Positions 1 to 64,000 of a DNA stretch of 64,000 nt are shown here, piece after piece. The notes below the pieces were generated by a model, which was given only the letters and a program-made list of their open reading frames with translations, was not told the origin of the DNA and did not search any database. The number at the start of each line of letters is the position of its first letter. Position 1 is the first letter of the stretch. The DNA comes from Candidatus Latescibacterota bacterium (GTDB lineage Bacteria; Latescibacterota; UBA2968; GCA-2709665): positions 1-64,000 of the forward strand of contig CAXXXF010000005.1 of the NCBI GenBank assembly GCA_963667175.2, read 5' to 3'. The position numbers and the translations under genes were made by a program.

Positions 1-2
1 TT

Positions 3-200
3 CCGCGCGAGGGGTACGAAACCCTCGGCGGGTTCATCTACAATCACCTGGGCCGGGTACCGGGTCCCGAAGAGACCTTTGTATTCGAAAACCTCACCCT
101 GTGGGTGGAGGAAGTCGTGGGGCAACGCATCACGACGGTTCGGATCGTCAAACAGGAACCCGACCGGAACAAACAGGGCAAAACCCAAGAAATCGCTTGA
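3..200 (+). CDS. 3' end of a hemolysin/CBS-domain (CorC_HlyC transporter-associated) protein, truncated by window start
   Basis: Manual translation PREGYETLGGFIYNHLGRVPGPEETFVFENLTLWVEEVVGQRITTVRIVK...* matches the CorC_HlyC pattern (Y-x-T-L-G-G...LGRVP). Not in the ORF track. Confidence 0.8.
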   Translation, partial: PREGYETLGGFIYNHLGRVPGPEETFVFENLTLWVEEVVGQRITTVRIVKQEPDRNKQGKTQEIA

Positions 201-224
201 CAAAACACGAGAGATTTATAGATT
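197..224 (+). promoter_or_regulatory. sigma70-type promoter for tRNA-fMet
   Basis: TTGACA (197-202), 16 nt spacer, TAGATT (219-224), just upstream of the tRNA. Confidence 0.55.
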
Positions 225-245
225 TCAATATATCGGATACATGGT

Positions 246-322
<77 letters not shown>

Positions 323-332
323 AATAAACAAC

Positions 333-364
333 AGAGGAGGCCGATCATCCGGCCTCCTCTTTCT
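333..364 (+). terminator. Rho-independent terminator after tRNA-fMet
   Basis: AGAGGAGGCCG-atcatc-CGGCCTCCTCT perfect 11-bp stem followed by TTCT. Confidence 0.75.
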
Positions 365-501
365 ATCTGCAACCCGCGTGACAACAGCCTGCCCCCCGTT
401 TGAATGCGCCACTCCCCCCTACCCTGCCGATTCTGCCCGGTTGATCCCGGACAGCGGTCCAGTTGTAGCGTCATTTCCGGCTGAGCCTGTGTGAAGGCGT
501 G

Positions 502-563
502 GCCTGCCTGCAGCGCCTGTCTGCGTGCTCCGCACAGGCAGGCAGTACGCTGCGCAGGCAGGC
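502..563. repeat. Nested REP-like palindrome (GCCTGCCTG...CAGGCAGGC family)
   Basis: Outer GCCTGCCTGC.../...GCAGGCAGGC arms enclose a second copy (515-543). Related copies lie at 24013-24045 and 38719-38750. Confidence 0.65.
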
Positions 564-762
564 AGTCATTCCTGTCCGTGTCTGGCCCGCAGACCAGCGT
601 CCGGTAACAAGCTGGCAGGGACCCCCCAGAGGATCTACAAGACGGATACCCGTTGCCGGATGTGCCGAAATTACCTATCTTGAAAGCTGGCAATAGGATT
701 TCTCCCCGGTGGATGGGTATTCTTTCATTTCCCGGTTATTTCATGCCAGGTTGGAGCAACCG

Positions 763-1068
763 ATGTCAACCCGACAGGTTGTTATCGAATTACCGGAAAA
801 GGTGTTGCGGGCCGCAAACACGGACGAATCGGATTTCGCCCGTGAGTTGCGCACGCTGGCCGCAGTAAAGCTGTATGAACTGGGTCGCCTGTCAACCGGC
901 CGTGCGGCCGAACTTGCGACCATGTCACGTGTTGAATTCCTGTTAGGGCTGGAACGTTCTAAGGTCTTTCCATTGCATGCCGAGGTTAAACGATCTGGAG
1001 AGCCAGAATACCTGAAGCGATCAGCAATACGTCACCCCTGCTGTTTCTGTATCGAATTGACGCACTGA
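763..1068 (+). CDS. UPF0175-family protein (putative antitoxin), C-terminus probably frameshifted
   Basis: LAAVKLYELGRLSTGRAAELATMSRVEFL is typical of UPF0175. Removing one A at ~988-990 restores ...EVNDLESQNT* overlapping the next gene. Confidence 0.75.
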   Translation: MSTRQVVIELPEKVLRAANTDESDFARELRTLAAVKLYELGRLSTGRAAELATMSRVEFLLGLERSKVFPLHAEVKRSGEPEYLKRSAIRHPCCFCIELTH

Positions 1069-1509
1069 ATTGGCTGTCCAGCCTGTTCGACGAGGTCTGG
1101 GTACCAAACGCAGTCGTAAACGAACTTCGCGAAGGTCGGCAAAAAGGGTATGATGTTCCCAATCCCGGTGATTGTGACTGGTTGCGAATCGTTAAGCCTC
1201 ATTCCATACCATCGGAATGGCGTGCGCCGGACCTGGGCACGCCTGGGCACGGGTGAGCTTGCTGCGCTGTCGCGTGGCCTGGAAAACCCGGGCCGGGTGG
1301 TCCTTGTCGACGAACGGTTGGCGCGGAGCATCGCTCAGGATGCCGGCCTTGTGGTCTGGGGAACGCTGAGGGTTCTGCTTGAGGCGAAGTCCAATGGTTT
1401 GACAGAACGCGTCGAGCCACCTGTGGACCGGCTGAGGGAATCAGGGATGTGGATTTCAGATTCGATTCGACAGGAGGTTTTGGCGCTGGCAGGGGAAGAC
1501 GACCAATAG
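1008..1509 (+). pseudogene. DUF3368 / PIN-domain nuclease pseudogene
   Basis: IPEAISNTSPLLFLYRIDALNWLSSLFDEVWVPNAVVNEL...DLGT joins GELAAL...VLVDERLAR...GTLRVLLEAK in another frame. The break is a 10-bp tandem duplication CCTGGGCACG (1232-1251), and the start codon reads ATA. Confidence 0.8.
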
Positions 1510-1686
1510 GCGAGAAAGGGAGTGAAATCGACATGAGCACCCAGGGATTGACTCCTGCGGTGTTTTCCTATTTCAGCGGCTCTGACAACGCACGTCCGGT
1601 TCACCCGGCACAACGGCGCGGCTGCGGTCAGGAGGATCGTTCGAGTTGCACATGGCGCGGGAATACGTTCGTTTTGTCGGTTTCAT

Positions 1687-2840
1687 TTACGGCCACAGAT
1701 CATCCGCGGCCAGCAGGCTGGAAAAGTGCGAGAACGGGGAGGATATCGATGCCGTCCGAGGTCCGCAGTTCGGGCCCTTCGGGATAGACGACGATGCGCC
1801 GGCGCAGCCCCTGCAGGTTGGCCAGAGCTCTCAGTCCCTTGCACCATGATTCCGTAAACGCGCCGCCGGATTTGACCTCGACCGCGACGAATTCCTCTCC
1901 GCGTTTGAGCAGGAAGTCCACTTCAGTTGACGTTCGTGCGGCGGTTGCCCAATAGAAGCACGCATCGCACAGGTTGCGATAGTCCTTGTACGCACGGATC
2001 AGCTGCGCGACCAGCCCCTCGAACAGCGAGCCACGTTCTTCTGGTGTTGGCGGCGTCGTGACCCGCTTCATGGCCCGCACGATGCCGGGATCGCACCAAT
2101 ACCACTTCGGCAGTTTGCGTTCGCGCGCCCGCAATCGCGTCTCGTAGGCGGGAAGTTGAAAGCCAAGCAGTGTTTCCTCCAGGATCTCCAGATAACCCGT
2201 CACCGTGGTGCGTGCGACCTGCGCGTCCCGAGCGATGTTCGTCGCGTTCAGAGTCTGCCCGTAATACAGCGCCGAAACGGGCAGAAAGCGCGCGAATCCC
2301 GGTAAGTTTCGCACCAGGGCCTCGGCCTGAATCTCTTCCTTCAGATACATCTGCGTATAGGCAGTGAGCGTTTCCGCTTTGTCCTCCGAATCCCATACAA
2401 TCGGCAGCAGACCGTATTGCAACGCGTCGTCGAGCGCGAAATGATCCCCCAATTCGGCGGGCACGAAGGGGTGCATCGCGCGACGCAGGGCGCGGCCCGC
2501 GAGCAGGTTGACGCCCGCCTGCTTGAGTTTTCTCGCGCTGGATCCGCACAGCACGAACCGCATCCCCTTCTCTTCGATGAATCGGTGTACTTCGTTGAGA
2601 AGCCCCGGCAGTCTCTGAATTTCGTCCAGGACCACCCATCGGTCGGCCGGGACAGCCCGCAGTTCGGCTGCCAGGAGCCCCGGGTTCGCGAGCAGCCGCT
2701 GGTACGTAATCTTCCGAGAGCAGATTGATGACATGGGCGTCCGGAAGAGCGATTCGCAGCCACGTGCTCTTCCCAACGCCGCGCGGGCCAAGGAGAAAGA
2801 AGCTCTTCCCTGGGGCGTCAAATAGTCGTGGTATTGTCAT
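1687..2840 (-). pseudogene. AAA_14 + DUF4143 ATPase, frameshifted
   Basis: Walker A GPRGVGKS lies in ORF 1923..2840. Walker B LDEIQ, GSS, LAGR and C-terminal EVDF...VEVKS lie in ORF 1700..2821. Frame break near 2705-2712; a probable second break near 1736-1739 restores ...LPFSHFSSLLAADDLWP*. Confidence 0.8.
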
Positions 2841-2966
2841 TTGTCTATCTTATCGTCATTTTTCATAGTAATTTGACGACAATATAGACAAATTTCTTAA
2901 ACTGTCAAGCGATGCGTTTGGCCTGCGGCAGCTTTCTCGTCTTTGTACCCGCGTTCTCCAACCCCC

Positions 2967-3563
2967 CTACCCATCCAGCAGCGCCAGAAAATCCCGCCGC
3001 AGCCGTTCACGCGCGTCCACGACGGTCTCCCCCCAGCTGATCAGCGGTCCTGGCGACGCGTCCCATCGCGCTTCCGGGCCGAAGAGGACATAGATGTCCC
3101 ACGCGACGTCCACGTCCCTGTCGTACCACGGCTGCTGCGCAAACCAGCGCCCCGTGACCCGCTGCTCGTCCCAGAGATGAACCACCCTCGGGTCCGGAAG
3201 CAGGCTCTTCCGCCACGCCGACCGGGCGTCGCCGGCGATGATCGGAAGCCAGACCGCGTACACTTTCAGGTCTGCCTCACGGTTCCTTTCGAGAATCTCC
3301 TCCTGCACCCAACTGGCGCCAGCCTGGCAGACGGGTCACGTGGGCGAAAGCAGCAGGACGAGGCGCACAACGCCGGCGTCCTGATTGAAGATCGTCCGGA
3401 GTTCCTCGACGCGATCAATGTCCTTCAAATCCGCCGCGGGCTCTTCGGAAACGGGTTCCTTGCCGCAGGCAAACAGCAATGCTGCGGTCAGGAAAAAGAC
3501 CGGGAGTTGCGGCTTCCGAGGAGCCACACCCATTCGGGCCCGCCACCGGAACGTACCATTCAT
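2967..3563 (-). CDS. Putative selenoprotein: thioredoxin-fold lipoprotein with UxxC motif (SPT-U-PVC)
   Basis: ORFs 3336..3569 and 2967..3308 are in the same frame, separated only by TGA at 3338-3336. Read-through gives VRLVLLLSPT-U-PVCQAGASWVQEEIL...VYAVW. Lipobox LFAC, AGGAG RBS before ATG 3563, hairpin after the TGA. Confidence 0.8.
3303..3330 (-). promoter_or_regulatory. Candidate bacterial SECIS element
   Basis: mRNA after UGA: CUGCCAGGCUG-GCGC-CAGUUGGGUGCAG. The G-starting 4-nt apical loop begins 17 nt after the UGA. Confidence 0.55.
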
Positions 3564-4227
3564 CTCCACGCTCCTGAAGAAATACGCGCGTCACCGTTAC
3601 GTGAATTCAACGATTTCCAGTGCGTCAAACTACGAAGAGCAAGTGAACGATGCAACCGGTATCGGGGTTCCAATGGAGAAACTCTCCTGCGGATATCCGT
3701 GAATTGGCATCGTCAGTCCCTATCGCCAACCGGTTTTGGCTGACAGCTTATAACTGATCGCTGACTGCCGCTCTTCGACGGCCGAGAGGAGAGGTCTCCG
3801 CGCGAACGCAAGTTCATCGCCCGGCCAAATCGGCGACCGGTGACGGCGTTGGTATCCTCTCCCCTCTCACGTCTTCCGTCTCCCCCGGGGAAGTGGGCAG
3901 GGTGGAGCGCTTTACGTTGTAATGGCCCGTACCGAACGTAACAAATTGAAATATTACCGATTGAACACCTTGCCGCCGTCACCGTTGGCGTTATATTTAT
4001 TGTATACACTTGCGGGACAGCCACGCGACGTCTCCGCATGCGACATCGATGCAAAGAGACCCTGCCCCAACTCCCCTACCGACTGCACGGCCCCGAACCT
4101 GGTCATGTCCCTGCGCGCCATCCCCAATCGGGCGGTTTGCAGACTGAAACGGCTCCGTGCTGACTGAACACGGACGTGTCACCGATTGAACGCACACGGT
4201 GGCGCCTTACCAGAGGAGAGTCCACGC

Positions 4228-7083
4228 ATGCGAAGCCGACTCGAGGTATTGTGGTTCGCGCTGGTTGTCTTTTTCGCCAGTCCAATGTGCGTGACCCAGG
4301 CGTCCGGAGAAGATGCCGGAGACATCGAAACCGTTGAGGAAGTTGACGAGGCCGGGGACGAGGAAATAATGGTCTACGAACTGGAGTCCATTACCGTGAC
4401 CGGGTCGCGGATCAAGAGCGCGGACGACCTCACGCCGGCGCCGGTCATTGTCCTGTCTCGGGACGAAATCAAGGTGCGGGGTCTGGCCTCCATCGGAGAC
4501 GTCCTGCAGACCCTCACGGTCCAGTCCAACGCCATCAATACGCAGGCCAACAACGGCGGTGACGGCACCACGCGCATCAGCCTCCGCGGCCTGGGGGCGA
4601 AACGAACCCTGGTGCTGCTCAACGGACGCAGGTTCGTTCCGGGCGGGACCGGGGCGAATTCCTCGGTGGACCTGAACGCCATTCCCGCCTCCGCCGTGGA
4701 GCGTGTGGAGGTGCTGAAAGACGGCGCTTCCGCCGTATACGGATCCGACGCGGTCGGTGGCGTCGTAAACGTCATCACGCGTTCTCAGACCGAAGGGCTC
4801 GAGTTCGAATTCTACCAGGGTGTTTCGGGCGAGGGCGACGGTGAAACCATCGACTTCAGCGTCACGGCCGGGACGAGGAGCGAAAGAGGCGGTTTTCTGT
4901 TTTCCGCGGGGTACCACAGACAGAGACCCGTCTGGACCGGCGACCGGCCCTTCAGCGCCGAAGACAAGTCCTACGACTGGGAAAAAAACGACGGCACCTA
5001 CGCCACAAGCGGCAGTTCGGCAACGCCGGAAGGACACATCATCGACCGGACCGACGCCCCCGGCAATGAGGCGTGGCAGGCCGTGGTTTCGGCAGCCGGG
5101 GAAGAATCCGGCGACTACCACCGGGACCCCAACACCGGATGGCGCCCGTTCAACTGGGCGGGCAACTCTTCGGACGGCAGCGGCGACCTGTACAATTACC
5201 AGCCGGAGAATTACCTCTACACGCCCCAGACCCGATACACCACCTTTCTGAGCGGCAACTATGAATTCGCGAAGGAGGCGAAGGGCTTTTTCGAGGTCTC
5301 CTATACGAATCGGCAGTCCGACCAGAAGCTCGCCCCGACCCCCCTTTTCACCATCAGCGAGGAACTCTCCATATCGTCCACGAACATATACAATGAATAT
5401 GGCCGAGACTTCTACGACGTCCGTCGCCGGTTCGTCGAAGCGGGCAATCGAAATTACCTTCAGGACATCAACACGTACCGCATCGTGCTGGGCGCCGATT
5501 ATGCGTATCGGAGCTTTACCACCGATCTGTCGTATGCTTACGGCCGCAGCGAGGGGACCAACGTCAACGAGGGGCGGTTTATCCTCAGCAATCTGGCGCG
5601 CGCGCTGGGGCCCGCCGAACAGTGCGCGGCGATCGGCAATTGCGTCCCGCTGGACCTGCTGCACGGCGCCGGAACCATCACTCAGGAAATGCTGGACTAC
5701 ATCCAGTATACCGGTATTGCGACGGGCTACACCAAACAGAAGGTCCTCCAGCTGAACCTGACCGGGCAGATCGCCGAACTGCCGGCCGGACCCCTGGGCG
5801 TGGCCGCGGGCGTGTCTTCACGCTGGGAAGCCGGCGCCTATCTCCCGGATCCGGTAACGAAATCGGGAAATACGACCGGCAGCAAGCAGGAATCGACCGA
5901 AGGCGCCTATTCGGTAAGGGCCCTGTACGGGGAGGCCTCCGTGCCGGTTTATCGGGCGGAAGCCGCAGGCCTGGACCTGACGGCGGCAGGCAGGGCCTTC
6001 GATTACGACACCTTTGGGAGCGGCTTCACGTACGAGGCCGGCGCCCGCTGCGAACTTCCCCGGGGGCTGACGCTCCGGGCGACGATATCCGATGCGTTTC
6101 GCGCGCCGGGCATCGCGGAGATGTTCCTCGGCCAGAGCGATTCTTTCCCGCTCGTAAGCGATCCCTGTAGCGTGGTAGACGAAGCCGGCAGCACCCGGAC
6201 ACTCACGGCCGAGCAACAGAGGAATTGTGCGGCAGCCGGCGTCCCGCCCGACTTCGAGGACTCACGCGCGCAACTTCGAGCCAAAGTCGGAGGTTCAACC
6301 GACCTGGATCCGGAAACCGCCGCCATGATTACGGCCGGGTTGGTTTACCAACCTGAATACGCCGAAGACCTGGACATTGCCATCAGCTACTATAACAATA
6401 AGATAGAGGATGTGATCGGGGCGCTGCCCGCAGGGCTCATTCTGAGCAACTGCTATTCGCAGGAAACGCCGTCCTACTGCGATCAGATCGTCCGGGACCC
6501 GAACACGAAGCTGATCAGGACCATTTTTTCCCAGGGCGCCAACGTGGGCGAAACCGAAACCAGCGGACTGGACGTCGAACTCTCTTACAGGGTCGACACG
6601 CCGCTGGGAATTCTAACAACCCGCACGGAGAGCAATTTGCTTTTCAAATACGAGCAGCTTGTGCCGGCGCCAGGGGGACTCGAACTGGTTAAGGGCAGGG
6701 GTTACTACGATCTGGGTGTCTTCCCCAGATGGCGGCATTCGCTAACGGCGGGTCTGAGCCAGCCGCGCGTTTCCTTCGGGCTGAACTGGAAATACGTCGG
6801 CGGATTCCGGGAGTGCGAAGACGATGACTGCAAGGGTCTGTACCGCGCTGACGTTTCGGAAACGCCCGTGAGCCGCAACGTCAGCGAGATCAGCACGATC
6901 GGCCTGTACGGGTCGTACAGACTGGGGACGCGGATGGGCGCAACCGTGCTGACTGTCGGCGTCAACAACGTCTTCAATCAGCCGCCCGCGGTGATATTCA
7001 ACGGCTTTCTCGGCACGTCGGATGCCAGCACCTACGACTTCATGGGCAGATATCTGTACGTGCGTCTCTCACACTATCTGTAG
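4228..7083 (+). CDS. TonB-dependent receptor
   Basis: Signal peptide, TonB-box-like ESITVTGSRI, plug motifs LRGLGAKRTLVLLNGRR and ERVEVLKDGASAVYGSDAVGGVVNVIT, C-terminal GVNNVFN...YDFMGRYLY. RBS GAGGAG before ATG 4228. Confidence 0.93.
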   Translation: MRSRLEVLWFALVVFFASPMCVTQASGEDAGDIETVEEVDEAGDEEIMVYELESITVTGSRIKSADDLTPAPVIVLSRDEIKVRGLASIGDVLQTLTVQSNAINTQANNGGDGTTRISLRGLGAKRTLVLLNGRRFVPGGTGANSSVDLNAIPASAVERVEVLKDGASAVYGSDAVGGVVNVITRSQTEGLEFEFYQGVSGEGDGETIDFSVTAGTRSERGGFLFSAGYHRQRPVWTGDRPFSAEDKSYDWEKNDGTYATSGSSATPEGHIIDRTDAPGNEAWQAVVSAAGEESGDYHRDPNTGWRPFNWAGNSSDGSGDLYNYQPENYLYTPQTRYTTFLSGNYEFAKEAKGFFEVSYTNRQSDQKLAPTPLFTISEELSISSTNIYNEYGRDFYDVRRRFVEAGNRNYLQDINTYRIVLGADYAYRSFTTDLSYAYGRSEGTNVNEGRFILSNLARALGPAEQCAAIGNCVPLDLLHGAGTITQEMLDYIQYTGIATGYTKQKVLQLNLTGQIAELPAGPLGVAAGVSSRWEAGAYLPDPVTKSGNTTGSKQESTEGAYSVRALYGEASVPVYRAEAAGLDLTAAGRAFDYDTFGSGFTYEAGARCELPRGLTLRATISDAFRAPGIAEMFLGQSDSFPLVSDPCSVVDEAGSTRTLTAEQQRNCAAAGVPPDFEDSRAQLRAKVGGSTDLDPETAAMITAGLVYQPEYAEDLDIAISYYNNKIEDVIGALPAGLILSNCYSQETPSYCDQIVRDPNTKLIRTIFSQGANVGETETSGLDVELSYRVDTPLGILTTRTESNLLFKYEQLVPAPGGLELVKGRGYYDLGVFPRWRHSLTAGLSQPRVSFGLNWKYVGGFRECEDDDCKGLYRADVSETPVSRNVSEISTIGLYGSYRLGTRMGATVLTVGVNNVFNQPPAVIFNGFLGTSDASTYDFMGRYLYVRLSHYL

Positions 7084-7226
7084 ACTTCGCGTATCGCCGT
7101 GTGAGCGTCGGGTCATTCTCCTGCGTACCTTGCAACGCGACCGGAGTGCTTGGCGCCGATGGAACCCCGTTTCCGACGACGCGTTCAAATTGAAATCCTT
7201 TCGCGTCTCGAAGCCAGGGAGTTCTT

Positions 7227-8459
7227 ATGGTCCAGCGCATCATCGCCGTCGGCTCAATCTATATTGGCATTTCGGTCGCGTGGCTCATTCTGGGCCAGAC
7301 CATTCACCTGCGCACGGTGAAGCAGGGAAACAAACTCAAGGACTCCGTGGGACAACTCTGGGGCACGGCCCAGACGCAACAGGCCCCGCAAATCTACTGG
7401 CTGGACCGCGTTACCCGTGTCGAACCCGGCCCGGATGGCGAGTCGATTACCCGCACGGTAGACGAAAAGCACTTTCTGAACCTGAAAGCCAGCCGCATCG
7501 ACGTCGACCTGTCTCTCGAGCACCGGCGAAAGGGTCTGTTATGGTTTGCCACGTACCAGGTCCGATTCGCGGCTTCGTACACCCTGTCCAACACCACCGA
7601 CCAGTACCTGAACCTGTTTTTCGATCTGGAATTGCCTGCCCGCCGAGCCGTATACGACGACATTGCCTTAAACGTCGACGGTCAACGCATCGTCAACGTC
7701 CCCGTCCGCTCGGGCCATCTGGTCCAACCCATCGATCTCGCGCCAGGTCAGGAACTTCCCGTCCATGTCTCCTACCGCTCCCAGGGCTTGGGCCAGTGGC
7801 GGTACAGTTTCGGCGATGACGTCAACCAGGTCTCGGACTTCGAACTGGCGATGCGGACCGACTTCCACGAGATCGACTTTCCCGAGGACACCGTATCCCC
7901 CATATCCAAGTCCCGGGACGGCGACGCCTGGACCCTGACGTGGCGGTACGATCAACTGCTCACCGGCGTCGATCTGGGTATGGTCATGCCAGCCCGTCTC
8001 AACCCGGGTCCCTGGGTGCGGCAGGTCGTGTTCGCGGCGCCCATTTCCCTCTTCCTTTTCTTCTTTCTGCTCTTCATTTTCACCACCGTTCGCCGAATCG
8101 ACCTGCACCCGATGCACTTCTTCTTCATCGGGGCCGCCTTCTTCAGCTTCCACCTGTTGCTGGCCTACCTGGTCGACCACATGCTCATCCACTACGCCTT
8201 TGTCCTGGCCTCCGCGGTCTCGATTTTCCTGGTTACGTCGTACATGCGCCTGGTCGCGGGCACGCGCCTGGCCTTCGTCGAAATCGGCGCCGGACAGTTC
8301 ATCTACCTGGTGCTTTTCTCCTACACGTTTTTCTTTTCCGGCTATACCGGCCTCGCCATTACGATCCTGTGCGTCGCGACCCTGTTCGCGGCCATGCAAT
8401 ACACCGGCCGCATTGACTGGAACGCGGTTTTCGAAAAGAAGACGTCGCCGCCGTCCTGA
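7227..8459 (+). CDS. CreD-like inner membrane protein
   Basis: N-terminal TM, large periplasmic loop, then several TMs with LHPMHFFFIGAAFFSFHLLLAYLVDH, resembling the CreD HPxxY...FYLLLxxLxEH motif. Confidence 0.65.
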   Translation: MVQRIIAVGSIYIGISVAWLILGQTIHLRTVKQGNKLKDSVGQLWGTAQTQQAPQIYWLDRVTRVEPGPDGESITRTVDEKHFLNLKASRIDVDLSLEHRRKGLLWFATYQVRFAASYTLSNTTDQYLNLFFDLELPARRAVYDDIALNVDGQRIVNVPVRSGHLVQPIDLAPGQELPVHVSYRSQGLGQWRYSFGDDVNQVSDFELAMRTDFHEIDFPEDTVSPISKSRDGDAWTLTWRYDQLLTGVDLGMVMPARLNPGPWVRQVVFAAPISLFLFFFLLFIFTTVRRIDLHPMHFFFIGAAFFSFHLLLAYLVDHMLIHYAFVLASAVSIFLVTSYMRLVAGTRLAFVEIGAGQFIYLVLFSYTFFFSGYTGLAITILCVATLFAAMQYTGRIDWNAVFEKKTSPPS

Positions 8460-8521
8460 CGGCAATCCCCTCCGCTCCCCTACCCTGCGTTGCGCGTGCA
8501 CGTGAGAATCCCCCGCCCTTC

Positions 8522-8552
8522 CAGCCCGTTGAAAAAGTCCATCCGGACTGCG
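8522..8552. repeat. Solo copy of a MITE/IS-like left end
   Basis: CAGCCCGTTGAAAAAGTCCATCCGGACTGCG closely matches CAGGCCGTTGATAAGGTCCATCCGGGCTGCG at 38627. Confidence 0.55.
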
Positions 8553-8608
8553 AATCCCTCCAATTGAACGCCGCAATTTACCCACAGTCGGTCGAGTTTT
8601 AAACATAA

Positions 8609-8637
8609 TTGACAGAATGTATAATTTTTATTATATT
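8609..8637 (+). promoter_or_regulatory. sigma70 promoter of HTH-hsdM (probably leaderless)
   Basis: TTGACA (8609-8614), 17 nt, TATATT (8632-8637). ATG at 8644 has no Shine-Dalgarno. Confidence 0.65.
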
Positions 8638-8643
8638 CTATAT

Positions 8644-10488
<1,845 letters not shown>

Positions 10489-10521
10489 ACGTGGATACTA
10501 AGAAGCGAAGGAGGTAGAGAA

Positions 10522-10896
10522 ATGGGAGCGACGCACGTAACAGTCAGGATCACCAACCCCGCGGATCGGGACCGGTTCTGGGAGGGCCTCTTTCTTGTCG
10601 ACACCGGGGCCACAGACTCCCTGGCGCCCAGGCAGCACCTGGAGGCCATCGGCCTCGAGCCTGAGGGGAAGCGCAAGTATGAACTGGCCGATGGGAGCGA
10701 GATCACGGTCGACGTCGCCCTTGCCAAGATCGAGTTCATGGGAGAGTTCGTCGGCGGGACGGTCATCTTCGGCGAGGCTGACGCGGAGCCGTTGCTGGGC
10801 CTGACAGCGTTGGAGTCCGTCGGCATCGAAGTAGATCCGGTGAATCAACAGTTAAAGAGGCTGCCCGCCGTGCGGCTCAAGGGGCTTGCGGGATGA
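10522..10896 (+). CDS. Small clan AA (retropepsin-like) aspartic protease
   Basis: FLVDTGATDS catalytic motif, YELADGS flap, PLLGLTALES. Strong RBS AAGGAGG. Confidence 0.85.
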   Translation: MGATHVTVRITNPADRDRFWEGLFLVDTGATDSLAPRQHLEAIGLEPEGKRKYELADGSEITVDVALAKIEFMGEFVGGTVIFGEADAEPLLGLTALESVGIEVDPVNQQLKRLPAVRLKGLAG

Positions 10897-10942
10897 TGGT
10901 TGCGACGGCCTGCGACTATGGCACGATACTCGGCGGTTCACA

Positions 10943-12244
10943 GTGACCTTGTTTGATACAGGCGTTCCCTCCGCACATGATTGGATTCGTGTAGGAGACG
11001 CTTACGAGGTGACCAGAAAGCCGCGTGGGTTGGATATTGCCGTCTTGCCCGAGATTCCCTTTGTGCCTATGGAGGCGATTCCCGAGGGGGGCGCTTTCGC
11101 TCCCGACTACACAATGAGAGCGCCGGAGGAGATTCGGAGCGGTACGTACTTCGAACGGGGCGACATCCTCGTTGCCAAGATCACACCTTCGTTCGAGAAT
11201 GGAAAGCAGGCCATCGCGACCGGACTTCCCGCGGACTTCGGGTTCGCAACAACGGAGGTTATCCCGCTCAGACCGATCCAGGAGTCGCATGATGGTAGGC
11301 TGTTGTTCTACTACCTGCTGGATCCTGGGGTCAGGCACTATGTCGCCGCACGAATGGAAGGCACTACAGGGCGACAGCGGATCCCTCAGGATGTGCTTCT
11401 AGACCTGCCGTTTCCGGAGTTCGACCAAGAAGCGCAGGCCGTCATCGCGGACGCCTTGGAAATGATTCAACAGCGATGCGCCGTCGAGACGAGGTCGACG
11501 AAGGCAGCGCAGGAATTGAAGCGCGCCGCCATGCGGACGCTGTTCACACGCGGCCTTCGTGGCGAGGCGCAGAAAGAGACGGAGATTGGGCCGGTGCCGG
11601 AGAGTTGGGAGGTCGTATCTATCGGCAATGTCTTCAAAATCGAGCAGGGTCTATCTTTGAAGGGCAATCTTGCCAACGATGGAGAAGGAACGCCTTTTCT
11701 CCGCACCTCCAATGTGTACTGGGGACGCATTGAACTAAAGATCGTTAGCCAGATGCGTCTCGAAGGCGAGGTGCCGCCCCACAAGCTGTTGCGCCTGGGC
11801 GACCTCCTGGTGTGCGAGGGCGGAGAGATTGGACGCGCTGCCGTATGGAACGGAGAAATGGATGAGTGCTTGTTTCAAAATCACCTTCACCGTCTGCGTC
11901 CTATGGACGCTTCCCGTACCCGTCCACGGTTCGCGATGGCATGGCTCGAAGAGGGCTTTGCACACCGCAACGTCTATAAAGGTGCCGGCAACCGCACGAC
12001 GATCCCCAATCTTTCCCGCGCTCGCCTTGCAGAACTATTGATCCCACACCCGTCTCCTGCTCAACAGCAAGAGGTCGTCGCCATCCTCGACGCCATTGAC
12101 CGTAAGATTGACCTTCACCGCAAGAAGCGCGCCGTGCTGGAAGAGCTGTTCAAGGCGCTGCTGCACAAGCTGATGACGGGTGAGATTCGCTCTGACGATC
12201 TGCATTTGTCGGCAATTGAATCGCCCGACGATTCATCGTTATAG
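10943..12244 (+). CDS. hsdS: Type I RM specificity subunit (start uncertain, ORF open from 10886)
   Basis: Two TRDs (GDILVAKITPSFENGK; GDLLVCEGGEIGRAAVW) with conserved helices ELKRAAMRTLFTRG...ETEIGPVPESW and QQEVVAILDAIDRKI...KALLHKLMTGEIR. Confidence 0.92.
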   Translation: MTLFDTGVPSAHDWIRVGDAYEVTRKPRGLDIAVLPEIPFVPMEAIPEGGAFAPDYTMRAPEEIRSGTYFERGDILVAKITPSFENGKQAIATGLPADFGFATTEVIPLRPIQESHDGRLLFYYLLDPGVRHYVAARMEGTTGRQRIPQDVLLDLPFPEFDQEAQAVIADALEMIQQRCAVETRSTKAAQELKRAAMRTLFTRGLRGEAQKETEIGPVPESWEVVSIGNVFKIEQGLSLKGNLANDGEGTPFLRTSNVYWGRIELKIVSQMRLEGEVPPHKLLRLGDLLVCEGGEIGRAAVWNGEMDECLFQNHLHRLRPMDASRTRPRFAMAWLEEGFAHRNVYKGAGNRTTIPNLSRARLAELLIPHPSPAQQQEVVAILDAIDRKIDLHRKKRAVLEELFKALLHKLMTGEIRSDDLHLSAIESPDDSSL

Positions 12245-12256
12245 ACTGAAAATTCG

Positions 12257-12439
12257 ATGTCAGAAAAGCATACACATCCGGTGAGAAATGGAGTAATCGC
12301 AACTGTAGCAGGCGGAATCATCCTGTCGATGATTCCATCCTTACGCGGCTATTTCAGAAACGCTATTTCGTGGGGTTGGAGTGGAGTCATTTGCAGCCTC
12401 GAAATTCGAATGATGCGAGGACGCAACGAGATCGCTTGA
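12257..12439 (+). pseudogene. Short ORF, probably a 5' remnant of a membrane-anchored cargo gene
   Basis: 60 aa with a hydrophobic segment (GVIATVAGGIILSMI) right after hsdS; no recognisable domain. Confidence 0.3.
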
Positions 12440-12464
12440 AACATCCCTCGATTCGAGGTAAGAC

Positions 12465-14006
12465 ATGGCATTTAGCGCAAAAGTGAGGCGAGATGCCTTG
12501 GTGCACGCAGCAAGACACTGTTGCGTTTGTCATCGCTACAAGTCCGTCAACATTGAAGTCCACCACATCGATCCACCTGGTGATGGCGGGAATGACGACA
12601 TCGACAACGCAATAGCTCTCTGTTTTGACTGTCACGCGAGTGCCGGTCACTACAATTCGAAACACCCAAAAGGATCGGCCTATTCGCGGAGCGAACTCAG
12701 GAAGGCGAGGGAATGCTGGCACTCGTTGGTTAGGTCTGGAGTTTCAAGCTGCCCTCCTACATCATCGAATTGGGCATACTGTCGCTACATCTTATGCAAG
12801 AGTTTTTCAGTGATCTCAGAAATCGTACGTGGTGACTTTAGCCGCATCCCGGTTTCCGAGCCATTGCTCGCCGAGAATGTCGCACTTGAACAAATGCGGA
12901 TGCTGGTTCAGATGCATGATTCGGATAGTCGCCAGAATAAAGTCATCGGCGACATGTTTACAGATGCCGCTGCGTATCGTACTAAGTTCCCGGAAGTATG
13001 CACGCGGGACGAATTGGTGAATCCGCACTTTCCCTACTTTGAGACCGTCAGGACGCCTGACGAAACCGAGATCCGAGAACGAGTGGTTCCATTGGATCCT
13101 GTGAGTGGATTCTTGATAGATGAGGGCGCTCGCCCCGAGGACGTGTGCCTCGCCGTTGGTTATGAAGATGATTGCGGGACAGGTGGTTTCCAGGAGTTAT
13201 ACAAGACGAGACCCCTTTGGGCGGGCTTCCTTGAAATCAGAAACATACATGAAGCAGCCGTAACTGTTCGTGCGTTAGAAGGTGAACTCAGTGTGGTTGA
13301 ACCGCGCTATCGGGGATTCTCTGAAAGCGCCGGTGCGAGTTGTTCATGGCCGTTGCCTTCAGCACCTATATTGCAACATCAGTCTGTGCTTGTTCCGCTA
13401 GCCGTGTTTCTCGCGCCCCTTTTACGAGGTACGCCCTCGCCGCATACATCCGAAGAATCTGCATTGAGTTACGGTCAATATCAAGACGTTGAACGCGTTG
13501 ATTACTCAGGCTTGGCTTCTGATATAGGTATCATAGGACCAGCGATCTGGCCATCGTCAGTTCTGGTTGAATCTCAAGGAGCAACCCTGACACAAGAGCT
13601 TCATTTGTTAGACCTCTCGAATTTGTACACTATTGATCGACACTGGGCGATGGGAAGTTGCCCTCATCTGTTTTTCCGCTATTGCGATGGCTGTATTCAG
13701 TACGCCCAAGAGGTTTTCTCACGACGTCCAGTGGAAATACAACGTCATCGCGTAAAAGTACCCGAAAAGGTCGAAGGCGTCATTCTCGCGGAACTTGAGC
13801 ACGAGACAACGTTCATTTGCTGCATGTCCATCAACGGACAGCAACGCATTGTCGAACAAGAACTCACGCAAGGGGAATCCTTGGAGAAGTCGGTAGCAGC
13901 AGGTGACGATATCCAGATAGTAGGCTGGTATTGCCCCGAGCTCTTTTACAGACAAGACCCAATATACCAAAATCAACTCATCTGTCACTTCATTGAAGAT
14001 AAGTGA
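12465..14006 (+). CDS. HNH endonuclease domain fused to a large uncharacterised C-terminal region
   Basis: RHCCVCH...EVHHIDP...GGNDDIDNAIALCFDCH (Zn-binding HNH). RBS GAGG; lower GC by eye than the flanking hsd genes. Confidence 0.8.
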   Translation: MAFSAKVRRDALVHAARHCCVCHRYKSVNIEVHHIDPPGDGGNDDIDNAIALCFDCHASAGHYNSKHPKGSAYSRSELRKARECWHSLVRSGVSSCPPTSSNWAYCRYILCKSFSVISEIVRGDFSRIPVSEPLLAENVALEQMRMLVQMHDSDSRQNKVIGDMFTDAAAYRTKFPEVCTRDELVNPHFPYFETVRTPDETEIRERVVPLDPVSGFLIDEGARPEDVCLAVGYEDDCGTGGFQELYKTRPLWAGFLEIRNIHEAAVTVRALEGELSVVEPRYRGFSESAGASCSWPLPSAPILQHQSVLVPLAVFLAPLLRGTPSPHTSEESALSYGQYQDVERVDYSGLASDIGIIGPAIWPSSVLVESQGATLTQELHLLDLSNLYTIDRHWAMGSCPHLFFRYCDGCIQYAQEVFSRRPVEIQRHRVKVPEKVEGVILAELEHETTFICCMSINGQQRIVEQELTQGESLEKSVAAGDDIQIVGWYCPELFYRQDPIYQNQLICHFIEDK

Positions 14007-14007
14007 C

Positions 14008-14172
14008 CCTAAGGCGGCTTCGCTGTGCTCAGCCGCAATCAATTGTTGGTAGTGAACGCGCCAATCTGTTCAATGGTTTAATCACTCCCCCTTGAGGGGG
14101 AGTCGCAGAAGCCGAGCCGGTCCCTGAGCTTTTCGAAGGGCTGGCGATGGCTGATGCAGATGGGGGATTTCA
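14008..14172 (+). repeat. ~165-bp composite palindromic repeat, copy 1
   Basis: Contains GCGGCTTCGCTGTGCTCAGCC, ACTCCCCCTTGAGGGGGAGT and CCCTGAGC..TCGAAGGG; inverted homolog at 16553-16720. Confidence 0.8.
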
Positions 14173-14347
14173 GTGCCTTTCGTGAGCTGGTAGCATGAAG
14201 AAACATGAACGCTTTTTGCGTTGAAGTCTTACTGAAAGACACTGCGTGGCAGACCCGTTTGCAATGCCGAAAGGCTATTGGATTGAATTATAGTCGCTAC
14301 AATTCTACAAAAGCTGTCGGCGCACTAACAATTCAAAGAGGCCATTA

Positions 14348-15520
14348 ATGGATGAAGCTCCTTGCGGATTTAGATCATCTGAGGACGAATCGCTTTTCAA
14401 GAATCCTACCGAAGATCCTGCCATTTGTCCGGATAGGGTTTCGCCCGCGGTGGAGGGCTATTTTCGATTCCCCGCAGTATGGGTCGGTGAGGCGCCCGAC
14501 CCTGATTCGGTGGTGAACCTGATTCCACACATCCATCACGCTGTAATGCTCAAGACGAGGTTATCCTGCGATGTCGACGTTCGTGTATTGCGAGATGGCA
14601 CGTTTCTATTTGATTTCTCATCGTGGCCCATTGCGCCACAGATTATGATTCCCGGATACAGAATTCCGAATCCGGGACAATCTCATCGCGTTCCTTCCGA
14701 AACAGCTCGTGCCGAAAACACTGCCGAAGAGCATGCTGTTTTGCGGGCGCAAACTATGAACGTCCATCAGGCCTGCTTGACGACTTCAGAAATGGTCGTG
14801 AGGCGACGCGGAGCAGAAATCGGATCTCCACTAACTTCCTGGAATACATTTAAGGGGATCAGTTTCGACACTGCCATTTCTTACGCGGATGACACCGTAG
14901 ATGTTCGTGCTCTTTCCCGCAATGTCCTGAACAACAAGGACCAGGTATCCCGCGAGCAGCCTCATCCTCGACGGGTCTTGGAGCTTGACGTCATCGAACA
15001 CTCGTTGGCGCTGCTCGACGAAATACTATCAGCAAAAGACACGGCACTCATACAGATCATCGAAGCGGCGTACTTAGCTGCGTGCAGATGCAACGAAAAT
15101 CGGTATGGAGAGGCAATAACGTTGGCTTGGGGAGTTTGTGAGCAACTTCTGTCATTCGCTTGGCAGGCACTCTTGGACGATACAAAGCCAGTCGGTCGAA
15201 TGAGTAAGAAACGGAAAGATAAGCTTACGGGGAGAGATTACAAAATATCTGTTATAACTGAAATTCTGGAGTTGAATAATCGAATTGATCATGATCTGTA
15301 TCTCTTCCTCGATGATGCTCGAAAAGCACGAAATGCTTGGGCACATCAATTGAGTGTACCGACCAGGGATGATGTCAGTAAAGCAATTCAGGCGGTCGAA
15401 CGTCTCTTCCGGCAAGTCAAGGGAATTTACGTATCACTCGGATGGCATGATGGTCCGGGAGGAGTACCTCAGTGGAATATATGGGTTTGGGATGAAGTCA
15501 GATGCCGTGGCGGACCGTAA
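14348..15520 (+). CDS. Hypothetical protein with probable C-terminal HEPN domain
   Basis: AITLAWGVCEQLL helix followed by ARKARNAWAH (R-x4-H) near the C-terminus; located inside the RM locus. Confidence 0.6.
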   Translation: MDEAPCGFRSSEDESLFKNPTEDPAICPDRVSPAVEGYFRFPAVWVGEAPDPDSVVNLIPHIHHAVMLKTRLSCDVDVRVLRDGTFLFDFSSWPIAPQIMIPGYRIPNPGQSHRVPSETARAENTAEEHAVLRAQTMNVHQACLTTSEMVVRRRGAEIGSPLTSWNTFKGISFDTAISYADDTVDVRALSRNVLNNKDQVSREQPHPRRVLELDVIEHSLALLDEILSAKDTALIQIIEAAYLAACRCNENRYGEAITLAWGVCEQLLSFAWQALLDDTKPVGRMSKKRKDKLTGRDYKISVITEILELNNRIDHDLYLFLDDARKARNAWAHQLSVPTRDDVSKAIQAVERLFRQVKGIYVSLGWHDGPGGVPQWNIWVWDEVRCRGGP

Positions 15521-15869
15521 GCGCAATGAATGTCCGCATGATGTAGCGGGGTTGTCGAAGTAGTGGTTGTCATCATGATCTCTTCAACTAATGGAAACAG
15601 GGGGGCAGGTCCATATTTCTGCAAGAATTCTGGTGCGTGTCAACAGTGACGCTCGCCGGATTCCCACTGGCCAACTCCAGAGGTAGTCGAACAATGGTTC
15701 GAAAAAGAACCAATGGGTCCAACTGAACCCGGCAATCGATACGTGCTCAATGATGGTTTGCCCGGTTCGGGAGCAATGACAAGCTGTGACGCGGAGGTAT
15801 GACACGGCCATTTGCGAGAAGCCGCCACAAAATCGTGAGGCAACGTCCGCTATGTGAGAGCACTCACCT

Positions 15870-16073
15870 ATGACGATTGATGGAATCTCAGCATTGACCC
15901 AAACCGGCGAGTTCGAGAAGCTGGAATTCAAGGAGACCACCGGGACACACAGGGAGGCGGAAATGACGGTGTGCGCCATCCTGAACCAACGCGGCGGCCG
16001 TGCTGTTTGGATTGACATAGTACGGTGTTTTGATTGGACGGCAAGTGAGTTCGAAGAGAAGGGAGAAAACTAA
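15870..16073 (+). pseudogene. AlbA_2 (Schlafen-like) domain 5' fragment
   Basis: GEFEKLEFKETTG...TVCAILNQRGG matches AlbA_2 (E-x3-LEFK...AFLN-x-GG); sequence diverges after ~45 aa. Confidence 0.65.
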
Positions 16074-16298
16074 ATGACCAGGCTACTTCAGCAAGCCTTT
16101 GAGAGAGCTTCCGAACTCCCTGAGACGGAACAGGATAAATTCGCCCGCTTTGTCCTGGCTGAACTGGAATCAGAACGGCAATGGATTGAGCTGTTTGCCC
16201 GGCCTGAGTCGGAGAATCTGCTGGAGCGCTTGGCCGATGGGGCCTTGTCGGAACACCATGCAGGGCGGACTCGGCCTCTCTTTTTGGTAGAGATGTAG
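16074..16298 (+). CDS. Small helical putative antitoxin
   Basis: MTRLLQQAFERASELPETEQDKFARFVLAELESERQW...LERLADGALSEHHAGRTRPL, directly upstream of a RelE/ParE-like remnant; RBS GGGAG. Confidence 0.6.
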   Translation: MTRLLQQAFERASELPETEQDKFARFVLAELESERQWIELFARPESENLLERLADGALSEHHAGRTRPLFLVEM

Positions 16299-16300
16299 GC

Positions 16301-16480
16301 GTGCGTTCGCTTACGCAGAACACTTTCCGGGACGCCTATCGACGCCTTCCAGGTCACGTGCAGCGACAGGCCCAGGAGTGAGCATCGACTACCGCGTCGT
16401 TGGGATTGTAGACCAGGAAGATATCGTATGGTTCTGGATCGGTTCGCACGACGAATACGACCGGCTTCTCAAGCGAGTTC
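16301..16480 (+). pseudogene. RelE/ParE-like toxin with internal deletion
   Basis: VRSLTQNTFRDAYRRLPGHVQRQAQE* joins out of frame to VSIDYRVVG...IVWFWIGSHDEYDRLL; the usual central HPSLxFK segment is absent. Confidence 0.65.
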
Positions 16481-16552
16481 AGAGTCTTACAGTGAGGCTT
16501 CAACGCAAAATGCGTGCATGTTTATTCGTGCAGTTTGCTCACGTTACCGCGT

Positions 16553-16720
16553 TGGAATCCCCCCACCGCATCAGCCGTCGCCTGCCCTTCGACAGGCTCA
16601 GGGAACAGGCTCGGCTTCTGCGACTCCCCCTCAAGGGGGGAGTGATTGCAATGTCAATCGGGCTGAGACGTCCACTTCAATCTATCTGGTTGTGGCTGAG
16701 CACAGCGAAGCCGCGATAGG
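16553..16720 (-). repeat. ~165-bp composite palindromic repeat, copy 2 (inverted)
   Basis: Reverse complement aligns with 14008-14172 at both ends, with a diverged central spacer. Confidence 0.8.
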
Positions 16721-16732
16721 TACAGCAGGACG

Positions 16733-16820
16733 CCCGATGAGGTCGCAGATCTTGTCGTCTCAGTCGAGTCCGAGACGCTGGCGTTCAACGAGACCACCGG
16801 GACACGCAGGGAAGCCGGAC
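16733..16820 (+). pseudogene. Second AlbA_2 5' remnant
   Basis: DEVADLVVSVESETLAFNETTGTRREA; shares GAGACCACCGGGACAC with 15933-15948. Confidence 0.5.
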
Positions 16821-16846
16821 AGTTCCGTTGAAGTGGAGGAAGAGCA

Positions 16847-17158
16847 ATGAACTCACAGATATCGATCCCAAAAGACGCACTCGCGTCGTTCTGCCGGAAA
16901 CACGGGATCCATCGTCTGTCAATCTTCGGATCGGCGCTGCGGGACGACTTCGGGCCGGAGAGTGACATCGACCTGCTGGTTGAATTCGAGCCTGGGCGTA
17001 TACCGGGTCTATTCGGTGTTGCCGGCATGGAGCTGGAGCTATCCGAGTTGTTTGGCAGGGACATTGACCTCATGACACGCACCGAAGTGGAAGAAAGTCG
17101 GAACTACATTCGCCGCGAGAACATCCTTCGGTCGGCGGAGGTGGTCTATGAAGCGTGA
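16847..17158 (+). CDS. Minimal nucleotidyltransferase (MNT antitoxin family)
   Basis: LSIFGSALRDDFGPESDIDLLVEF (GS-x10-DxD) and ELSELFGRDIDL. Confidence 0.88.
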   Translation: MNSQISIPKDALASFCRKHGIHRLSIFGSALRDDFGPESDIDLLVEFEPGRIPGLFGVAGMELELSELFGRDIDLMTRTEVEESRNYIRRENILRSAEVVYEA

Positions 17159-17237
17159 CGGCGCTTACCTGCTCGATGTGCTGCAGGCGGCTGGAGGCGC
17201 GATAGGGCGAGATGGGGGCACGATAGGGGCGAGATAA
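17148..17237 (+). pseudogene. Truncated HEPN/DUF86 toxin 5' remnant
   Basis: [15 protein letters not shown] overlaps the MNT stop as in MNT-HEPN pairs, then runs into low-complexity GATAGGG(G)CGAGAT repeats. Confidence 0.6.
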
Positions 17238-17257
17238 TAGGGGTCTTAGATCCGACA

Positions 17258-20203
17258 ATGACGCAACTTAACGTAACTGAAGCGGATACCGTGCAGTTCC
17301 CCATGGTCCGTAACGCGGCCGAGATCGGGTGGAAACCCATCTCGCCCGGGGAGGCTCTGCGCAAGCGGGGCGGCGAGACCGGCGTCTGGTTCCGGGACGA
17401 ACTGGAAGGCGCGCTCGGGCGGTTCAACCCCTGGATGACGGACGAGGCCGTTCGCTCCGTGGTCGAGCGGCTCGAGGCGGTACCGTCGACCATTGACGGC
17501 AATCGCGAGGTGCTTTCCTGGCTGCGTGGGGAGCGGCAATTTTACGACGAGGTTGAACGTCGGCACCGGCGCGTTCAAATCGTCGATTTCGAACAACCCG
17601 CCGAGAACGTCTTCCACGTCACCTGGGAGTGGAGGCTCAAACCGCCTGCCCGCAAGGGCAACCGTGCCGATGTGATGTTCGCCGTCAACGGCGTACCGGT
17701 TGCCATCGTGGAACACAAGAATCCGACGGACGGGAACGCGATTGAACGAGGCATCACCCAGCTCAAGCGCTACGAGGAGGAGACCCCTGAACTGATGGGC
17801 GCGGCGCAGCTCTTCAACGTGACGCATCTCCTGGACTACTGGTACGGCGTGACGTGGAACGCCAACCGGCGTTTCATGGCGCGCTGGAAGGAACGCCGGG
17901 AGGAGAGTTACCGATTTGCGGTGCAGTCATTCTTCGAACCGACGGATTTCCTCCGCACGCTGCGGGATTGGATCCTATTCTACGTAGAAGATGGAGAAAC
18001 ACGCAAGTCGGTGCTGCGCCAGCATCAGCGGCGCGCGATCGATCGTATTGTCGAGCGGTGCTCCGAATCTGTGAAACGCCGCGGGCTTATCTGGCATACG
18101 CAGGGTTCGGGCAAAACCTTTACGCTGCTCACCGCAGCGAGATTGATCCTGGAACGCAAGGATCGTTTTCGCACACCGACAGTAGTCGCGGTTGTCGACC
18201 GAACGGAAATCGAAGGACAGCTCAAGGGCTGGGTCGATCGGTTGCTGGGCGAGATGCAGAAGCAGGACATTGCCGTCTGGCGGGCAAGTTCGAAGAAGCA
18301 AGTTCAGGAATTACTGGCAGCCGACAAACGGGGCCTGATCGTCTCGATGATCCACAAATTCGAGGGGATCGACAAAAGTACGAACACGCGTGACAACGTC
18401 TACGTGTTCATCGACGAAGCCCATCGGTCGGTCGCCAGGGATCTGGGCACGTACATGATGGCAGCAATTCCGAATGCAACCATCATCGGTTTCACCGGCA
18501 CGCCGATCGCGAAGACGGACCAGGGCGAAGGCACCTTCAAGATCTTCGGTATCGACGACGAGTTGGGTTATCTCGACAGGTACTCCATCGCCGAATCGAT
18601 TGAGGATGAAACGACGCTTCCGATCCGTCACACGATGGCGCCGAGTGAGATGACAGTGCCGGTCGAGCGACTTGACAGGGAATTCTTCGAATTGGCGGAA
18701 GCGGAAGGGGTTACCGACGTCGATGAACTCAACAGGATTCTCGACCGGGCGGTCGGTCTGCGTACTTTCCTGACGGCCGACGACAGAATCGAAAAGGTCG
18801 CCGCGTTCGTCGCGAAGCACTTCAAGGAAAACGTGCTGTCGATGAGGTACAAGGCGTTTCTTGTGGGTGTAAACCGCGAGGCCTGCGCCAAATACAAGCG
18901 CGCGCTGGACAGACATCTGCCGCCCGAGTGGACTGAGGCGGTGTACACCGAGAATGCGGCGGACGTCATTGAACGCCCGCTTGTCGCACGGCTGCAGCTG
19001 TCAACGGAACGCGAGGAGAACGTACGCCTCCTGTTCAAGAAGGCGGATGAGAATCCGAAGATCCTGATTGTAACCGACAAGTTGCTCACCGGTTACGATG
19101 CATCGCTTCTCTACTGCATGTATCTCGACAAGCCGATGCGAGATCATGTACTGCTGCAGGCGATCGCGCGCGTGAACCGCCCTCACGCGGACGCTAACGG
19201 CGTCGGTAAGCGCGTTGGCCTGGTCGTCGACTTCGTGGGCGTGCTGCGGGAGTTGAAGAAAGCGCTGCGGTTCGACTCGACCGACGTCAGCGGAGTCATC
19301 GAGGATCTCGATCTCCTTCTCGAGGACTGCCTGAACAAGATCAAGCAGGCAAAAATCAAATATCTCGGCAAAACGGACAGCGGCGGCGCGGATGAGCGGC
19401 TTGAGGAAGTCATCTACGGTCGCTTCCTGGATCCCGAGTCGCGCAAGGCGTACTTTCAGGTTTACAGGGAGATTGAAGCGCTGTGGGAGATTCTGTCTCC
19501 ATCCCGTGAACTTCGCGACCACATTGGCGCCTATAAACAGCTTGCGCAATTGTACGCCGTACTCGTGAATGCCTATAAGACAAACGTCACCTATGACGCG
19601 CCGCTCGGCCTCAAGACCGTGAGCCTGGTGCAGGACAGCGTTATACAGAAAGGTCTGGGAGACGTGATCAAAAAGGTGACTTTTGATGCATCGACCGTCG
19701 AGGCGATTCGAGATGAGCCGGGCTCCGACGAGGCCAAAGTCTTCAATCTTGTGCGGGGCCTGCAGGACGAAATCGACGCTGATCCTGAAAAGGCGCCGAT
19801 GCTTCGACCGCTCAAGGATCGTGCCGAACACGTCCTCGAGGATCTTCAGAACCGGAATGCGTCCAGCTTCGCGGCAATGGAACGGCTGGCAGCGATGGCG
19901 AAAGAGAAAGACGAGGCGGATAGCGCCGCGAAGGATAGCGGACTTTCGACGCGCGCGTTCGGGCTGTTCTGGACACTCAGGAAGGACAAATCTCTCGAGG
20001 CTGCTGGAATAACCGCCGAGAATCTGGCCCGTGAGGCGGAAACCCTGCTCGACCGATTTCCAAATGCCGCAATCAACGTCGACGAGCAACGAAGGTTTCG
20101 GGCTGCCCTCTATCGTCCGCTGCTGGGTGTAGATGGAAACGAACGTACCCGGATTGTAGAAACGGCAATCGGAATTCTACTTGGCACACATGAGCTCTAT
20201 TGA
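17258..20203 (+). CDS. hsdR: Type I RM restriction subunit
   Basis: Nuclease motif [22 protein letters not shown]-x3-Y, Walker [32 protein letters not shown]. Confidence 0.95.
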
Positions 20204-20534
20204 GGAAAGTCGTCGTTCCATTCGCAGCCGGGTGGATTGCTGGGCCTACACGCTGGGTGTCCGGCCAAAGGTTGTACGTGTACAACGAATGACAAGGAAA
20301 TGGGGTTCCTGCTCGACGTCGGGGATCGTCACTCTCGCCATAGATCTCGCAGATCAGGAACAGGGATTCCAGGACTTCGTCATTGCACACGAGTTGCTAC
20401 ACCTGCGCGTTCCAAACCATGGGAAGCTGTTCAAGGCATTGATGACGGTGCATGTACCGGACTGGACGAAGTACTACGCAGGCCGAAAGCGGCTCGCCCG
20501 GGTCTCAAAGCGGACGTCCGGCGGAGACACTTGA
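20190..20534 (+). CDS. M48/YgjP (DUF45)-like metallopeptidase, short form
   Basis: MTRKWGSCS...[18 protein letters not shown]; overlaps the hsdR stop. Confidence 0.85.
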
Positions 20535-20654
20535 GAAAACGGGGTCCACCGATCCTGCGAAACCCTGTCGACGGGATTGTGTGAGTCCCCTACCCTGCTG
20601 CTTCGCTCCGGGATTGAAATCAGATCCCTCTTCGGCTTGCCTGTGGAGCACAAC

Positions 20655-23057
20655 ATGACCCCGCGAGTCCTTATCAGGAAGTGCGCTGGATCGTTTCTTG
20701 TCGTTGCCCTGACGTTCTCCACCGTCTGGCCCGGTTTGTCCGGAGACTTCGACGGCGACGGAGACGTGGGCTTCTCGGACTTCCTCGCCTTTGCCAGGAA
20801 CTATGGTACGTCCCGGTCCGACGACGCCTTCGACGACCGGTTCGATCTGAATCTCGACGGTCAGGTCGGTTTCCGTGACTTCATTCTCTTCGCGGAGGCC
20901 TTTGGCGCGGCAACAGCCGACCTCCGCGAAGATCCCGTCTATCTGGAACAACAGATCAAGCACATCAGCGATCCCGATCTCTTCGCCGCGATGGATCTGA
21001 ACCGCGCCGGGCTCGAGGACGTAAAACGCGCCGTCGACCGGGGGGACTACGCCGCCGCCTATAAGGCGTGGGGAATCTACTGGGACACCCGGCCCGGATT
21101 CGCCTATATCAACGTCGGCGTCCCCTATTACACCATTGATGAGGCGTTTCAGTACTTCAGCACGAGAAACTATACGGCGGCGGCGGACCGGGTGGCCGCG
21201 CACAACATCACGGGATGGGGCGGCGTCACGATCCAGCACGGTCCTGTTGTCGATTTCAACGCGGATTACGGCAGAAGCGGCAAATACGGGTTTCACTATT
21301 GGGGTTGGTCGGGGCCGCTTCTGTGGGCGTACATGGGCACGCGCGACACGAAGTACCTGGATGCATTCGACAAACTCTTCAATCAGTGGTACGAGCAGCG
21401 GGACGACGTCGTTGGCGCGTACGAGCACCTGGACCCGATCTGGTACGAACTCGGCCTCGGGTCGCGCCGGAACCGCGTGTTTCTGGAATTCTACCGGCTG
21501 AACCGCGGGCGCCTTACGGTACGGACTCACGAGCGGATTCTCAAGAATTATCTCGGTTCCGCGCGCTGGCTGTACGAACTGGAAAAGCAGGGCTACCGCT
21601 CGGGCAACTGGCAGGTCATGGGGTCGTACGCCCTCGCGGAACTGGGGCTCAACCTGCCTGAGTTCAGGGAGTCGCAACGGTGGGTTTCGCAGGGCGTTTA
21701 CCGGATTGAAGAGCATCTCCGAAAGGACTTCTATGAAGACGGCTGTCATTCCGAGCGCTGCCCGTCCAGCTATTCCACAATCGTCTACCGCGACCCGCGA
21801 AACCTGGCCTACCTCCTTGAACGGTTCGGTGGCCATGAAGATCGGGCGGCCGCCCTGCGCCCGCCGCTGGAACGTACGCTGAACCACTGGATGTACCTGA
21901 TCAGCCCCCTCGGCACACAGCCTGCCGTCAACGACGGCGGCCGGGGCCGTTTCGATCGGAACATCTTCATCGACGGCGGGCGGGCCTACAATCGGCCGGA
22001 TCTGCTCTGGGTAGCCAGGAACCTGCTCGGCGCCGATATCGACGACGAGATCCTGCCGCCGGCCGGAACGTCGATCGATTTCAGGCCGTCGGGCTTCGCC
22101 GTAATGCGCAAGGATTGGACGCCGGAGAGTCCTTATCTGGTTATCAACTACGGGGAGTACGGCGGCGGGCATTCCCATCCCGACGTCCTCAGCTTCGAAC
22201 TCTTCGCGTACGGCAACGCGCTGGCGGTCGACGCCGGGATCGGCGTCAGCTACGACGACCCGCTCCACCGCCCCTGGTACAAGACGTCCATGGCGCACAA
22301 TATGCTCGTGATTGACGACGCGAACCTGGATCGCAGGATTGCCGTGGGCGAGAATCCCGTCTGGAGCAGTCAGGAAGGCATGGACTACTTTGCCGCCGAA
22401 CACCAGGGATACCGCGCCCTGGGCGTCCGGCATCGCCGGCACTTCCTGTTCATCAAACCGGCTGGCCCCGCGCGCGAAACGAATCCTTATTTCCTGGTAT
22501 TCGATGCGTTCTCCTCAGACGCCCAACGTCGAAGAGCATCCTTCCTGCTGCACTCCCCAACCCCGCTGCAGCGAGGCGGGACCGCCGTGTATTCCACCGA
22601 GGCGCCCGGTCTGTTGGTTGCCACGCCCGATGCACCGTCCGTTCGAGTTGGTACCGGCATGGCGCATCTCGGCGGAATTCCGAACCAGCGCCCCGCCCGG
22701 CGGCCCATCCGGTGGGCATCGCTCGACGTGATGACTTCCGGCGAAGGCCGGGTGAGCGACCTCGCGGTGGTCCTCTATCCCTTCCGACAGATGCCGCTGC
22801 CCAAAGTGGGGGTCCGCCGAGGGGAGAACGGAGGGCCGGGCGGTACGGCGTACCTGCTCGTGGAGCACGGGGGCATCGTGGATCACATCGTCATTTCCGA
22901 CGGATCCTACCGCACCTTCGGCGCGGACGACCTTGGCACGGATGCGATTTGCGCCGTCGTCAGGACGGGTTCCGACGGCAGTTACCGATCACACGCGGCC
23001 GTTTCGGGTACGAGGTTGACGTTTAACGACTGGCGCCTGGCCGTGACGTCGCCTTGA
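20655..23057 (+). CDS. Secreted heparinase II/III-family polysaccharide lyase with N-terminal EF-hand/dockerin-like module
   Basis: Signal peptide; GDFDGDGDVGFSDFLAFA and DLNLDGQVGFRDFILFA; lyase motifs GNWQ, DGCHSERCPSSY, SGFAVMR, GHSHPDVLSF, AHN. Confidence 0.85.
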   Translation: MTPRVLIRKCAGSFLVVALTFSTVWPGLSGDFDGDGDVGFSDFLAFARNYGTSRSDDAFDDRFDLNLDGQVGFRDFILFAEAFGAATADLREDPVYLEQQIKHISDPDLFAAMDLNRAGLEDVKRAVDRGDYAAAYKAWGIYWDTRPGFAYINVGVPYYTIDEAFQYFSTRNYTAAADRVAAHNITGWGGVTIQHGPVVDFNADYGRSGKYGFHYWGWSGPLLWAYMGTRDTKYLDAFDKLFNQWYEQRDDVVGAYEHLDPIWYELGLGSRRNRVFLEFYRLNRGRLTVRTHERILKNYLGSARWLYELEKQGYRSGNWQVMGSYALAELGLNLPEFRESQRWVSQGVYRIEEHLRKDFYEDGCHSERCPSSYSTIVYRDPRNLAYLLERFGGHEDRAAALRPPLERTLNHWMYLISPLGTQPAVNDGGRGRFDRNIFIDGGRAYNRPDLLWVARNLLGADIDDEILPPAGTSIDFRPSGFAVMRKDWTPESPYLVINYGEYGGGHSHPDVLSFELFAYGNALAVDAGIGVSYDDPLHRPWYKTSMAHNMLVIDDANLDRRIAVGENPVWSSQEGMDYFAAEHQGYRALGVRHRRHFLFIKPAGPARETNPYFLVFDAFSSDAQRRRASFLLHSPTPLQRGGTAVYSTEAPGLLVATPDAPSVRVGTGMAHLGGIPNQRPARRPIRWASLDVMTSGEGRVSDLAVVLYPFRQMPLPKVGVRRGENGGPGGTAYLLVEHGGIVDHIVISDGSYRTFGADDLGTDAICAVVRTGSDGSYRSHAAVSGTRLTFNDWRLAVTSP

Positions 23058-23239
23058 AAACGACGCGCAACGGGGCCAGAACGGGCATCTATTGTCTTCC
23101 GCGTGGAAGCGTCCCTTTGCGATTCCGGTGTGAATCGACCTCTGCCAAGGGCGACAACGATGAATTCCATATCGCCGCATCTCTACTTTTGTGCAGGATT
23201 CACCCGGAATTCGATAAATTGGAAATTTGAAATTTTCCC

Positions 23240-23267
23240 TTGACAACTCAATATTTTGTATTATAAT
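23240..23267 (+). promoter_or_regulatory. sigma70 promoter of nrdR(-nrdJ)
   Basis: TTGACA (23240-23245), 16 nt, TATAAT (23262-23267). Confidence 0.75.
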
Positions 23268-23276
23268 AGCATCACC

Positions 23277-23321
23277 CCACAATATAGGGTCCTTCAACCC
23301 CAAGGACCCTATATCTGTCCC
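23277..23321. promoter_or_regulatory. Tandem NrdR-box-like operator
   Basis: CCACAATATAGGGTCC and ACCCTATATCTGTCCC resemble acaCwAtATaTwGtgt. Together they form the 13-bp inverted repeat ATATAGGGTCCTT/AAGGACCCTATAT. Confidence 0.55.
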
Positions 23322-23357
23322 TATCCCCACTCTCGGTGAAGTTTCGGGAGAATTCCC

Positions 23358-23822
23358 ATGAGGTGTCCCTACTGTGGAACAGTGGAGGACAAGGTCGTGG
23401 ACTCCAGGTCCAGCAAGGAGGCAACGGCCATACGCAGACGCAGGGAGTGTCTGAGTTGCGGCCGACGGTTTACAACCTACGAATCCATCGAAGACACGCC
23501 GCTAATGGTGGTCAAATCCGACGGTCGACGCGAACCTTTCAATAAAGAAAAGCTCTTTTCCAAGTTGCATCTCGCCTGCAACAAACGGCCCATCTCTATG
23601 GACCGGCTCGAAGAAATCGCAGACCGGATCGAAGCCGGGCTGAGCGGCACCGGTGAACGGGAGGTGGAGGCCAACGATATCGGCGAGCTGGTCATTAACG
23701 AACTCAAAGAGCTGGACCAGGTCGCCTATGTCCGTTTTGCATCGGTCTACAGACAGTTCGAAGACCTGAGCGACTTCGAAAGGGAACTCCGGCAACTCGC
23801 TTCCCCTCAAGCAGGCGACTGA
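23358..23822 (+). CDS. nrdR: Transcriptional repressor NrdR
   Basis: MRCPYC...VVDSR...IRRRRECLSCGRRFTTYE, ATP cone, AYVRFASVYRQF. Confidence 0.97.
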   Translation: MRCPYCGTVEDKVVDSRSSKEATAIRRRRECLSCGRRFTTYESIEDTPLMVVKSDGRREPFNKEKLFSKLHLACNKRPISMDRLEEIADRIEAGLSGTGEREVEANDIGELVINELKELDQVAYVRFASVYRQFEDLSDFERELRQLASPQAGD

Positions 23823-24012
23823 ACCAGATTTCCTCCCCTTGCCCCACGTAACGCGGACGCGCCATTCCCCTTCAGATGCGTCTTCATCACTCGTTTTATT
23901 TGCCTGCGGCATCGAAATAACGGCCGGGAAGGAAAAATACGGCTGTAAACGTAGCGTAGGTCCAGTGTCCGGTCCCCCAAATGTGTTGCCACTCATCCGC
24001 CGATTCATCCCG

Positions 24013-24045
24013 CCTGCCTGCGCCAGGCAACGCGCGGCAGGCAGG
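24013..24045. repeat. REP-like palindrome
   Basis: CCTGCCTGCG...GCAGGCAGG, same family as 502-563 and 38719-38750. Confidence 0.55.
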
Positions 24046-24237
24046 TCTCGCCGCGTCGCTTGCGCTACGCTTGCCGAAGTGGCCTTTCGACGTGCCTTCG
24101 TTCACTGACGTTGCCGACCGGGCGGCCCGGCGGCAGAAAAGGGGCGATCAGTTTCCGGGACAGGACACTGACCAGGCGGGTTTCTTTATTGTTTCGCCAT
24201 TTCAAAACGATCCCAGATACTTGGAGGAAGTCCCCCT

Positions 24238-27200
24238 ATGAAGCTCGAACGCAGGCATACGATACCCGGCCAGGATCCATTGGACCAGGTCGATTATGTA
24301 CAGAAAACATCCGTTATCACCAACCCCGACGGGTCTGAAGTCTTTCGCATGGACCACGCGGAAGTTCCGGCTGGGTGGTCCCAGTTGGCAACGGATATCG
24401 TCGTATCCAAATATTTCAGAAAACGGGGCGTGCCGGAAACCGGACACGAAACTTCCGTCCGCCAGGTGATGCGCCGCGTGGCCCATACCATCCGCAGGGC
24501 CGGCGAGGACCAGGGAGGATACTTCGACTCAGCCGAAGACGCGGAGACCTTCGAGGCGGAACTTGCGTACCATCTCGTACATCAAAAGGGCGCTTTCAAC
24601 TCGCCGGTCTGGTTCAACTGCGGACTGTACCACGAATACGGCATTCAAGGCAGCGGCGGAAACTGGTACTGGGACAGCGACCGGGACTGTGTGTCGGAAA
24701 CCGAAGATTCTTATTCGCATCCGCAGTGCTCCGCCTGCTACATACAGTCCGTCCAGGACGACACCATGGGCATTTTTGAATTGCTGAAGAGCGAAGTGCG
24801 CCTCTTCAAATACGGATCCGGAACCGGTACTAATTTCTCGAAGATCCGCGGGAAAATGGAAAAGCTCTCCGGTGGCGGCGTTTCATCCGGCCTGATGTCC
24901 TTTCTGGAAGTCCTCGACAAAGGCGCCGGCGCCATCAAGTCAGGCGGGACGACGCGGCGAGCCGCCAAAATGGTCTGTCTGGACATGGATCACCCCGAAA
25001 TTTCCGACTTTATCAACTGGAAAGTGAAAGAAGAGAAAAAGGTAGCCGCCCTTATGGCCGCCGGCTACAGTTCCGACTTCAACGGCGAGGCCTACCAGAC
25101 CGTTTCCGGCCAGAACTCCAACAACTCCGTACGCGTCACCGACGCATTTATGCAGGCCTGCAAAGACGACGGCGAATGGCACACCCGGCTGCGCACAACC
25201 GGCGAAGTCTACGAAACCCACAAAGCGCGCGATCTCATGCATCAGATCGGAGAGGCCGCCTGGGCCTGCGCCGATCCCGGCATGCAGTACGACAGCACCA
25301 TCAACCACTGGCACACGTGCGCCAACACCGACCGGATCTACGGGTCCAATCCGTGTTCGGAGTTCATGTTCCTCGACGACACGGCATGCAACCTGGCATC
25401 CATCAACCTCATGAAGTTCCTCAACAACGACGGCACATTCGACGTCGACGGATTCCGATATGCCTGCAGGATCTTTTTCGTCGCCCAGGAAATTCTGGTT
25501 GATTTCGCGTCTTATCCCACCCGAGTGATCGCGCGGAACAGCCACGATTACCGACCCCTGGGTCTCGGCTACGCCAACCTGGGAACGCTTCTGATGGTAC
25601 TTGGATTGCCCTACGACAGCGACGGGGCACGGGCCATCTGCGCCGCCATCACTGCAATCATGTGTGGTCAGGCCTACGTGACCTCAGCCCGCATGGCGGC
25701 CGATAAGGGTCCGTTTCCGGGCTTCGAAAAGAACCGCGCTCCCATGCTGAACGTCATGAACATGCACCGGGACGCCGCTTACAATATCGATGCCCACGCC
25801 TGCCCCCGAGACCTGCTTCGCGCCGCCCGGGAAGACTGGGACCTGGCGGTAGAGCTGGGCGAAAAGTACGGCTATCGCAATGCGCAGGCCACGGTGATCG
25901 CGCCCACGGGCACCATCGGCCTTCTGATGGATTGCGACACCACCGGTATCGAACCCGATTTCGCTCTGGTCAAATTCAAAAAGCTCGCCGGCGGCGGCTA
26001 TTTCAAAATTGTCAACCACGCTGTGCCGAAGGCCCTGGAGCGACTCGGTTATTCGCCCGCACAAATCGCTGACGTTCTCAACTATCTCTGCGGCAGGCTC
26101 TCGCTGAAAGACGCGCCGCATGTCAACGTCGAATCGTTAATGGCGAAGGGCTTCGGCCCTGGAGATCTGAAAAAGGCGGAAGGCGCGCTGCCCGGTGTGC
26201 TTGAACTGGAATTCGCCTTCACACCCTGGATTCTTGGAGAAGGCCTGATGAAACGTCTTGGCTTTTCTCCGGAACAGTACGGCACTCCCGGATTCAATCT
26301 GCTCGCTGAACTCGGATTCAACGAGACACAAATCAACGAAGCCAACGAATTCATCTGCGGCCGGATGACCGTTGAAGGCGCGCCTCACCTCAAGGACGAG
26401 CATCTGCCCATATTCGACTGCGCGAACAAGTGCGGCAAACATGGCAAACGCTTTATTGCCCCCATGGCCCACCTCGGTATGATGTCCGCCGCCCAGGAGT
26501 TTATTTGCGGCGCCATTTCCAAGACCGTAAACGTCCCCGGCGAAACCACCGCCGGAGAGATTGAAGACCTTTACGTCAAGGGTTGGAATCTGGGGTTAAA
26601 GGCTGTTGCCATTTACCGGGACGGCTCCAAACTCTCCCAGCCGTTGAGTACGGCTGCCAAATCCGACGCTGAAGAGGAAACCGACGAAGCGGAAGCGTCA
26701 CGCGATGAGTCAGTGGCTGGCGCATCCGGAAAAACAACGCCAGCGCCTGTTCCGTTGGCGACGCGGCCCACAAGAAGACGCCTCCCTAAAAAACGGCATG
26801 GATTCACCCAGGAAGCGCGTGTGGCCAATCAAAAGGTCTTCTTGCGCACGGGTGAATACGAAGACGGGACACTCGGCGAAATCTTCATCGACATGAGCAA
26901 AGAGGGTGCGCCTTTCCGCGCCATGCTGGACTGCTTCGCCATTGCCATTTCCAAAGGTCTGCAACACGGTGTGCCCCTCGAGGAGTTCGTGGACCGCCTC
27001 ACTTTTACCCGTTTCGAACCCTGGGGAGCCGTCGATCACCCCAACATAAAATTCGCAACCTCCGTCATCGATTATATCTTCCGTGTCCTCGGCTATGAAT
27101 ACCTTGGTCGGACCGACTTTCTGCAAGTCAAACCGGAAGATATCGCTCCGGACATCAACGACCACCAGGATTTGGAATCCGAGGTGATTTCACTCTCTTC

Positions 27201-27504
27201 CCAGAGTTCCGTGTCGCCCGGCGAACCCGCCGAAACACAGAGCGCTTCCCCGCCCGCAGACCCCACGCCGAAAGCCAATCCGGCGTCCAACGGCGCCGGG
27301 AGTGTCGGTTCGCAACAACCGGCGAGGAACGGGTCGTCGTCCCAGGCGGAAACGCATGCGCATCCTCAAACGATGGTCCTGGACGATCAACTCTCGCGGA
27401 TGATGGGAGATGCGCCCTTTTGCGACACGTGCGGGCACATTACGGTCCGTAACGGTTCGTGCTATCGCTGTCTGAATTGCGGGAATTCGGTGGGCTGTTC
27501 GTAA
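24238..27504 (+). CDS. nrdJ: Vitamin B12-dependent (class II) ribonucleotide reductase
   Basis: FNSPVWFN, PQCSACYI, GGTTRRAAKM, NPCSE, APTGTI, GAISKTVN, YRDGSK, TSCPD-type domain and terminal CxxC...CxxC. Confidence 0.95.
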   Translation: MKLERRHTIPGQDPLDQVDYVQKTSVITNPDGSEVFRMDHAEVPAGWSQLATDIVVSKYFRKRGVPETGHETSVRQVMRRVAHTIRRAGEDQGGYFDSAEDAETFEAELAYHLVHQKGAFNSPVWFNCGLYHEYGIQGSGGNWYWDSDRDCVSETEDSYSHPQCSACYIQSVQDDTMGIFELLKSEVRLFKYGSGTGTNFSKIRGKMEKLSGGGVSSGLMSFLEVLDKGAGAIKSGGTTRRAAKMVCLDMDHPEISDFINWKVKEEKKVAALMAAGYSSDFNGEAYQTVSGQNSNNSVRVTDAFMQACKDDGEWHTRLRTTGEVYETHKARDLMHQIGEAAWACADPGMQYDSTINHWHTCANTDRIYGSNPCSEFMFLDDTACNLASINLMKFLNNDGTFDVDGFRYACRIFFVAQEILVDFASYPTRVIARNSHDYRPLGLGYANLGTLLMVLGLPYDSDGARAICAAITAIMCGQAYVTSARMAADKGPFPGFEKNRAPMLNVMNMHRDAAYNIDAHACPRDLLRAAREDWDLAVELGEKYGYRNAQATVIAPTGTIGLLMDCDTTGIEPDFALVKFKKLAGGGYFKIVNHAVPKALERLGYSPAQIADVLNYLCGRLSLKDAPHVNVESLMAKGFGPGDLKKAEGALPGVLELEFAFTPWILGEGLMKRLGFSPEQYGTPGFNLLAELGFNETQINEANEFICGRMTVEGAPHLKDEHLPIFDCANKCGKHGKRFIAPMAHLGMMSAAQEFICGAISKTVNVPGETTAGEIEDLYVKGWNLGLKAVAIYRDGSKLSQPLSTAAKSDAEEETDEAEASRDESVAGASGKTTPAPVPLATRPTRRRLPKKRHGFTQEARVANQKVFLRTGEYEDGTLGEIFIDMSKEGAPFRAMLDCFAIAISKGLQHGVPLEEFVDRLTFTRFEPWGAVDHPNIKFATSVIDYIFRVLGYEYLGRTDFLQVKPEDIAPDINDHQDLESEVISLSSQSSVSPGEPAETQSASPPADPTPKANPASNGAGSVGSQQPARNGSSSQAETHAHPQTMVLDDQLSRMMGDAPFCDTCGHITVRNGSCYRCLNCGNSVGCS

Positions 27505-27522
27505 CACGAGTCAATTATAAGG

Positions 27523-27562
27523 AAGAAGGGCCGGACAGTTTTCCGTCCGGCCCTTCTTTTTT
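27523..27562. terminator. Bidirectional Rho-independent terminator
   Basis: AAGAAGGGCCGGAC-agttttcc-GTCCGGCCCTTCTT then TTTT, between convergent genes. Confidence 0.8.
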
Positions 27563-27576
27563 CCGTCCTGAAACCC

Positions 27577-28176
27577 TCACTCACCGGTCGAGCGAGGCAA
27601 GAATGCCGCCGTACCCGCGTGGCAGGTCGCGCAGGCAACCGGCTTTCCGTCCGTAGTCATCAACGTCCCCTGGTAGTGGTCCATCATGTATTTGGCCATC
27701 AGCTTGTGCTTCGTCGGCTGCTCCGGAGCGAGACGCCCGTCTTCACGCCGGACGTGGCAGTATTCGCAGTTTACTCCGAGCGCCTTCTCAATGGCTTTCA
27801 TCTTCCTGAAAATCTCCCGCCGGGGCATCCGCTCGGACAAATTGGAAGGCTTCGCGTTCTCGACGTCACGCGGCATAAACCTGCTCTTGCCCTGGTGGCA
27901 GGACATGCAATCCAGCGACTTCCCATCTGCGGTTTGCAGGCCGTCCACAAAGTGAACCTTCATATGGACGGCTGTCTCCTTGAACAGGGAATGCGCCTCG
28001 AAATCAGGTCTTCCATCCGGCCTCCGCGCGGTGTGACAGTGACTACACTGTACCCCGAGCGATCCGGCGATTCGCTCCATGTTCTCTTCGCTGGTGTCCA
28101 GCACGTGTTCCCGGTCGGCGTGGGCGAAAGCCGCCGAGATTCCCGTGACAACCGCAAGCAGGAACAATTTCGTCAT
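27577..28176 (-). CDS. Periplasmic tetraheme c-type cytochrome (PufC-like repeats)
   Basis: Signal peptide (AFAHA); four CxxCH motifs (CSHCH, CMSCH, CEYCH, CATCH) in two internal repeats M-x2-I-x3-LGV-x-CxxCH...CxxCH-x-G. Confidence 0.8.
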   Translation of the reverse strand: MTKLFLLAVVTGISAAFAHADREHVLDTSEENMERIAGSLGVQCSHCHTARRPDGRPDFEAHSLFKETAVHMKVHFVDGLQTADGKSLDCMSCHQGKSRFMPRDVENAKPSNLSERMPRREIFRKMKAIEKALGVNCEYCHVRREDGRLAPEQPTKHKLMAKYMMDHYQGTLMTTDGKPVACATCHAGTAAFLPRSTGE

Positions 28177-28278
28177 GAACCCTCCCAGAGCGAAATACCC
28201 CGGTAACGACGGCACCAGCCGCGTTGCTCAGCCAGACCCGGCGCAGGCATGTGTACGTCCGGTGCGTTTCATCACGAC

Positions 28279-29640
28279 TCAGTTCACGCTGCCGGCAATG
28301 ACGGACCGCCCGTCGACACCGGGAGGGACGTTCAGACCGACGGCGTCAAAAAGCGTCGGGAATACGTCGATCACGCGAATCCGTGGCATTAGATCCACCT
28401 TGCGATTGATAAAAAACATCGCGTCCGAGAAGGTATGGGCGCCGTTTACAGGACCGCGTTCCATCAGTTCGTCTTTGTCGAATCCACCCTTCAAATCATA
28501 TCCGTCCACCGGCATCGCCACCAGATCCGGCGCCAGGCCACAGGCATCGCCGGTGTAGAGTTCCTCACGCCTGAAGATCCTCCGGATCACACGTTCACCC
28601 GTTGTCGGGTTGCGGAGTTCCATCAGCCCGTCGGCGACGTCCTGTCTCAACGACTCGTACTCCGCCCCGGGCGCTACGCATCCCCCGCGTTCTCGGCCGC
28701 GCAAAGAGAGATAAATGCGCCCGGGAAAAAGCGAGTAACATCGCGTGTCAGGTCCAAGGTCGCGCAGTCCACTTGCCGTTTTTCCGGGGTGACGGAGATA
28801 ACCGGCCTGGCGCAACCAGTAATTCAGATGCACTTCATACTTCAATTTACAAAATCCATGGTCAGAGACAATCATCATCATCACGTCGTCGTCAAGGCGG
28901 TTCGCGACTTCACCGATGGCACGATCAACCCTGGCATAAAACCGGTTGAACCAGGGCAGATAGGCCTCGCTGCCGTCCTCAACAAGGCCCCACAGAAAAT
29001 GGTGCAATCTGTCCGTTTCCAGAACATGCGCGACAAACAGGTCCCATGGCTCCTGGTCCAGAAACTCGAACATCGCGTCGAACCGCCGTTCCATAGCCTG
29101 GAAGACATCATCCAGAAATCTTTCCGTGTCACGGCGGGCAAGCCACGCGTCGACGTCGATTCGGTACCCCATTGCGGACAGCCGGCCCGCCACCTCGGGG
29201 GGATAGGTTGCCCGGTTCAGATCCGGCGCCAGAAAACCTGAAATCTGAATGCCGTTCACCGGTTTTGGGGGGTAGGTCGTCGGCACGCCCATGGAAAAGA
29301 CACGCCCGCCCATCCCGCTGAAAATTTCCGTCCAGGTCCGGGCTCGCATGGTTCCGGACGTCGGGATGTACATTTCATGGGTCTGCGGCACACGATCGAT
29401 GAAGCCATAGATATTGTGCCTGCCCGGATTGCATCCGGTGACCAGCGACGCCCAGGCCACCGACGATACCGTAGGCAATACGGACTCCATAGCCGCCAGG
29501 GTTCCGCCCTGCAGCAGGTTCGCGAAATTCGGCATCAGGCCGTCGGAGACCAGCCGGTGGATCAGACTGCACGGCGTGCCATCCAGGCCGATAATCATCG
29601 CCCGCAAGGGCCCGATTCGAGGGTGGTCGGCCGAAATCAT
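28279..29640 (-). CDS. Alkaline phosphatase superfamily / nucleotide pyrophosphatase-phosphodiesterase
   Basis: IIGLDG, PTVSSVAW...TGCNPGRHNIYGF, DRLHH, VSDHGF, GAH. Confidence 0.88.
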   Translation of the reverse strand: MISADHPRIGPLRAMIIGLDGTPCSLIHRLVSDGLMPNFANLLQGGTLAAMESVLPTVSSVAWASLVTGCNPGRHNIYGFIDRVPQTHEMYIPTSGTMRARTWTEIFSGMGGRVFSMGVPTTYPPKPVNGIQISGFLAPDLNRATYPPEVAGRLSAMGYRIDVDAWLARRDTERFLDDVFQAMERRFDAMFEFLDQEPWDLFVAHVLETDRLHHFLWGLVEDGSEAYLPWFNRFYARVDRAIGEVANRLDDDVMMMIVSDHGFCKLKYEVHLNYWLRQAGYLRHPGKTASGLRDLGPDTRCYSLFPGRIYLSLRGRERGGCVAPGAEYESLRQDVADGLMELRNPTTGERVIRRIFRREELYTGDACGLAPDLVAMPVDGYDLKGGFDKDELMERGPVNGAHTFSDAMFFINRKVDLMPRIRVIDVFPTLFDAVGLNVPPGVDGRSVIAGSVN

Positions 29641-29714
29641 GGAAAATGGCGGACGTGAAAAAACCTCTGGTTCACAACCGACAGGGAACCAAAGGCGAGA
29701 GATAGCGAAAAAAG

Positions 29715-29792
29715 TGGGGTGAGTGAGGGGACTTGAACCCCCGACCTCCTGGGCCACAACCAGGCGCTCTAACCATCTGAGCTACACCCACC
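29715..29792 (-). tRNA. tRNA-His (GTG)
   Basis: GGTGGGTGTAGCTCAGATGGTTAGAGCGCCTGGTTGTGGCCCAGGAGGTCGGGGGTTCAAGTCCCCTCACTCACCCCA; G-1:C73, encoded CCA. Confidence 0.96.
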
Positions 29793-29808
29793 ACGAACTG
29801 CCACAATA

Positions 29809-29882
29809 CACTCCCGGCAGGACTCGAACCTGCGACCTACTGCTTAGAAGGCAGTTGCTCTATCCAGCTGAGCTACGGGAGC
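29809..29882 (-). tRNA. tRNA-Arg (TCT)
   Basis: GCTCCCGTAGCTCAGCTGGATAGAGCAACTGCCTTCTAAGCAGTAGGTCGCAGGTTCGAGTCCTGCCGGGAGTG; no encoded CCA. Confidence 0.95.
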
Positions 29883-29926
29883 CACAAGTCCGGCACACGA
29901 AGCCGTCCGTTGAAAAGCGGTGGTTA

Positions 29927-29955
29927 AAGATAGCCCAATCGCCCGGCGGTGTCAA
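29927..29955 (-). promoter_or_regulatory. sigma70 promoter of tRNA-Arg/tRNA-His
   Basis: Minus strand TTGACA, 17 nt, TATCTT. Confidence 0.65.
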
Positions 29956-30033
29956 GCGAAAACAGCGCGACGGCGGGCTATGTAAAGATATGTAAATTTG
30001 GGCTCTATGTCGTATCGCGAATCAAAATCCGTC

Positions 30034-30062
30034 TTGCCATGCAGACCCATGTAAGGTATATT
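30034..30062 (+). promoter_or_regulatory. sigma70-type promoter upstream of the TGA-containing barrel gene
   Basis: TTGCCA (30034-30039), 17 nt, TATATT (30057-30062). Confidence 0.5.
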
Positions 30063-30124
30063 TCAACCCGTAAAACCCGGACGCCAGCCTCCCGTTCAAG
30101 AACCAGAGATCGAGGAAACCCGGT

Positions 30125-31090
30125 ATGCGTTTGTACTCAGCGTTCTGTCTGTTCATCATCACGCAAGGCATCACGGCCCCGGCCGCCAACGCACAAGGCG
30201 GCGTCAGCTGACGCCGCCCCGTGCTTCCGGGCGGAAGCCTGATGCAGAACAGCCTGGGCGTACAGGACCACCTGAAGCTCAGCGTTCACTACGACTACGA
30301 GTTCCTGTCCGACCCCCACTACGGGTCTCGCGCGATCCCGAACGTCAATCGCGAACGAACCGATAATGCCACGACCACCATCTTTGCCTCGTACGGTGTC
30401 ACCGGACGCATCGGTCTCGCGCTCGCCGTCCCTTTTCGTTCCGTGACCAACGAAAAGGTGCTGCTGCGCGGCCAGAACCGCAATCAGTATGAAGGGGGGA
30501 AGTATGTCCGGCATGCTTCCGGGCTGGGCGATATTGTGGTCATGTTAAATTACGCCGCCCCTCAAATCGCGGGCTTTCCCGGTATGAACGTCGGCGTTGG
30601 ATTGAAGCTGGCAAACGGATCCGTCAATGCAATAGACCAATACGGCGAACGTTTCTCCGACAATCTTCAGATCGGATCGGGAAGCGTGGATCCGATTCTC
30701 GCGTTCAGTGTGTATCATGGACTCGAGGACCTCACGGTCTCCGGGAGCGTCTTCACCCGCATCACCACACGGCAGAACATTTACGGCTACAAATACGGAA
30801 ACGAACTGCACGCAAGCCTGTCTCTGGAATACGCCGGCGGCGGCCGGTTCTTCGGCGGTTTGAGTCTGAAGAATCTGGTCACGTCAAGGGACCGATACCA
30901 GTTCGGCAAGATTACAAGGGAACGCGGCGGGAGGTGGACGTATCTTTCGCCGGAACTGGGGATCCATGTCCTGGACAATCTGAGCGTTGAATTTCACTTG
31001 CCCATCGTCTTATTTCAAAACGTGAACGAAAGCCAGTTGACGTCCGACTATCTGATTGAACTGAGCACGTCCTATGTCTTCTCGCTCTAG
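30125..31090 (+). CDS. Outer-membrane beta-barrel 'transporter' (MetA-pathway/phenol-degradation-like) with in-frame TGA, putative selenoprotein
   Basis: ATG 30125 (RBS GAGG) encodes signal peptide MRLYSAFCLFIITQGITAPAANA, then QGGVS-TGA(30209-30211)-RRP in frame with ORF 30221..31090. Barrel motifs SGLGD, GLKLANG, LQIGSGSVD, YKYGNE, YLSPELG, NVNESQL. Confidence 0.7.
30223..30238 (+). promoter_or_regulatory. Candidate bacterial SECIS element
   Basis: GCUUCC-GGGC-GGAAGC perfect 6-bp stem; the G-starting 4-nt loop begins 18 nt after the UGA. Confidence 0.55.
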
Positions 31091-32342
31091 TGTCCCGTCC
31101 CAAAAACACCTCAGCATTCGGCCGCCGATTCATTCCGTCTCGCAGCGTTGCCTTCGCTCGCCGACCCCGCCCGGGTCGCCTGCACTCAGGCGCCTTGCGA
31201 GCCTGGGGACTCGTCGGCCGAATTCAGGCAACCTATCTCCGGGACGGAACGCCTGGCGATCCGGCGTTCGCCTCATCGGAAAAACAAGCGGCCGGTTCGT
31301 CTTCTTTGCCCTGTCCATGTTTGTTCTTGTATCGGGTTGTTCGCTCTATTTCGACGACGAAGAGCCGGAGCAGTTTTACGAAATCGAAGATTTCGAGATC
31401 CTGAAACTCGGCGTGAATATTTCTGATATGGTCATGGACCCGATCCAGCCGTATCTGTACCTTGCCGACTACGGAAACAACCGGATACTGCGCATTCACA
31501 CCGGCAGGCAGATGGTGGTGGAAGGGAGCCTTCAGGTAGGTTCGCACCCCATCGACATCGACGTCACTCCGGACCAGCGCCGTCTGGTGGTGGGACTGAA
31601 CGGCGAATCGAACCTGAAAATAATCGACCTGAATGCGTTCGCCATCCTGAAGACCGTTCCGTTTTCGCTGAATGACATATCCCACGTCGTCTGCGGGACC
31701 GATTCGATTGTCTACGTGTCCTCGCTGGATGAACCGCTGCTGATTGCGGTATCCATTGCAGACAATCTGGAAACCAGCGGGAACGTGCGTTCGGGCGCAC
31801 TGCTGATGAACCACCGCGACCGTAAGCTTTTCGTTGCCGCCAGGAACAATGTCCTGAAATACGACGCCTCAGGGCATTTCCCAACGACAGAGACCACCTC
31901 AACCCGCTTCAGTTTCTCCGCCAGGATCAACGATTTCGTCATGGGACCTTCCAACGACCATCTCTTTCTTGGGCTGGCGGACCCGGACGATCGCGGCAAC
32001 GTCAAGGATCTGTGGGTATTCAGCGCCCGCGATCTGACGCTGACGGGCAAATACGAAATCAAGTCTCCCGCTCTGGGGCTTGCGTTGAGCCGCGACGGCC
32101 GACGTCTGTTCGTCGCGCCCACAGACGCCGATGAAGCAGGTGTGTTTATCGTTGAATTCAATACGCAGACAAAACTGGAGACGAACTATCTTCTCGCGGC
32201 CGGAAATCTCAAAGAACGCGGCATCGTCATCGATAACGACGATCGGAATCTTTACGTCGCGGTCTATACGCCCGGCGACGACGATACGTTCGAGCCCTAC
32301 AATGTCGACTCGTTCGATCTTCAGCGAATCAGAATCGACTGA
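31074..32342 (+). CDS. YncE-like beta-propeller lipoprotein (true start probably ~31270-31317)
   Basis: Lipobox-like KTSGRFVFFALSMFVLVSGC; propeller repeats YLYLADYGNNRILRI, VGSHPIDIDVTPDQRRLVV, GLALSRDGRRLFVA, GIVIDNDDRNLYVA. Confidence 0.7.
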   Translation: MSSRSSVPSQKHLSIRPPIHSVSQRCLRSPTPPGSPALRRLASLGTRRPNSGNLSPGRNAWRSGVRLIGKTSGRFVFFALSMFVLVSGCSLYFDDEEPEQFYEIEDFEILKLGVNISDMVMDPIQPYLYLADYGNNRILRIHTGRQMVVEGSLQVGSHPIDIDVTPDQRRLVVGLNGESNLKIIDLNAFAILKTVPFSLNDISHVVCGTDSIVYVSSLDEPLLIAVSIADNLETSGNVRSGALLMNHRDRKLFVAARNNVLKYDASGHFPTTETTSTRFSFSARINDFVMGPSNDHLFLGLADPDDRGNVKDLWVFSARDLTLTGKYEIKSPALGLALSRDGRRLFVAPTDADEAGVFIVEFNTQTKLETNYLLAAGNLKERGIVIDNDDRNLYVAVYTPGDDDTFEPYNVDSFDLQRIRID

Positions 32343-32393
32343 CGAACCCGCACCGCCCGGGCAATCCGTTGTTGCGGCCGTACGCAGAACGGT

Positions 32394-33122
32394 TTACGGT
32401 CGGACGCGTCCGCCCTGTATTTCGCGATAGGTTCTGCACAGACGGGAAACAGGACAAACGCCGCAGGAAGGGTTTCTGGCGGTACACACCGTCTTGCCGA
32501 AATCAACCATGTTCATGTGAAACGGCCTGGCCTGGCCCTCAGGGACCAGAGGCGCGAGTTCCGTGTGTGCTTTCTCGCGACCGCATCGCGCCGAGACTAC
32601 CCCAACCCGACGCAGAACGCGATACACGTGCGTATCCACCGCGCACAGGTCGCGGTCGAAGGCAAAGGCCAGCACAATGTAGGCCGTCTTGATCCCGATG
32701 CCTCGATGTTCCGTCAACAGGGTGACCGCGGCCCGGTTCGGCAGGTCCCTGAGAAAGTCCAGATTCAAGCTCCCCCGTTCTTGGTCCAACCAACATAGAA
32801 ACCCCTGCATATTCGGGGCCTTCGAATTCGCCAGGCCCGCCACGCGGATGGCGTCCTTCAGTGCCGTTGCGTCTGCTGCCATCACGTCACGCCAATCCGG
32901 AAACCGCGCACGCATCCTGTCGTACGCCCTGTCCCGGTTCTCGTCATTCGTGTTCTGGGACAGGATGGTCCGCATCAGCGCATCGAGGCCGTCCGGACGT
33001 ACGCGTTTGAGGTCCCGGGATGAGCCGCCGAACGTTTCATCGAGCACCCTGCACATTTCTGCAATCACTGCCACACGCGCCTGACGCGGCGGGCCTTTCC
33101 ACCACGCATCCAGAGCAATCAT
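32394..33122 (-). CDS. Endonuclease III-like HhH-GPD glycosylase
   Basis: ILSQNT, HhH RGIGIKTA, AVDTHVYRV, 4Fe-4S motif CTARNPSCGVCPVSRLC. Confidence 0.88.
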   Translation of the reverse strand: MIALDAWWKGPPRQARVAVIAEMCRVLDETFGGSSRDLKRVRPDGLDALMRTILSQNTNDENRDRAYDRMRARFPDWRDVMAADATALKDAIRVAGLANSKAPNMQGFLCWLDQERGSLNLDFLRDLPNRAAVTLLTEHRGIGIKTAYIVLAFAFDRDLCAVDTHVYRVLRRVGVVSARCGREKAHTELAPLVPEGQARPFHMNMVDFGKTVCTARNPSCGVCPVSRLCRTYREIQGGRVRP

Positions 33123-33439
33123 CGGCGACCTCTTCGAAATGCGGTCGGCCTCCGGCAGCCGATATCCAGGCGTTGACGGCGCCCGTCCGGCGTCAACGTC
33201 CGTTCACGCTTTTTCTGCCGCGGAATACCGAACCGTAATGCGAATTTCAATTTCGACAACCTGCGCCGGGGAAGTTCCCTTTCAGGCCGCGAGACTTGAC
33301 TTGCAACCCGTCGATACCGATATTTCGAATAGGCCAACACGGGAAAGTCGCCGATGACGGACATCATGCCAGTGTTTTAGGGACCGATCGTGTATGGCGA
33401 TTCTCCTTCCGATAGCGGCCTCTCACCGGGCATCCTTCT

Positions 33440-34789
33440 ATGCGCATCGACCTCCGGTTTCTGGATACGGGCAAGGCCATCCGGGACCCAATCTGGGGAC
33501 ACATCCACGTTCCCCACTATCTGGTTCCGCTCGTTGACGCCGAGGAATTCCAGCGCCTGCGCGACATCTCGCAACTTGGCCATGTACTTCTCGTGTATCC
33601 AGGGGCGCGCCACTCCCGGTTCGAACATTCTCTGGGTGTCTTTCATATCACAGGGCAGTTTCTGCGCCGGCTTGTCCTTGCGGACCCGCCCCTGGACGTC
33701 ACGACCGATGATGCACGCGTCTTGCTGGCGGCCAGCCTGCTGCACGACGTCGGACACTACCCGTTCTGCCACGTGCTCGAAGAAATGCAGATGTTCTTCT
33801 CCGATCACGAGGAGCGCGGACGGCAGATCATCCTCGACGCCTCTACGGAAGTCAACCGCGCCCTGAACCTGGCGGAGACGGACCCCCTTCGGGTGGCGAA
33901 CGTGATCGACTATCGCAACCAAAACGTATCCATCCCCGATGAGGACCTGCGCCTGGCGCACATTCTGAGCGGCACACTCGATCCGGACAAAATCGACTAC
34001 CTGCTGAGAGACGCGCGCTACTGCGGCGTGCCGTTCGGAGAATCCGTCAACCGCGACCGCCTGTTGGGCTCGATAACCTACGATCCGAAGGGACAGCGCC
34101 CTGCAATCACCTACAAGGGCGTCTCAGCGGTGGAAGCCCTTGTATTCACCAGCTATCTGATGTACCGAAACGTGTACTGGCACCACGCGGTGCGGTCTGC
34201 CAACGCAATGTTCAAACGTGGCGTCCAGGACCTGTTGCACCATGACGCGTCCAGCCTTGGCGAAGTAGACTTCAACCGGGCGACGGAAGCCGACCTGATT
34301 CATCGTCTGGAACTGGAAATGGACCGACTGGGCGTCGATCGACGAAACAGCATGATCGGGCGTCTGAAACGCCGAAAACTGCATAAGGTCGCCCGAGTCT
34401 TCTTCCCCCACGAGCGAGAAAAGGGACTGGCCCCCAAACTCGAAAGGTTGTATTACCATCCGACGGACAGGCGCATGCTCGAAATTGAACTGTGCAGGGC
34501 GTTCGGCACGAAGACCGGGCTCCCCCTCAACGGCGACGAAATCCTCATCGATATTCCCCGAATTGGCAAGAGCCCCGAAGTAAACCTGAACGTCTACTTC
34601 GGGTCCCACATCCCTGTCGACAAGGCCGACCCCCTCCAATTCGACGACCCGGAAGTATCCATGCTCAAGGAGTACTTGATCGGCAACTTTGAAACGCAGG
34701 CCAGGGTCGCACGTATCTTCTGCGTCGATAACCCGTTGCTGAGAGAGGCACTGAAGGCCGACGTAATCGACCACATCAAGGCTGCCTGA
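33440..34789 (+). CDS. HD-domain phosphohydrolase (YwfO/SAMHD1-like putative dNTPase)
   Basis: IRDPIWG, FQRLRDISQLG, HSRFEHSLGV, LLHDVGHYPFCH, DPDKIDYLLRD, MYRNVYWHH. Confidence 0.9.
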   Translation: MRIDLRFLDTGKAIRDPIWGHIHVPHYLVPLVDAEEFQRLRDISQLGHVLLVYPGARHSRFEHSLGVFHITGQFLRRLVLADPPLDVTTDDARVLLAASLLHDVGHYPFCHVLEEMQMFFSDHEERGRQIILDASTEVNRALNLAETDPLRVANVIDYRNQNVSIPDEDLRLAHILSGTLDPDKIDYLLRDARYCGVPFGESVNRDRLLGSITYDPKGQRPAITYKGVSAVEALVFTSYLMYRNVYWHHAVRSANAMFKRGVQDLLHHDASSLGEVDFNRATEADLIHRLELEMDRLGVDRRNSMIGRLKRRKLHKVARVFFPHEREKGLAPKLERLYYHPTDRRMLEIELCRAFGTKTGLPLNGDEILIDIPRIGKSPEVNLNVYFGSHIPVDKADPLQFDDPEVSMLKEYLIGNFETQARVARIFCVDNPLLREALKADVIDHIKAA

Positions 34790-34987
34790 CGAAGCAATTG
34801 AAGACCCGCTCCGAGACCCGCGGCGGCGTGCTCGATTGGCCCGTACGCTCGCGGGTACCGGATCCCCTGATGCGCAAGATCGGTCGAGTTTTGCCTTGAC
34901 ACAAACCGGTAAATGTTCTTACCTTTCGGTTTGTCATGCTTACAAACACTCTTTGGCACAAAAGCAACTGACGAAAGGCGCTTTCGC

Positions 34988-35962
34988 ATGTTGAAAAGAA
35001 ACCTGACGCTGATGGTCATACCGCACAATAGAGATCAGATGCGTCAAGTCAGGGCCTCGCGCCCCACCGTGTGGGGTATCGGGGCCGTATTGCTGTTCGG
35101 GAGTCTTACCCTCGCCGTCGTCTTCTATACGCTTGGGTATTTTGTGAATCACCAGCAGGAGAAAAGACTGCTGGCGCTGACGTCTGAAAACTCCGTACTC
35201 AAACAACAGGTCAACCGGTTGCAGCAGAGGGTGGAAGGTTTACGGGAAAACGTCAACGATCTCACGGAGATGGACCGCATGTTCCGGTCCTGGGTCAATC
35301 TGGCGGAACCGGGTGATGAGATGCGGAAAGTGGGCGTGGGCGGCAATTCCAATGGTGAACCGGAGTGGGAAGGCCGCGTGCCTCAGGAAATTGGCAACCG
35401 GCTTTCAAAGGCACACACCGACGTGGACCAGCTCTTGCGGGAAGCCCGTTTCCTCGAAGACAGTTACGAGCACATTGCCTCCATCCTCAATCGGAACGAA
35501 ATCGCCCGGCTGCATACCCCTTCCATTCTTCCTGTACCGCCTGAGTCTGGCTGCTGGATTTCATCGGGTTTTGGCTACCGCACGAATCCTTTTTCCGGCG
35601 CCAGGCAGTTTCATAAAGGCATCGACATCGCCGGGCGGTCCGGCACGAAGATTCTCGCCACCGCCAACGGCCGGGTGGAGTCAGTGGGCAAAGACAGGCA
35701 TCTGGGCTGGTACATTTCTCTCGATCACGACCCGTTTTACAGGACGTTGTACGCCCACTTGCAGGAAAAACCGTCGCTGGGAGCGGGCGAACTCGTCACA
35801 CGCGGCCAGGCGATTGGAAAAATGGGAAGATCCGGTCGCGCAACGGCGCCACATCTTCACTATGCCGTTACCAAGAGAGCCGGGGAGAAGGAAATCCTGG
35901 AAAATCCCCGCAAATACATCCACGAAAAGAACGGCCGTAGAAGCCGCCTGTCCCGTTTCTAA
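34988..35962 (+). CDS. M23 family peptidase
   Basis: TM + coiled coil; ISSGFGYR, HKGID, YAHL, HLHY. Confidence 0.9.
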   Translation: MLKRNLTLMVIPHNRDQMRQVRASRPTVWGIGAVLLFGSLTLAVVFYTLGYFVNHQQEKRLLALTSENSVLKQQVNRLQQRVEGLRENVNDLTEMDRMFRSWVNLAEPGDEMRKVGVGGNSNGEPEWEGRVPQEIGNRLSKAHTDVDQLLREARFLEDSYEHIASILNRNEIARLHTPSILPVPPESGCWISSGFGYRTNPFSGARQFHKGIDIAGRSGTKILATANGRVESVGKDRHLGWYISLDHDPFYRTLYAHLQEKPSLGAGELVTRGQAIGKMGRSGRATAPHLHYAVTKRAGEKEILENPRKYIHEKNGRRSRLSRF

Positions 35963-36039
35963 TGGTCTTTCCATAAATCAAGCCCCGGGAGGAAGGCGCA
36001 TCGACGATGCGCCCTTTTTCTTGTACGGCGTCGAATCCG

Positions 36040-37110
36040 CTACCGTCTGGTCCTGGCCAGCAAGCCAGCGCCCAGACACAAAAACAGGATATTGGCGGCC
36101 CAGGAGCTCCACAGCGGTGGGAGAATGCCGTTCCAGCCCATGACCCGACCGGCCTGAATGCACCCATAATAGACAAACGAAATCAGCAGGCAGAAACCCA
36201 CAAGAAGAGGCTTCCCCGCACGCTGGGTCCGGGACGAAAGGGAGATACCGAATAACGCCATTACGAAACCTGAGAACGGAAACGACAGGCGCATATGGCG
36301 CGCGACCTCTACCCGTATCGAGTCGTCGCCCATGCGTCGTTTGCGAAGAATGAACTCGCTAAGCTCGGAATAGCTGAGCTCATCCGCGGATCGAACTTCC
36401 CGCGCAAGGTCCTCGGGTCTCAGCGTGACACGCCGCGCTGGCATCTCCTGGAACCGGATCACATGTTCGGCGCCGTCCGCTGGAAACCGTCTCAATTCGC
36501 CCCTGAGAAACGTCCACCTATCGTTCTGCCACGTCATCTCCCCGGCACGCAGTTTTTCGACCAGACGCGTTCCGTCGTACCTGTCGAGCATCACTTCCGT
36601 TCCGCGCGCTTCATTGCGGAAGTAGGCGCCGACCGATAGGATTTGTCCGTCCACGTCCTGCAGGATAACCTGCGAGACCATGGGATTGAAGACGGCCTGA
36701 CGCCTGACTTGAGAAATGGACGCTCGTTTGCGGTTTGCGCCCGGCATCACCCGGTCGGTCAGGAAAAACGATACGGCACACACCAGAAAGGCCGCCGCAA
36801 GAACCGGCGCGGCAACACGGTAGAGAGATATACCGGCGGACTTCATTGCTGCGAGCTCACCGAAACGAGCGAGACCGCCAAAGCAAAAGAGACTCGCCAG
36901 CAACATCGCCATGGGCAACGTCAGAACTCCCATATATGGGATGGATAGCATATAGTACAAAAGGATCGTTCCACCGCCCACACCTCTGTCTATGAAGCCA
37001 CTGAGCCGTCCTGCCAGGTCCACAACAACGAATACGGCCAGGAATCCCGAAAAGCAAAGCGCCAGGTATACGAGGAACTGTCTGCTTACGTATCGACTCA
37101 GGATGCGCAC
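36040..37110 (-). CDS. lptG: LPS export permease LptG
   Basis: VRILSRYV..., LPMAMLLA...GELAAMKSAGISLYR, C-terminal PPLWSSWAANILF. Confidence 0.85.
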   Translation of the reverse strand: MRILSRYVSRQFLVYLALCFSGFLAVFVVVDLAGRLSGFIDRGVGGGTILLYYMLSIPYMGVLTLPMAMLLASLFCFGGLARFGELAAMKSAGISLYRVAAPVLAAAFLVCAVSFFLTDRVMPGANRKRASISQVRRQAVFNPMVSQVILQDVDGQILSVGAYFRNEARGTEVMLDRYDGTRLVEKLRAGEMTWQNDRWTFLRGELRRFPADGAEHVIRFQEMPARRVTLRPEDLAREVRSADELSYSELSEFILRKRRMGDDSIRVEVARHMRLSFPFSGFVMALFGISLSSRTQRAGKPLLVGFCLLISFVYYGCIQAGRVMGWNGILPPLWSSWAANILFLCLGAGLLARTRR

Positions 37111-38396
37111 GGCCTGCCTCTCCACACCCCGAAACGCCACTCGAGCAAGGCGCCCCACACGAGCCAGGAACCGCACGAGAGAACGATGAAGTTGGGACTC
37201 CACATGGCAACCCACGGCGCGACGTACCCGCGATCGGCGAGCGTTTCCCCGCTGATCAGACAGAGCCACCATAGGAGAAAAAACCCAATGCTGATTCCTG
37301 CGCCGACAGCGGGGCTGCTCCCACGTACCCGGATGCCGAGCGGGGCGCCAACCAAAATGAAGACAACGCAAGCAACGGGAATCGAGAGCTTCTTATGGAT
37401 CTCCACCCGGTACCGATCCGCCTGGCGGAGCTTGTGACGTCGAATCGCGGTTTCGGTACGGAAACGTGTGGCCAGGTCCGCCACGACACCGTAAGCCCTG
37501 CGTTCGGCCCCCGGCGCGAAAAGCAGGCGTTGCAGAGCCGAAGCCGCGCTGTCCGCAGTTTCGGTCTGCAGGGCCGACGCCTCCCGCTGATAGGCATTCA
37601 CCCTGTCCATCATTGCCCCCAGTCCCATCTCTCTGTCCGTCCGATACTGCGACATGGTGCGTATGAGTTGCCGCCCGGCTTCGCCGAGTCGCAGATTCTT
37701 CCTTTTGAAACTTGCCCGGAAATAGACGTCGGGATCTGACGCATCCACCCGATGCCACTCCCCGTTCTCCAGCGTCACCAGCGCTTCGTCGTTTTCGCCG
37801 TCAATTCGAATCCGGCCGGTTTCGGCCGCAATGGATACCGGAAATCCCCCTGCTTCGTACTTATATATCAGGACGTCCCTGAGTACCGAAGTCCGCCTGT
37901 CGATATCGCCTATCAGAATCCGGAAGTTGGCGAAATCATGGATGAAGACGCCGCTGCGGTCATCCAGGGCGACTGCGGGACGCTTGCGCTGAATATCCCC
38001 CATGAGCAGCCGCGCTCTATAGTTGAACTCGGGCAGTACCCGGTCATTGAAGGCAACCAGCCCGATCGAAAGCGCGACCCCTGCCATCAGCACCGGCCAG
38101 ATCACCCGGAAGACCCCGATACCGAGGGCTTGCATGGCGGAGATTTCACCGTCGGCGCCCAGTCGGCCAAAGGCCATCAGGGTGGCGACCAGAACCGCCA
38201 TTGGTACCGCCAGGGCGATCATCCATGCGGTATTCAGCAGGAACAACTCCAGAACCACGCCCGGCGCAATGCCCTTTCCCAGCATCAGATCCATCTTCTG
38301 AAGAATCAGATCGACGACCAGGAGAAACATGATAACCGAGAATGCGAAAACAAACGGCGTGACGTGCTCTTTAAGGACATATCTGGACAGCACCAT
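37098..38396 (-). CDS. lptF: LPS export permease LptF
   Basis: MVLSRYVLKE, PMAVLVATLMAFGRLGADGEISAMQALG, VEIHKKLSIP, AMWSPN. Confidence 0.88.
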   Translation of the reverse strand: MVLSRYVLKEHVTPFVFAFSVIMFLLVVDLILQKMDLMLGKGIAPGVVLELFLLNTAWMIALAVPMAVLVATLMAFGRLGADGEISAMQALGIGVFRVIWPVLMAGVALSIGLVAFNDRVLPEFNYRARLLMGDIQRKRPAVALDDRSGVFIHDFANFRILIGDIDRRTSVLRDVLIYKYEAGGFPVSIAAETGRIRIDGENDEALVTLENGEWHRVDASDPDVYFRASFKRKNLRLGEAGRQLIRTMSQYRTDREMGLGAMMDRVNAYQREASALQTETADSAASALQRLLFAPGAERRAYGVVADLATRFRTETAIRRHKLRQADRYRVEIHKKLSIPVACVVFILVGAPLGIRVRGSSPAVGAGISIGFFLLWWLCLISGETLADRGYVAPWVAMWSPNFIVLSCGSWLVWGALLEWRFGVWRGRPCAS

Positions 38397-38626
38397 GTCA
38401 CGTCTCCGGGGAACCGTGTGTTTTCAAAAGAGTTAAAGATACTGGCCCAAGAAGACGCAAGAATATACGGGAAATTTTCGCCGACGGTAGCCCTTTCTCG
38501 CCCCCTTACGCGTCCCGGATGTGGATTTTTCTATATAACTATTTGTTTATATTATTCTTATTCGCAATCTTCCCGGTTAGGGTTTTCCCTTGATCTTTAA
38601 CGCGGTGTTCGGTATTTTTAACCTGA

Positions 38627-38812
38627 CAGGCCGTTGATAAGGTCCATCCGGGCTGCGTCCGGTCCTTGTGACCGAAATACGGCGTCGCGCTCCCCGCATC
38701 TAAAGATTCGAGTCGGTCGCCTGCCTGTGCGTGTCCGCACGCAGACAGGCGCGCCTTGTCTCCGGCCACAACGACTCGACCTCGCCTGCTAAGCGACTTT
38801 TTCAACGGACTG
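38627..38812. mobile_element. MITE-like element with IS-type terminal inverted repeats and internal REP
   Basis: Left end CAGGCCGTTGATAAGGTC and right end GACTTTTTCAACGGACTG are imperfect inverted repeats. No ORF; internal palindrome 38719-38750. Confidence 0.55.
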
Positions 38813-38870
38813 CAGACTCTCTTCCACTTCGCCTGGACCCTTTCCCTTTCGAGAACTGTCCGAATCACGC

Positions 38871-41800
38871 ATGCAGATCCCAAATATCTTCAAAGATTCA
38901 CAGAGGGGAACGTACCTTCCGTCGCGTGCGGTCCTCGCCTGGGCATTTTGCACGTGTCTTCTTGCCGATTCGGAACCGCTCCGGGCCGAACCGGGCATCA
39001 GGCTCTCCTTCGGAAAGACACCTGCGCACGTTTTCCATCGTTCCCCCGGAAAGCTGACCTATTCCCGTTCCACCGCCTTTCAGCCTCTCTTTCGACAGCG
39101 CCGGAAGTTCACCCAGACGGTGACCCGCCTGCTCAGTACGGGTACCGGCACACTGATGGTCTATCGCGCCAGCGGCGACGTTGTCCATGGCATACCGGCC
39201 GTCATCACCTTGAAGGGTCTGTCCGCGTACAAATTCGACGCGGATTTCGGTCGTGTGGCCGCTGAAAAGCTAAGCCTGCCCGTGAGGGCACGGCGGGGCG
39301 CCGGCGGCGCGCTGGTGGATATCAAGATTCCCGTCAAGGTACCCAGGGCCCTGAGTGTCATTACCGGTGAAGGCGACACCAATATCAAGATAACCGGATC
39401 GCGGCGCATCGATCTGTCCGGCGTGAATACCACAGTGGGCGGACAGGCGCAGACCGTGCGCGCAAGGGCGGCCGAAGGCTTCACCGTCAATTTCGAGCAG
39501 GAATCCCAACTGAATGTCCAGGGCACCATCGGCGACCGCATTACGCTGAACCTCCAGCAGGACAGCCGCGGTCAATCCGATATCAGTGAATCGCTCCAAT
39601 TCCGGTACGACGGAGACGAAGACGACATTATCCAGGAGATTGAGGCGGGCAGGACGTCGCTCAGCCTGCCCGGCACCCGACTGGTCGGCTTCAGTTCGTC
39701 CAACCGAAGCGGTCTGTTCGGACTCAAGGGCCGAGGACGCCTGGGCGGATTGGACGTGACGGTGGTGACAAGCCACGACCGTGGCGCAAGCAACCGGAAA
39801 TCCTTCCAGGGTCAGGCGGAGGAAGTCGCACACAGAATACGTGACTATGAATACGAAGAAAACCGTTACTTTTTTCTCGATCTTGTGTATCGCCAGAGTT
39901 TTCCGGACGAACCCGCCCTTCAGGACCTGGTGGACATCGGATCCGTACGGGTCTTCATTAACGACTTCAACGACCGCAACGACATCGAGCAGCGCGCCGG
40001 GCGCGGGATCGCTTACGCGTTCTGGTCCACCGGACCCGCTCCGGCGCCCGATGCCGGCGCCAATGGGGCGCAGAGCGGGGGCGTCGAAGAGGGGTTCTTC
40101 CACGAACTGGAACGCTCCGAGTTTCTGGTGGACGCCAGGGGATATCTGATCATGACCCGCCAGAGAGTCCTGCGAGGTCATACGCTTGCGGTCGCATACC
40201 GGACGTCCGACGGGCGGGTCTTCGGCGACCTGAATTTCATCCAGGACCCCTCGAATCCGGACGCGAAGATCAGCCTGAAGCTCATTCACGCCCGACAGCA
40301 GCGGCCGGAATTCCCAACCTGGGACCTCGCGTGGCGAAACGTGTACTTCCTGGGAGACCGCGACATCGAGCCTGAGGGTTTTGAACTGGAGATCCTCAGA
40401 GACGTGGCCGGTCAGGAGGCGATTGACAACCAGCGTGGTACGCCTTTCCTCCAAATCTTCGGCCTGGACAAACACACCAACGGCGCGTCGGAGTCCTCCC
40501 CTCCGGACAACCTCATCGACATCGACGGCGGCACGAACCTGCCCGGACTCAATCTGCTGACCGGCCACCTTGTCTTTCCGGACCTGGAGCCATTCGGCGA
40601 ACGCGGCGCCGGCGCGGAGGCGCTGTCGGACGACGCCCGCGTGCCCGAAATCTACAACACCACAAATAACACCACACGAGCACAAAAGGGACAGTACTTC
40701 CTGCGCATCCGTTCGAAGTTCAGGTCCACGAAGTTCAACCTGGGTTTCGGCCTGATCGAAGACAGCGAGGAGGTCCTGTTGAACAATCGCCGGCTGACGC
40801 GCGGGCGGGACTACCTCATCGAATACGAACGCGGTCAGGTCGAGTTGGTTGGCGAAGCGGCGGACCTCGCGGCCGATCCCTCCGCCAACCTGGTGATCAA
40901 TTACGGGTCCAAGGGCCTGAGTGGACTGGGAGGCGGGCAGAAGAGCCTCGTCGGCATCCGGGCGGAACACCCGTTCCGCGACAATGTCTCCATGGTAGGA
41001 ATGAGCCTGCTCTACGGTAGCGAAAGCGCCAGGACCCAGCGGGTTCGCGTGGGCGAGGAGCCGGCCCGGACGTTGATCTGGGACTTGAACGGCAGATTCC
41101 GTTTCAAACCGCAGATCCTCACCGACTTCGTGAACAGGCTGCCGTTTATTTCCACCCAGGCGCCCTCGGCATTCAACGTGGACATGGAAATCGCGCAGAG
41201 CCTGCCCAACCCGAACGTCAAAAACGTGGCATATATTGACGATTTTGAAGGCGCAGAGACTCGCAAGACGTTTTCCACCTTCAAATACGTGTGGTCGGCC
41301 GGCAGCAACCCAACGCGGAACGGTCTCCCGCTATCCGAGCCGAAGGGACGCCTCACCTGGTATAATCTGGTGGACCGCGACCGGTTTTCCATCTACGAAA
41401 TACAACCGGGGCGAGACGATATTCCGGTGGAAAGCAGCATTGTCGACGATGTTCTCAGCATTCGGTTCGAGCCGCATCGGACCAACGGCTTTCCTGAAAC
41501 GTCACGGAATCCTGCAGGCGGCCTCCCTCAAAACTCCTGGGCGGGGATTTCGACGTACCTGTTTGGCATGGACTTCTCTCGATCCAAGTTTATCGAACTC
41601 TGGATACGGGGTAATTCGGGCCGGCTGCACATCGACCTCGGTGAAATCTCCGAACGTGCCGATCTGCTGCTCGATCACGCAACGTTTCATCCGCCGCCTC
41701 CCGGGCAGTTTCGTACCGAAGACCAACCTCTCCCGGGCTTTCCTACGGGCGACGACGTGGCGATTCCCGAAGAGGACATCGGCCTGGACGGCCTGACCGA

Positions 41801-44800
41801 CGCGCAGGAAGATTCGGTCTTCAGGCTGATCTTCCCCGGCGTCACCGTGCCGGACGACCCGTCGGATGACAACTTCAAGGACGTGGACTTCGACCAGGAG
41901 GACCTTCGTTTCCGGTATCCGTCCGGTGTAAATGGCACTCAGAATAACAATCCGGAACGGGAGCAGAGGCCGGATTCCGAAGACCTGAACCAGAACGGCA
42001 TCCTGGACACCCGGAACAACTACCTGCACTATAGCGTCAATCTGGCATCCGATCGGGGCTGGAATCCGGCAACGGGCGTCTACGACGGGCCTTCGGTGCT
42101 CGTCGTGGGCAGCCAGTCGGATCCTTCAGACCGCCCCTGGAGGCTGTTGCGCATCCCGTTGCGGGGCAGCAACGCACCGCGCAGCGTCGAAGGCAATCCG
42201 GACACCACTTTCGCCGGCGTATTCGATTTTGCACGAATCTGGATCGAACACGACGATACGACCTCGCTGGACATCTACACACTTGCAGCGGTGGGCAGCG
42301 ACTGGCTCGAAGATGAATCCCCCGAACACCAGAGATCGGGCGACTTCAGAGTGGCCACCATCGGTACCGACAATCAGGTCTATGAACTGCCGCCCGGCCT
42401 CGAACGTGAAACCGACCCGCAAACCGGAAGGCAACTCCTGGAACGGTCGCTGGTTCTCCGTTTTGAAGACCTCTTTCCGGGCGAAAGCGTGTCGGCATCG
42501 CGAACCTTCACGGACGGTCAGAATTACACGCGATACGGTCTGATGACCATGTTCGTTCACGGAGGCAATCCAACGTCCACGACCTATGAAGACAATTTTC
42601 CGGTCGGACCCGATTCGACGACCGGCAGCTTCAGCCCGATCGAGCTCTTCGTGAGGTTTTCACCCATCGGCGAGGATACGCTCAATTTCTACGAGTTCAG
42701 AAAGCCCGTATATCGCGGCTGGTCACCGGAACACAACACACTCAAGATCGAGCTCGATGTTCTTTCTCAGATCAAGGGCAAACTCACGGACCTGAAGGCC
42801 ACAGGGCAGGCGTCCGACACCCTGCGTCTTTCCCTGCCTACGGAGGAAGTCCTTGCGGACTATGACAGGGAAGCCAGTCAGATACGCGCGGACCTGCACG
42901 GCGGCACGTATATCGTTCGAGGCAACCCGGCGCTTTCGAAAATCAAGTCGTTCGTGATCGGCGTCGCCAATAGCGGGGATTTTCCGCTGGAGGGTGAAAA
43001 CGAGATCTGGCTGGACGAACTGCGTGTCGATCGGATCCGAAAGAAGAATGCCGTGTCCATGCTGTTGAACGTACAGACCACGTTGGCCGATCTGGGCAAC
43101 GTGAACCTCAATCTGGAACGAAGGAGCGGCGACTTCCAGGATCTTCAGGGCCGCTCCACCGGCAACACGACGACACAGGTCAGCATGAACGGTTCGTTCA
43201 ATCTCAACAAGTTCCTGCCCGATCGATGGAACACTGCCATTCCTGTACGCTTCAACTACCTCCGGAACGGGTCCGTTCCACGTATTCGACAGGGTTCCGA
43301 CGTCGTGCTGACCGACCAGCAGAAGACCAGAGAGAGCGCGGTCCGCGCGTCGTCCCGATTCAACGTATCCGTGCGAAAACGTCGGGCAACCAGAGACCCT
43401 CGCTGGATCGCCCGGCTCTTATTCGACCGGATCAATGCGTCTCTGAACTTTCTGACCAACAACGCAGTCAGCGGGGCGATCACACGTCGCCGGTCCAACA
43501 ACGAACAGAACTTCAACGGCAACTTCAGCTATGACGTCAACTGGCCCAATCAGAAGGGGGTGAAAATCCTGAACTGGGTCCCGCTTCTGGGCTCCCGGTT
43601 TGACGAGGTCCAGTTCTTCTACCTGCCCTCAATGCTCCGATACAACATGCGTTTTGATCGAAAGAACATCAACAGACGCTCCTTTTCCGCCGTTGAAGGC
43701 GACACGTCCGACGTCATTGCCGTGTTGAACCAGACGTTCAATCTCAATGAGAGCTTCGTGATAAAACTGACGCCCTTCAGAAGCCTGACCGCCAACTACT
43801 CCCTTGCGGTAAACCGGGACCTCCGAAACGCTTTCGATATTTCCAGGCTGCAGTTCGGCCGCGAGACCACACGAAATCAGGAAGTGGGCTTCAACTTCAC
43901 ACCCCGGGTTTCCAAGTGGCTCAACGTCAACACCGTCTATTCCTCCCGTTTTCGCGAGCGTCTTGAAACCGGCGGCCAGCGGACGTCCATCGGCAACGAA
44001 CGCAGGGGTCTTAGCGTGAGCAACAACAGCAGCGTCGGCGGCAGGGTCAGCCTGAACCTGCCCGGGCTCTTTCGCCCCCTGGCGCGTCCGTCAAAAGGCC
44101 GGACAGGGTTTTCGGTCATCCGGCTTATCGGAAGGCTCGGCGGATCGCTGGAAGCCGTGCAGGCCAATGTCTCTCGAAAGCGCACGTTTAATCTCTTCGG
44201 CCTCAGGCGGCGACCTGAATTCAGATTTCAACTCGGCCTGGCCGACACCACGACGTCGCCCCGTTACGGATCCGGGGGCGTTACACGCGTAAATACCAGA
44301 AACATCACCGACAATGCGACGCTCAAAGGCGGTGTCCGCCTGCCTGCCGGCTTTCGCGGCGATACCCACCTGACGTTTAATCATGCCAGGAGTTTCGGCA
44401 ATGCCAATACGGAAGAACAAAAGCTGGAATTCCCCAGTTTCTCCGCGCAGTGGCGGGGTCTCGGCGAACTTCCGGTCCTGAGGTGGTTATTCGTCAGTTC
44501 GAACCTGAACTTCAATTATAAGTCAAACCGTATCTTCCGCGGCGACGGCGGTCTCGATGACGATGTTTTGACCAGCGATACCCGGAGAACGGACTTCAGG
44601 CCTCTCATCAGATGGCAGGCCCGGTGGAAGAACAAGATGAGCACGAATTTCAGTATGAACCGGAGCCGGCAGAACGACCTCCGGTACCAGCGCAACGTGG
44701 CTGCCGACACCACCGTGGCACAACCGACGCTGGAAGAGCGACTGATCGGAACGACGATCACCGAGACCTCCCAGTTCACGGCATCCCTCAGATATTCGCT

Positions 44801-45095
44801 GAGTTCCAAGTTCTTCAGTAAACTGCAAAGCAACCTGGACCTGACTCTCGAGTACGGCGCCAACACCAGCCTTAAGAGGGAAGTCCCACGGAACGCGGAA
44901 GCCACCGAGACCGAACAGGCCGTTGTGCGCCAGAGCGAAGACCGCTGGCACGCCAGCCTTGCGGGTCAATATCAGTTCAGCAGCAAATTTACGGGCGGCA
45001 CCCGCTTCCGGCACGAGAACCGGAAGGACAAGCTCCGCGACCTGAACAACAGGGTCTGGGAATTCAAGATTTGGGGAGAAATCCGATTCAATTGA
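38871..45095 (+). CDS. sprA: Cell-surface protein SprA (T9SS translocon-like giant beta-barrel)
   Basis: 2074 aa; LNVQGTIGDRI, YDGDEDDIIQEIEAG, GLFGLKG, NVY, AYIDDFEG, HIDLGEISE, EDIGLDG, PDSEDLNQNG, EIWLDELRV, LADLGNV. Confidence 0.88.
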   Translation: MQIPNIFKDSQRGTYLPSRAVLAWAFCTCLLADSEPLRAEPGIRLSFGKTPAHVFHRSPGKLTYSRSTAFQPLFRQRRKFTQTVTRLLSTGTGTLMVYRASGDVVHGIPAVITLKGLSAYKFDADFGRVAAEKLSLPVRARRGAGGALVDIKIPVKVPRALSVITGEGDTNIKITGSRRIDLSGVNTTVGGQAQTVRARAAEGFTVNFEQESQLNVQGTIGDRITLNLQQDSRGQSDISESLQFRYDGDEDDIIQEIEAGRTSLSLPGTRLVGFSSSNRSGLFGLKGRGRLGGLDVTVVTSHDRGASNRKSFQGQAEEVAHRIRDYEYEENRYFFLDLVYRQSFPDEPALQDLVDIGSVRVFINDFNDRNDIEQRAGRGIAYAFWSTGPAPAPDAGANGAQSGGVEEGFFHELERSEFLVDARGYLIMTRQRVLRGHTLAVAYRTSDGRVFGDLNFIQDPSNPDAKISLKLIHARQQRPEFPTWDLAWRNVYFLGDRDIEPEGFELEILRDVAGQEAIDNQRGTPFLQIFGLDKHTNGASESSPPDNLIDIDGGTNLPGLNLLTGHLVFPDLEPFGERGAGAEALSDDARVPEIYNTTNNTTRAQKGQYFLRIRSKFRSTKFNLGFGLIEDSEEVLLNNRRLTRGRDYLIEYERGQVELVGEAADLAADPSANLVINYGSKGLSGLGGGQKSLVGIRAEHPFRDNVSMVGMSLLYGSESARTQRVRVGEEPARTLIWDLNGRFRFKPQILTDFVNRLPFISTQAPSAFNVDMEIAQSLPNPNVKNVAYIDDFEGAETRKTFSTFKYVWSAGSNPTRNGLPLSEPKGRLTWYNLVDRDRFSIYEIQPGRDDIPVESSIVDDVLSIRFEPHRTNGFPETSRNPAGGLPQNSWAGISTYLFGMDFSRSKFIELWIRGNSGRLHIDLGEISERADLLLDHATFHPPPPGQFRTEDQPLPGFPTGDDVAIPEEDIGLDGLTDAQEDSVFRLIFPGVTVPDDPSDDNFKDVDFDQEDLRFRYPSGVNGTQNNNPEREQRPDSEDLNQNGILDTRNNYLHYSVNLASDRGWNPATGVYDGPSVLVVGSQSDPSDRPWRLLRIPLRGSNAPRSVEGNPDTTFAGVFDFARIWIEHDDTTSLDIYTLAAVGSDWLEDESPEHQRSGDFRVATIGTDNQVYELPPGLERETDPQTGRQLLERSLVLRFEDLFPGESVSASRTFTDGQNYTRYGLMTMFVHGGNPTSTTYEDNFPVGPDSTTGSFSPIELFVRFSPIGEDTLNFYEFRKPVYRGWSPEHNTLKIELDVLSQIKGKLTDLKATGQASDTLRLSLPTEEVLADYDREASQIRADLHGGTYIVRGNPALSKIKSFVIGVANSGDFPLEGENEIWLDELRVDRIRKKNAVSMLLNVQTTLADLGNVNLNLERRSGDFQDLQGRSTGNTTTQVSMNGSFNLNKFLPDRWNTAIPVRFNYLRNGSVPRIRQGSDVVLTDQQKTRESAVRASSRFNVSVRKRRATRDPRWIARLLFDRINASLNFLTNNAVSGAITRRRSNNEQNFNGNFSYDVNWPNQKGVKILNWVPLLGSRFDEVQFFYLPSMLRYNMRFDRKNINRRSFSAVEGDTSDVIAVLNQTFNLNESFVIKLTPFRSLTANYSLAVNRDLRNAFDISRLQFGRETTRNQEVGFNFTPRVSKWLNVNTVYSSRFRERLETGGQRTSIGNERRGLSVSNNSSVGGRVSLNLPGLFRPLARPSKGRTGFSVIRLIGRLGGSLEAVQANVSRKRTFNLFGLRRRPEFRFQLGLADTTTSPRYGSGGVTRVNTRNITDNATLKGGVRLPAGFRGDTHLTFNHARSFGNANTEEQKLEFPSFSAQWRGLGELPVLRWLFVSSNLNFNYKSNRIFRGDGGLDDDVLTSDTRRTDFRPLIRWQARWKNKMSTNFSMNRSRQNDLRYQRNVAADTTVAQPTLEERLIGTTITETSQFTASLRYSLSSKFFSKLQSNLDLTLEYGANTSLKREVPRNAEATETEQAVVRQSEDRWHASLAGQYQFSSKFTGGTRFRHENRKDKLRDLNNRVWEFKIWGEIRFN

Positions 45096-45151
45096 AGTCA
45101 TCCGCCATCAGTTCAGTTCAGTTTCATCCCAAGATGGATACCGGAGTCCGT

Positions 45152-45538
45152 ATGTTTTCCTTCAATCGGAAAGAACGGGTTGTGTTGCTGGGCCTGGCGG
45201 CCGCGTTGCTGATCGGCGGGGCAGTCAATCTGGTAGAGCGCTACGGAGACCGCGATCTCCCGGACTTTCACGTTCAAAAGGGCGCCGTGCCCGTTCCCGA
45301 AAGCCTGCACGAGGCCGAGAACGTAAAGCAGGACACCGGCCCGATCGATCTGAATCGGGCTTCCGCCGGACAACTGACCCGGCTGCGGGGAATCGGTCCC
45401 AAAACCGCGCGCCGAATCGTGGACGACCGCAATCAGCGCGGGCCGTTCAAAACCGTGGACGATCTGACGCGGGTTAAGGGGATCGGCAGAAAAACCGTGG
45501 AGAGACTGGGTCCGAAGATTACGGTGAGCACCCCTTGA
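45152..45538 (+). CDS. comEA: ComEA-family helix-hairpin-helix DNA-binding protein
   Basis: N-terminal TM; IDLNRASAGQLTRLRGIGPKTARRIV...GPFKTVDDLTRVKGIG. Confidence 0.85.
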   Translation: MFSFNRKERVVLLGLAAALLIGGAVNLVERYGDRDLPDFHVQKGAVPVPESLHEAENVKQDTGPIDLNRASAGQLTRLRGIGPKTARRIVDDRNQRGPFKTVDDLTRVKGIGRKTVERLGPKITVSTP

Positions 45539-46491
45539 ACCGGGCAACAGGGATTCAGATTTCGGGGAATTTGCTTCGGATGGCGAGTCTGGAGCGGACG
45601 CACGCGGGATACCGCCTCTGCGCCCTCTTCGAGTCGAGGCTGACGTCGCCCCTGCTTCCGCGGTGGCCTGTTCCCGCCCGGACCCGGCAATGCATTGTTG
45701 AAAGTCTGCAGCGAGGATTCGATGAGGTCAAGGACGCGCCGGGATTGGTTGTAATTTCTCCGGGAGGCGGTTTCTTCCATCTGCAGAAAACACCGCTGGA
45801 ACAGGCTTCTGCCAGCGACAGGCTGGAACACGTCACCTGGGAGGCGGCGCAGACTCTGGTCGACCCCATTGACCGGTACGTCGTGGATTACGTCGCCTCC
45901 GGACGAACAGCGTTCTGGTTTGCCGTCCGCAAGGAGGTCTTCGAATTCTGGTCTGAATTACTGATGTCCCTGGGTGTCGGGCAGTTTCGGCTGGAAGCCG
46001 AGCCAATGGGCCTGTTTCACGCCTGTCTTCTAATGAAAAACGAGACCGGGTCCCGGATCGCAGGGTTTATGGTTGTACATCCCTGGATCTATTTTGTGGC
46101 GGCGGAGTCTGATTCCCTGATTGCAGCCGAGGCTTCCTGCCTGGATCGCCCCGACACGGACAACGAGCTGGCAGGGGCACACGCACGCGCTAAGACCTAC
46201 GGGCAAAAATCCGGCGCCACGATACGTCGTTGGCTCGGTGGAGGCCCCCATGCCCACAGACGCCGGTCCGGCTATCGCCGGGTTTTGTTGTGTGGCGAGG
46301 AGAAACAGATCGCGACCCTTCCGGATCATCTTGAGGCGGCGCAGGTACCAAAACTCGAAACCCTCGCGCCTTTTTCGATGTGCGCGACAGAGACGCTCCC
46401 AGATCCACAGCGGCATTTTCTGACGAGCCAATCTGCATTCAGCATTGCAGGCGGATTGGCTCGCCTGGCACTCGAAACGGAGAAATCATGA
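45535..46491 (+). CDS. Hypothetical protein, possibly divergent PilM-like (actin fold)
   Basis: Coupled to both neighbours by 4-nt overlaps. ATGIQISGNLLRMASL, WEAAQTL, VLLCG and FSIAGGLAR echo the PilM layout. Confidence 0.45.
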   Translation: MNRATGIQISGNLLRMASLERTHAGYRLCALFESRLTSPLLPRWPVPARTRQCIVESLQRGFDEVKDAPGLVVISPGGGFFHLQKTPLEQASASDRLEHVTWEAAQTLVDPIDRYVVDYVASGRTAFWFAVRKEVFEFWSELLMSLGVGQFRLEAEPMGLFHACLLMKNETGSRIAGFMVVHPWIYFVAAESDSLIAAEASCLDRPDTDNELAGAHARAKTYGQKSGATIRRWLGGGPHAHRRRSGYRRVLLCGEEKQIATLPDHLEAAQVPKLETLAPFSMCATETLPDPQRHFLTSQSAFSIAGGLARLALETEKS

Positions 46492-46964
46492 CCGCGGCGA
46501 TCTATCCTGGCACCTTCGATCCGCTAACGTACGGTCATCTGGATCTGATCGAACGAACGGCAAAAATCTGCAGCCGGCTGATCGTAGCCGTGGGACTGAA
46601 TCCCGAGAAGCAACCGCTGTTTTCGCCCGACGAACGTGTCAGCATGATACAGGAGGTCTCATCACATTTTCCCAACGTGGAAGTCACGAAATACAGCGGA
46701 CTGCTCGTTGACTTCGCCAGGAAAAACGGCGTATTCACCGTTGTGCGCAGTCTTCGTACGACAACCGAATATGAGCTGGAAATCGCAATGGCGGTTGCCA
46801 ACCGCCGGATGGAACCTCGATTGGAGGTCCTCTTTCTGATGCCCAGCTTGAACTATGCGTATCTGAATTCCACGCTTGTTCGTGAAATCGCGCGATTTGA
46901 TGGCGACGTGACGGCATTTGTGCCGCCTGCGGTCGAAAACCGACTGAAGAGGAAGTTCTCGTGA
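46488..46964 (+). CDS. coaD: Phosphopantetheine adenylyltransferase
   Basis: AIYPGTFDPLTYGHLDLIER, NPEKQPLFS, STLVREIA. Confidence 0.95.
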   Translation: MTAAIYPGTFDPLTYGHLDLIERTAKICSRLIVAVGLNPEKQPLFSPDERVSMIQEVSSHFPNVEVTKYSGLLVDFARKNGVFTVVRSLRTTTEYELEIAMAVANRRMEPRLEVLFLMPSLNYAYLNSTLVREIARFDGDVTAFVPPAVENRLKRKFS

Positions 46965-47041
46965 ACTGTCTATTCAGCACACGGCGGTTTGATGGAACGC
47001 ACGTCGGCACGCGATATCCATCCCCGGAGACGGAGGCGTAA

Positions 47042-48100
<1,059 letters not shown>

Positions 48101-48343
48101 TCATTCGCTGACGTTCCCCGCCGGGTCCCGCAGACGATCGCTTTCCCTGTAGAATCCTTCCTGCACGTTTCTTTCGAGGCCGGTACCACGTTCTGAAAGC
48201 CGCTTTCACCCCGCCGCGTGCTTTCCGCCGCGATAGCGTGTTTTTCTCATGGCACGTCTATTGCCTTCAGGTAGACCAGGTCCGTCACACACCCCGCCCC
48301 TGTGGCCACCGCTGGTTGCAACGTACCGGTTTTCCATGCCAAG

Positions 48344-49456
48344 ATGTCCAAAGATATCCTAGACTGGTTGACGCTTCATTCAGTGTCCGGACTGGGGCCC
48401 GTCGCGTTCTCCTCGTTGCTGCGTCAGTTTTGCAGCCCGCAGGAGATCTTGCGAGCTACCCGCGCACACTTGTGTTCCGTGCCAGGCATCGGCCCCGAAC
48501 TCGCCGGGGCCATCCGCACGGAACGCGACCCGTCCTGGGCGGAAGAACAGCTTCGACGGGCCGAAGATACAGGGGTTCACCTTCTGACTCTGCAGAGCCC
48601 TGACTATCCGGGTTATCTTTGTCAAACCTATGCGCCGCCGCCCATTCTCTATGTGCTTGGAGGCATCGACGCCTGTGCGCTTCCTTCCGTCGCGGTCGTC
48701 GGCTCCCGTTCATTCACAACCTATGGCCGGGACATTGCCTTTCAGATCTCCGGAGAACTGGTTCGCCACGGAATAACCGTGGTCAGCGGACTGGCAACCG
48801 GCATCGATACTCACGCGCACAGGGGAGCGCTTGCCGCCCATGGATACACCGTCGCCGTATTGGGCAGCGGGCTGGACAGGCCGTATCCACCGCAAAACAA
48901 GGATCTGCTGCAGGTCGTCAGTGAAAACGGCGCCGCAATTTCCGAATTCCCGATGGGCGCATCCGCAGAAGCCCACAACTTCCCCCGCCGAAACAGGATT
49001 ATCAGCGGACTCAGCCTGGGGGTCGTGGTTATCGAAGCGGGTGAACGCAGTGGCGCGCTGATTACCGCCCGGCTGGCCCTGGAACAGAATCGGGAGGTCT
49101 TCGCCGTTCCCGGCCCCGTTCATTCAGGCCGAAGCCGCGGCACAAACCAGCTCATCAGGCAGGGCGCGGTTCTCGTACAATCGGTCGATGACATTCTGGA
49201 TGAACTCCGTCCGCACCTGACGCGACTCCAGCCGCGACACAGCCGCGAACCCCCTGCGGCGGTGCCCGAGAATCTCTCGAAATCCGAACATCTGGTCTTC
49301 AAGTGCCTTTCGGTCGACGCGCCCGCCCACATCGATGCCATTGCCGACCGGACGGGAATGCCGGCCTCAAACGCGCTGACGGTATTGCTCTCCCTGGAAC
49401 TGGCCGGTTTTGCGGAGCAGCTCCCGGGCAAACGGTTTGTTCGGAAGACGGTTTGA
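48344..49456 (+). CDS. dprA: DNA-processing protein DprA
   Basis: VAVVGSR, VSGLATGID, FPRRNRIISGLS, SGALITA, REVFAVPG, GTNQLIRQGA. Confidence 0.95.
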   Translation: MSKDILDWLTLHSVSGLGPVAFSSLLRQFCSPQEILRATRAHLCSVPGIGPELAGAIRTERDPSWAEEQLRRAEDTGVHLLTLQSPDYPGYLCQTYAPPPILYVLGGIDACALPSVAVVGSRSFTTYGRDIAFQISGELVRHGITVVSGLATGIDTHAHRGALAAHGYTVAVLGSGLDRPYPPQNKDLLQVVSENGAAISEFPMGASAEAHNFPRRNRIISGLSLGVVVIEAGERSGALITARLALEQNREVFAVPGPVHSGRSRGTNQLIRQGAVLVQSVDDILDELRPHLTRLQPRHSREPPAAVPENLSKSEHLVFKCLSVDAPAHIDAIADRTGMPASNALTVLLSLELAGFAEQLPGKRFVRKTV

Positions 49457-49538
49457 TCCGGATCCACCGGCTGCGGAGACGAAAAAAACTCCCTCGAAAA
49501 GCAAGGGAGCGTACGATTTGGGCCATTACTGAGTTCGC

Positions 49539-50168
49539 TCAGAAACGACGCATCAGGCCCACGATCTTTCCTGCAATGCGGAAGTCATCCCGGCCCGGAC
49601 GCACCTCAATGGCTTCGAACGCCTCGTTTTCCGGGATGAGCCGTACCCGCCCGGCTTCTGGGAAATACCGCTTCACGGTCGCCTCCTCCCCGATGACCGC
49701 CACGACAATTTCACCCGGATTCGCCGTATCCTGCTGACGCGCCACGACGTAGTCTCCATCCAGAATCCCGGCATCGCGCATGCTCTCACCATTGACCCGA
49801 AGGACGAAGACGTCTTCAGAGGGCAGAAAGGACCGATCCACGGCCACCGTCCCCTCGACGTTCTCGGTTGCCAGGATGGGCTCTCCGGCAGCCACGCGCC
49901 CAATAACCGGGACCTCTCGCGACGCGGATTCCCCTGGATTTTCCCGTTCGACGTAGTCCGTAAGTTCGATACCCCGGGACACCATGGGACGTCTGCTGAT
50001 GTAGCCCTTTTTTTCGAGTGCGGCCAGCGTGGTTCTTACGCCGTTGGTGGAAGCGATGTTGAACGCATCCATGGTCTCGCGAATTGTTGGAGGAGCGCCG
50101 CCGTCTCGTATCGTCCGGGCGATAAATTCGTAAATGTCTCTCTGTCTGTCCGTTAGCTTCTGACGCAT
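49539..50168 (-). CDS. lexA: SOS repressor LexA
   Basis: LTDRQ...PPTIRE...LEKKGYI, cleavage site VAAGEP, GESM (Ser) and ATVK (Lys). Confidence 0.95.
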   Translation of the reverse strand: MRQKLTDRQRDIYEFIARTIRDGGAPPTIRETMDAFNIASTNGVRTTLAALEKKGYISRRPMVSRGIELTDYVERENPGESASREVPVIGRVAAGEPILATENVEGTVAVDRSFLPSEDVFVLRVNGESMRDAGILDGDYVVARQQDTANPGEIVVAVIGEEATVKRYFPEAGRVRLIPENEAFEAIEVRPGRDDFRIAGKIVGLMRRF

Positions 50169-50267
50169 AACGCATCTCCTCGATAACCAACGCCATGCGG
50201 GACGGGTCGCCAGGACCCGGTTCCGCTCGATCTGCAGGAGACCACCTGAGCGCGTACTGCTCATTTG

Positions 50268-50296
50268 AATATAGTGAACATTAGTTCATTCGTCAA
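50268..50296 (-). promoter_or_regulatory. lexA promoter with GAAC-N4-GTTC operator in the spacer
   Basis: Minus strand TTGACG, 17 nt, TATATT; palindrome TGAAC-ATTA-GTTCA at 50275-50288. Confidence 0.75.
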
Positions 50297-50526
50297 CCTC
50301 TGTTTTTGAGGCGCGGCATGGCGCCGCCACCGCGGAACAGACTGACAGCTTGTTGAACGTAAACGGGCGCCAGAACTGAAATCCACGTGATCCTGACTCG
50401 AAGACTCAATACAAATCATTGCAAAACCTATACTTAGTTAAATCACAAAGTTCTTGACAGGTGTGCCGGGGTACGTATATTTATTCATTCGATATCCCGG
50501 AATCTTTCGGCCGAGGGTGGCGTCCC

Positions 50527-51486
50527 TTGAAGGCTTTGCGTTATTCAGACTGGTCCCTGTTCGGATGGCACGGGCTGACAGTCGAGGTCCCGCTGGAGTG
50601 GAATCCCGGTAAGATTACGGGGGATTTCAAGGCGGGCAGCGTCCGCCTCGACGATCCGACGCTTGCCAGAATGGAGATTGAGTGGAAGGACGCCCGCGGC
50701 GACCAGAGGGTCGCGCCAATCGTGGATCGCTTTGTCGACGGACTCTTTCAGAGTGCCCGCAAGGAGAAGAAGAAACTCGACGTCGAACGCACTCCCGATG
50801 CGGGATGGCTGGACCTGCCCGATGCGGGCACACCAGTCGTTTTCACCTGGCAGGCCGAATACCGAATCCATGCGCTGACCTTCTACAGCATGTTGTCGGA
50901 TCGGCTTTTCCTGATTAAAATAAGGACAAAGCTGGACGAGGACGCCGGGCGCAATATCAGACGAATCTTAAACTCCGTTCGGGATACAGCACCCGACGGG
51001 GACCGGACGTGGGCGCTTTACGACCTCGTCTGCTCGTCGCCTCCGGAGTTCTCATTGGAGTCCTACGATCTCAAGTCCGGACACCTCCGCCTCTGTTTTC
51101 AGCAAGGCCAGAATATCCTTCAGTTCGACCGGCTCAGCCTTGCCGAAGTGCTCCTGAAGAAGCGAACCCTTCTCGATTGGTACCAGGAATTCTTCCGCAA
51201 GAATCTGCGCCAGGTCAATCTGGACGCGAGAGAAACCAACGTGGGAGACCATTTCGGCCTGAGCCTCCATGGAAGACCCAAGAGCCGATGGCGGGGCCTG
51301 CTGATGCCGCTGCCGTTCTGGAACGTGCGACCGCGTCTGAACATGGAGGCCCGCGTCTGGACCTGCAGACAGGTCAACAAGATCTATGCGGTACACACCT
51401 ATTACAAGAGGCGCAAGGATGTGCCGGACATCGAGAATGCCCGGCGCGCCGTTATCTGCCACCGGGAGTCCGTTCCGCCGGGTTGA
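50527..51486 (+). CDS. Hypothetical protein (two internally similar domains; start uncertain)
   Basis: Long ORF downstream of a TTGACA/TATATT promoter; FGWHGLTVEVPLEWNP and WALYDLVCSSPPEFSL open each half. Confidence 0.65.
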   Translation: MKALRYSDWSLFGWHGLTVEVPLEWNPGKITGDFKAGSVRLDDPTLARMEIEWKDARGDQRVAPIVDRFVDGLFQSARKEKKKLDVERTPDAGWLDLPDAGTPVVFTWQAEYRIHALTFYSMLSDRLFLIKIRTKLDEDAGRNIRRILNSVRDTAPDGDRTWALYDLVCSSPPEFSLESYDLKSGHLRLCFQQGQNILQFDRLSLAEVLLKKRTLLDWYQEFFRKNLRQVNLDARETNVGDHFGLSLHGRPKSRWRGLLMPLPFWNVRPRLNMEARVWTCRQVNKIYAVHTYYKRRKDVPDIENARRAVICHRESVPPG

Positions 51487-51534
51487 ACCGCCCGGCCCAC
51501 GTCCCTTTGACATCTCAGGACCACCGGAAGACGA

Positions 51535-51960
51535 ATGTCCCTGTTCTCATCAAAAAGACAGCCCAAGATCAGCCGGGAGGCGATGTTCAACTCCAAACCC
51601 ACCCGAAACGACCGGCTGGAATGGAAGACGAACAAAGACGACGAAGTCACGATCACGTTAAAGCGTGCGGATACCACGAAGGTGAAGATCCTTTCCAAAA
51701 TCTTCTGGGTGCCTGAGAAACGAACGCTGGTGCTGGATGAGATTGGCTCTCAGGTCTGGAAAATGTGCAACGGACGCACCTCGGTGGCTTCGATGATTAA
51801 GCAGTTGTGCGAAACCCACAAGCTCAACGCAAAGGAAGCCGAAATCTCTCTATTGACCTATCTCAGAACCCTCGGACGCAAGAATCTGCTTGGTTTTCTG
51901 GTCGAGAAAGGCGATCTGAAGAAGAGAAAGAGAAGCGCCAGCGGTAAAGCATGGGGATAG
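51535..51960 (+). CDS. PqqD-family (RRE-like) protein
   Basis: LVLDEIGSQVWKMCNGRTSVASMIKQLCETHKL...LLTYLRTLGRKNLL matches the PqqD winged-helix pattern. Confidence 0.8.
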   Translation: MSLFSSKRQPKISREAMFNSKPTRNDRLEWKTNKDDEVTITLKRADTTKVKILSKIFWVPEKRTLVLDEIGSQVWKMCNGRTSVASMIKQLCETHKLNAKEAEISLLTYLRTLGRKNLLGFLVEKGDLKKRKRSASGKAWG

Positions 51961-51985
51961 GCGCCGCATCCCTGGTTCAGAAAAG

Positions 51986-52014
51986 AGGCCCCGCGAGACA
52001 ATACCGCGGGGCCT
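51986..52014. terminator. Hairpin terminator between convergent PqqD-like gene and nuoN
   Basis: AGGCCCCGCG-agacaatac-CGCGGGGCCT, with an A-run upstream. Confidence 0.6.
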
Positions 52015-52111
52015 TCAGTTTGCCTGGTGTGTAAAGGCGTATGCCTGTGGGGACTCATGAGATGCGGCGCACAGCGGTATGGGCTCCGCGCCCGCCCGGG
52101 ACGCCGCGCGC

Positions 52112-53641
52112 TTACCGGACCATCGCCTGCACTGCGTCACTTCCATTCAGAAAGATCGCGGTAGACGTTTCGGCCAAATCCGCCAGCGGCGCCCAGTACA
52201 CACCGAACAGAAGCGTACCGACGAATAATACCGCCAGGGTACCCGTGGCGAACGGAGATATCAAAACCGGCGTGTCGGAAAGAGGCTTCTCCAGGTACAT
52301 GGCGCGCACGACCCTCGCGTAATAATACAGGGAAACGGCGCTGTTTAGCGCCCCTGCCACCGCCAGCCAGTAGAGCCCGCCGTCAACCACGGCGGCAAAC
52401 AGATACACCTTTCCAACAAATCCCGCCGTAGGCGGCAATCCCGTGAGCGAAAAGAGAAACGCGGACATCGCCAGCGCAATCCAGGGCGACCGCCAGCCCA
52501 GACCCCTGTAATCCTCAATGTCTTCGCTGCCGATTTTTTCGGCCAACAGCAGTACGACCAGGAATGCACCCAGATTCATAAACAGATACGCGCCCGCGTA
52601 AAACATCACGGCTTTCAGACCCGACGACGACAGCATCACCACGCCCATCATCATATAACCCGCGTGGGCGATACTCGAGTACGCCAGCAGTCTTTTCAGA
52701 TTTCGCTGCCAGATGGCCGTCAGATTACCCAACGTCATCGTAAATGCGGAAATAAGGGCGAGCAACTGCGGCCAGGCCACGCCCAGTGCGACGCCGGCGC
52801 CCGAAGCGCCATCGTAAGCGGACAGACCCACGTAAAAGAACCGCGCCAGCATGGCGAAACCGACCGCCTTCGGCGCAACCGAGAAAAACGCCGTCACGGG
52901 TGTGGGCGCGCCCTCGTAGACGTCAGGGCACCAGAAATGAAACGGAACCGAGGCCACCTTGTAGCCGAATCCCGCCATCGCGAGGGTCGCTCCGAGAAAC
53001 AGCGTCAGTTCATACGGCGAGGTGGTCTCCAGTCGAGCCGCGATTCCATAGATGTCCAGCGTCCCCGTCAATCCGTAGATCAATGAAAATCCGTACAGCA
53101 TGATGCCCGACGACACCCCGCCGTAGACCACGTATTTCAGCGCTGCCTCGTTGGATCGCCGGACCTGCTTCTGGTAACCGGCCAGTACGTACGACGGCAG
53201 ACTGACCAGTTCGAGCGCCAGATACATCATCAGCAGATTCGTGGCGCCGGCCATCAGGAAGCCGCCCAGCGCAACAGATAGAAAGAGCGCGTAGAATTCA
53301 CCGATGCGATCGGCGCCGACGTCCCGCGACTGCAGACCGAACAGCGTGACCACGATCGTTGTGACCACAATCAGCAGCTTGAAGAACAGGGCGAAGCCAT
53401 CCAGTGCGATCATCCCCATGAACAGCGACCTGGGCGCCTCGTCGTACAACCCCGCGATCGAAGACAGGCAGAGTACGAGCGCGAGAAGCGACAGCGCCGT
53501 CAACACCGCCTTCTTCTTTCCGGTCAGGACCAGATCGACGATCACGATGCCAATGATCGCGAACGTGACGATGATCTCCGGCCAGATGTATTGCAGGCCG
53601 TCCAGATTCACTGCGATCGCGTTTCCGATGGCCTCGGCCAA
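52112..53641 (-). CDS. nuoN: NADH-quinone oxidoreductase subunit N
   Basis: LELVSLPSY, EAALKY, FHFWCPDVYEGAP, KRLLAYSSIAH; TTG start after AGGAGG. Confidence 0.93.
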   Translation of the reverse strand: MAEAIGNAIAVNLDGLQYIWPEIIVTFAIIGIVIVDLVLTGKKKAVLTALSLLALVLCLSSIAGLYDEAPRSLFMGMIALDGFALFFKLLIVVTTIVVTLFGLQSRDVGADRIGEFYALFLSVALGGFLMAGATNLLMMYLALELVSLPSYVLAGYQKQVRRSNEAALKYVVYGGVSSGIMLYGFSLIYGLTGTLDIYGIAARLETTSPYELTLFLGATLAMAGFGYKVASVPFHFWCPDVYEGAPTPVTAFFSVAPKAVGFAMLARFFYVGLSAYDGASGAGVALGVAWPQLLALISAFTMTLGNLTAIWQRNLKRLLAYSSIAHAGYMMMGVVMLSSSGLKAVMFYAGAYLFMNLGAFLVVLLLAEKIGSEDIEDYRGLGWRSPWIALAMSAFLFSLTGLPPTAGFVGKVYLFAAVVDGGLYWLAVAGALNSAVSLYYYARVVRAMYLEKPLSDTPVLISPFATGTLAVLFVGTLLFGVYWAPLADLAETSTAIFLNGSDAVQAMVR

Positions 53642-53713
53642 AGGGTCGTCCTCCTGTCTGCGTCGAGCCCGTACCGCACTGACGCTCAGCAAATCGGAGT
53701 TCCTGTTAAGCGA

Positions 53714-55291
53714 CTACTGCTGCAACGCGGACACAACCGGTCCGTTCAGGTCCTTTACGAGCTCTCCAAGAGACTGCGCGAGAAGATCGAGAACCGGCGC
53801 CGGATAGACGCCCAGAACGATAACAATGACCGCCAGCGGGGCCAGGCTGAAAATCTCGCGGCCGTTCATCTCGGGCAGGTCCTTCCACCGTTCGTTAAAC
53901 GGACCCATGAACAGTCTCTGAAAGGCCCAGAGCATATACGCCGCGCCCAGAAGCACCCCGAGCGTGCCCAGGATGGTCATGGTGCGATGGACCTGGAATG
54001 CGCCCAGGAAACAGAGCGCCTCACTGATGAAACCCGAGAGGCCCGGTAATCCCAGTGCGGCGAAGTACGCCACCATCGTCAGACTGCCGTATACCGGCAT
54101 CTGCGACCACAGACCGCCGAATCCCAGTTTTCCGCGCAGATCGGGATCTTCGTAATCATTGGGATACACGATATACCGGTGGTGCGCACGGTCGTATATG
54201 ACACCCACCAGCAGAAACAACATCGCCGTAATGGTGCCGTGGTTGAACATCTGGAATACCGCTCCGTTGATACCGTGGGGCGTAAACGAGGACATACCGA
54301 GCATTACGAACCCCATGTGACTGATGCTCGAGTATGCCACCAGCTTTTTCAAATCCGACTGCGCCATTGCGACGAGCGCGCCATAGATGATGTTTATGAC
54401 CCCGATCACGGCCAGAAAATAACTGAAATCGCGGGTCACGTCCGGCAGCATCGGATAATTGAACCTCAGAATACCGTACGTGCCCATTTTCAGGAGCACG
54501 CCCGCCAGAATCACGCTGATGGCCGTCGGCGCTTCAACATGGGCGTCGGGAAGCCAGGTGTGGAACGGAAACAGCGGCACCTTTATGGCGAAACCGATGA
54601 ACATGGCAATCCAGATCATTAGCGGAGCCGAATACCCGAAGATCACTCCGGCCCGCAACCATTCCGAGTGGTTCGCCTGGTCCATCATCACCAGCATATT
54701 GAACGTGTGTTTCCCCGTATCGGGATCGGTGACGTTGAAGTAGAACGCAAGCATCGCCAGCAATAGCAGAACGCTGCCCGCCAATGTATAAAGGAAGAAT
54801 TTGATGGCCGCATATTCCTTTCGAGGGCCTCCCCAGATCCCGATGAGGAAATACATCGGCAACAGCATCACTTCCCAGAACACGTAGAACAGAAAGAAAT
54901 CGAGCGACACGAACACACCCTGCATGCCGGTCTCGAGGAGCAGAAACAGTGCGAAATATCCCTTTGCCCCCCGTTGGATGTTCCAGGATGCGGGAACGCA
55001 TAGGAAGCCCAGCAGCGCCGTCAACAGCACCATCGAGACGCTCAGGCCGTCGATGCCCATATAATACTGGATGTTGAACGACTCGATCCAGGGAAGCCGC
55101 ACCTCGTACTGCATATCGGGCACGGACCGATCGAAATCCTGGAACAGCCAGACCGCCAGCAGAAGACAAAACCCGGTCGCAGCCAGCGCAACCCGGCGAA
55201 TCGCATTCACCGACTTTCCGGGCAGGAGCAAAATCACCACGGCGCCGAGCACGGGAATAAACGTCAACAGTGTCAGAATCCATTGAGCCAT
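53714..55291 (-). CDS. nuoM: NADH-quinone oxidoreductase subunit M
   Basis: FYVFWEVMLLPMY, HTWLPDAHVEAP, LLKMGTYG, AYSSISHMG. Confidence 0.95.
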   Translation of the reverse strand: MAQWILTLLTFIPVLGAVVILLLPGKSVNAIRRVALAATGFCLLLAVWLFQDFDRSVPDMQYEVRLPWIESFNIQYYMGIDGLSVSMVLLTALLGFLCVPASWNIQRGAKGYFALFLLLETGMQGVFVSLDFFLFYVFWEVMLLPMYFLIGIWGGPRKEYAAIKFFLYTLAGSVLLLLAMLAFYFNVTDPDTGKHTFNMLVMMDQANHSEWLRAGVIFGYSAPLMIWIAMFIGFAIKVPLFPFHTWLPDAHVEAPTAISVILAGVLLKMGTYGILRFNYPMLPDVTRDFSYFLAVIGVINIIYGALVAMAQSDLKKLVAYSSISHMGFVMLGMSSFTPHGINGAVFQMFNHGTITAMLFLLVGVIYDRAHHRYIVYPNDYEDPDLRGKLGFGGLWSQMPVYGSLTMVAYFAALGLPGLSGFISEALCFLGAFQVHRTMTILGTLGVLLGAAYMLWAFQRLFMGPFNERWKDLPEMNGREIFSLAPLAVIVIVLGVYPAPVLDLLAQSLGELVKDLNGPVVSALQQ

Positions 55292-55519
55292 CTGTCGGCT
55301 ACCTCCCTCATCGAAATCTCACGGCATACGGCGGACGGCTCGCAGGCCTGCCAGTGGCGCGCGCCTCATGCATTTCACCCGCGAGTGACCTGTTCCGAAA
55401 ACGTCGTCATCATCCGGTTGCCGGTTCATCCGGTCCGGCTGTGTTGCGCTTGTCGAAGGGTCGAAGAATGCCGGTCGGACGGCTACGGGCAACCTGTTTC
55501 CGGGACACTGCGCGACGGA

Positions 55520-57607
55520 TCACGCAACCATCAATCTGATGACCATCAGCGCCAGAATGCCTCCCATAACCAGGACCACGTACGTCTGAAGGCGACCTGT
55601 CTGAATGCGTCTCAGCCCGCCGCCGGCCCACCTGATCACCCCGGCAACGGCGTTCACGAGGCCGTCGACTACCCATTCGTCAAACAGACGATCGATAAAG
55701 GAAATGCCGCGGGTTAACGTCGCGGACAGATTCACGAGCCCGTCTACGACGCGGGCGTCGAACCAGTCCAAAACCGTGCGCCCGACCATGACCGCCCGAA
55801 CAAAGCTGGCGTCGTACAGTTCGTCGAAATACCACTTGCGGTTCAGCGTTCGGAATAATCCACCCGACTGAAGCGACGACGCCTCCAGTGCGATCATCTC
55901 ATCCCGCCGGTTGTAGTACTTGCGATATGCCGTATAGATGCCGGCCCCGGCAACAAGCAACGAGAGGACCATCGCCGGGTAGTGCGCCGCGTGGGAAGCG
56001 TCGCCGCCCGACCCGGCCGCATAAACTTCGGCGCCTGCCCCAACCGGCGACGTTGCGCCTCCAGCGGCTTGCAGCCCCACGTCAGGCGCCCTCACGAGGT
56101 GGTGAAACCAGCCCTCTCCCCCCAGCGGGTTCCAGGCATAGAAGATCCAGAAACTCAGTGCCGCGAGCACAACCAGCGGAACGGTCATGACGCCAGGGGA
56201 CTCGTGGGCGTTTTCGACAAGGGACTTCTCCCGCGGCTCTCCGTAAAACGTGAGGAAAATCAGTCTGAACATGTAAAAGGCCGTCAATCCGGCCGCGGCA
56301 AACCCGATCAGCGGCAACAGGAAATGGACCGGCCGGGAGAAACCGCCAAACCCGAGTGCTCCCGCCAGTATTGCGTCTTTACTGAGAAAACCGGAGGTCA
56401 GCGGCACTCCCGCCAGGGCCACGGTCGCAATCAGAAAGGTCCAGAAGGTCAACGGCATCTTCGCCCGCAGCCCGCCCATATTCCGCATATCCTGCGGGTC
56501 GAGGTCGTTCTTCGTCTTATGGAACGCGTGTTCCACCGCATGGATGACGCTGCCCGATCCGAGGAAGAGACAGGCCTTGAAGGCCGCGTGCGTCATCAGA
56601 TGAAAAAACCCCGCCACGTACGCGCCGACGCCCAGCCCCATGATCATGTATCCCAACTGGCTGATGGTCGAATATGCCAGGACACGTTTGATATCGTACT
56701 GCGCCACGGCGATGGTCGCGCCCAGAATTGCCGTGATCGCTCCGATGTAGGCGATCACAACAAGCGCGTCCGGCGTGAGGATCGGGAACATCCTCGTTAC
56801 CATATACACACCCGCGGCAACCATGGTCGCGGCATGGATCAGGGCGCTGACGGGCGTGGGGCCCTCCATGGCGTCTGGCAGCCAGACGTGCAGTGGAAAC
56901 TGCGCCGACTTTCCCACCGCGCCGCAGAACAGACACAGACCCGCAGCGGTCAGCAGTCCCCCGCCGAGCCGCCCGCTGGCAACCCCGTCGTAGACACTCG
57001 CGTAATCGAAAGCGCCGACCTTCCAGAAAACGATCATGATGCCCACGAAAAAGCCCAGGTCCCCCACCCTGTTTACCAGGAACGCTTTCTTGCAGGCCGC
57101 AGCCGCCGAAGGCCTTTCGTACCAGAAGCCGATAAGCAGATAGGAAGAGAGACCCACGAGTTCCCAGAACACATAGAGCAGCAGAAAATTGTCGACCAGA
57201 ACCAGGCCCAGCATCGAGAACGAAAAAATGGCCAGGAACCCGAAAAACCGCGAATAGCGCGGGTCTCCGTGCATATAGCCGACCGAATAGAGGTGCACCA
57301 GTCCGCTTACGACCGTGACAACCATCAGCATGACCGCGGTGATATTGTCGAGCAGCACGCCGACGGCAATCTTCGCAACGCTCAGGTCCAGCCAGACCCA
57401 CGAATCGAGTTCGAGGCGCCAGGCCGGGTCGTAGGCAGAGAACGCGAGGATGAAGTACCGGAGAGAAAGCAGAAACGAAATGGAAATCGCAGCGAGGGGT
57501 ACCCAATCGCCCCCGCGGGGCAGGCGCCGCCCCCAGAACGCCTGTATGGCAAACGCCATGAGGGGCAGTACAGGGATCAACAGGATCAGGAGCAGATCTA
57601 AGGGCAT
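55520..57607 (-). CDS. nuoL: NADH-quinone oxidoreductase subunit L
   Basis: GKSAQFPLHVWLPDAMEGPTPVSALIHAATMV, AYSTISQLG, QTGRLQTY. Confidence 0.95.
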   Translation of the reverse strand: MPLDLLLILLIPVLPLMAFAIQAFWGRRLPRGGDWVPLAAISISFLLSLRYFILAFSAYDPAWRLELDSWVWLDLSVAKIAVGVLLDNITAVMLMVVTVVSGLVHLYSVGYMHGDPRYSRFFGFLAIFSFSMLGLVLVDNFLLLYVFWELVGLSSYLLIGFWYERPSAAAACKKAFLVNRVGDLGFFVGIMIVFWKVGAFDYASVYDGVASGRLGGGLLTAAGLCLFCGAVGKSAQFPLHVWLPDAMEGPTPVSALIHAATMVAAGVYMVTRMFPILTPDALVVIAYIGAITAILGATIAVAQYDIKRVLAYSTISQLGYMIMGLGVGAYVAGFFHLMTHAAFKACLFLGSGSVIHAVEHAFHKTKNDLDPQDMRNMGGLRAKMPLTFWTFLIATVALAGVPLTSGFLSKDAILAGALGFGGFSRPVHFLLPLIGFAAAGLTAFYMFRLIFLTFYGEPREKSLVENAHESPGVMTVPLVVLAALSFWIFYAWNPLGGEGWFHHLVRAPDVGLQAAGGATSPVGAGAEVYAAGSGGDASHAAHYPAMVLSLLVAGAGIYTAYRKYYNRRDEMIALEASSLQSGGLFRTLNRKWYFDELYDASFVRAVMVGRTVLDWFDARVVDGLVNLSATLTRGISFIDRLFDEWVVDGLVNAVAGVIRWAGGGLRRIQTGRLQTYVVLVMGGILALMVIRLMVA

Positions 57608-57624
57608 TCACTCCCCCGGAAACG

Positions 57625-57930
57625 TCAACCGCTTAATGAGTCCAGTCTGTCTATATTAACCATCTGATAATTACGATAGATATTCAGAACGATCGCCAGC
57701 GCAACCGCCGCTTCGGCCGCGGCGAGGACGATAACGAACACGGCGAATACCTGGCCCCCGAATCCAGAATCGGTGAACCGCGCGAACGCGACCAGATTGA
57801 GGTTGGCGGCATTCAGAATGAGTTCCACCCCCATCAGGATGCTGATTGCGTTGCGGCGGGTGGCAACGGCCAGAATACCCAGACAAAACAGAATGGCCGC
57901 CACGACCAGATAGTGCTCCAGCGCGATCAT
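57625..57930 (-). CDS. nuoK: NADH-quinone oxidoreductase subunit K
   Basis: RRNAISILMGVELILNA, AAAEAAVALA. Confidence 0.95.
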   Translation of the reverse strand: MIALEHYLVVAAILFCLGILAVATRRNAISILMGVELILNAANLNLVAFARFTDSGFGGQVFAVFVIVLAAAEAAVALAIVLNIYRNYQMVNIDRLDSLSG

Positions 57931-58448
57931 AACTCCCCCTCATCCTCCTCCTGCCCCTTTCCTGTGCCGGCCAGCATCGAAGCGCCGAGCAGGGCCGCCA
58001 GCAGCAGCATTCCGGCCGCCTCGAACGGCAGGACGTACGTCGTCATGAGGGACTTCCCGATTTCCGCTGTACTGGAAGCCGCCGACGGACCTTCGGACAG
58101 CGGCCACGCCGTCTTCATGATCACCAGGACCAGCAGTGCGAATCCGGCGCCGACGACAACCACACTGGGCAGAAACTGCACCCGCTCGGCCAGAAGATTC
58201 AAATCGTAGATCCGGTTGGTCAACATCACACCGAAGAGCAGCAGAATCAGAATCCCGCCGACGTAGATCAGTACCTGCGCGCCCGCCAGGAAGTCTGCGT
58301 CGAGAAAGACGTACAGTCCGGCGACACCGAAAAACGTAAACAAGAGGGCAAACACCGCGTAGATCAGACGGCTTGCGAACACGACCGCGGCCGCCGACCC
58401 GACGGTCACCGCGGCGAAGAGGTAGAATACGATCGTCGATAGTTCCAT
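57927..58448 (-). CDS. nuoJ: NADH-quinone oxidoreductase subunit J
   Basis: FLAGAQVLIYVGGILILLLFGVML, YVLPFE. Confidence 0.92.
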   Translation of the reverse strand: MELSTIVFYLFAAVTVGSAAAVVFASRLIYAVFALLFTFFGVAGLYVFLDADFLAGAQVLIYVGGILILLLFGVMLTNRIYDLNLLAERVQFLPSVVVVGAGFALLVLVIMKTAWPLSEGPSAASSTAEIGKSLMTTYVLPFEAAGMLLLAALLGASMLAGTGKGQEEDEGEL

Positions 58449-58538
58449 ATGCCAACCAATCCTGGGCGTCCCGCGCCCGCGGCAGATTGCTTGCGTGTGC
58501 CGGGACCGGCGCAGGCGTTTCTCGCGCTTCACTTCCCG

Positions 58539-59024
58539 TTATCGTTCCGAAGACTCCGCCCCGGCGGGCTTTTTTTCGTAATCCCAGGGACGTGCGTAGC
58601 GGTAGATCAGGTCCGTCCGGTCGTAGACGGACGATTCGTAATTCGGGGTCATGATCAGGCATTCCGTAGGGCAGGGATACGTACACAGGCCGCAATAGCA
58701 GCAGAGCCCCATGTCGATGTCGAAACGGAGAACCTTCAACCGTTTCTTGGTCCCCTTGGACGTCAGGCCGAGATCCTCGTCAGGACCTGCTTTTTCGCAC
58801 TCGATGTAGATGCAGTCCACCGGACATGCTCTTGCGCACTGATCGCACCCGATGCAGTCGTCGATATCGTTGAACAACTGGTTGCGCGACCGTTCCGGCA
58901 TCTGCCAGCGCTCGTCCGGGTACTCCAGCGTAATCGAAGGCGTGAACAGATGCTTCAACGTGATATTCAAGCCTGTCCAGATGGATGCCGCCGACTGATA
59001 GAGATTCCTGAAATACGATGCCAT
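58539..59024 (-). CDS. nuoI: NADH-quinone oxidoreductase subunit I
   Basis: TLEYP; CIGCDQCARACP and CCYCGLCTYPCP. Confidence 0.93.
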   Translation of the reverse strand: MASYFRNLYQSAASIWTGLNITLKHLFTPSITLEYPDERWQMPERSRNQLFNDIDDCIGCDQCARACPVDCIYIECEKAGPDEDLGLTSKGTKKRLKVLRFDIDMGLCCYCGLCTYPCPTECLIMTPNYESSVYDRTDLIYRYARPWDYEKKPAGAESSER

Positions 59025-59085
59025 TGCGTCACCTATGGAGAAGGAGTCCGTAAGATTCCGAGTGTGGACCAACGCCCCGAACTTA

Positions 59086-60258
59086 TCAGCCCGTGTGGGC
59101 GCGCTGCGTCCGCCCCTGCATCAAGCCCTGGGCGGCGGAACGCAAGAGGAAGGCGAGACCGACCGCCGTCACGCCCATCAGTCCTACCTTGGCGAGTTCC
59201 TGCAGCCACTCCGGAGCGGCAAAGTGCCAGACAACCGACCCCAGCAGGCACAGAAACGCGGCCGGCGTGAGTACCTTCCAGCCCACGAACATCAGCTGAT
59301 CGACGCGCAACCGCGGAAGGGTCCAGCGAATCCACATCTGCACCGCGACCAACAGCAGTCCCTTTCCGATCATCCAGACGGGACCGGCCGGAAACGAACC
59401 GCCCCACGGCGCCTGCCAGCCGCCCAGAAACACGACCGCCCCGACCATGCCCACGGCAACCATCGCCGCATATTCCGCCACGAAAAAGAACGAGAATCGC
59501 ATGCCGCTGTATTCGGTGTGATACCCCGCCACCAGTTCGGATTCGGCTTCGGGGATATCGAACGGCGTCCGGTTGACCTCTGCGAGCGAGGCGATGAAGT
59601 AAAGAATGAACGCGAGGAACGTAAAGGGATTGCGAAAAACGAACCAGTGATACATCGATCCGGACTGCGCCGCGACCAGTTCCTGCGTGCTCAGAGTGCC
59701 CACAAGAGGGATCACACTCAGAAACGCCATGGCCACGGGAATCTCGTAGCTGACGACCTGCGCCGCCGAGCGCATCGCACCGAGCAGAGACCACTTGTTG
59801 TTGGACGCCCATCCGGCCATGAGAATGCCAAGCACGCCCAGCGACGAAATGGCGAGAATATAAAAGATCCCGATGTTCAGGTCGCTCACGATAAGGCTGC
59901 CGCCGAAAGGAATGCACACGAAGATCGCCAGGGTTCCGGAAAAGACGAGGAGGGGCGCCAGAATGAACAGGCCTTTATCCGCGGCTGCCGGAATGATGTC
60001 CTCCTTAAGCAGCAGCTTGACGCCGTCGGCAATCGGCTGGGCCCAGCCGTGCCAACCCCCGGTTCGCATCGGCCCCAGACGGTCCTGGATGTGAGCGGAA
60101 ATCTTCATTTCCATATAAACCATGATCAGGCCCAGAACGGCGACGAGCGTGACGACGACGATCCCGGCGAGCAGACCCAGCGCAACGGACAACAGACCGA
60201 TCGGCACCTCGCTCAAGAGTTCCACCTGATCTACGAGAGCCGCCGCTAATTCGAGCAT
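59086..60258 (-). CDS. nuoH: NADH-quinone oxidoreductase subunit H
   Basis: QDRLGP, QPIADGVKLLLKE, RTPFDIPEAESELVAGYHTEYSG, PRLRVDQL. Confidence 0.95.
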   Translation of the reverse strand: MLELAAALVDQVELLSEVPIGLLSVALGLLAGIVVVTLVAVLGLIMVYMEMKISAHIQDRLGPMRTGGWHGWAQPIADGVKLLLKEDIIPAAADKGLFILAPLLVFSGTLAIFVCIPFGGSLIVSDLNIGIFYILAISSLGVLGILMAGWASNNKWSLLGAMRSAAQVVSYEIPVAMAFLSVIPLVGTLSTQELVAAQSGSMYHWFVFRNPFTFLAFILYFIASLAEVNRTPFDIPEAESELVAGYHTEYSGMRFSFFFVAEYAAMVAVGMVGAVVFLGGWQAPWGGSFPAGPVWMIGKGLLLVAVQMWIRWTLPRLRVDQLMFVGWKVLTPAAFLCLLGSVVWHFAAPEWLQELAKVGLMGVTAVGLAFLLRSAAQGLMQGRTQRAHTG

Positions 60259-60267
60259 AAGGCAATC

Positions 60268-61467
60268 CTAACGGTCGATCTCACCCAGTACGATATCGAT
60301 GCTTCCGATAATGGCGATAATGTCCGCCAGATAATGGCCCCGGGCAAGTTCGTCGAAAACACTCATCACCGTAAAGCAGGGCGACTTCACCCGTACCCGG
60401 TACGGCACGTTCGATCCGTCGCTGATCACGTAAACCCCCAATTCGCCCCGGGGGTTTTCGCTTCGCACGTAACACTCGGCGTCTTTGGGTGGACGCACGT
60501 TCCGGGGGACCGCCGCCTGTACGTCGCCGCCTTCGGGCAACTGATCGAGCGCCTGGGACACGATCCTTGCGCTTTGCTCCATCTCGCGAATCCGCACCAT
60601 GTACCGGTCCCAGCAATCCCCCAGGGTCCCCATCTCGCCCCTGCCACAGGGCACGTCGAATTCGAACCGGTCGTATATTGAATACGGTTCGTCGCGGCGC
60701 AGGTCCCACTTCACCCCGCACCCCCGGAGATTGGGGCCGGTAACGTTGTGGCTGTACGCCGACTTCAGGGCAAGCACGCCGACGTTGGCCGTGCGTTCGA
60801 TAAAGATCTTATTGTACGTCAGCAGGTCGTTATACTCTTTCAGCTTCCCTTCGAACGCGGCCAGGAAGTGCCGGCAGCGCTCCACGAATCCCGGCGGCAG
60901 ATCGTGAGAGACCCCTCCCACCCAGATGTAGTTGTACAACATCCGGGCTCCGCACGTCATTTCAAACAGGTCGAAAATGTCCTCCCGTTCTCGGAAGGCA
61001 AACAAAAAGGGCGTAAACGCCCCGATATCCATTCCATAGGTCCCGAACGAAACCAGGTGGCTCGCAATCCGGTTCAACTCGCACATGATGACCCGGATGT
61101 ACTCCACGCGCTCCGGAATCTCGAGCCCCAGGAGTTTTTCGACCGCCAGCACGTACCCCAGGTTGTTGTTCATTGCCGCCAGGTAATCCATTCGGTCCGT
61201 GAATGGGATCACCTGCGGATACGGCAGGTTTTCGGCATGCTTTTCGAAGCATCGATGCAGATAACCTATATGGGGTTTCGCCTCCTCGACGATTTCTCCG
61301 TCTGTCCTGATTTCCAGACGCAGCACCCCGTGCGTACTCGGATGCTGGGGTCCCATATTTATGGTCATCAGTTCACTGTTGAGATTGTCCTCCCCCGTGT
61401 CCGCTGCCGGCGGCAGACCCGGCCGCTCTACCGTCACGTCTGCCGCCGCCCGTGGAATCCCTGCCAT
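60268..61467 (-). CDS. nuoD: NADH-quinone oxidoreductase subunit D
   Basis: NMGPQHPSTHGVLR, GYLHR, ENPRGE, DIVLGEIDR. Confidence 0.96.
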   Translation of the reverse strand: MAGIPRAAADVTVERPGLPPAADTGEDNLNSELMTINMGPQHPSTHGVLRLEIRTDGEIVEEAKPHIGYLHRCFEKHAENLPYPQVIPFTDRMDYLAAMNNNLGYVLAVEKLLGLEIPERVEYIRVIMCELNRIASHLVSFGTYGMDIGAFTPFLFAFREREDIFDLFEMTCGARMLYNYIWVGGVSHDLPPGFVERCRHFLAAFEGKLKEYNDLLTYNKIFIERTANVGVLALKSAYSHNVTGPNLRGCGVKWDLRRDEPYSIYDRFEFDVPCGRGEMGTLGDCWDRYMVRIREMEQSARIVSQALDQLPEGGDVQAAVPRNVRPPKDAECYVRSENPRGELGVYVISDGSNVPYRVRVKSPCFTVMSVFDELARGHYLADIIAIIGSIDIVLGEIDR

Positions 61468-61470
61468 AAT

Positions 61471-61941
61471 TTATACCTCAACCCTGATGCCGCGATAATA
61501 TTCCTGCACCTCGTAATCCTTGCGCAGGGGCCAGCCTTCCCAGTCGTCGGGACACAGGATGCGCCGCAGGTCGCCGTGGCCGTCGAAAACGATCCCGAAC
61601 ATATCGAACGTTTCGCGCTCGTGCCAGTTCGCCACCCGCCATACCCCTTCCACGGACGGCATATGGGGATCGTCTCTACCCACCTCCGTCTTCAATGTAA
61701 TCTTGTGCCCCAGAGACGTGGAGAACAGATGATAGATCACCGCAAGGTGTTTCGGATAATCCACCCCGCTCAGACACATCAGAGACTCGAACCGCATCGC
61801 CTCGTCGTCCCGAAGGTACAGGCCGATTTCGGCAATTGCGCCGGCATTCACGCGAATGAACGGATCCACGTTTTCCGTAAGATCCACAACCCGGTCGCCG
61901 AACGTCGACTTCAGCCGGTCGAAGATCTCCTGCGGTGTCAT
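61471..61941 (-). CDS. nuoC: NADH-quinone oxidoreductase subunit C
   Basis: ANWHERETFDMFGIVFDGHGDLRRIL...PLRKDY. Confidence 0.95.
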   Translation of the reverse strand: MTPQEIFDRLKSTFGDRVVDLTENVDPFIRVNAGAIAEIGLYLRDDEAMRFESLMCLSGVDYPKHLAVIYHLFSTSLGHKITLKTEVGRDDPHMPSVEGVWRVANWHERETFDMFGIVFDGHGDLRRILCPDDWEGWPLRKDYEVQEYYRGIRVEV

Positions 61942-61984
61942 TGACTGCCTCCAGCCGCTCTCCGGCAAAGACTGCTGTCGAAAC

Positions 61985-62470
61985 TCAACTCACTTTCGCG
62001 ATGGAATCGATGCGGATCTTGTCCTGGAGTTTCATTACGCCCTCGAGCAGGGCCTCCGGCCTCGGCGGGCAGCCCGGGACGTAGACGTCGACCGGCACGA
62101 CCCGGTCAACACCCTTCAAGACGTGGTAACCGTGCTGCCAGTACGGGCCACCGGACGTGGCGCAGCAACCCATGGACATCACGTACCGGGGCTCAGCCAT
62201 CTGGTCGTACAATTTCTTCACGCGCGTGGCCATTTTCAGGGTCACCGTACCGGCCACGATCATCAGATCGGACTGCCGGGGCGTGGCGCGCGGGACCATG
62301 CCCAGTCGCGACCAGTCGTATCTCGACGCGCCCGTGGCCATCATTTCGATGGCGCAGCACGCCAATCCGAACGTCATCGGCCAGAGCGAAGACAACCGCG
62401 CCCAATTTACGAAATAATCGACCGACGTCACGATGACGTTATCCTGGAAACGACCTGTGAGCTTTCCCAT
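61985..62470 (-). CDS. nuoB: NADH-quinone oxidoreductase subunit B
   Basis: [32 protein letters not shown]. Confidence 0.96.
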
Positions 62471-62604
62471 AGAAGGGCCTGCCTCCTGAAGCACTCAGCG
62501 GGACTGATTAACGTGAAACGCCGTGAATGAAACGCGGGTACGCAAGAGAGGGCGGCCTTGATTCGGTTCCCGCGCCCGCGACGGGCTCAGTTCCGGCGGG
62601 CGGA

Positions 62605-63024
62605 TCAGCCCGCGCGGCCACCCGTTGTCGAAGCGGCCACCGGCGCCTGCCGCTCCGACAGCTTGGGACGGACCCATTCCAGGGCCCCCTTCCGCCAGGC
62701 GTACGCCAGGCCGAGAAGGAGCACCACCACGAAAACAGACATTGCGCCAAAGCCGTACCAGCCGAAATCATTCGCCACCACCGCCCACGGATACAGCAGT
62801 ACGACTTCGACGTCGAAGATGATGAAATCCAGGGCGATCACGTAAAACCGGATATTGAATTGAATCCACGATCCGCCCACGGGCTCTTCACCGCATTCGT
62901 ACGTACTCAGTTTCTCCGCACTGGGATTCCGGGGCCGGATCAGACTCCCAATGAACAGATTGACGACCACGAAGAGCCCGCCGATCCCCAGAAAAATCAG
63001 GACGTTGGCATATTGATCCAGCAT
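62605..63024 (-). CDS. nuoA: NADH-quinone oxidoreductase subunit A
   Basis: YECG, FIIFDVEVVLLYPWA, YAWRKGALEW. Confidence 0.95.
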   Translation of the reverse strand: MLDQYANVLIFLGIGGLFVVVNLFIGSLIRPRNPSAEKLSTYECGEEPVGGSWIQFNIRFYVIALDFIIFDVEVVLLYPWAVVANDFGWYGFGAMSVFVVVLLLGLAYAWRKGALEWVRPKLSERQAPVAASTTGGRAG

Positions 63025-63247
63025 GGGTTCGGGGCCTCATGAAGTGACACGCGATGAGGAGGGGCGGCGTGACGGCGCAGGCCGGAATTCCAACGCCGCG
63101 CCCATTTGGAACCGACGGCGATAAATAAGCGAAAACCTGACGCTTCTGTCAAGGGAAAAGCACCCGTCAGACATCCCATTCGCCGGACGCCTCGGGCCCG
63201 GCTCGAGGCAGATCCGGAAAACTTGACTTTTTCGTACATTTTTAATC

Positions 63248-63276
63248 TTGACACGTGGTTGCGGATTGGGTATGTT
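63248..63276 (+). promoter_or_regulatory. sigma70-type promoter upstream of sufB
   Basis: TTGACA, 17 nt, TATGTT. Confidence 0.55.
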
Positions 63277-63362
63277 AGGGTTGAATTCAGGAAACGTTAT
63301 TGTCACGTCATAGAAAATGCAACAAAACTAATGCCCTTTTAAGCTGATGAAGGGAGCGCCCG

Positions 63363-64000
63363 ATGGGTGGGGAAGTACAGGAACTCGAAGAACTCGCAAC
63401 GAGAGAATACAAATACGGCTTCGTAACGGACGTCGAACAGGACGCCGCGCCGCCCGGCCTGAACGAGGACATCATCGCCTTCATTTCCCGGAAGAAGAGC
63501 GAACCGGACTGGCTGTTGCAGTGGCGGCTCAAAGCCTATCACAACTGGCTCAAGATGGAGGATCCGACCCGTCGCAAGCGAAGCCGGCAGTGGGCTATGG
63601 TCGACTATCCTGATATCGACTACCAGAATATCATCTATTATTCGGCGCCCAAGGAGGCGGAGACGCTGCAGAGCCTCGACGAGGTAGACCCTGAAATCCT
63701 TCGGACCTACGAAAAACTGGGCATCCCCCTCGAGGAGCAGAAGATACTGGCCGGCGTGGCGGTCGACGCCGTTTTCGACAGCGTTTCCGTAGCCACCACG
63801 TTCAAGGACAAGCTTTCCGAACTGGGAGTCATCTTCTGTTCGTTTTCGGAAGCGGTGCACGAGCACCCCGAACTGGTGAGAAAATATCTCGGTTCCGTCG
63901 TGCCGTACAACGACAATTTCTTCGCCGCGCTAAACTCCGCCGTCTTTACCGACGGCTCTTTCTGCTACATCCCGCGGGGTGTGCGGTGTCCGATGGAACT
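63363..64000 (+). CDS. sufB: Fe-S cluster assembly protein SufB (5' part, runs off window)
   Basis: Manual translation MGGEVQELEELATREYKYGFVTD...GLNEDII...EPDWLLQWRLKAY...KLGIPLEEQ...AVDAVFDSVSVATTF...FAALNSAVFTDGSFCYIPRGVRCPME. Not in the ORF track. Confidence 0.95.
   Translation, partial: MGGEVQELEELATREYKYGFVTDVEQDAAPPGLNEDIIAFISRKKSEPDWLLQWRLKAYHNWLKMEDPTRRKRSRQWAMVDYPDIDYQNIIYYSAPKEAETLQSLDEVDPEILRTYEKLGIPLEEQKILAGVAVDAVFDSVSVATTFKDKLSELGVIFCSFSEAVHEHPELVRKYLGSVVPYNDNFFAALNSAVFTDGSFCYIPRGVRCPME

Follow-up and report, generated by a model that had tools for sequence, protein, structure and literature searches.

A candidate selenocysteine-containing outer-membrane β-barrel paired with a β-propeller lipoprotein in a Candidatus Latescibacterota bacterium

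To our knowledge, nearly all bacterial selenoproteins are soluble redox enzymes. The consensus for a bacterial SECIS element is a stem-loop located just 3' of the UGA codon, with a G in the apical loop. The closest described outer-membrane proteins are two 12-stranded barrels: FapF (PDB 5O65), for which we know of neither a selenocysteine (Sec) nor an N-terminal Cys motif, and Pput2725 (PDB 4RL8), which belongs with TcpY and SphA to the COG4313/PF13557 channels and has a segment ahead of its first strand. The first ~14 N-terminal residues of Pput2725 occupy the lumen, and the accessible part of the paper on this channel mentions no cysteine (PMC4493636). The accessible part of the selenoprotein family table in a 2026 review includes a single outer-membrane barrel, the GSU2204-family protein of the MtrB/PioB type (NF041027), so that a Sec-containing outer-membrane barrel is not unprecedented (PMC13188914). 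That family is unrelated to the barrel described here and differs from it by a CXXCH haem motif.

The locus reported here lies in a window of 64,000 nucleotides (contig CAXXXF010000005.1, assembly GCA_963667175.2), the whole stretch of DNA that was analysed. Its barrel gene very probably represents, as judged from sequence comparison, an unlisted selenoprotein family of the bacterial envelope; the family is absent from NCBIfam release 20 and from the accessible part of the 2026 family table (PMC13188914). The features of the gene are as follows.

30034..30062, plus strand: sigma-70-like promoter candidate TTGCCA-17-TATATT, 10/12 matches
30112..30116, plus strand: Shine-Dalgarno-like GAGGA, 8 nt 5' of ATG 30125, read directly
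30125..31090, plus strand: full coding sequence of the putative selenoprotein barrel, 321 residues and a stop, with TGA 30209 read as Sec
30125..30193, plus strand: signal peptide MRLYSAFCLFIITQGITAPAANA, AxA|Q cleavage site read by eye
30197..30218, plus strand: palindrome GGCGGCGTCAGCTGACGCCGCC enclosing the TGA, 78% of cells paired across homologs, one both-side change
30209-30211, plus strand: in-frame TGA, proposed selenocysteine, codon 29 and mature residue 6
30212..30235, plus strand: invariant peptide RRPVLPGG, directly 3' of the TGA and ahead of any usable start codon
30223..30238, plus strand: SECIS-like hairpin GCUUCC-GGGC-GGAAGC, loop starting 18 nt after the UGA

A sequence-only reading of this DNA had claimed that the ORF called at 30221..31090 lacks a signal peptide, and that an upstream ATG with a ribosome-binding site and a promoter supplies one in the same frame, with TGA as codon 29 after QGGVS. 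These statements agree with our data. The table-11 ORF begins with MLPGGSLMQN... and has no hydrophobic leader, while ATG 30125 opens MRLYSAFCLFIITQGITAPAANA|QGGVS, followed by the TGA and RRPVLPGG, all in one frame. The promoter candidate belongs to a region with four sigma-70-like sites (1.1 expected). All 30 homologs examined have an ATG 28-30 codons 5' of the TGA, a basic residue at position 2 or 3, and a hydrophobic core, and their cleavage motif is A-x-A-Q, save for one with G-S-Q. The leader residues vary among these homologs but the signal-peptide pattern is kept; judged by eye, the barrel acquires a signal peptide solely when the TGA is read through (30/30). The family has been invisible as a selenoprotein because annotation truncates the gene to a barrel without its signal peptide, as the earlier reading had expected.

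Some information on the 5' region comes from sequencing libraries. RNA-library contigs from two studies start at 30087 and 30093, while DNA contigs extend further upstream, which is a weak hint that these starts mark the 5' end. One of the RNA-library contigs (X19 record 15, 30093-30492) bridges the TGA. The contigs represent relatives that are ~95% alike, and such libraries may contain DNA; they thus hint only weakly at transcription of the barrel region, and a lack of contigs over other stretches is not informative. A DNA contig (X1 record 1) spans 30055-30471 and differs only at 30072.

The TGA proved not to be unique to this assembly. The motif AQ[GP]GVS-TGA-RRPVLPGG is kept in 30 of 30 homologous loci, which form two paralog groups with 50-94% identity; such agreement exceeds chance by far. 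Exactly one TGA occurs in 33 of 34 match rows of relatives, the remaining row holding a C-terminal fragment that lies outside the site; weak matches L064 and L065 from the phylum were left out of the comparison. The TGA is also kept in locus L058, in 31 full-length matches of a DNA pattern, and in 5/5 metagenome loci, which are near-copies of known loci, one of the scan patterns having had Cys codons at the Sec position. A relative from another family of the phylum (G048; E 9.5e-30) reads AWAVA-TGA-RRPTLPGE, and its hairpin lies equally far from the TGA. A TGA barrel also occurs in four genomes from a second phylum, whose titles read KSB1 or Calditrichaceae.

The substitution pattern around the TGA is that of coding DNA. 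Among 33 sequences, the eight codons 3' of the TGA have 2, 1, and 8 variable columns at codon positions 1, 2, and 3, and the corresponding numbers for the seven codons 5' of it are 3, 2, and 7. The peptide after the TGA is RRPVLPGG in 29 of these sequences, RRPALPGG in three, and RRPSLPGG in one. No homolog has a frame-breaking indel between the TGA and the annotated start. The annotated start itself, GTG 30221, is replaced by GTA in eight homologs and by a codon for a residue other than Val in several others, and is therefore unusable as a start there. The first ATG 3' of the UGA is ATG 30242 (Met-40), and the peptide RPVLPGGSLMQNSLGVQDHLK, which corresponds to residues 31-51 of the read-through product, lies 3' of the UGA and begins before this Met. 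Comparative sequence data thus strongly support translation of the reading frame across the UGA.

The perfect hairpin that had been described with its loop 18 nt after the UGA is formed by 30223-30228 (GCTTCC), 30229-30232 (GGGC), and 30233-30238 (GGAAGC). Across homologs, 93.9% of its cells are paired, as compared with 44-68% in slid controls, and its covariation score of 0.198 (0.098 in shuffles) was reached by 0 of 500 shuffles. Pair 39/48, located at synonymous Leu and Gly wobble sites, is CG in 25 cases, UA in seven, and UG in one, and C-A never occurs. As a counterpoint, LPGG(S/R) encoded as CUN CCN GGN GGN AGN is self-complementary by nature, so that part of the hairpin conservation could stem from the protein. 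Together with the conservation of the TGA, these sequence data give strong support to selection on both the UGA and the hairpin. A minimum-energy alternative (27-32 with 42-47) was rejected since it showed no covariation. The palindrome GGCGGCGTCAGCTGACGCCGCC was likewise rejected as a conserved lower helix, given that only 78% of its cells are paired, and is probably a local feature of the organism's own clade. An Rfam scan of the window at gathering thresholds revealed three tRNAs only, and a permissive scan of 30150-30320 returned no SECIS family, with chance matches only (E >= 0.011).

The genome, as analysed from its sequence, has the machinery for Sec insertion: SelA, SelB, and SelD are encoded, and the gene for tRNA-Sec adjoins SelA and SelB. 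All four components sought on the suggestion of the earlier reading (selA, selB, selC, and selD) are therefore present. Of the 18 genomes of the phylum with a TGA barrel, 17 encode SelA, as do 5/5 further carriers. This co-occurrence discriminates little, given how widespread SelA is in the phylum (131 of 168 genomes). The SelD and FdhA genes of the same genome are each interrupted by a TGA with a G-first loop downstream. Their SECIS elements resemble the barrel hairpin in having a G+C-rich stem of 6-7 bp and a loop that starts with GG 18-19 nt after the UGA: GGUC in SelD, at +18 as in the barrel gene, and GGUCU in FdhA, at +19. The loop sequence itself differs, being GGGC in the barrel hairpin and NGGN across homologs.

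The sequence-only reading had also mentioned another TGA gene of matching geometry within the window, which our scans did not identify. No ORF interrupted by TGA other than the barrel was found in the window, and only the barrel stood out in scans of the window for Cys/Sec motifs and for in-frame TGAs followed by a SECIS-like hairpin. Seven candidates put through Pfam turned out to be adjacent genes and not read-through genes. Candidates at 50455, which lies in a promoter-like AT-rich stretch, and at 10847 were read and rejected.

The barrel matches PF13557 with E 9.5e-6 and 26.3 bits (cut-off 22), and the G048 relative matches it at E 2e-9. An AF2 model (pLDDT 72, pTM 0.73) predicts a 12-stranded barrel, which superposes on the COG4313 channel 4rl8 with a VIA Z of 22.8 and an rmsd of 3.1 over 253 aligned residues, at an identity of ~11%. 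The predicted barrel thus shares with Pput2725 the number of strands and the presence of a segment ahead of strand 1, but has ~15 extra N-terminal residues, which bear the proposed Sec. Residues 20-40 of the model are weak (pLDDT ~53), and the 4rl8 alignment begins at model residue 39. FapF was the top Foldseek match (E 1.4e-11; VIA Z 21.4); its match is confined to the barrel part, and no fap genes occur nearby. The copper channel PcoB was also among the structural matches (Z 13.3). An NCBIfam scan of the barrel (release 20) returned no family at E <= 0.01, NF041027 included.

At the corresponding N-terminal place, distant relatives of the barrel have CC, CxC, or CxxxxC, which agrees with the statement in the earlier reading that related ‘transporter’ barrels have N-terminal Cys motifs. 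Of 46 library matches that cover the Sec column, 17 have C in it (the query included, with U written as C), and nearly all the others have CC, CxC, or CxxxxC within ~3 residues; around this column, the profile alignment shifts by 1-3 residues, and the relatives with Cys are remote (E 1e-10 to 1e-25). A close Cys-for-Sec ortholog was not found among the barrel relatives. Two library proteins, P0010 and P0079, have W at the position, which we suspect to be TGA read under code 4 by the gene caller. In three relatives, the RRP motif is preceded by P, E, or A/K, and the residue at the Sec position is accordingly not universal in the wider family. Distant Cys-type relatives from the same class combine long His/Asp-rich loops with an SCGxxxCPLD motif that follows the signal peptide, whereas the Sec subfamily has neither a His-rich loop nor a second thiol in the mature barrel.

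The gene neighbourhood of the barrel is conserved and includes the following gene in the window.

31074..32342, plus strand: β-propeller lipoprotein gene, lipobox LVSG-C with the Cys codon at 31338-31340

The gene order in the second phylum is a TlpA-like redoxin (WCxxC), the Sec barrel, and the β-propeller lipoprotein (4/4 loci). The redoxin is located directly upstream of the barrel in every paralog-type locus examined; in our window it is not adjacent to the barrel. In the G048 relative, the barrel is followed downstream by a cytochrome c gene and, still close by, by two redoxin genes; the second redoxin was rejected as a Sec candidate because its in-frame stop is not TGA. The redoxin resembles TlpA/ResA-type oxidoreductases in its Redoxin/AhpC-TSA fold, N-terminal anchor, and WATWCxxC motif, but differs in its proposed client, which would be the barrel selenol or the lipoprotein Cys, a link drawn from gene order only. 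These partners also set the Sec barrel apart from the COG4313 channels, which are accompanied by catabolic genes. The YncE-like lipoprotein noted downstream of the barrel was recovered as a seven-bladed propeller (AF2 pLDDT 80) that is syntenic in 15/15 orthologous loci and in 4/4 loci of the second phylum. Its Foldseek matches include the YVTN propeller 1l0q (E 1.3e-13) and YncE 3vgz (TM 0.76-0.79), while all Pfam propeller matches were below their cut-offs. The lipobox [LFV][VA][SAL]G-C is present in 15/15 orthologs. A second conserved Cys codon is located at 31692-31694, and this non-lipobox Cys is kept in 6/6 sequences from both phyla.

We estimate at roughly 85-90%, on the basis of these comparisons, that the outer-membrane barrel encoded by 30125..31090 is a real selenoprotein. 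Under this reading, the product would be exported via a Sec-pathway signal peptide and would carry the N-terminal segment QGGVS-U-RRPVLPGG with selenocysteine as residue six, SelB acting on the hairpin 30223-30238 for Sec to be inserted at UGA 30209. The remainder would form a 12-stranded outer-membrane barrel of the COG4313/PF13557 type. By homology with Pput2725, the Sec-bearing N-terminus may reside in or at the channel's periplasmic mouth, where a single selenol would take the place of the paired cysteines that distant relatives have (CC, CxC, or CxxxxC). This selenol could be a client of the TlpA-like periplasmic thiol:disulfide oxidoreductase that adjoins the barrel in the second-phylum operon and could cycle between selenol and selenenylsulfide, with either a substrate or the propeller lipoprotein's single conserved Cys as the partner. 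The channel plug would thereby be a redox-reactive or thiophilic site. The presence of a TlpA-like redoxin in the putative ancestral operon favours a redox-maintained selenol. Overall, we give the redox relay as described somewhat less than an even chance. According to a further, tentative proposal, the redoxin, the barrel with a selenocysteine on its lumen plug, and the propeller lipoprotein with its one conserved Cys would constitute an envelope module through which thiol/selenol redox chemistry extends to the outer membrane; the selenol would be catalytic or gating inside the channel and would reduce or capture an external oxidant, a chalcogen species, or a soft metal during its passage across this membrane. 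If true, a small-molecule channel with a selenoenzyme-like site would be described for the first time.

Read-through of the UGA with a residue other than Sec, by a near-cognate or suppressor tRNA for Trp, Cys, or Arg and with a hairpin that does no more than slow the ribosome, would account for the W in two library proteins. We regard it as very improbable, since the genome has the full Sec machinery, the hairpin matches SelD and FdhA of the same genome in distance and in its G-first four-base loop, and Cys, which usually stands in for Sec, occurs at this position in distant relatives. In addition, TGA is kept in every homolog of the two phyla although a one-base change would lead to Cys or Trp, which speaks for a requirement for the stop codon as such. 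The TGA might instead be a true stop, with 30125-30211 as a small leader or regulatory ORF and a barrel that starts at GTG 30221 or ATG 30242. This is the outcome of gene calling with table 11, and many library entries begin at about residue 40-55 of the read-through protein. It is nevertheless very improbable, given that a barrel started there would have no signal peptide, that many homologs lack a start codon at the position of GTG 30221, that the eight codons after the TGA vary only at the third position with no frame-breaking indel, and that a signal-peptide pattern with an AxA-Q site is recognisable in every ‘leader’. As to a nonsense pseudogene or an assembly error, for which nothing but the in-frame stop itself speaks, the conservation data refute it: the same TGA occurs in more than 30 independent genomes, in metagenome contigs, and in DNA contigs, and purifying selection acts on both sides of it.

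If the barrel is a selenoprotein, the channel may serve to take up or exclude a soft metal (Cu(I), Hg, Cd, or Ni), with the selenol as the metal ligand rather than as a redox site. TlpA is known to keep copper-site proteins reduced for metal binding, and the TlpA-like protein would then do no more than keep the selenol reduced. This possibility, which we consider doubtful, gains from the SCGxxxCPLD motif and the long His/Asp-rich loops of the distant Cys-type relatives and from the finding of PcoB among the structural matches, although its score is far below those of the COG4313 channel and FapF. According to the accessible part of the 2026 review, many predicted Sec sites are metal ligands (PMC13188914). 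Against it stand the lack of a His-rich loop or a second thiol in the mature barrel of the Sec subfamily and a conserved operon in which no metal transporter, chaperone, or metal-dependent enzyme was found.

The selenoprotein reading places Sec on the N-terminal segment of an outer-membrane channel that has no partner Cys in the same chain, and in two phyla the neighbouring genes for a periplasmic reductase and a lipoprotein are conserved. Its confirmation would add a selenoprotein family for the cell envelope, offer the first functional handle on the unexplained N-terminal CC/CxC/CxxxxC motifs of the large PF13557 ‘transporter’ family, and provide an example in which the transfer of reducing power to the outer membrane can be tested. 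It would also mean that exported selenoproteins with Sec just past the signal peptide are systematically missed by gene callers.

The barrel and lipoprotein genes in the window are separated by an inserted repeat.

31090..31255, no strand assigned: palindromic repeat element of ~160 nt, inserted between the barrel and lipoprotein genes

This element has a fold energy of -78.6 kcal/mol and gave 34 blastn matches in the genome, ~17 of which are at least 150 nt long, on both strands. The contig depth rises at the element. As judged by ORF length, an insertion between the two genes is present in 8 of 15 orthologous loci.

The sequence-only reading had described an ORF without a leader, an upstream ATG with a signal peptide, an in-frame TGA and a hairpin at the barrel locus, and all of these observations were confirmed as written. 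The ORF called with translation table 11 (30221..31090) starts with MLPGGSLMQN and has no leader. The following features surround it:

30034-30062, + strand: TTGCCA-17-TATATT site upstream of the barrel ATG (sequence match)
30112-30116, + strand: GAGGA ahead of the barrel ATG (read from the sequence)
30125, + strand: ATG of the read-through start, opening MRLYSAFCLFIITQGITAPAANA-QGGVS in the same frame as ORF 30221..31090
30209-30211, + strand: in-frame TGA between QGGVS and RRPVLPGGSLMQ..., followed by the barrel
30223-30228, 30229-30232 and 30233-30238, + strand: GCTTCC, GGGC and GGAAGC of the barrel hairpin, with the loop beginning 18 bases after the TGA

The 321-aa read-through product matched PF13557 with 26.3 bits (cut-off 22). 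We estimate the probability that the barrel is a selenoprotein at about 0.85-0.9; the redox and metal readings of its function both presuppose this. A perfect 22-nt palindrome, GGCGGCGTCAGCTGACGCCGCC, occupies positions 30197-30218, with its AGCT centre just 5' of the TGA and the TGA inside its 3' arm. Among homologs, pairing reaches only 78%; in the clade of the window genome, the palindrome could sequester the UGA.

Of 41 related genomes searched in six frames, 17 gave matches, in 34 rows altogether. Exactly one TGA was present in 33 rows; the remaining row is a C-terminal fragment off the site. Every genome of the genus carries two barrel copies, an ortholog (79-94% identity to the window gene) and a paralog (52-56%). 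In the window genome, the latter (G000:C12:204955-205917; locus L085, 6944-7918, minus strand) is 54% identical. The motif AQ[GP]GVS-TGA-RRPVLPGG was present in all 30 homologous loci inspected directly, each with an ATG 28-30 codons upstream of the TGA and a leader that varies in sequence and keeps the look of a signal peptide. Across the phylum, 18 of 168 genomes encode the TGA form, including G048, a member of another family (E 9.5e-30; AWAVA-TGA-RRPTLPGE), and the same TGA occurs on five metagenome contigs. Scanning 185,579 species genomes with a DNA pattern for G-V-S-TGA-R-R-P-x-L-P yielded 39 loci: 31 full-length barrel homologs, one N-terminal relic, and seven chance matches. The records belong to Candidatus Latescibacterota, some labelled Gemmatimonadota, except for four full-length homologs from KSB1 (two), Calditrichaceae and another bacterium. 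These four represent one second phylum, whose 167 genomes include 4 with the Sec form. The TGA is thus conserved rather than unique to one assembly, and its presence across genomes of two phyla and metagenome contigs excludes an assembly error or a pseudogene. The relic (L068/L089, G021:C30:43691-43780) is a third barrel copy, located 9 kb away from a full copy of the same genome; it retains a signal peptide and GGVS-TGA-RRPLLPGE, followed by unrelated sequence ending about 60 codons on.

Could the TGA be a true stop behind a short leader ORF, with the barrel starting downstream? Such a barrel would be devoid of a signal peptide, and many homologs have GTA or a different codon that cannot initiate in place of the GTG start called with table 11. 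In 33 aligned sequences, the numbers of variable first, second and third positions were 2/1/8 in the eight codons after the TGA, the same pattern as in the seven codons before it (3/2/7). The peptide following the TGA was RRPVLPGG in 29 sequences, RRPALPGG in three and RRPSLPGG in one, and no indels between leader and barrel were present in any homolog of the aligned set. Because of this codon signature, the lack of indels, the non-start GTG and the missing signal peptide, this alternative is a weak one.

The hairpin helix (columns 36-42 with 45-51) was paired in 93.9% of cells in 33 sequences, and its covariation, 0.198 versus 0.098 in shuffles, was reached by 0 of 500 shuffles. Slid-helix controls reduced the paired fraction to 23-68%, and the alternative helix of minimum energy displayed no covariation. 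Pair 39/48 joins the wobble bases of Leu (CTT/CTC) and Gly (GGA/GGG) codons as C-G in 25 sequences, U-A in seven, U-G once and C-A never. At the outer pair, 20 of 33 sequences have G-C, A-U, U-A or G-U, and the paralog group shows a mismatch. Pairing is also common between the two terminal bases of the loop (GC 27, AU 2, UA 1, GU 2, other 1). In G048, a 6-bp hairpin (CGCUUC-CGGGC-GAAGCG) keeps GGG at the same distance despite the changed peptide. LPGG(S/R), coded CUN CCN GGN GGN AGN, is self-complementary, and protein and RNA constraints are entangled in the hairpin conservation; RNA-level selection is nevertheless suggested by the Ser/Arg codons, which are AGN without exception, and by the matched wobble bases. 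Rfam scans returned no family matching the hairpin.

Genes for selenocysteine synthesis and insertion are complete for SelA, SelB, tRNA-Sec and SelD in the window genome. SelA was identified with E 2.7e-142, and SelB and tRNA-Sec (73.4 bits) adjoin on contig C6. SelD (G000:C13:163286-164209) and FdhA, a formate-dehydrogenase-like molybdopterin enzyme (G000:C16:77337-78608), are selenoproteins themselves, each with one interrupting TGA. Their elements resemble that of the barrel (6-bp stem, loop GGGC at +18) in having GG-first loops: in SelD, the UGA is followed by 10 nt and a 7-bp stem with the loop GGUC from +18, and FdhA has a 6-bp stem with the loop GGUCU at +19. SelA was detected in 17 of the 18 phylum carriers of the TGA barrel, the exception being an 80%-complete assembly, and in five of five further carriers. 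Since SelA is common in the phylum (131 of 168 genomes), this co-occurrence is consistent with the selenoprotein reading without discriminating it.

When 1.84 billion representatives were searched with a profile, 987 matched at E <= 0.001. The closest start only at query residues 41-55, which is what gene truncation at a TGA would produce. When the query and the best 150 of the 987 matches were aligned to the profile, 46 sequences (query included) covered the Sec column, with C in 17 (the query U entered as C), G in 11, A in seven, S in four, P in two, W in two and others in three. Nearly all non-C cases have QxCC(S/T)xGxP, SCSCGGP or SCGxxxCP within three residues. The N-terminal Cys motifs that the sequence-only reading named for related 'transporter' barrels were therefore found, in distant relatives, and a Cys motif directly behind the signal peptide appears to be a family feature for which Sec stands in. 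Class-level relatives in the same phylum possess SCGTxxCPLD and His/Asp-rich loops. Counting against a selenoprotein are the distance of the Cys-form barrels, three relatives with P, E or A/K ahead of RRP, and two library proteins (P0010 and P0079) with GVS-W-RRP; we suspect that this W is a TGA translated under code 4 on short contigs. One Cys-type distant relative (L088 6098-8782, G098; SCGTSSCPLD and a His/Asp-rich loop) adjoins a di-haem cytochrome c peroxidase/MauG-like gene and a 'Receptor L domain' protein.

The AF2 model of the barrel is 12-stranded (pLDDT 72, pTM 0.73). Foldseek ranked FapF first (E 1.4e-11), with the COG4313 channel Pput2725 close behind; VIA-align gave Z 22.8 against 4rl8 (rmsd 3.1 over 253 residues, model 39-319 on chain 2-268) and Z 21.4 against FapF. 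According to the published account of Pput2725, its first ~14 residues fold into the lumen and nearly close it (PMC4493636). The window barrel differs from Pput2725 in about 15 extra N-terminal residues, Sec among them. As the model is unreliable in this segment (pLDDT about 53), we infer by analogy that Sec may lie in the lumen. The mature barrel contains no Cys.

As for the proposed YncE-like partner, the downstream gene encodes a lipoprotein (lipobox LVSG-C, Cys codon 31338) for which AF2 (pLDDT 80) gives a propeller with seven blades, similar to YVTN and YncE. All 15 of the 15 orthologous loci have this gene behind the barrel. The conserved order at the paralog locus is NHL propeller, TlpA-like redoxin (WATWCKTC), Sec barrel, and SAM methyltransferase. 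Since a redoxin upstream and a window-type propeller downstream (52-56% identity) flank the single barrel copy in 4/4 second-phylum loci, the ancestral module was likely redoxin, barrel and propeller; it appears to have been split by duplication in the genus of the window genome. In G048, the barrel is followed by a cytochrome c protein and two redoxin genes, the second of which (L086 9836-10510) is interrupted in frame after LLD by a stop other than TGA and is broken or mis-sequenced. The other window neighbours (tRNA-His, tRNA-Arg, phosphodiesterase, multihaem cytochrome, EndoIII, HD protein and M23 peptidase) show no conserved link to the barrel.

A redox role of the N-terminal selenol is our preferred, still tentative reading. 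The TlpA-like oxidoreductase would keep the selenol reduced, and the selenol would cycle via a selenenylsulfide whose partner is either a substrate or the Cys of the propeller, making the channel plug a reactive site. A candidate partner is the single non-lipobox Cys (…V/A-C-G/A…) conserved in 6/6 propeller sequences from two phyla (31692-31694 in the window; also L128-L131 and L081). That the selenol serves instead as a soft-metal ligand seems somewhat less likely: the Cys-type relatives with His-rich loops favour such a role, but metal genes and a second ligand are both missing.

An NCBIfam scan returned no family matching the barrel. In the passages covered of a 2026 review, the family table has no PF13557 or COG4313 entry and lists a single outer-membrane barrel, the unrelated GSU2204 MtrB/PioB family (PMC13188914). 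A full-text literature search found no description of the Sec-barrel family, which supplements of large selenoproteome surveys may list. The barrel would be a new selenoprotein family within a known kind of channel; the kind of recoding itself is not new.

Metagenome runs with sponge, coral and marine labels contain the window stretch. In two DNA runs, the TGA region is covered by contigs, with a single difference, at 30072, in run X1. RNA-library contigs of two studies start some 25-30 nt downstream of the -10 box, at 30087 and 30093, and one spans the TGA (30093-30492). These contigs come from relatives and may include DNA, so they give only a weak hint of transcription. Elsewhere in the window, TGA 50455 was rejected as a UxxC candidate; a near-consensus TTGACA-17-TATATT promoter-like site (50449-50480) overlaps it.

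Between the barrel and lipoprotein genes, positions 31090-31255 form a palindromic repeat of ~160 nt (fold -78.6 kcal/mol) with 34 blastn matches on both strands of the genome, about 17 of them of at least 150 nt. Contig depth in metagenome runs rises sharply there. Eight of 15 orthologous loci have an insertion at this spot, and the lipoprotein frame stays open in each. The window lipoprotein has no ATG, GTG or TTG where most orthologs begin (M-x-R-I-G-K-K...); just two candidate starts are left, ATG 31317, seven residues before the lipobox Cys, and ATG 31074, from which the frame overlaps the barrel end and continues through the repeat.
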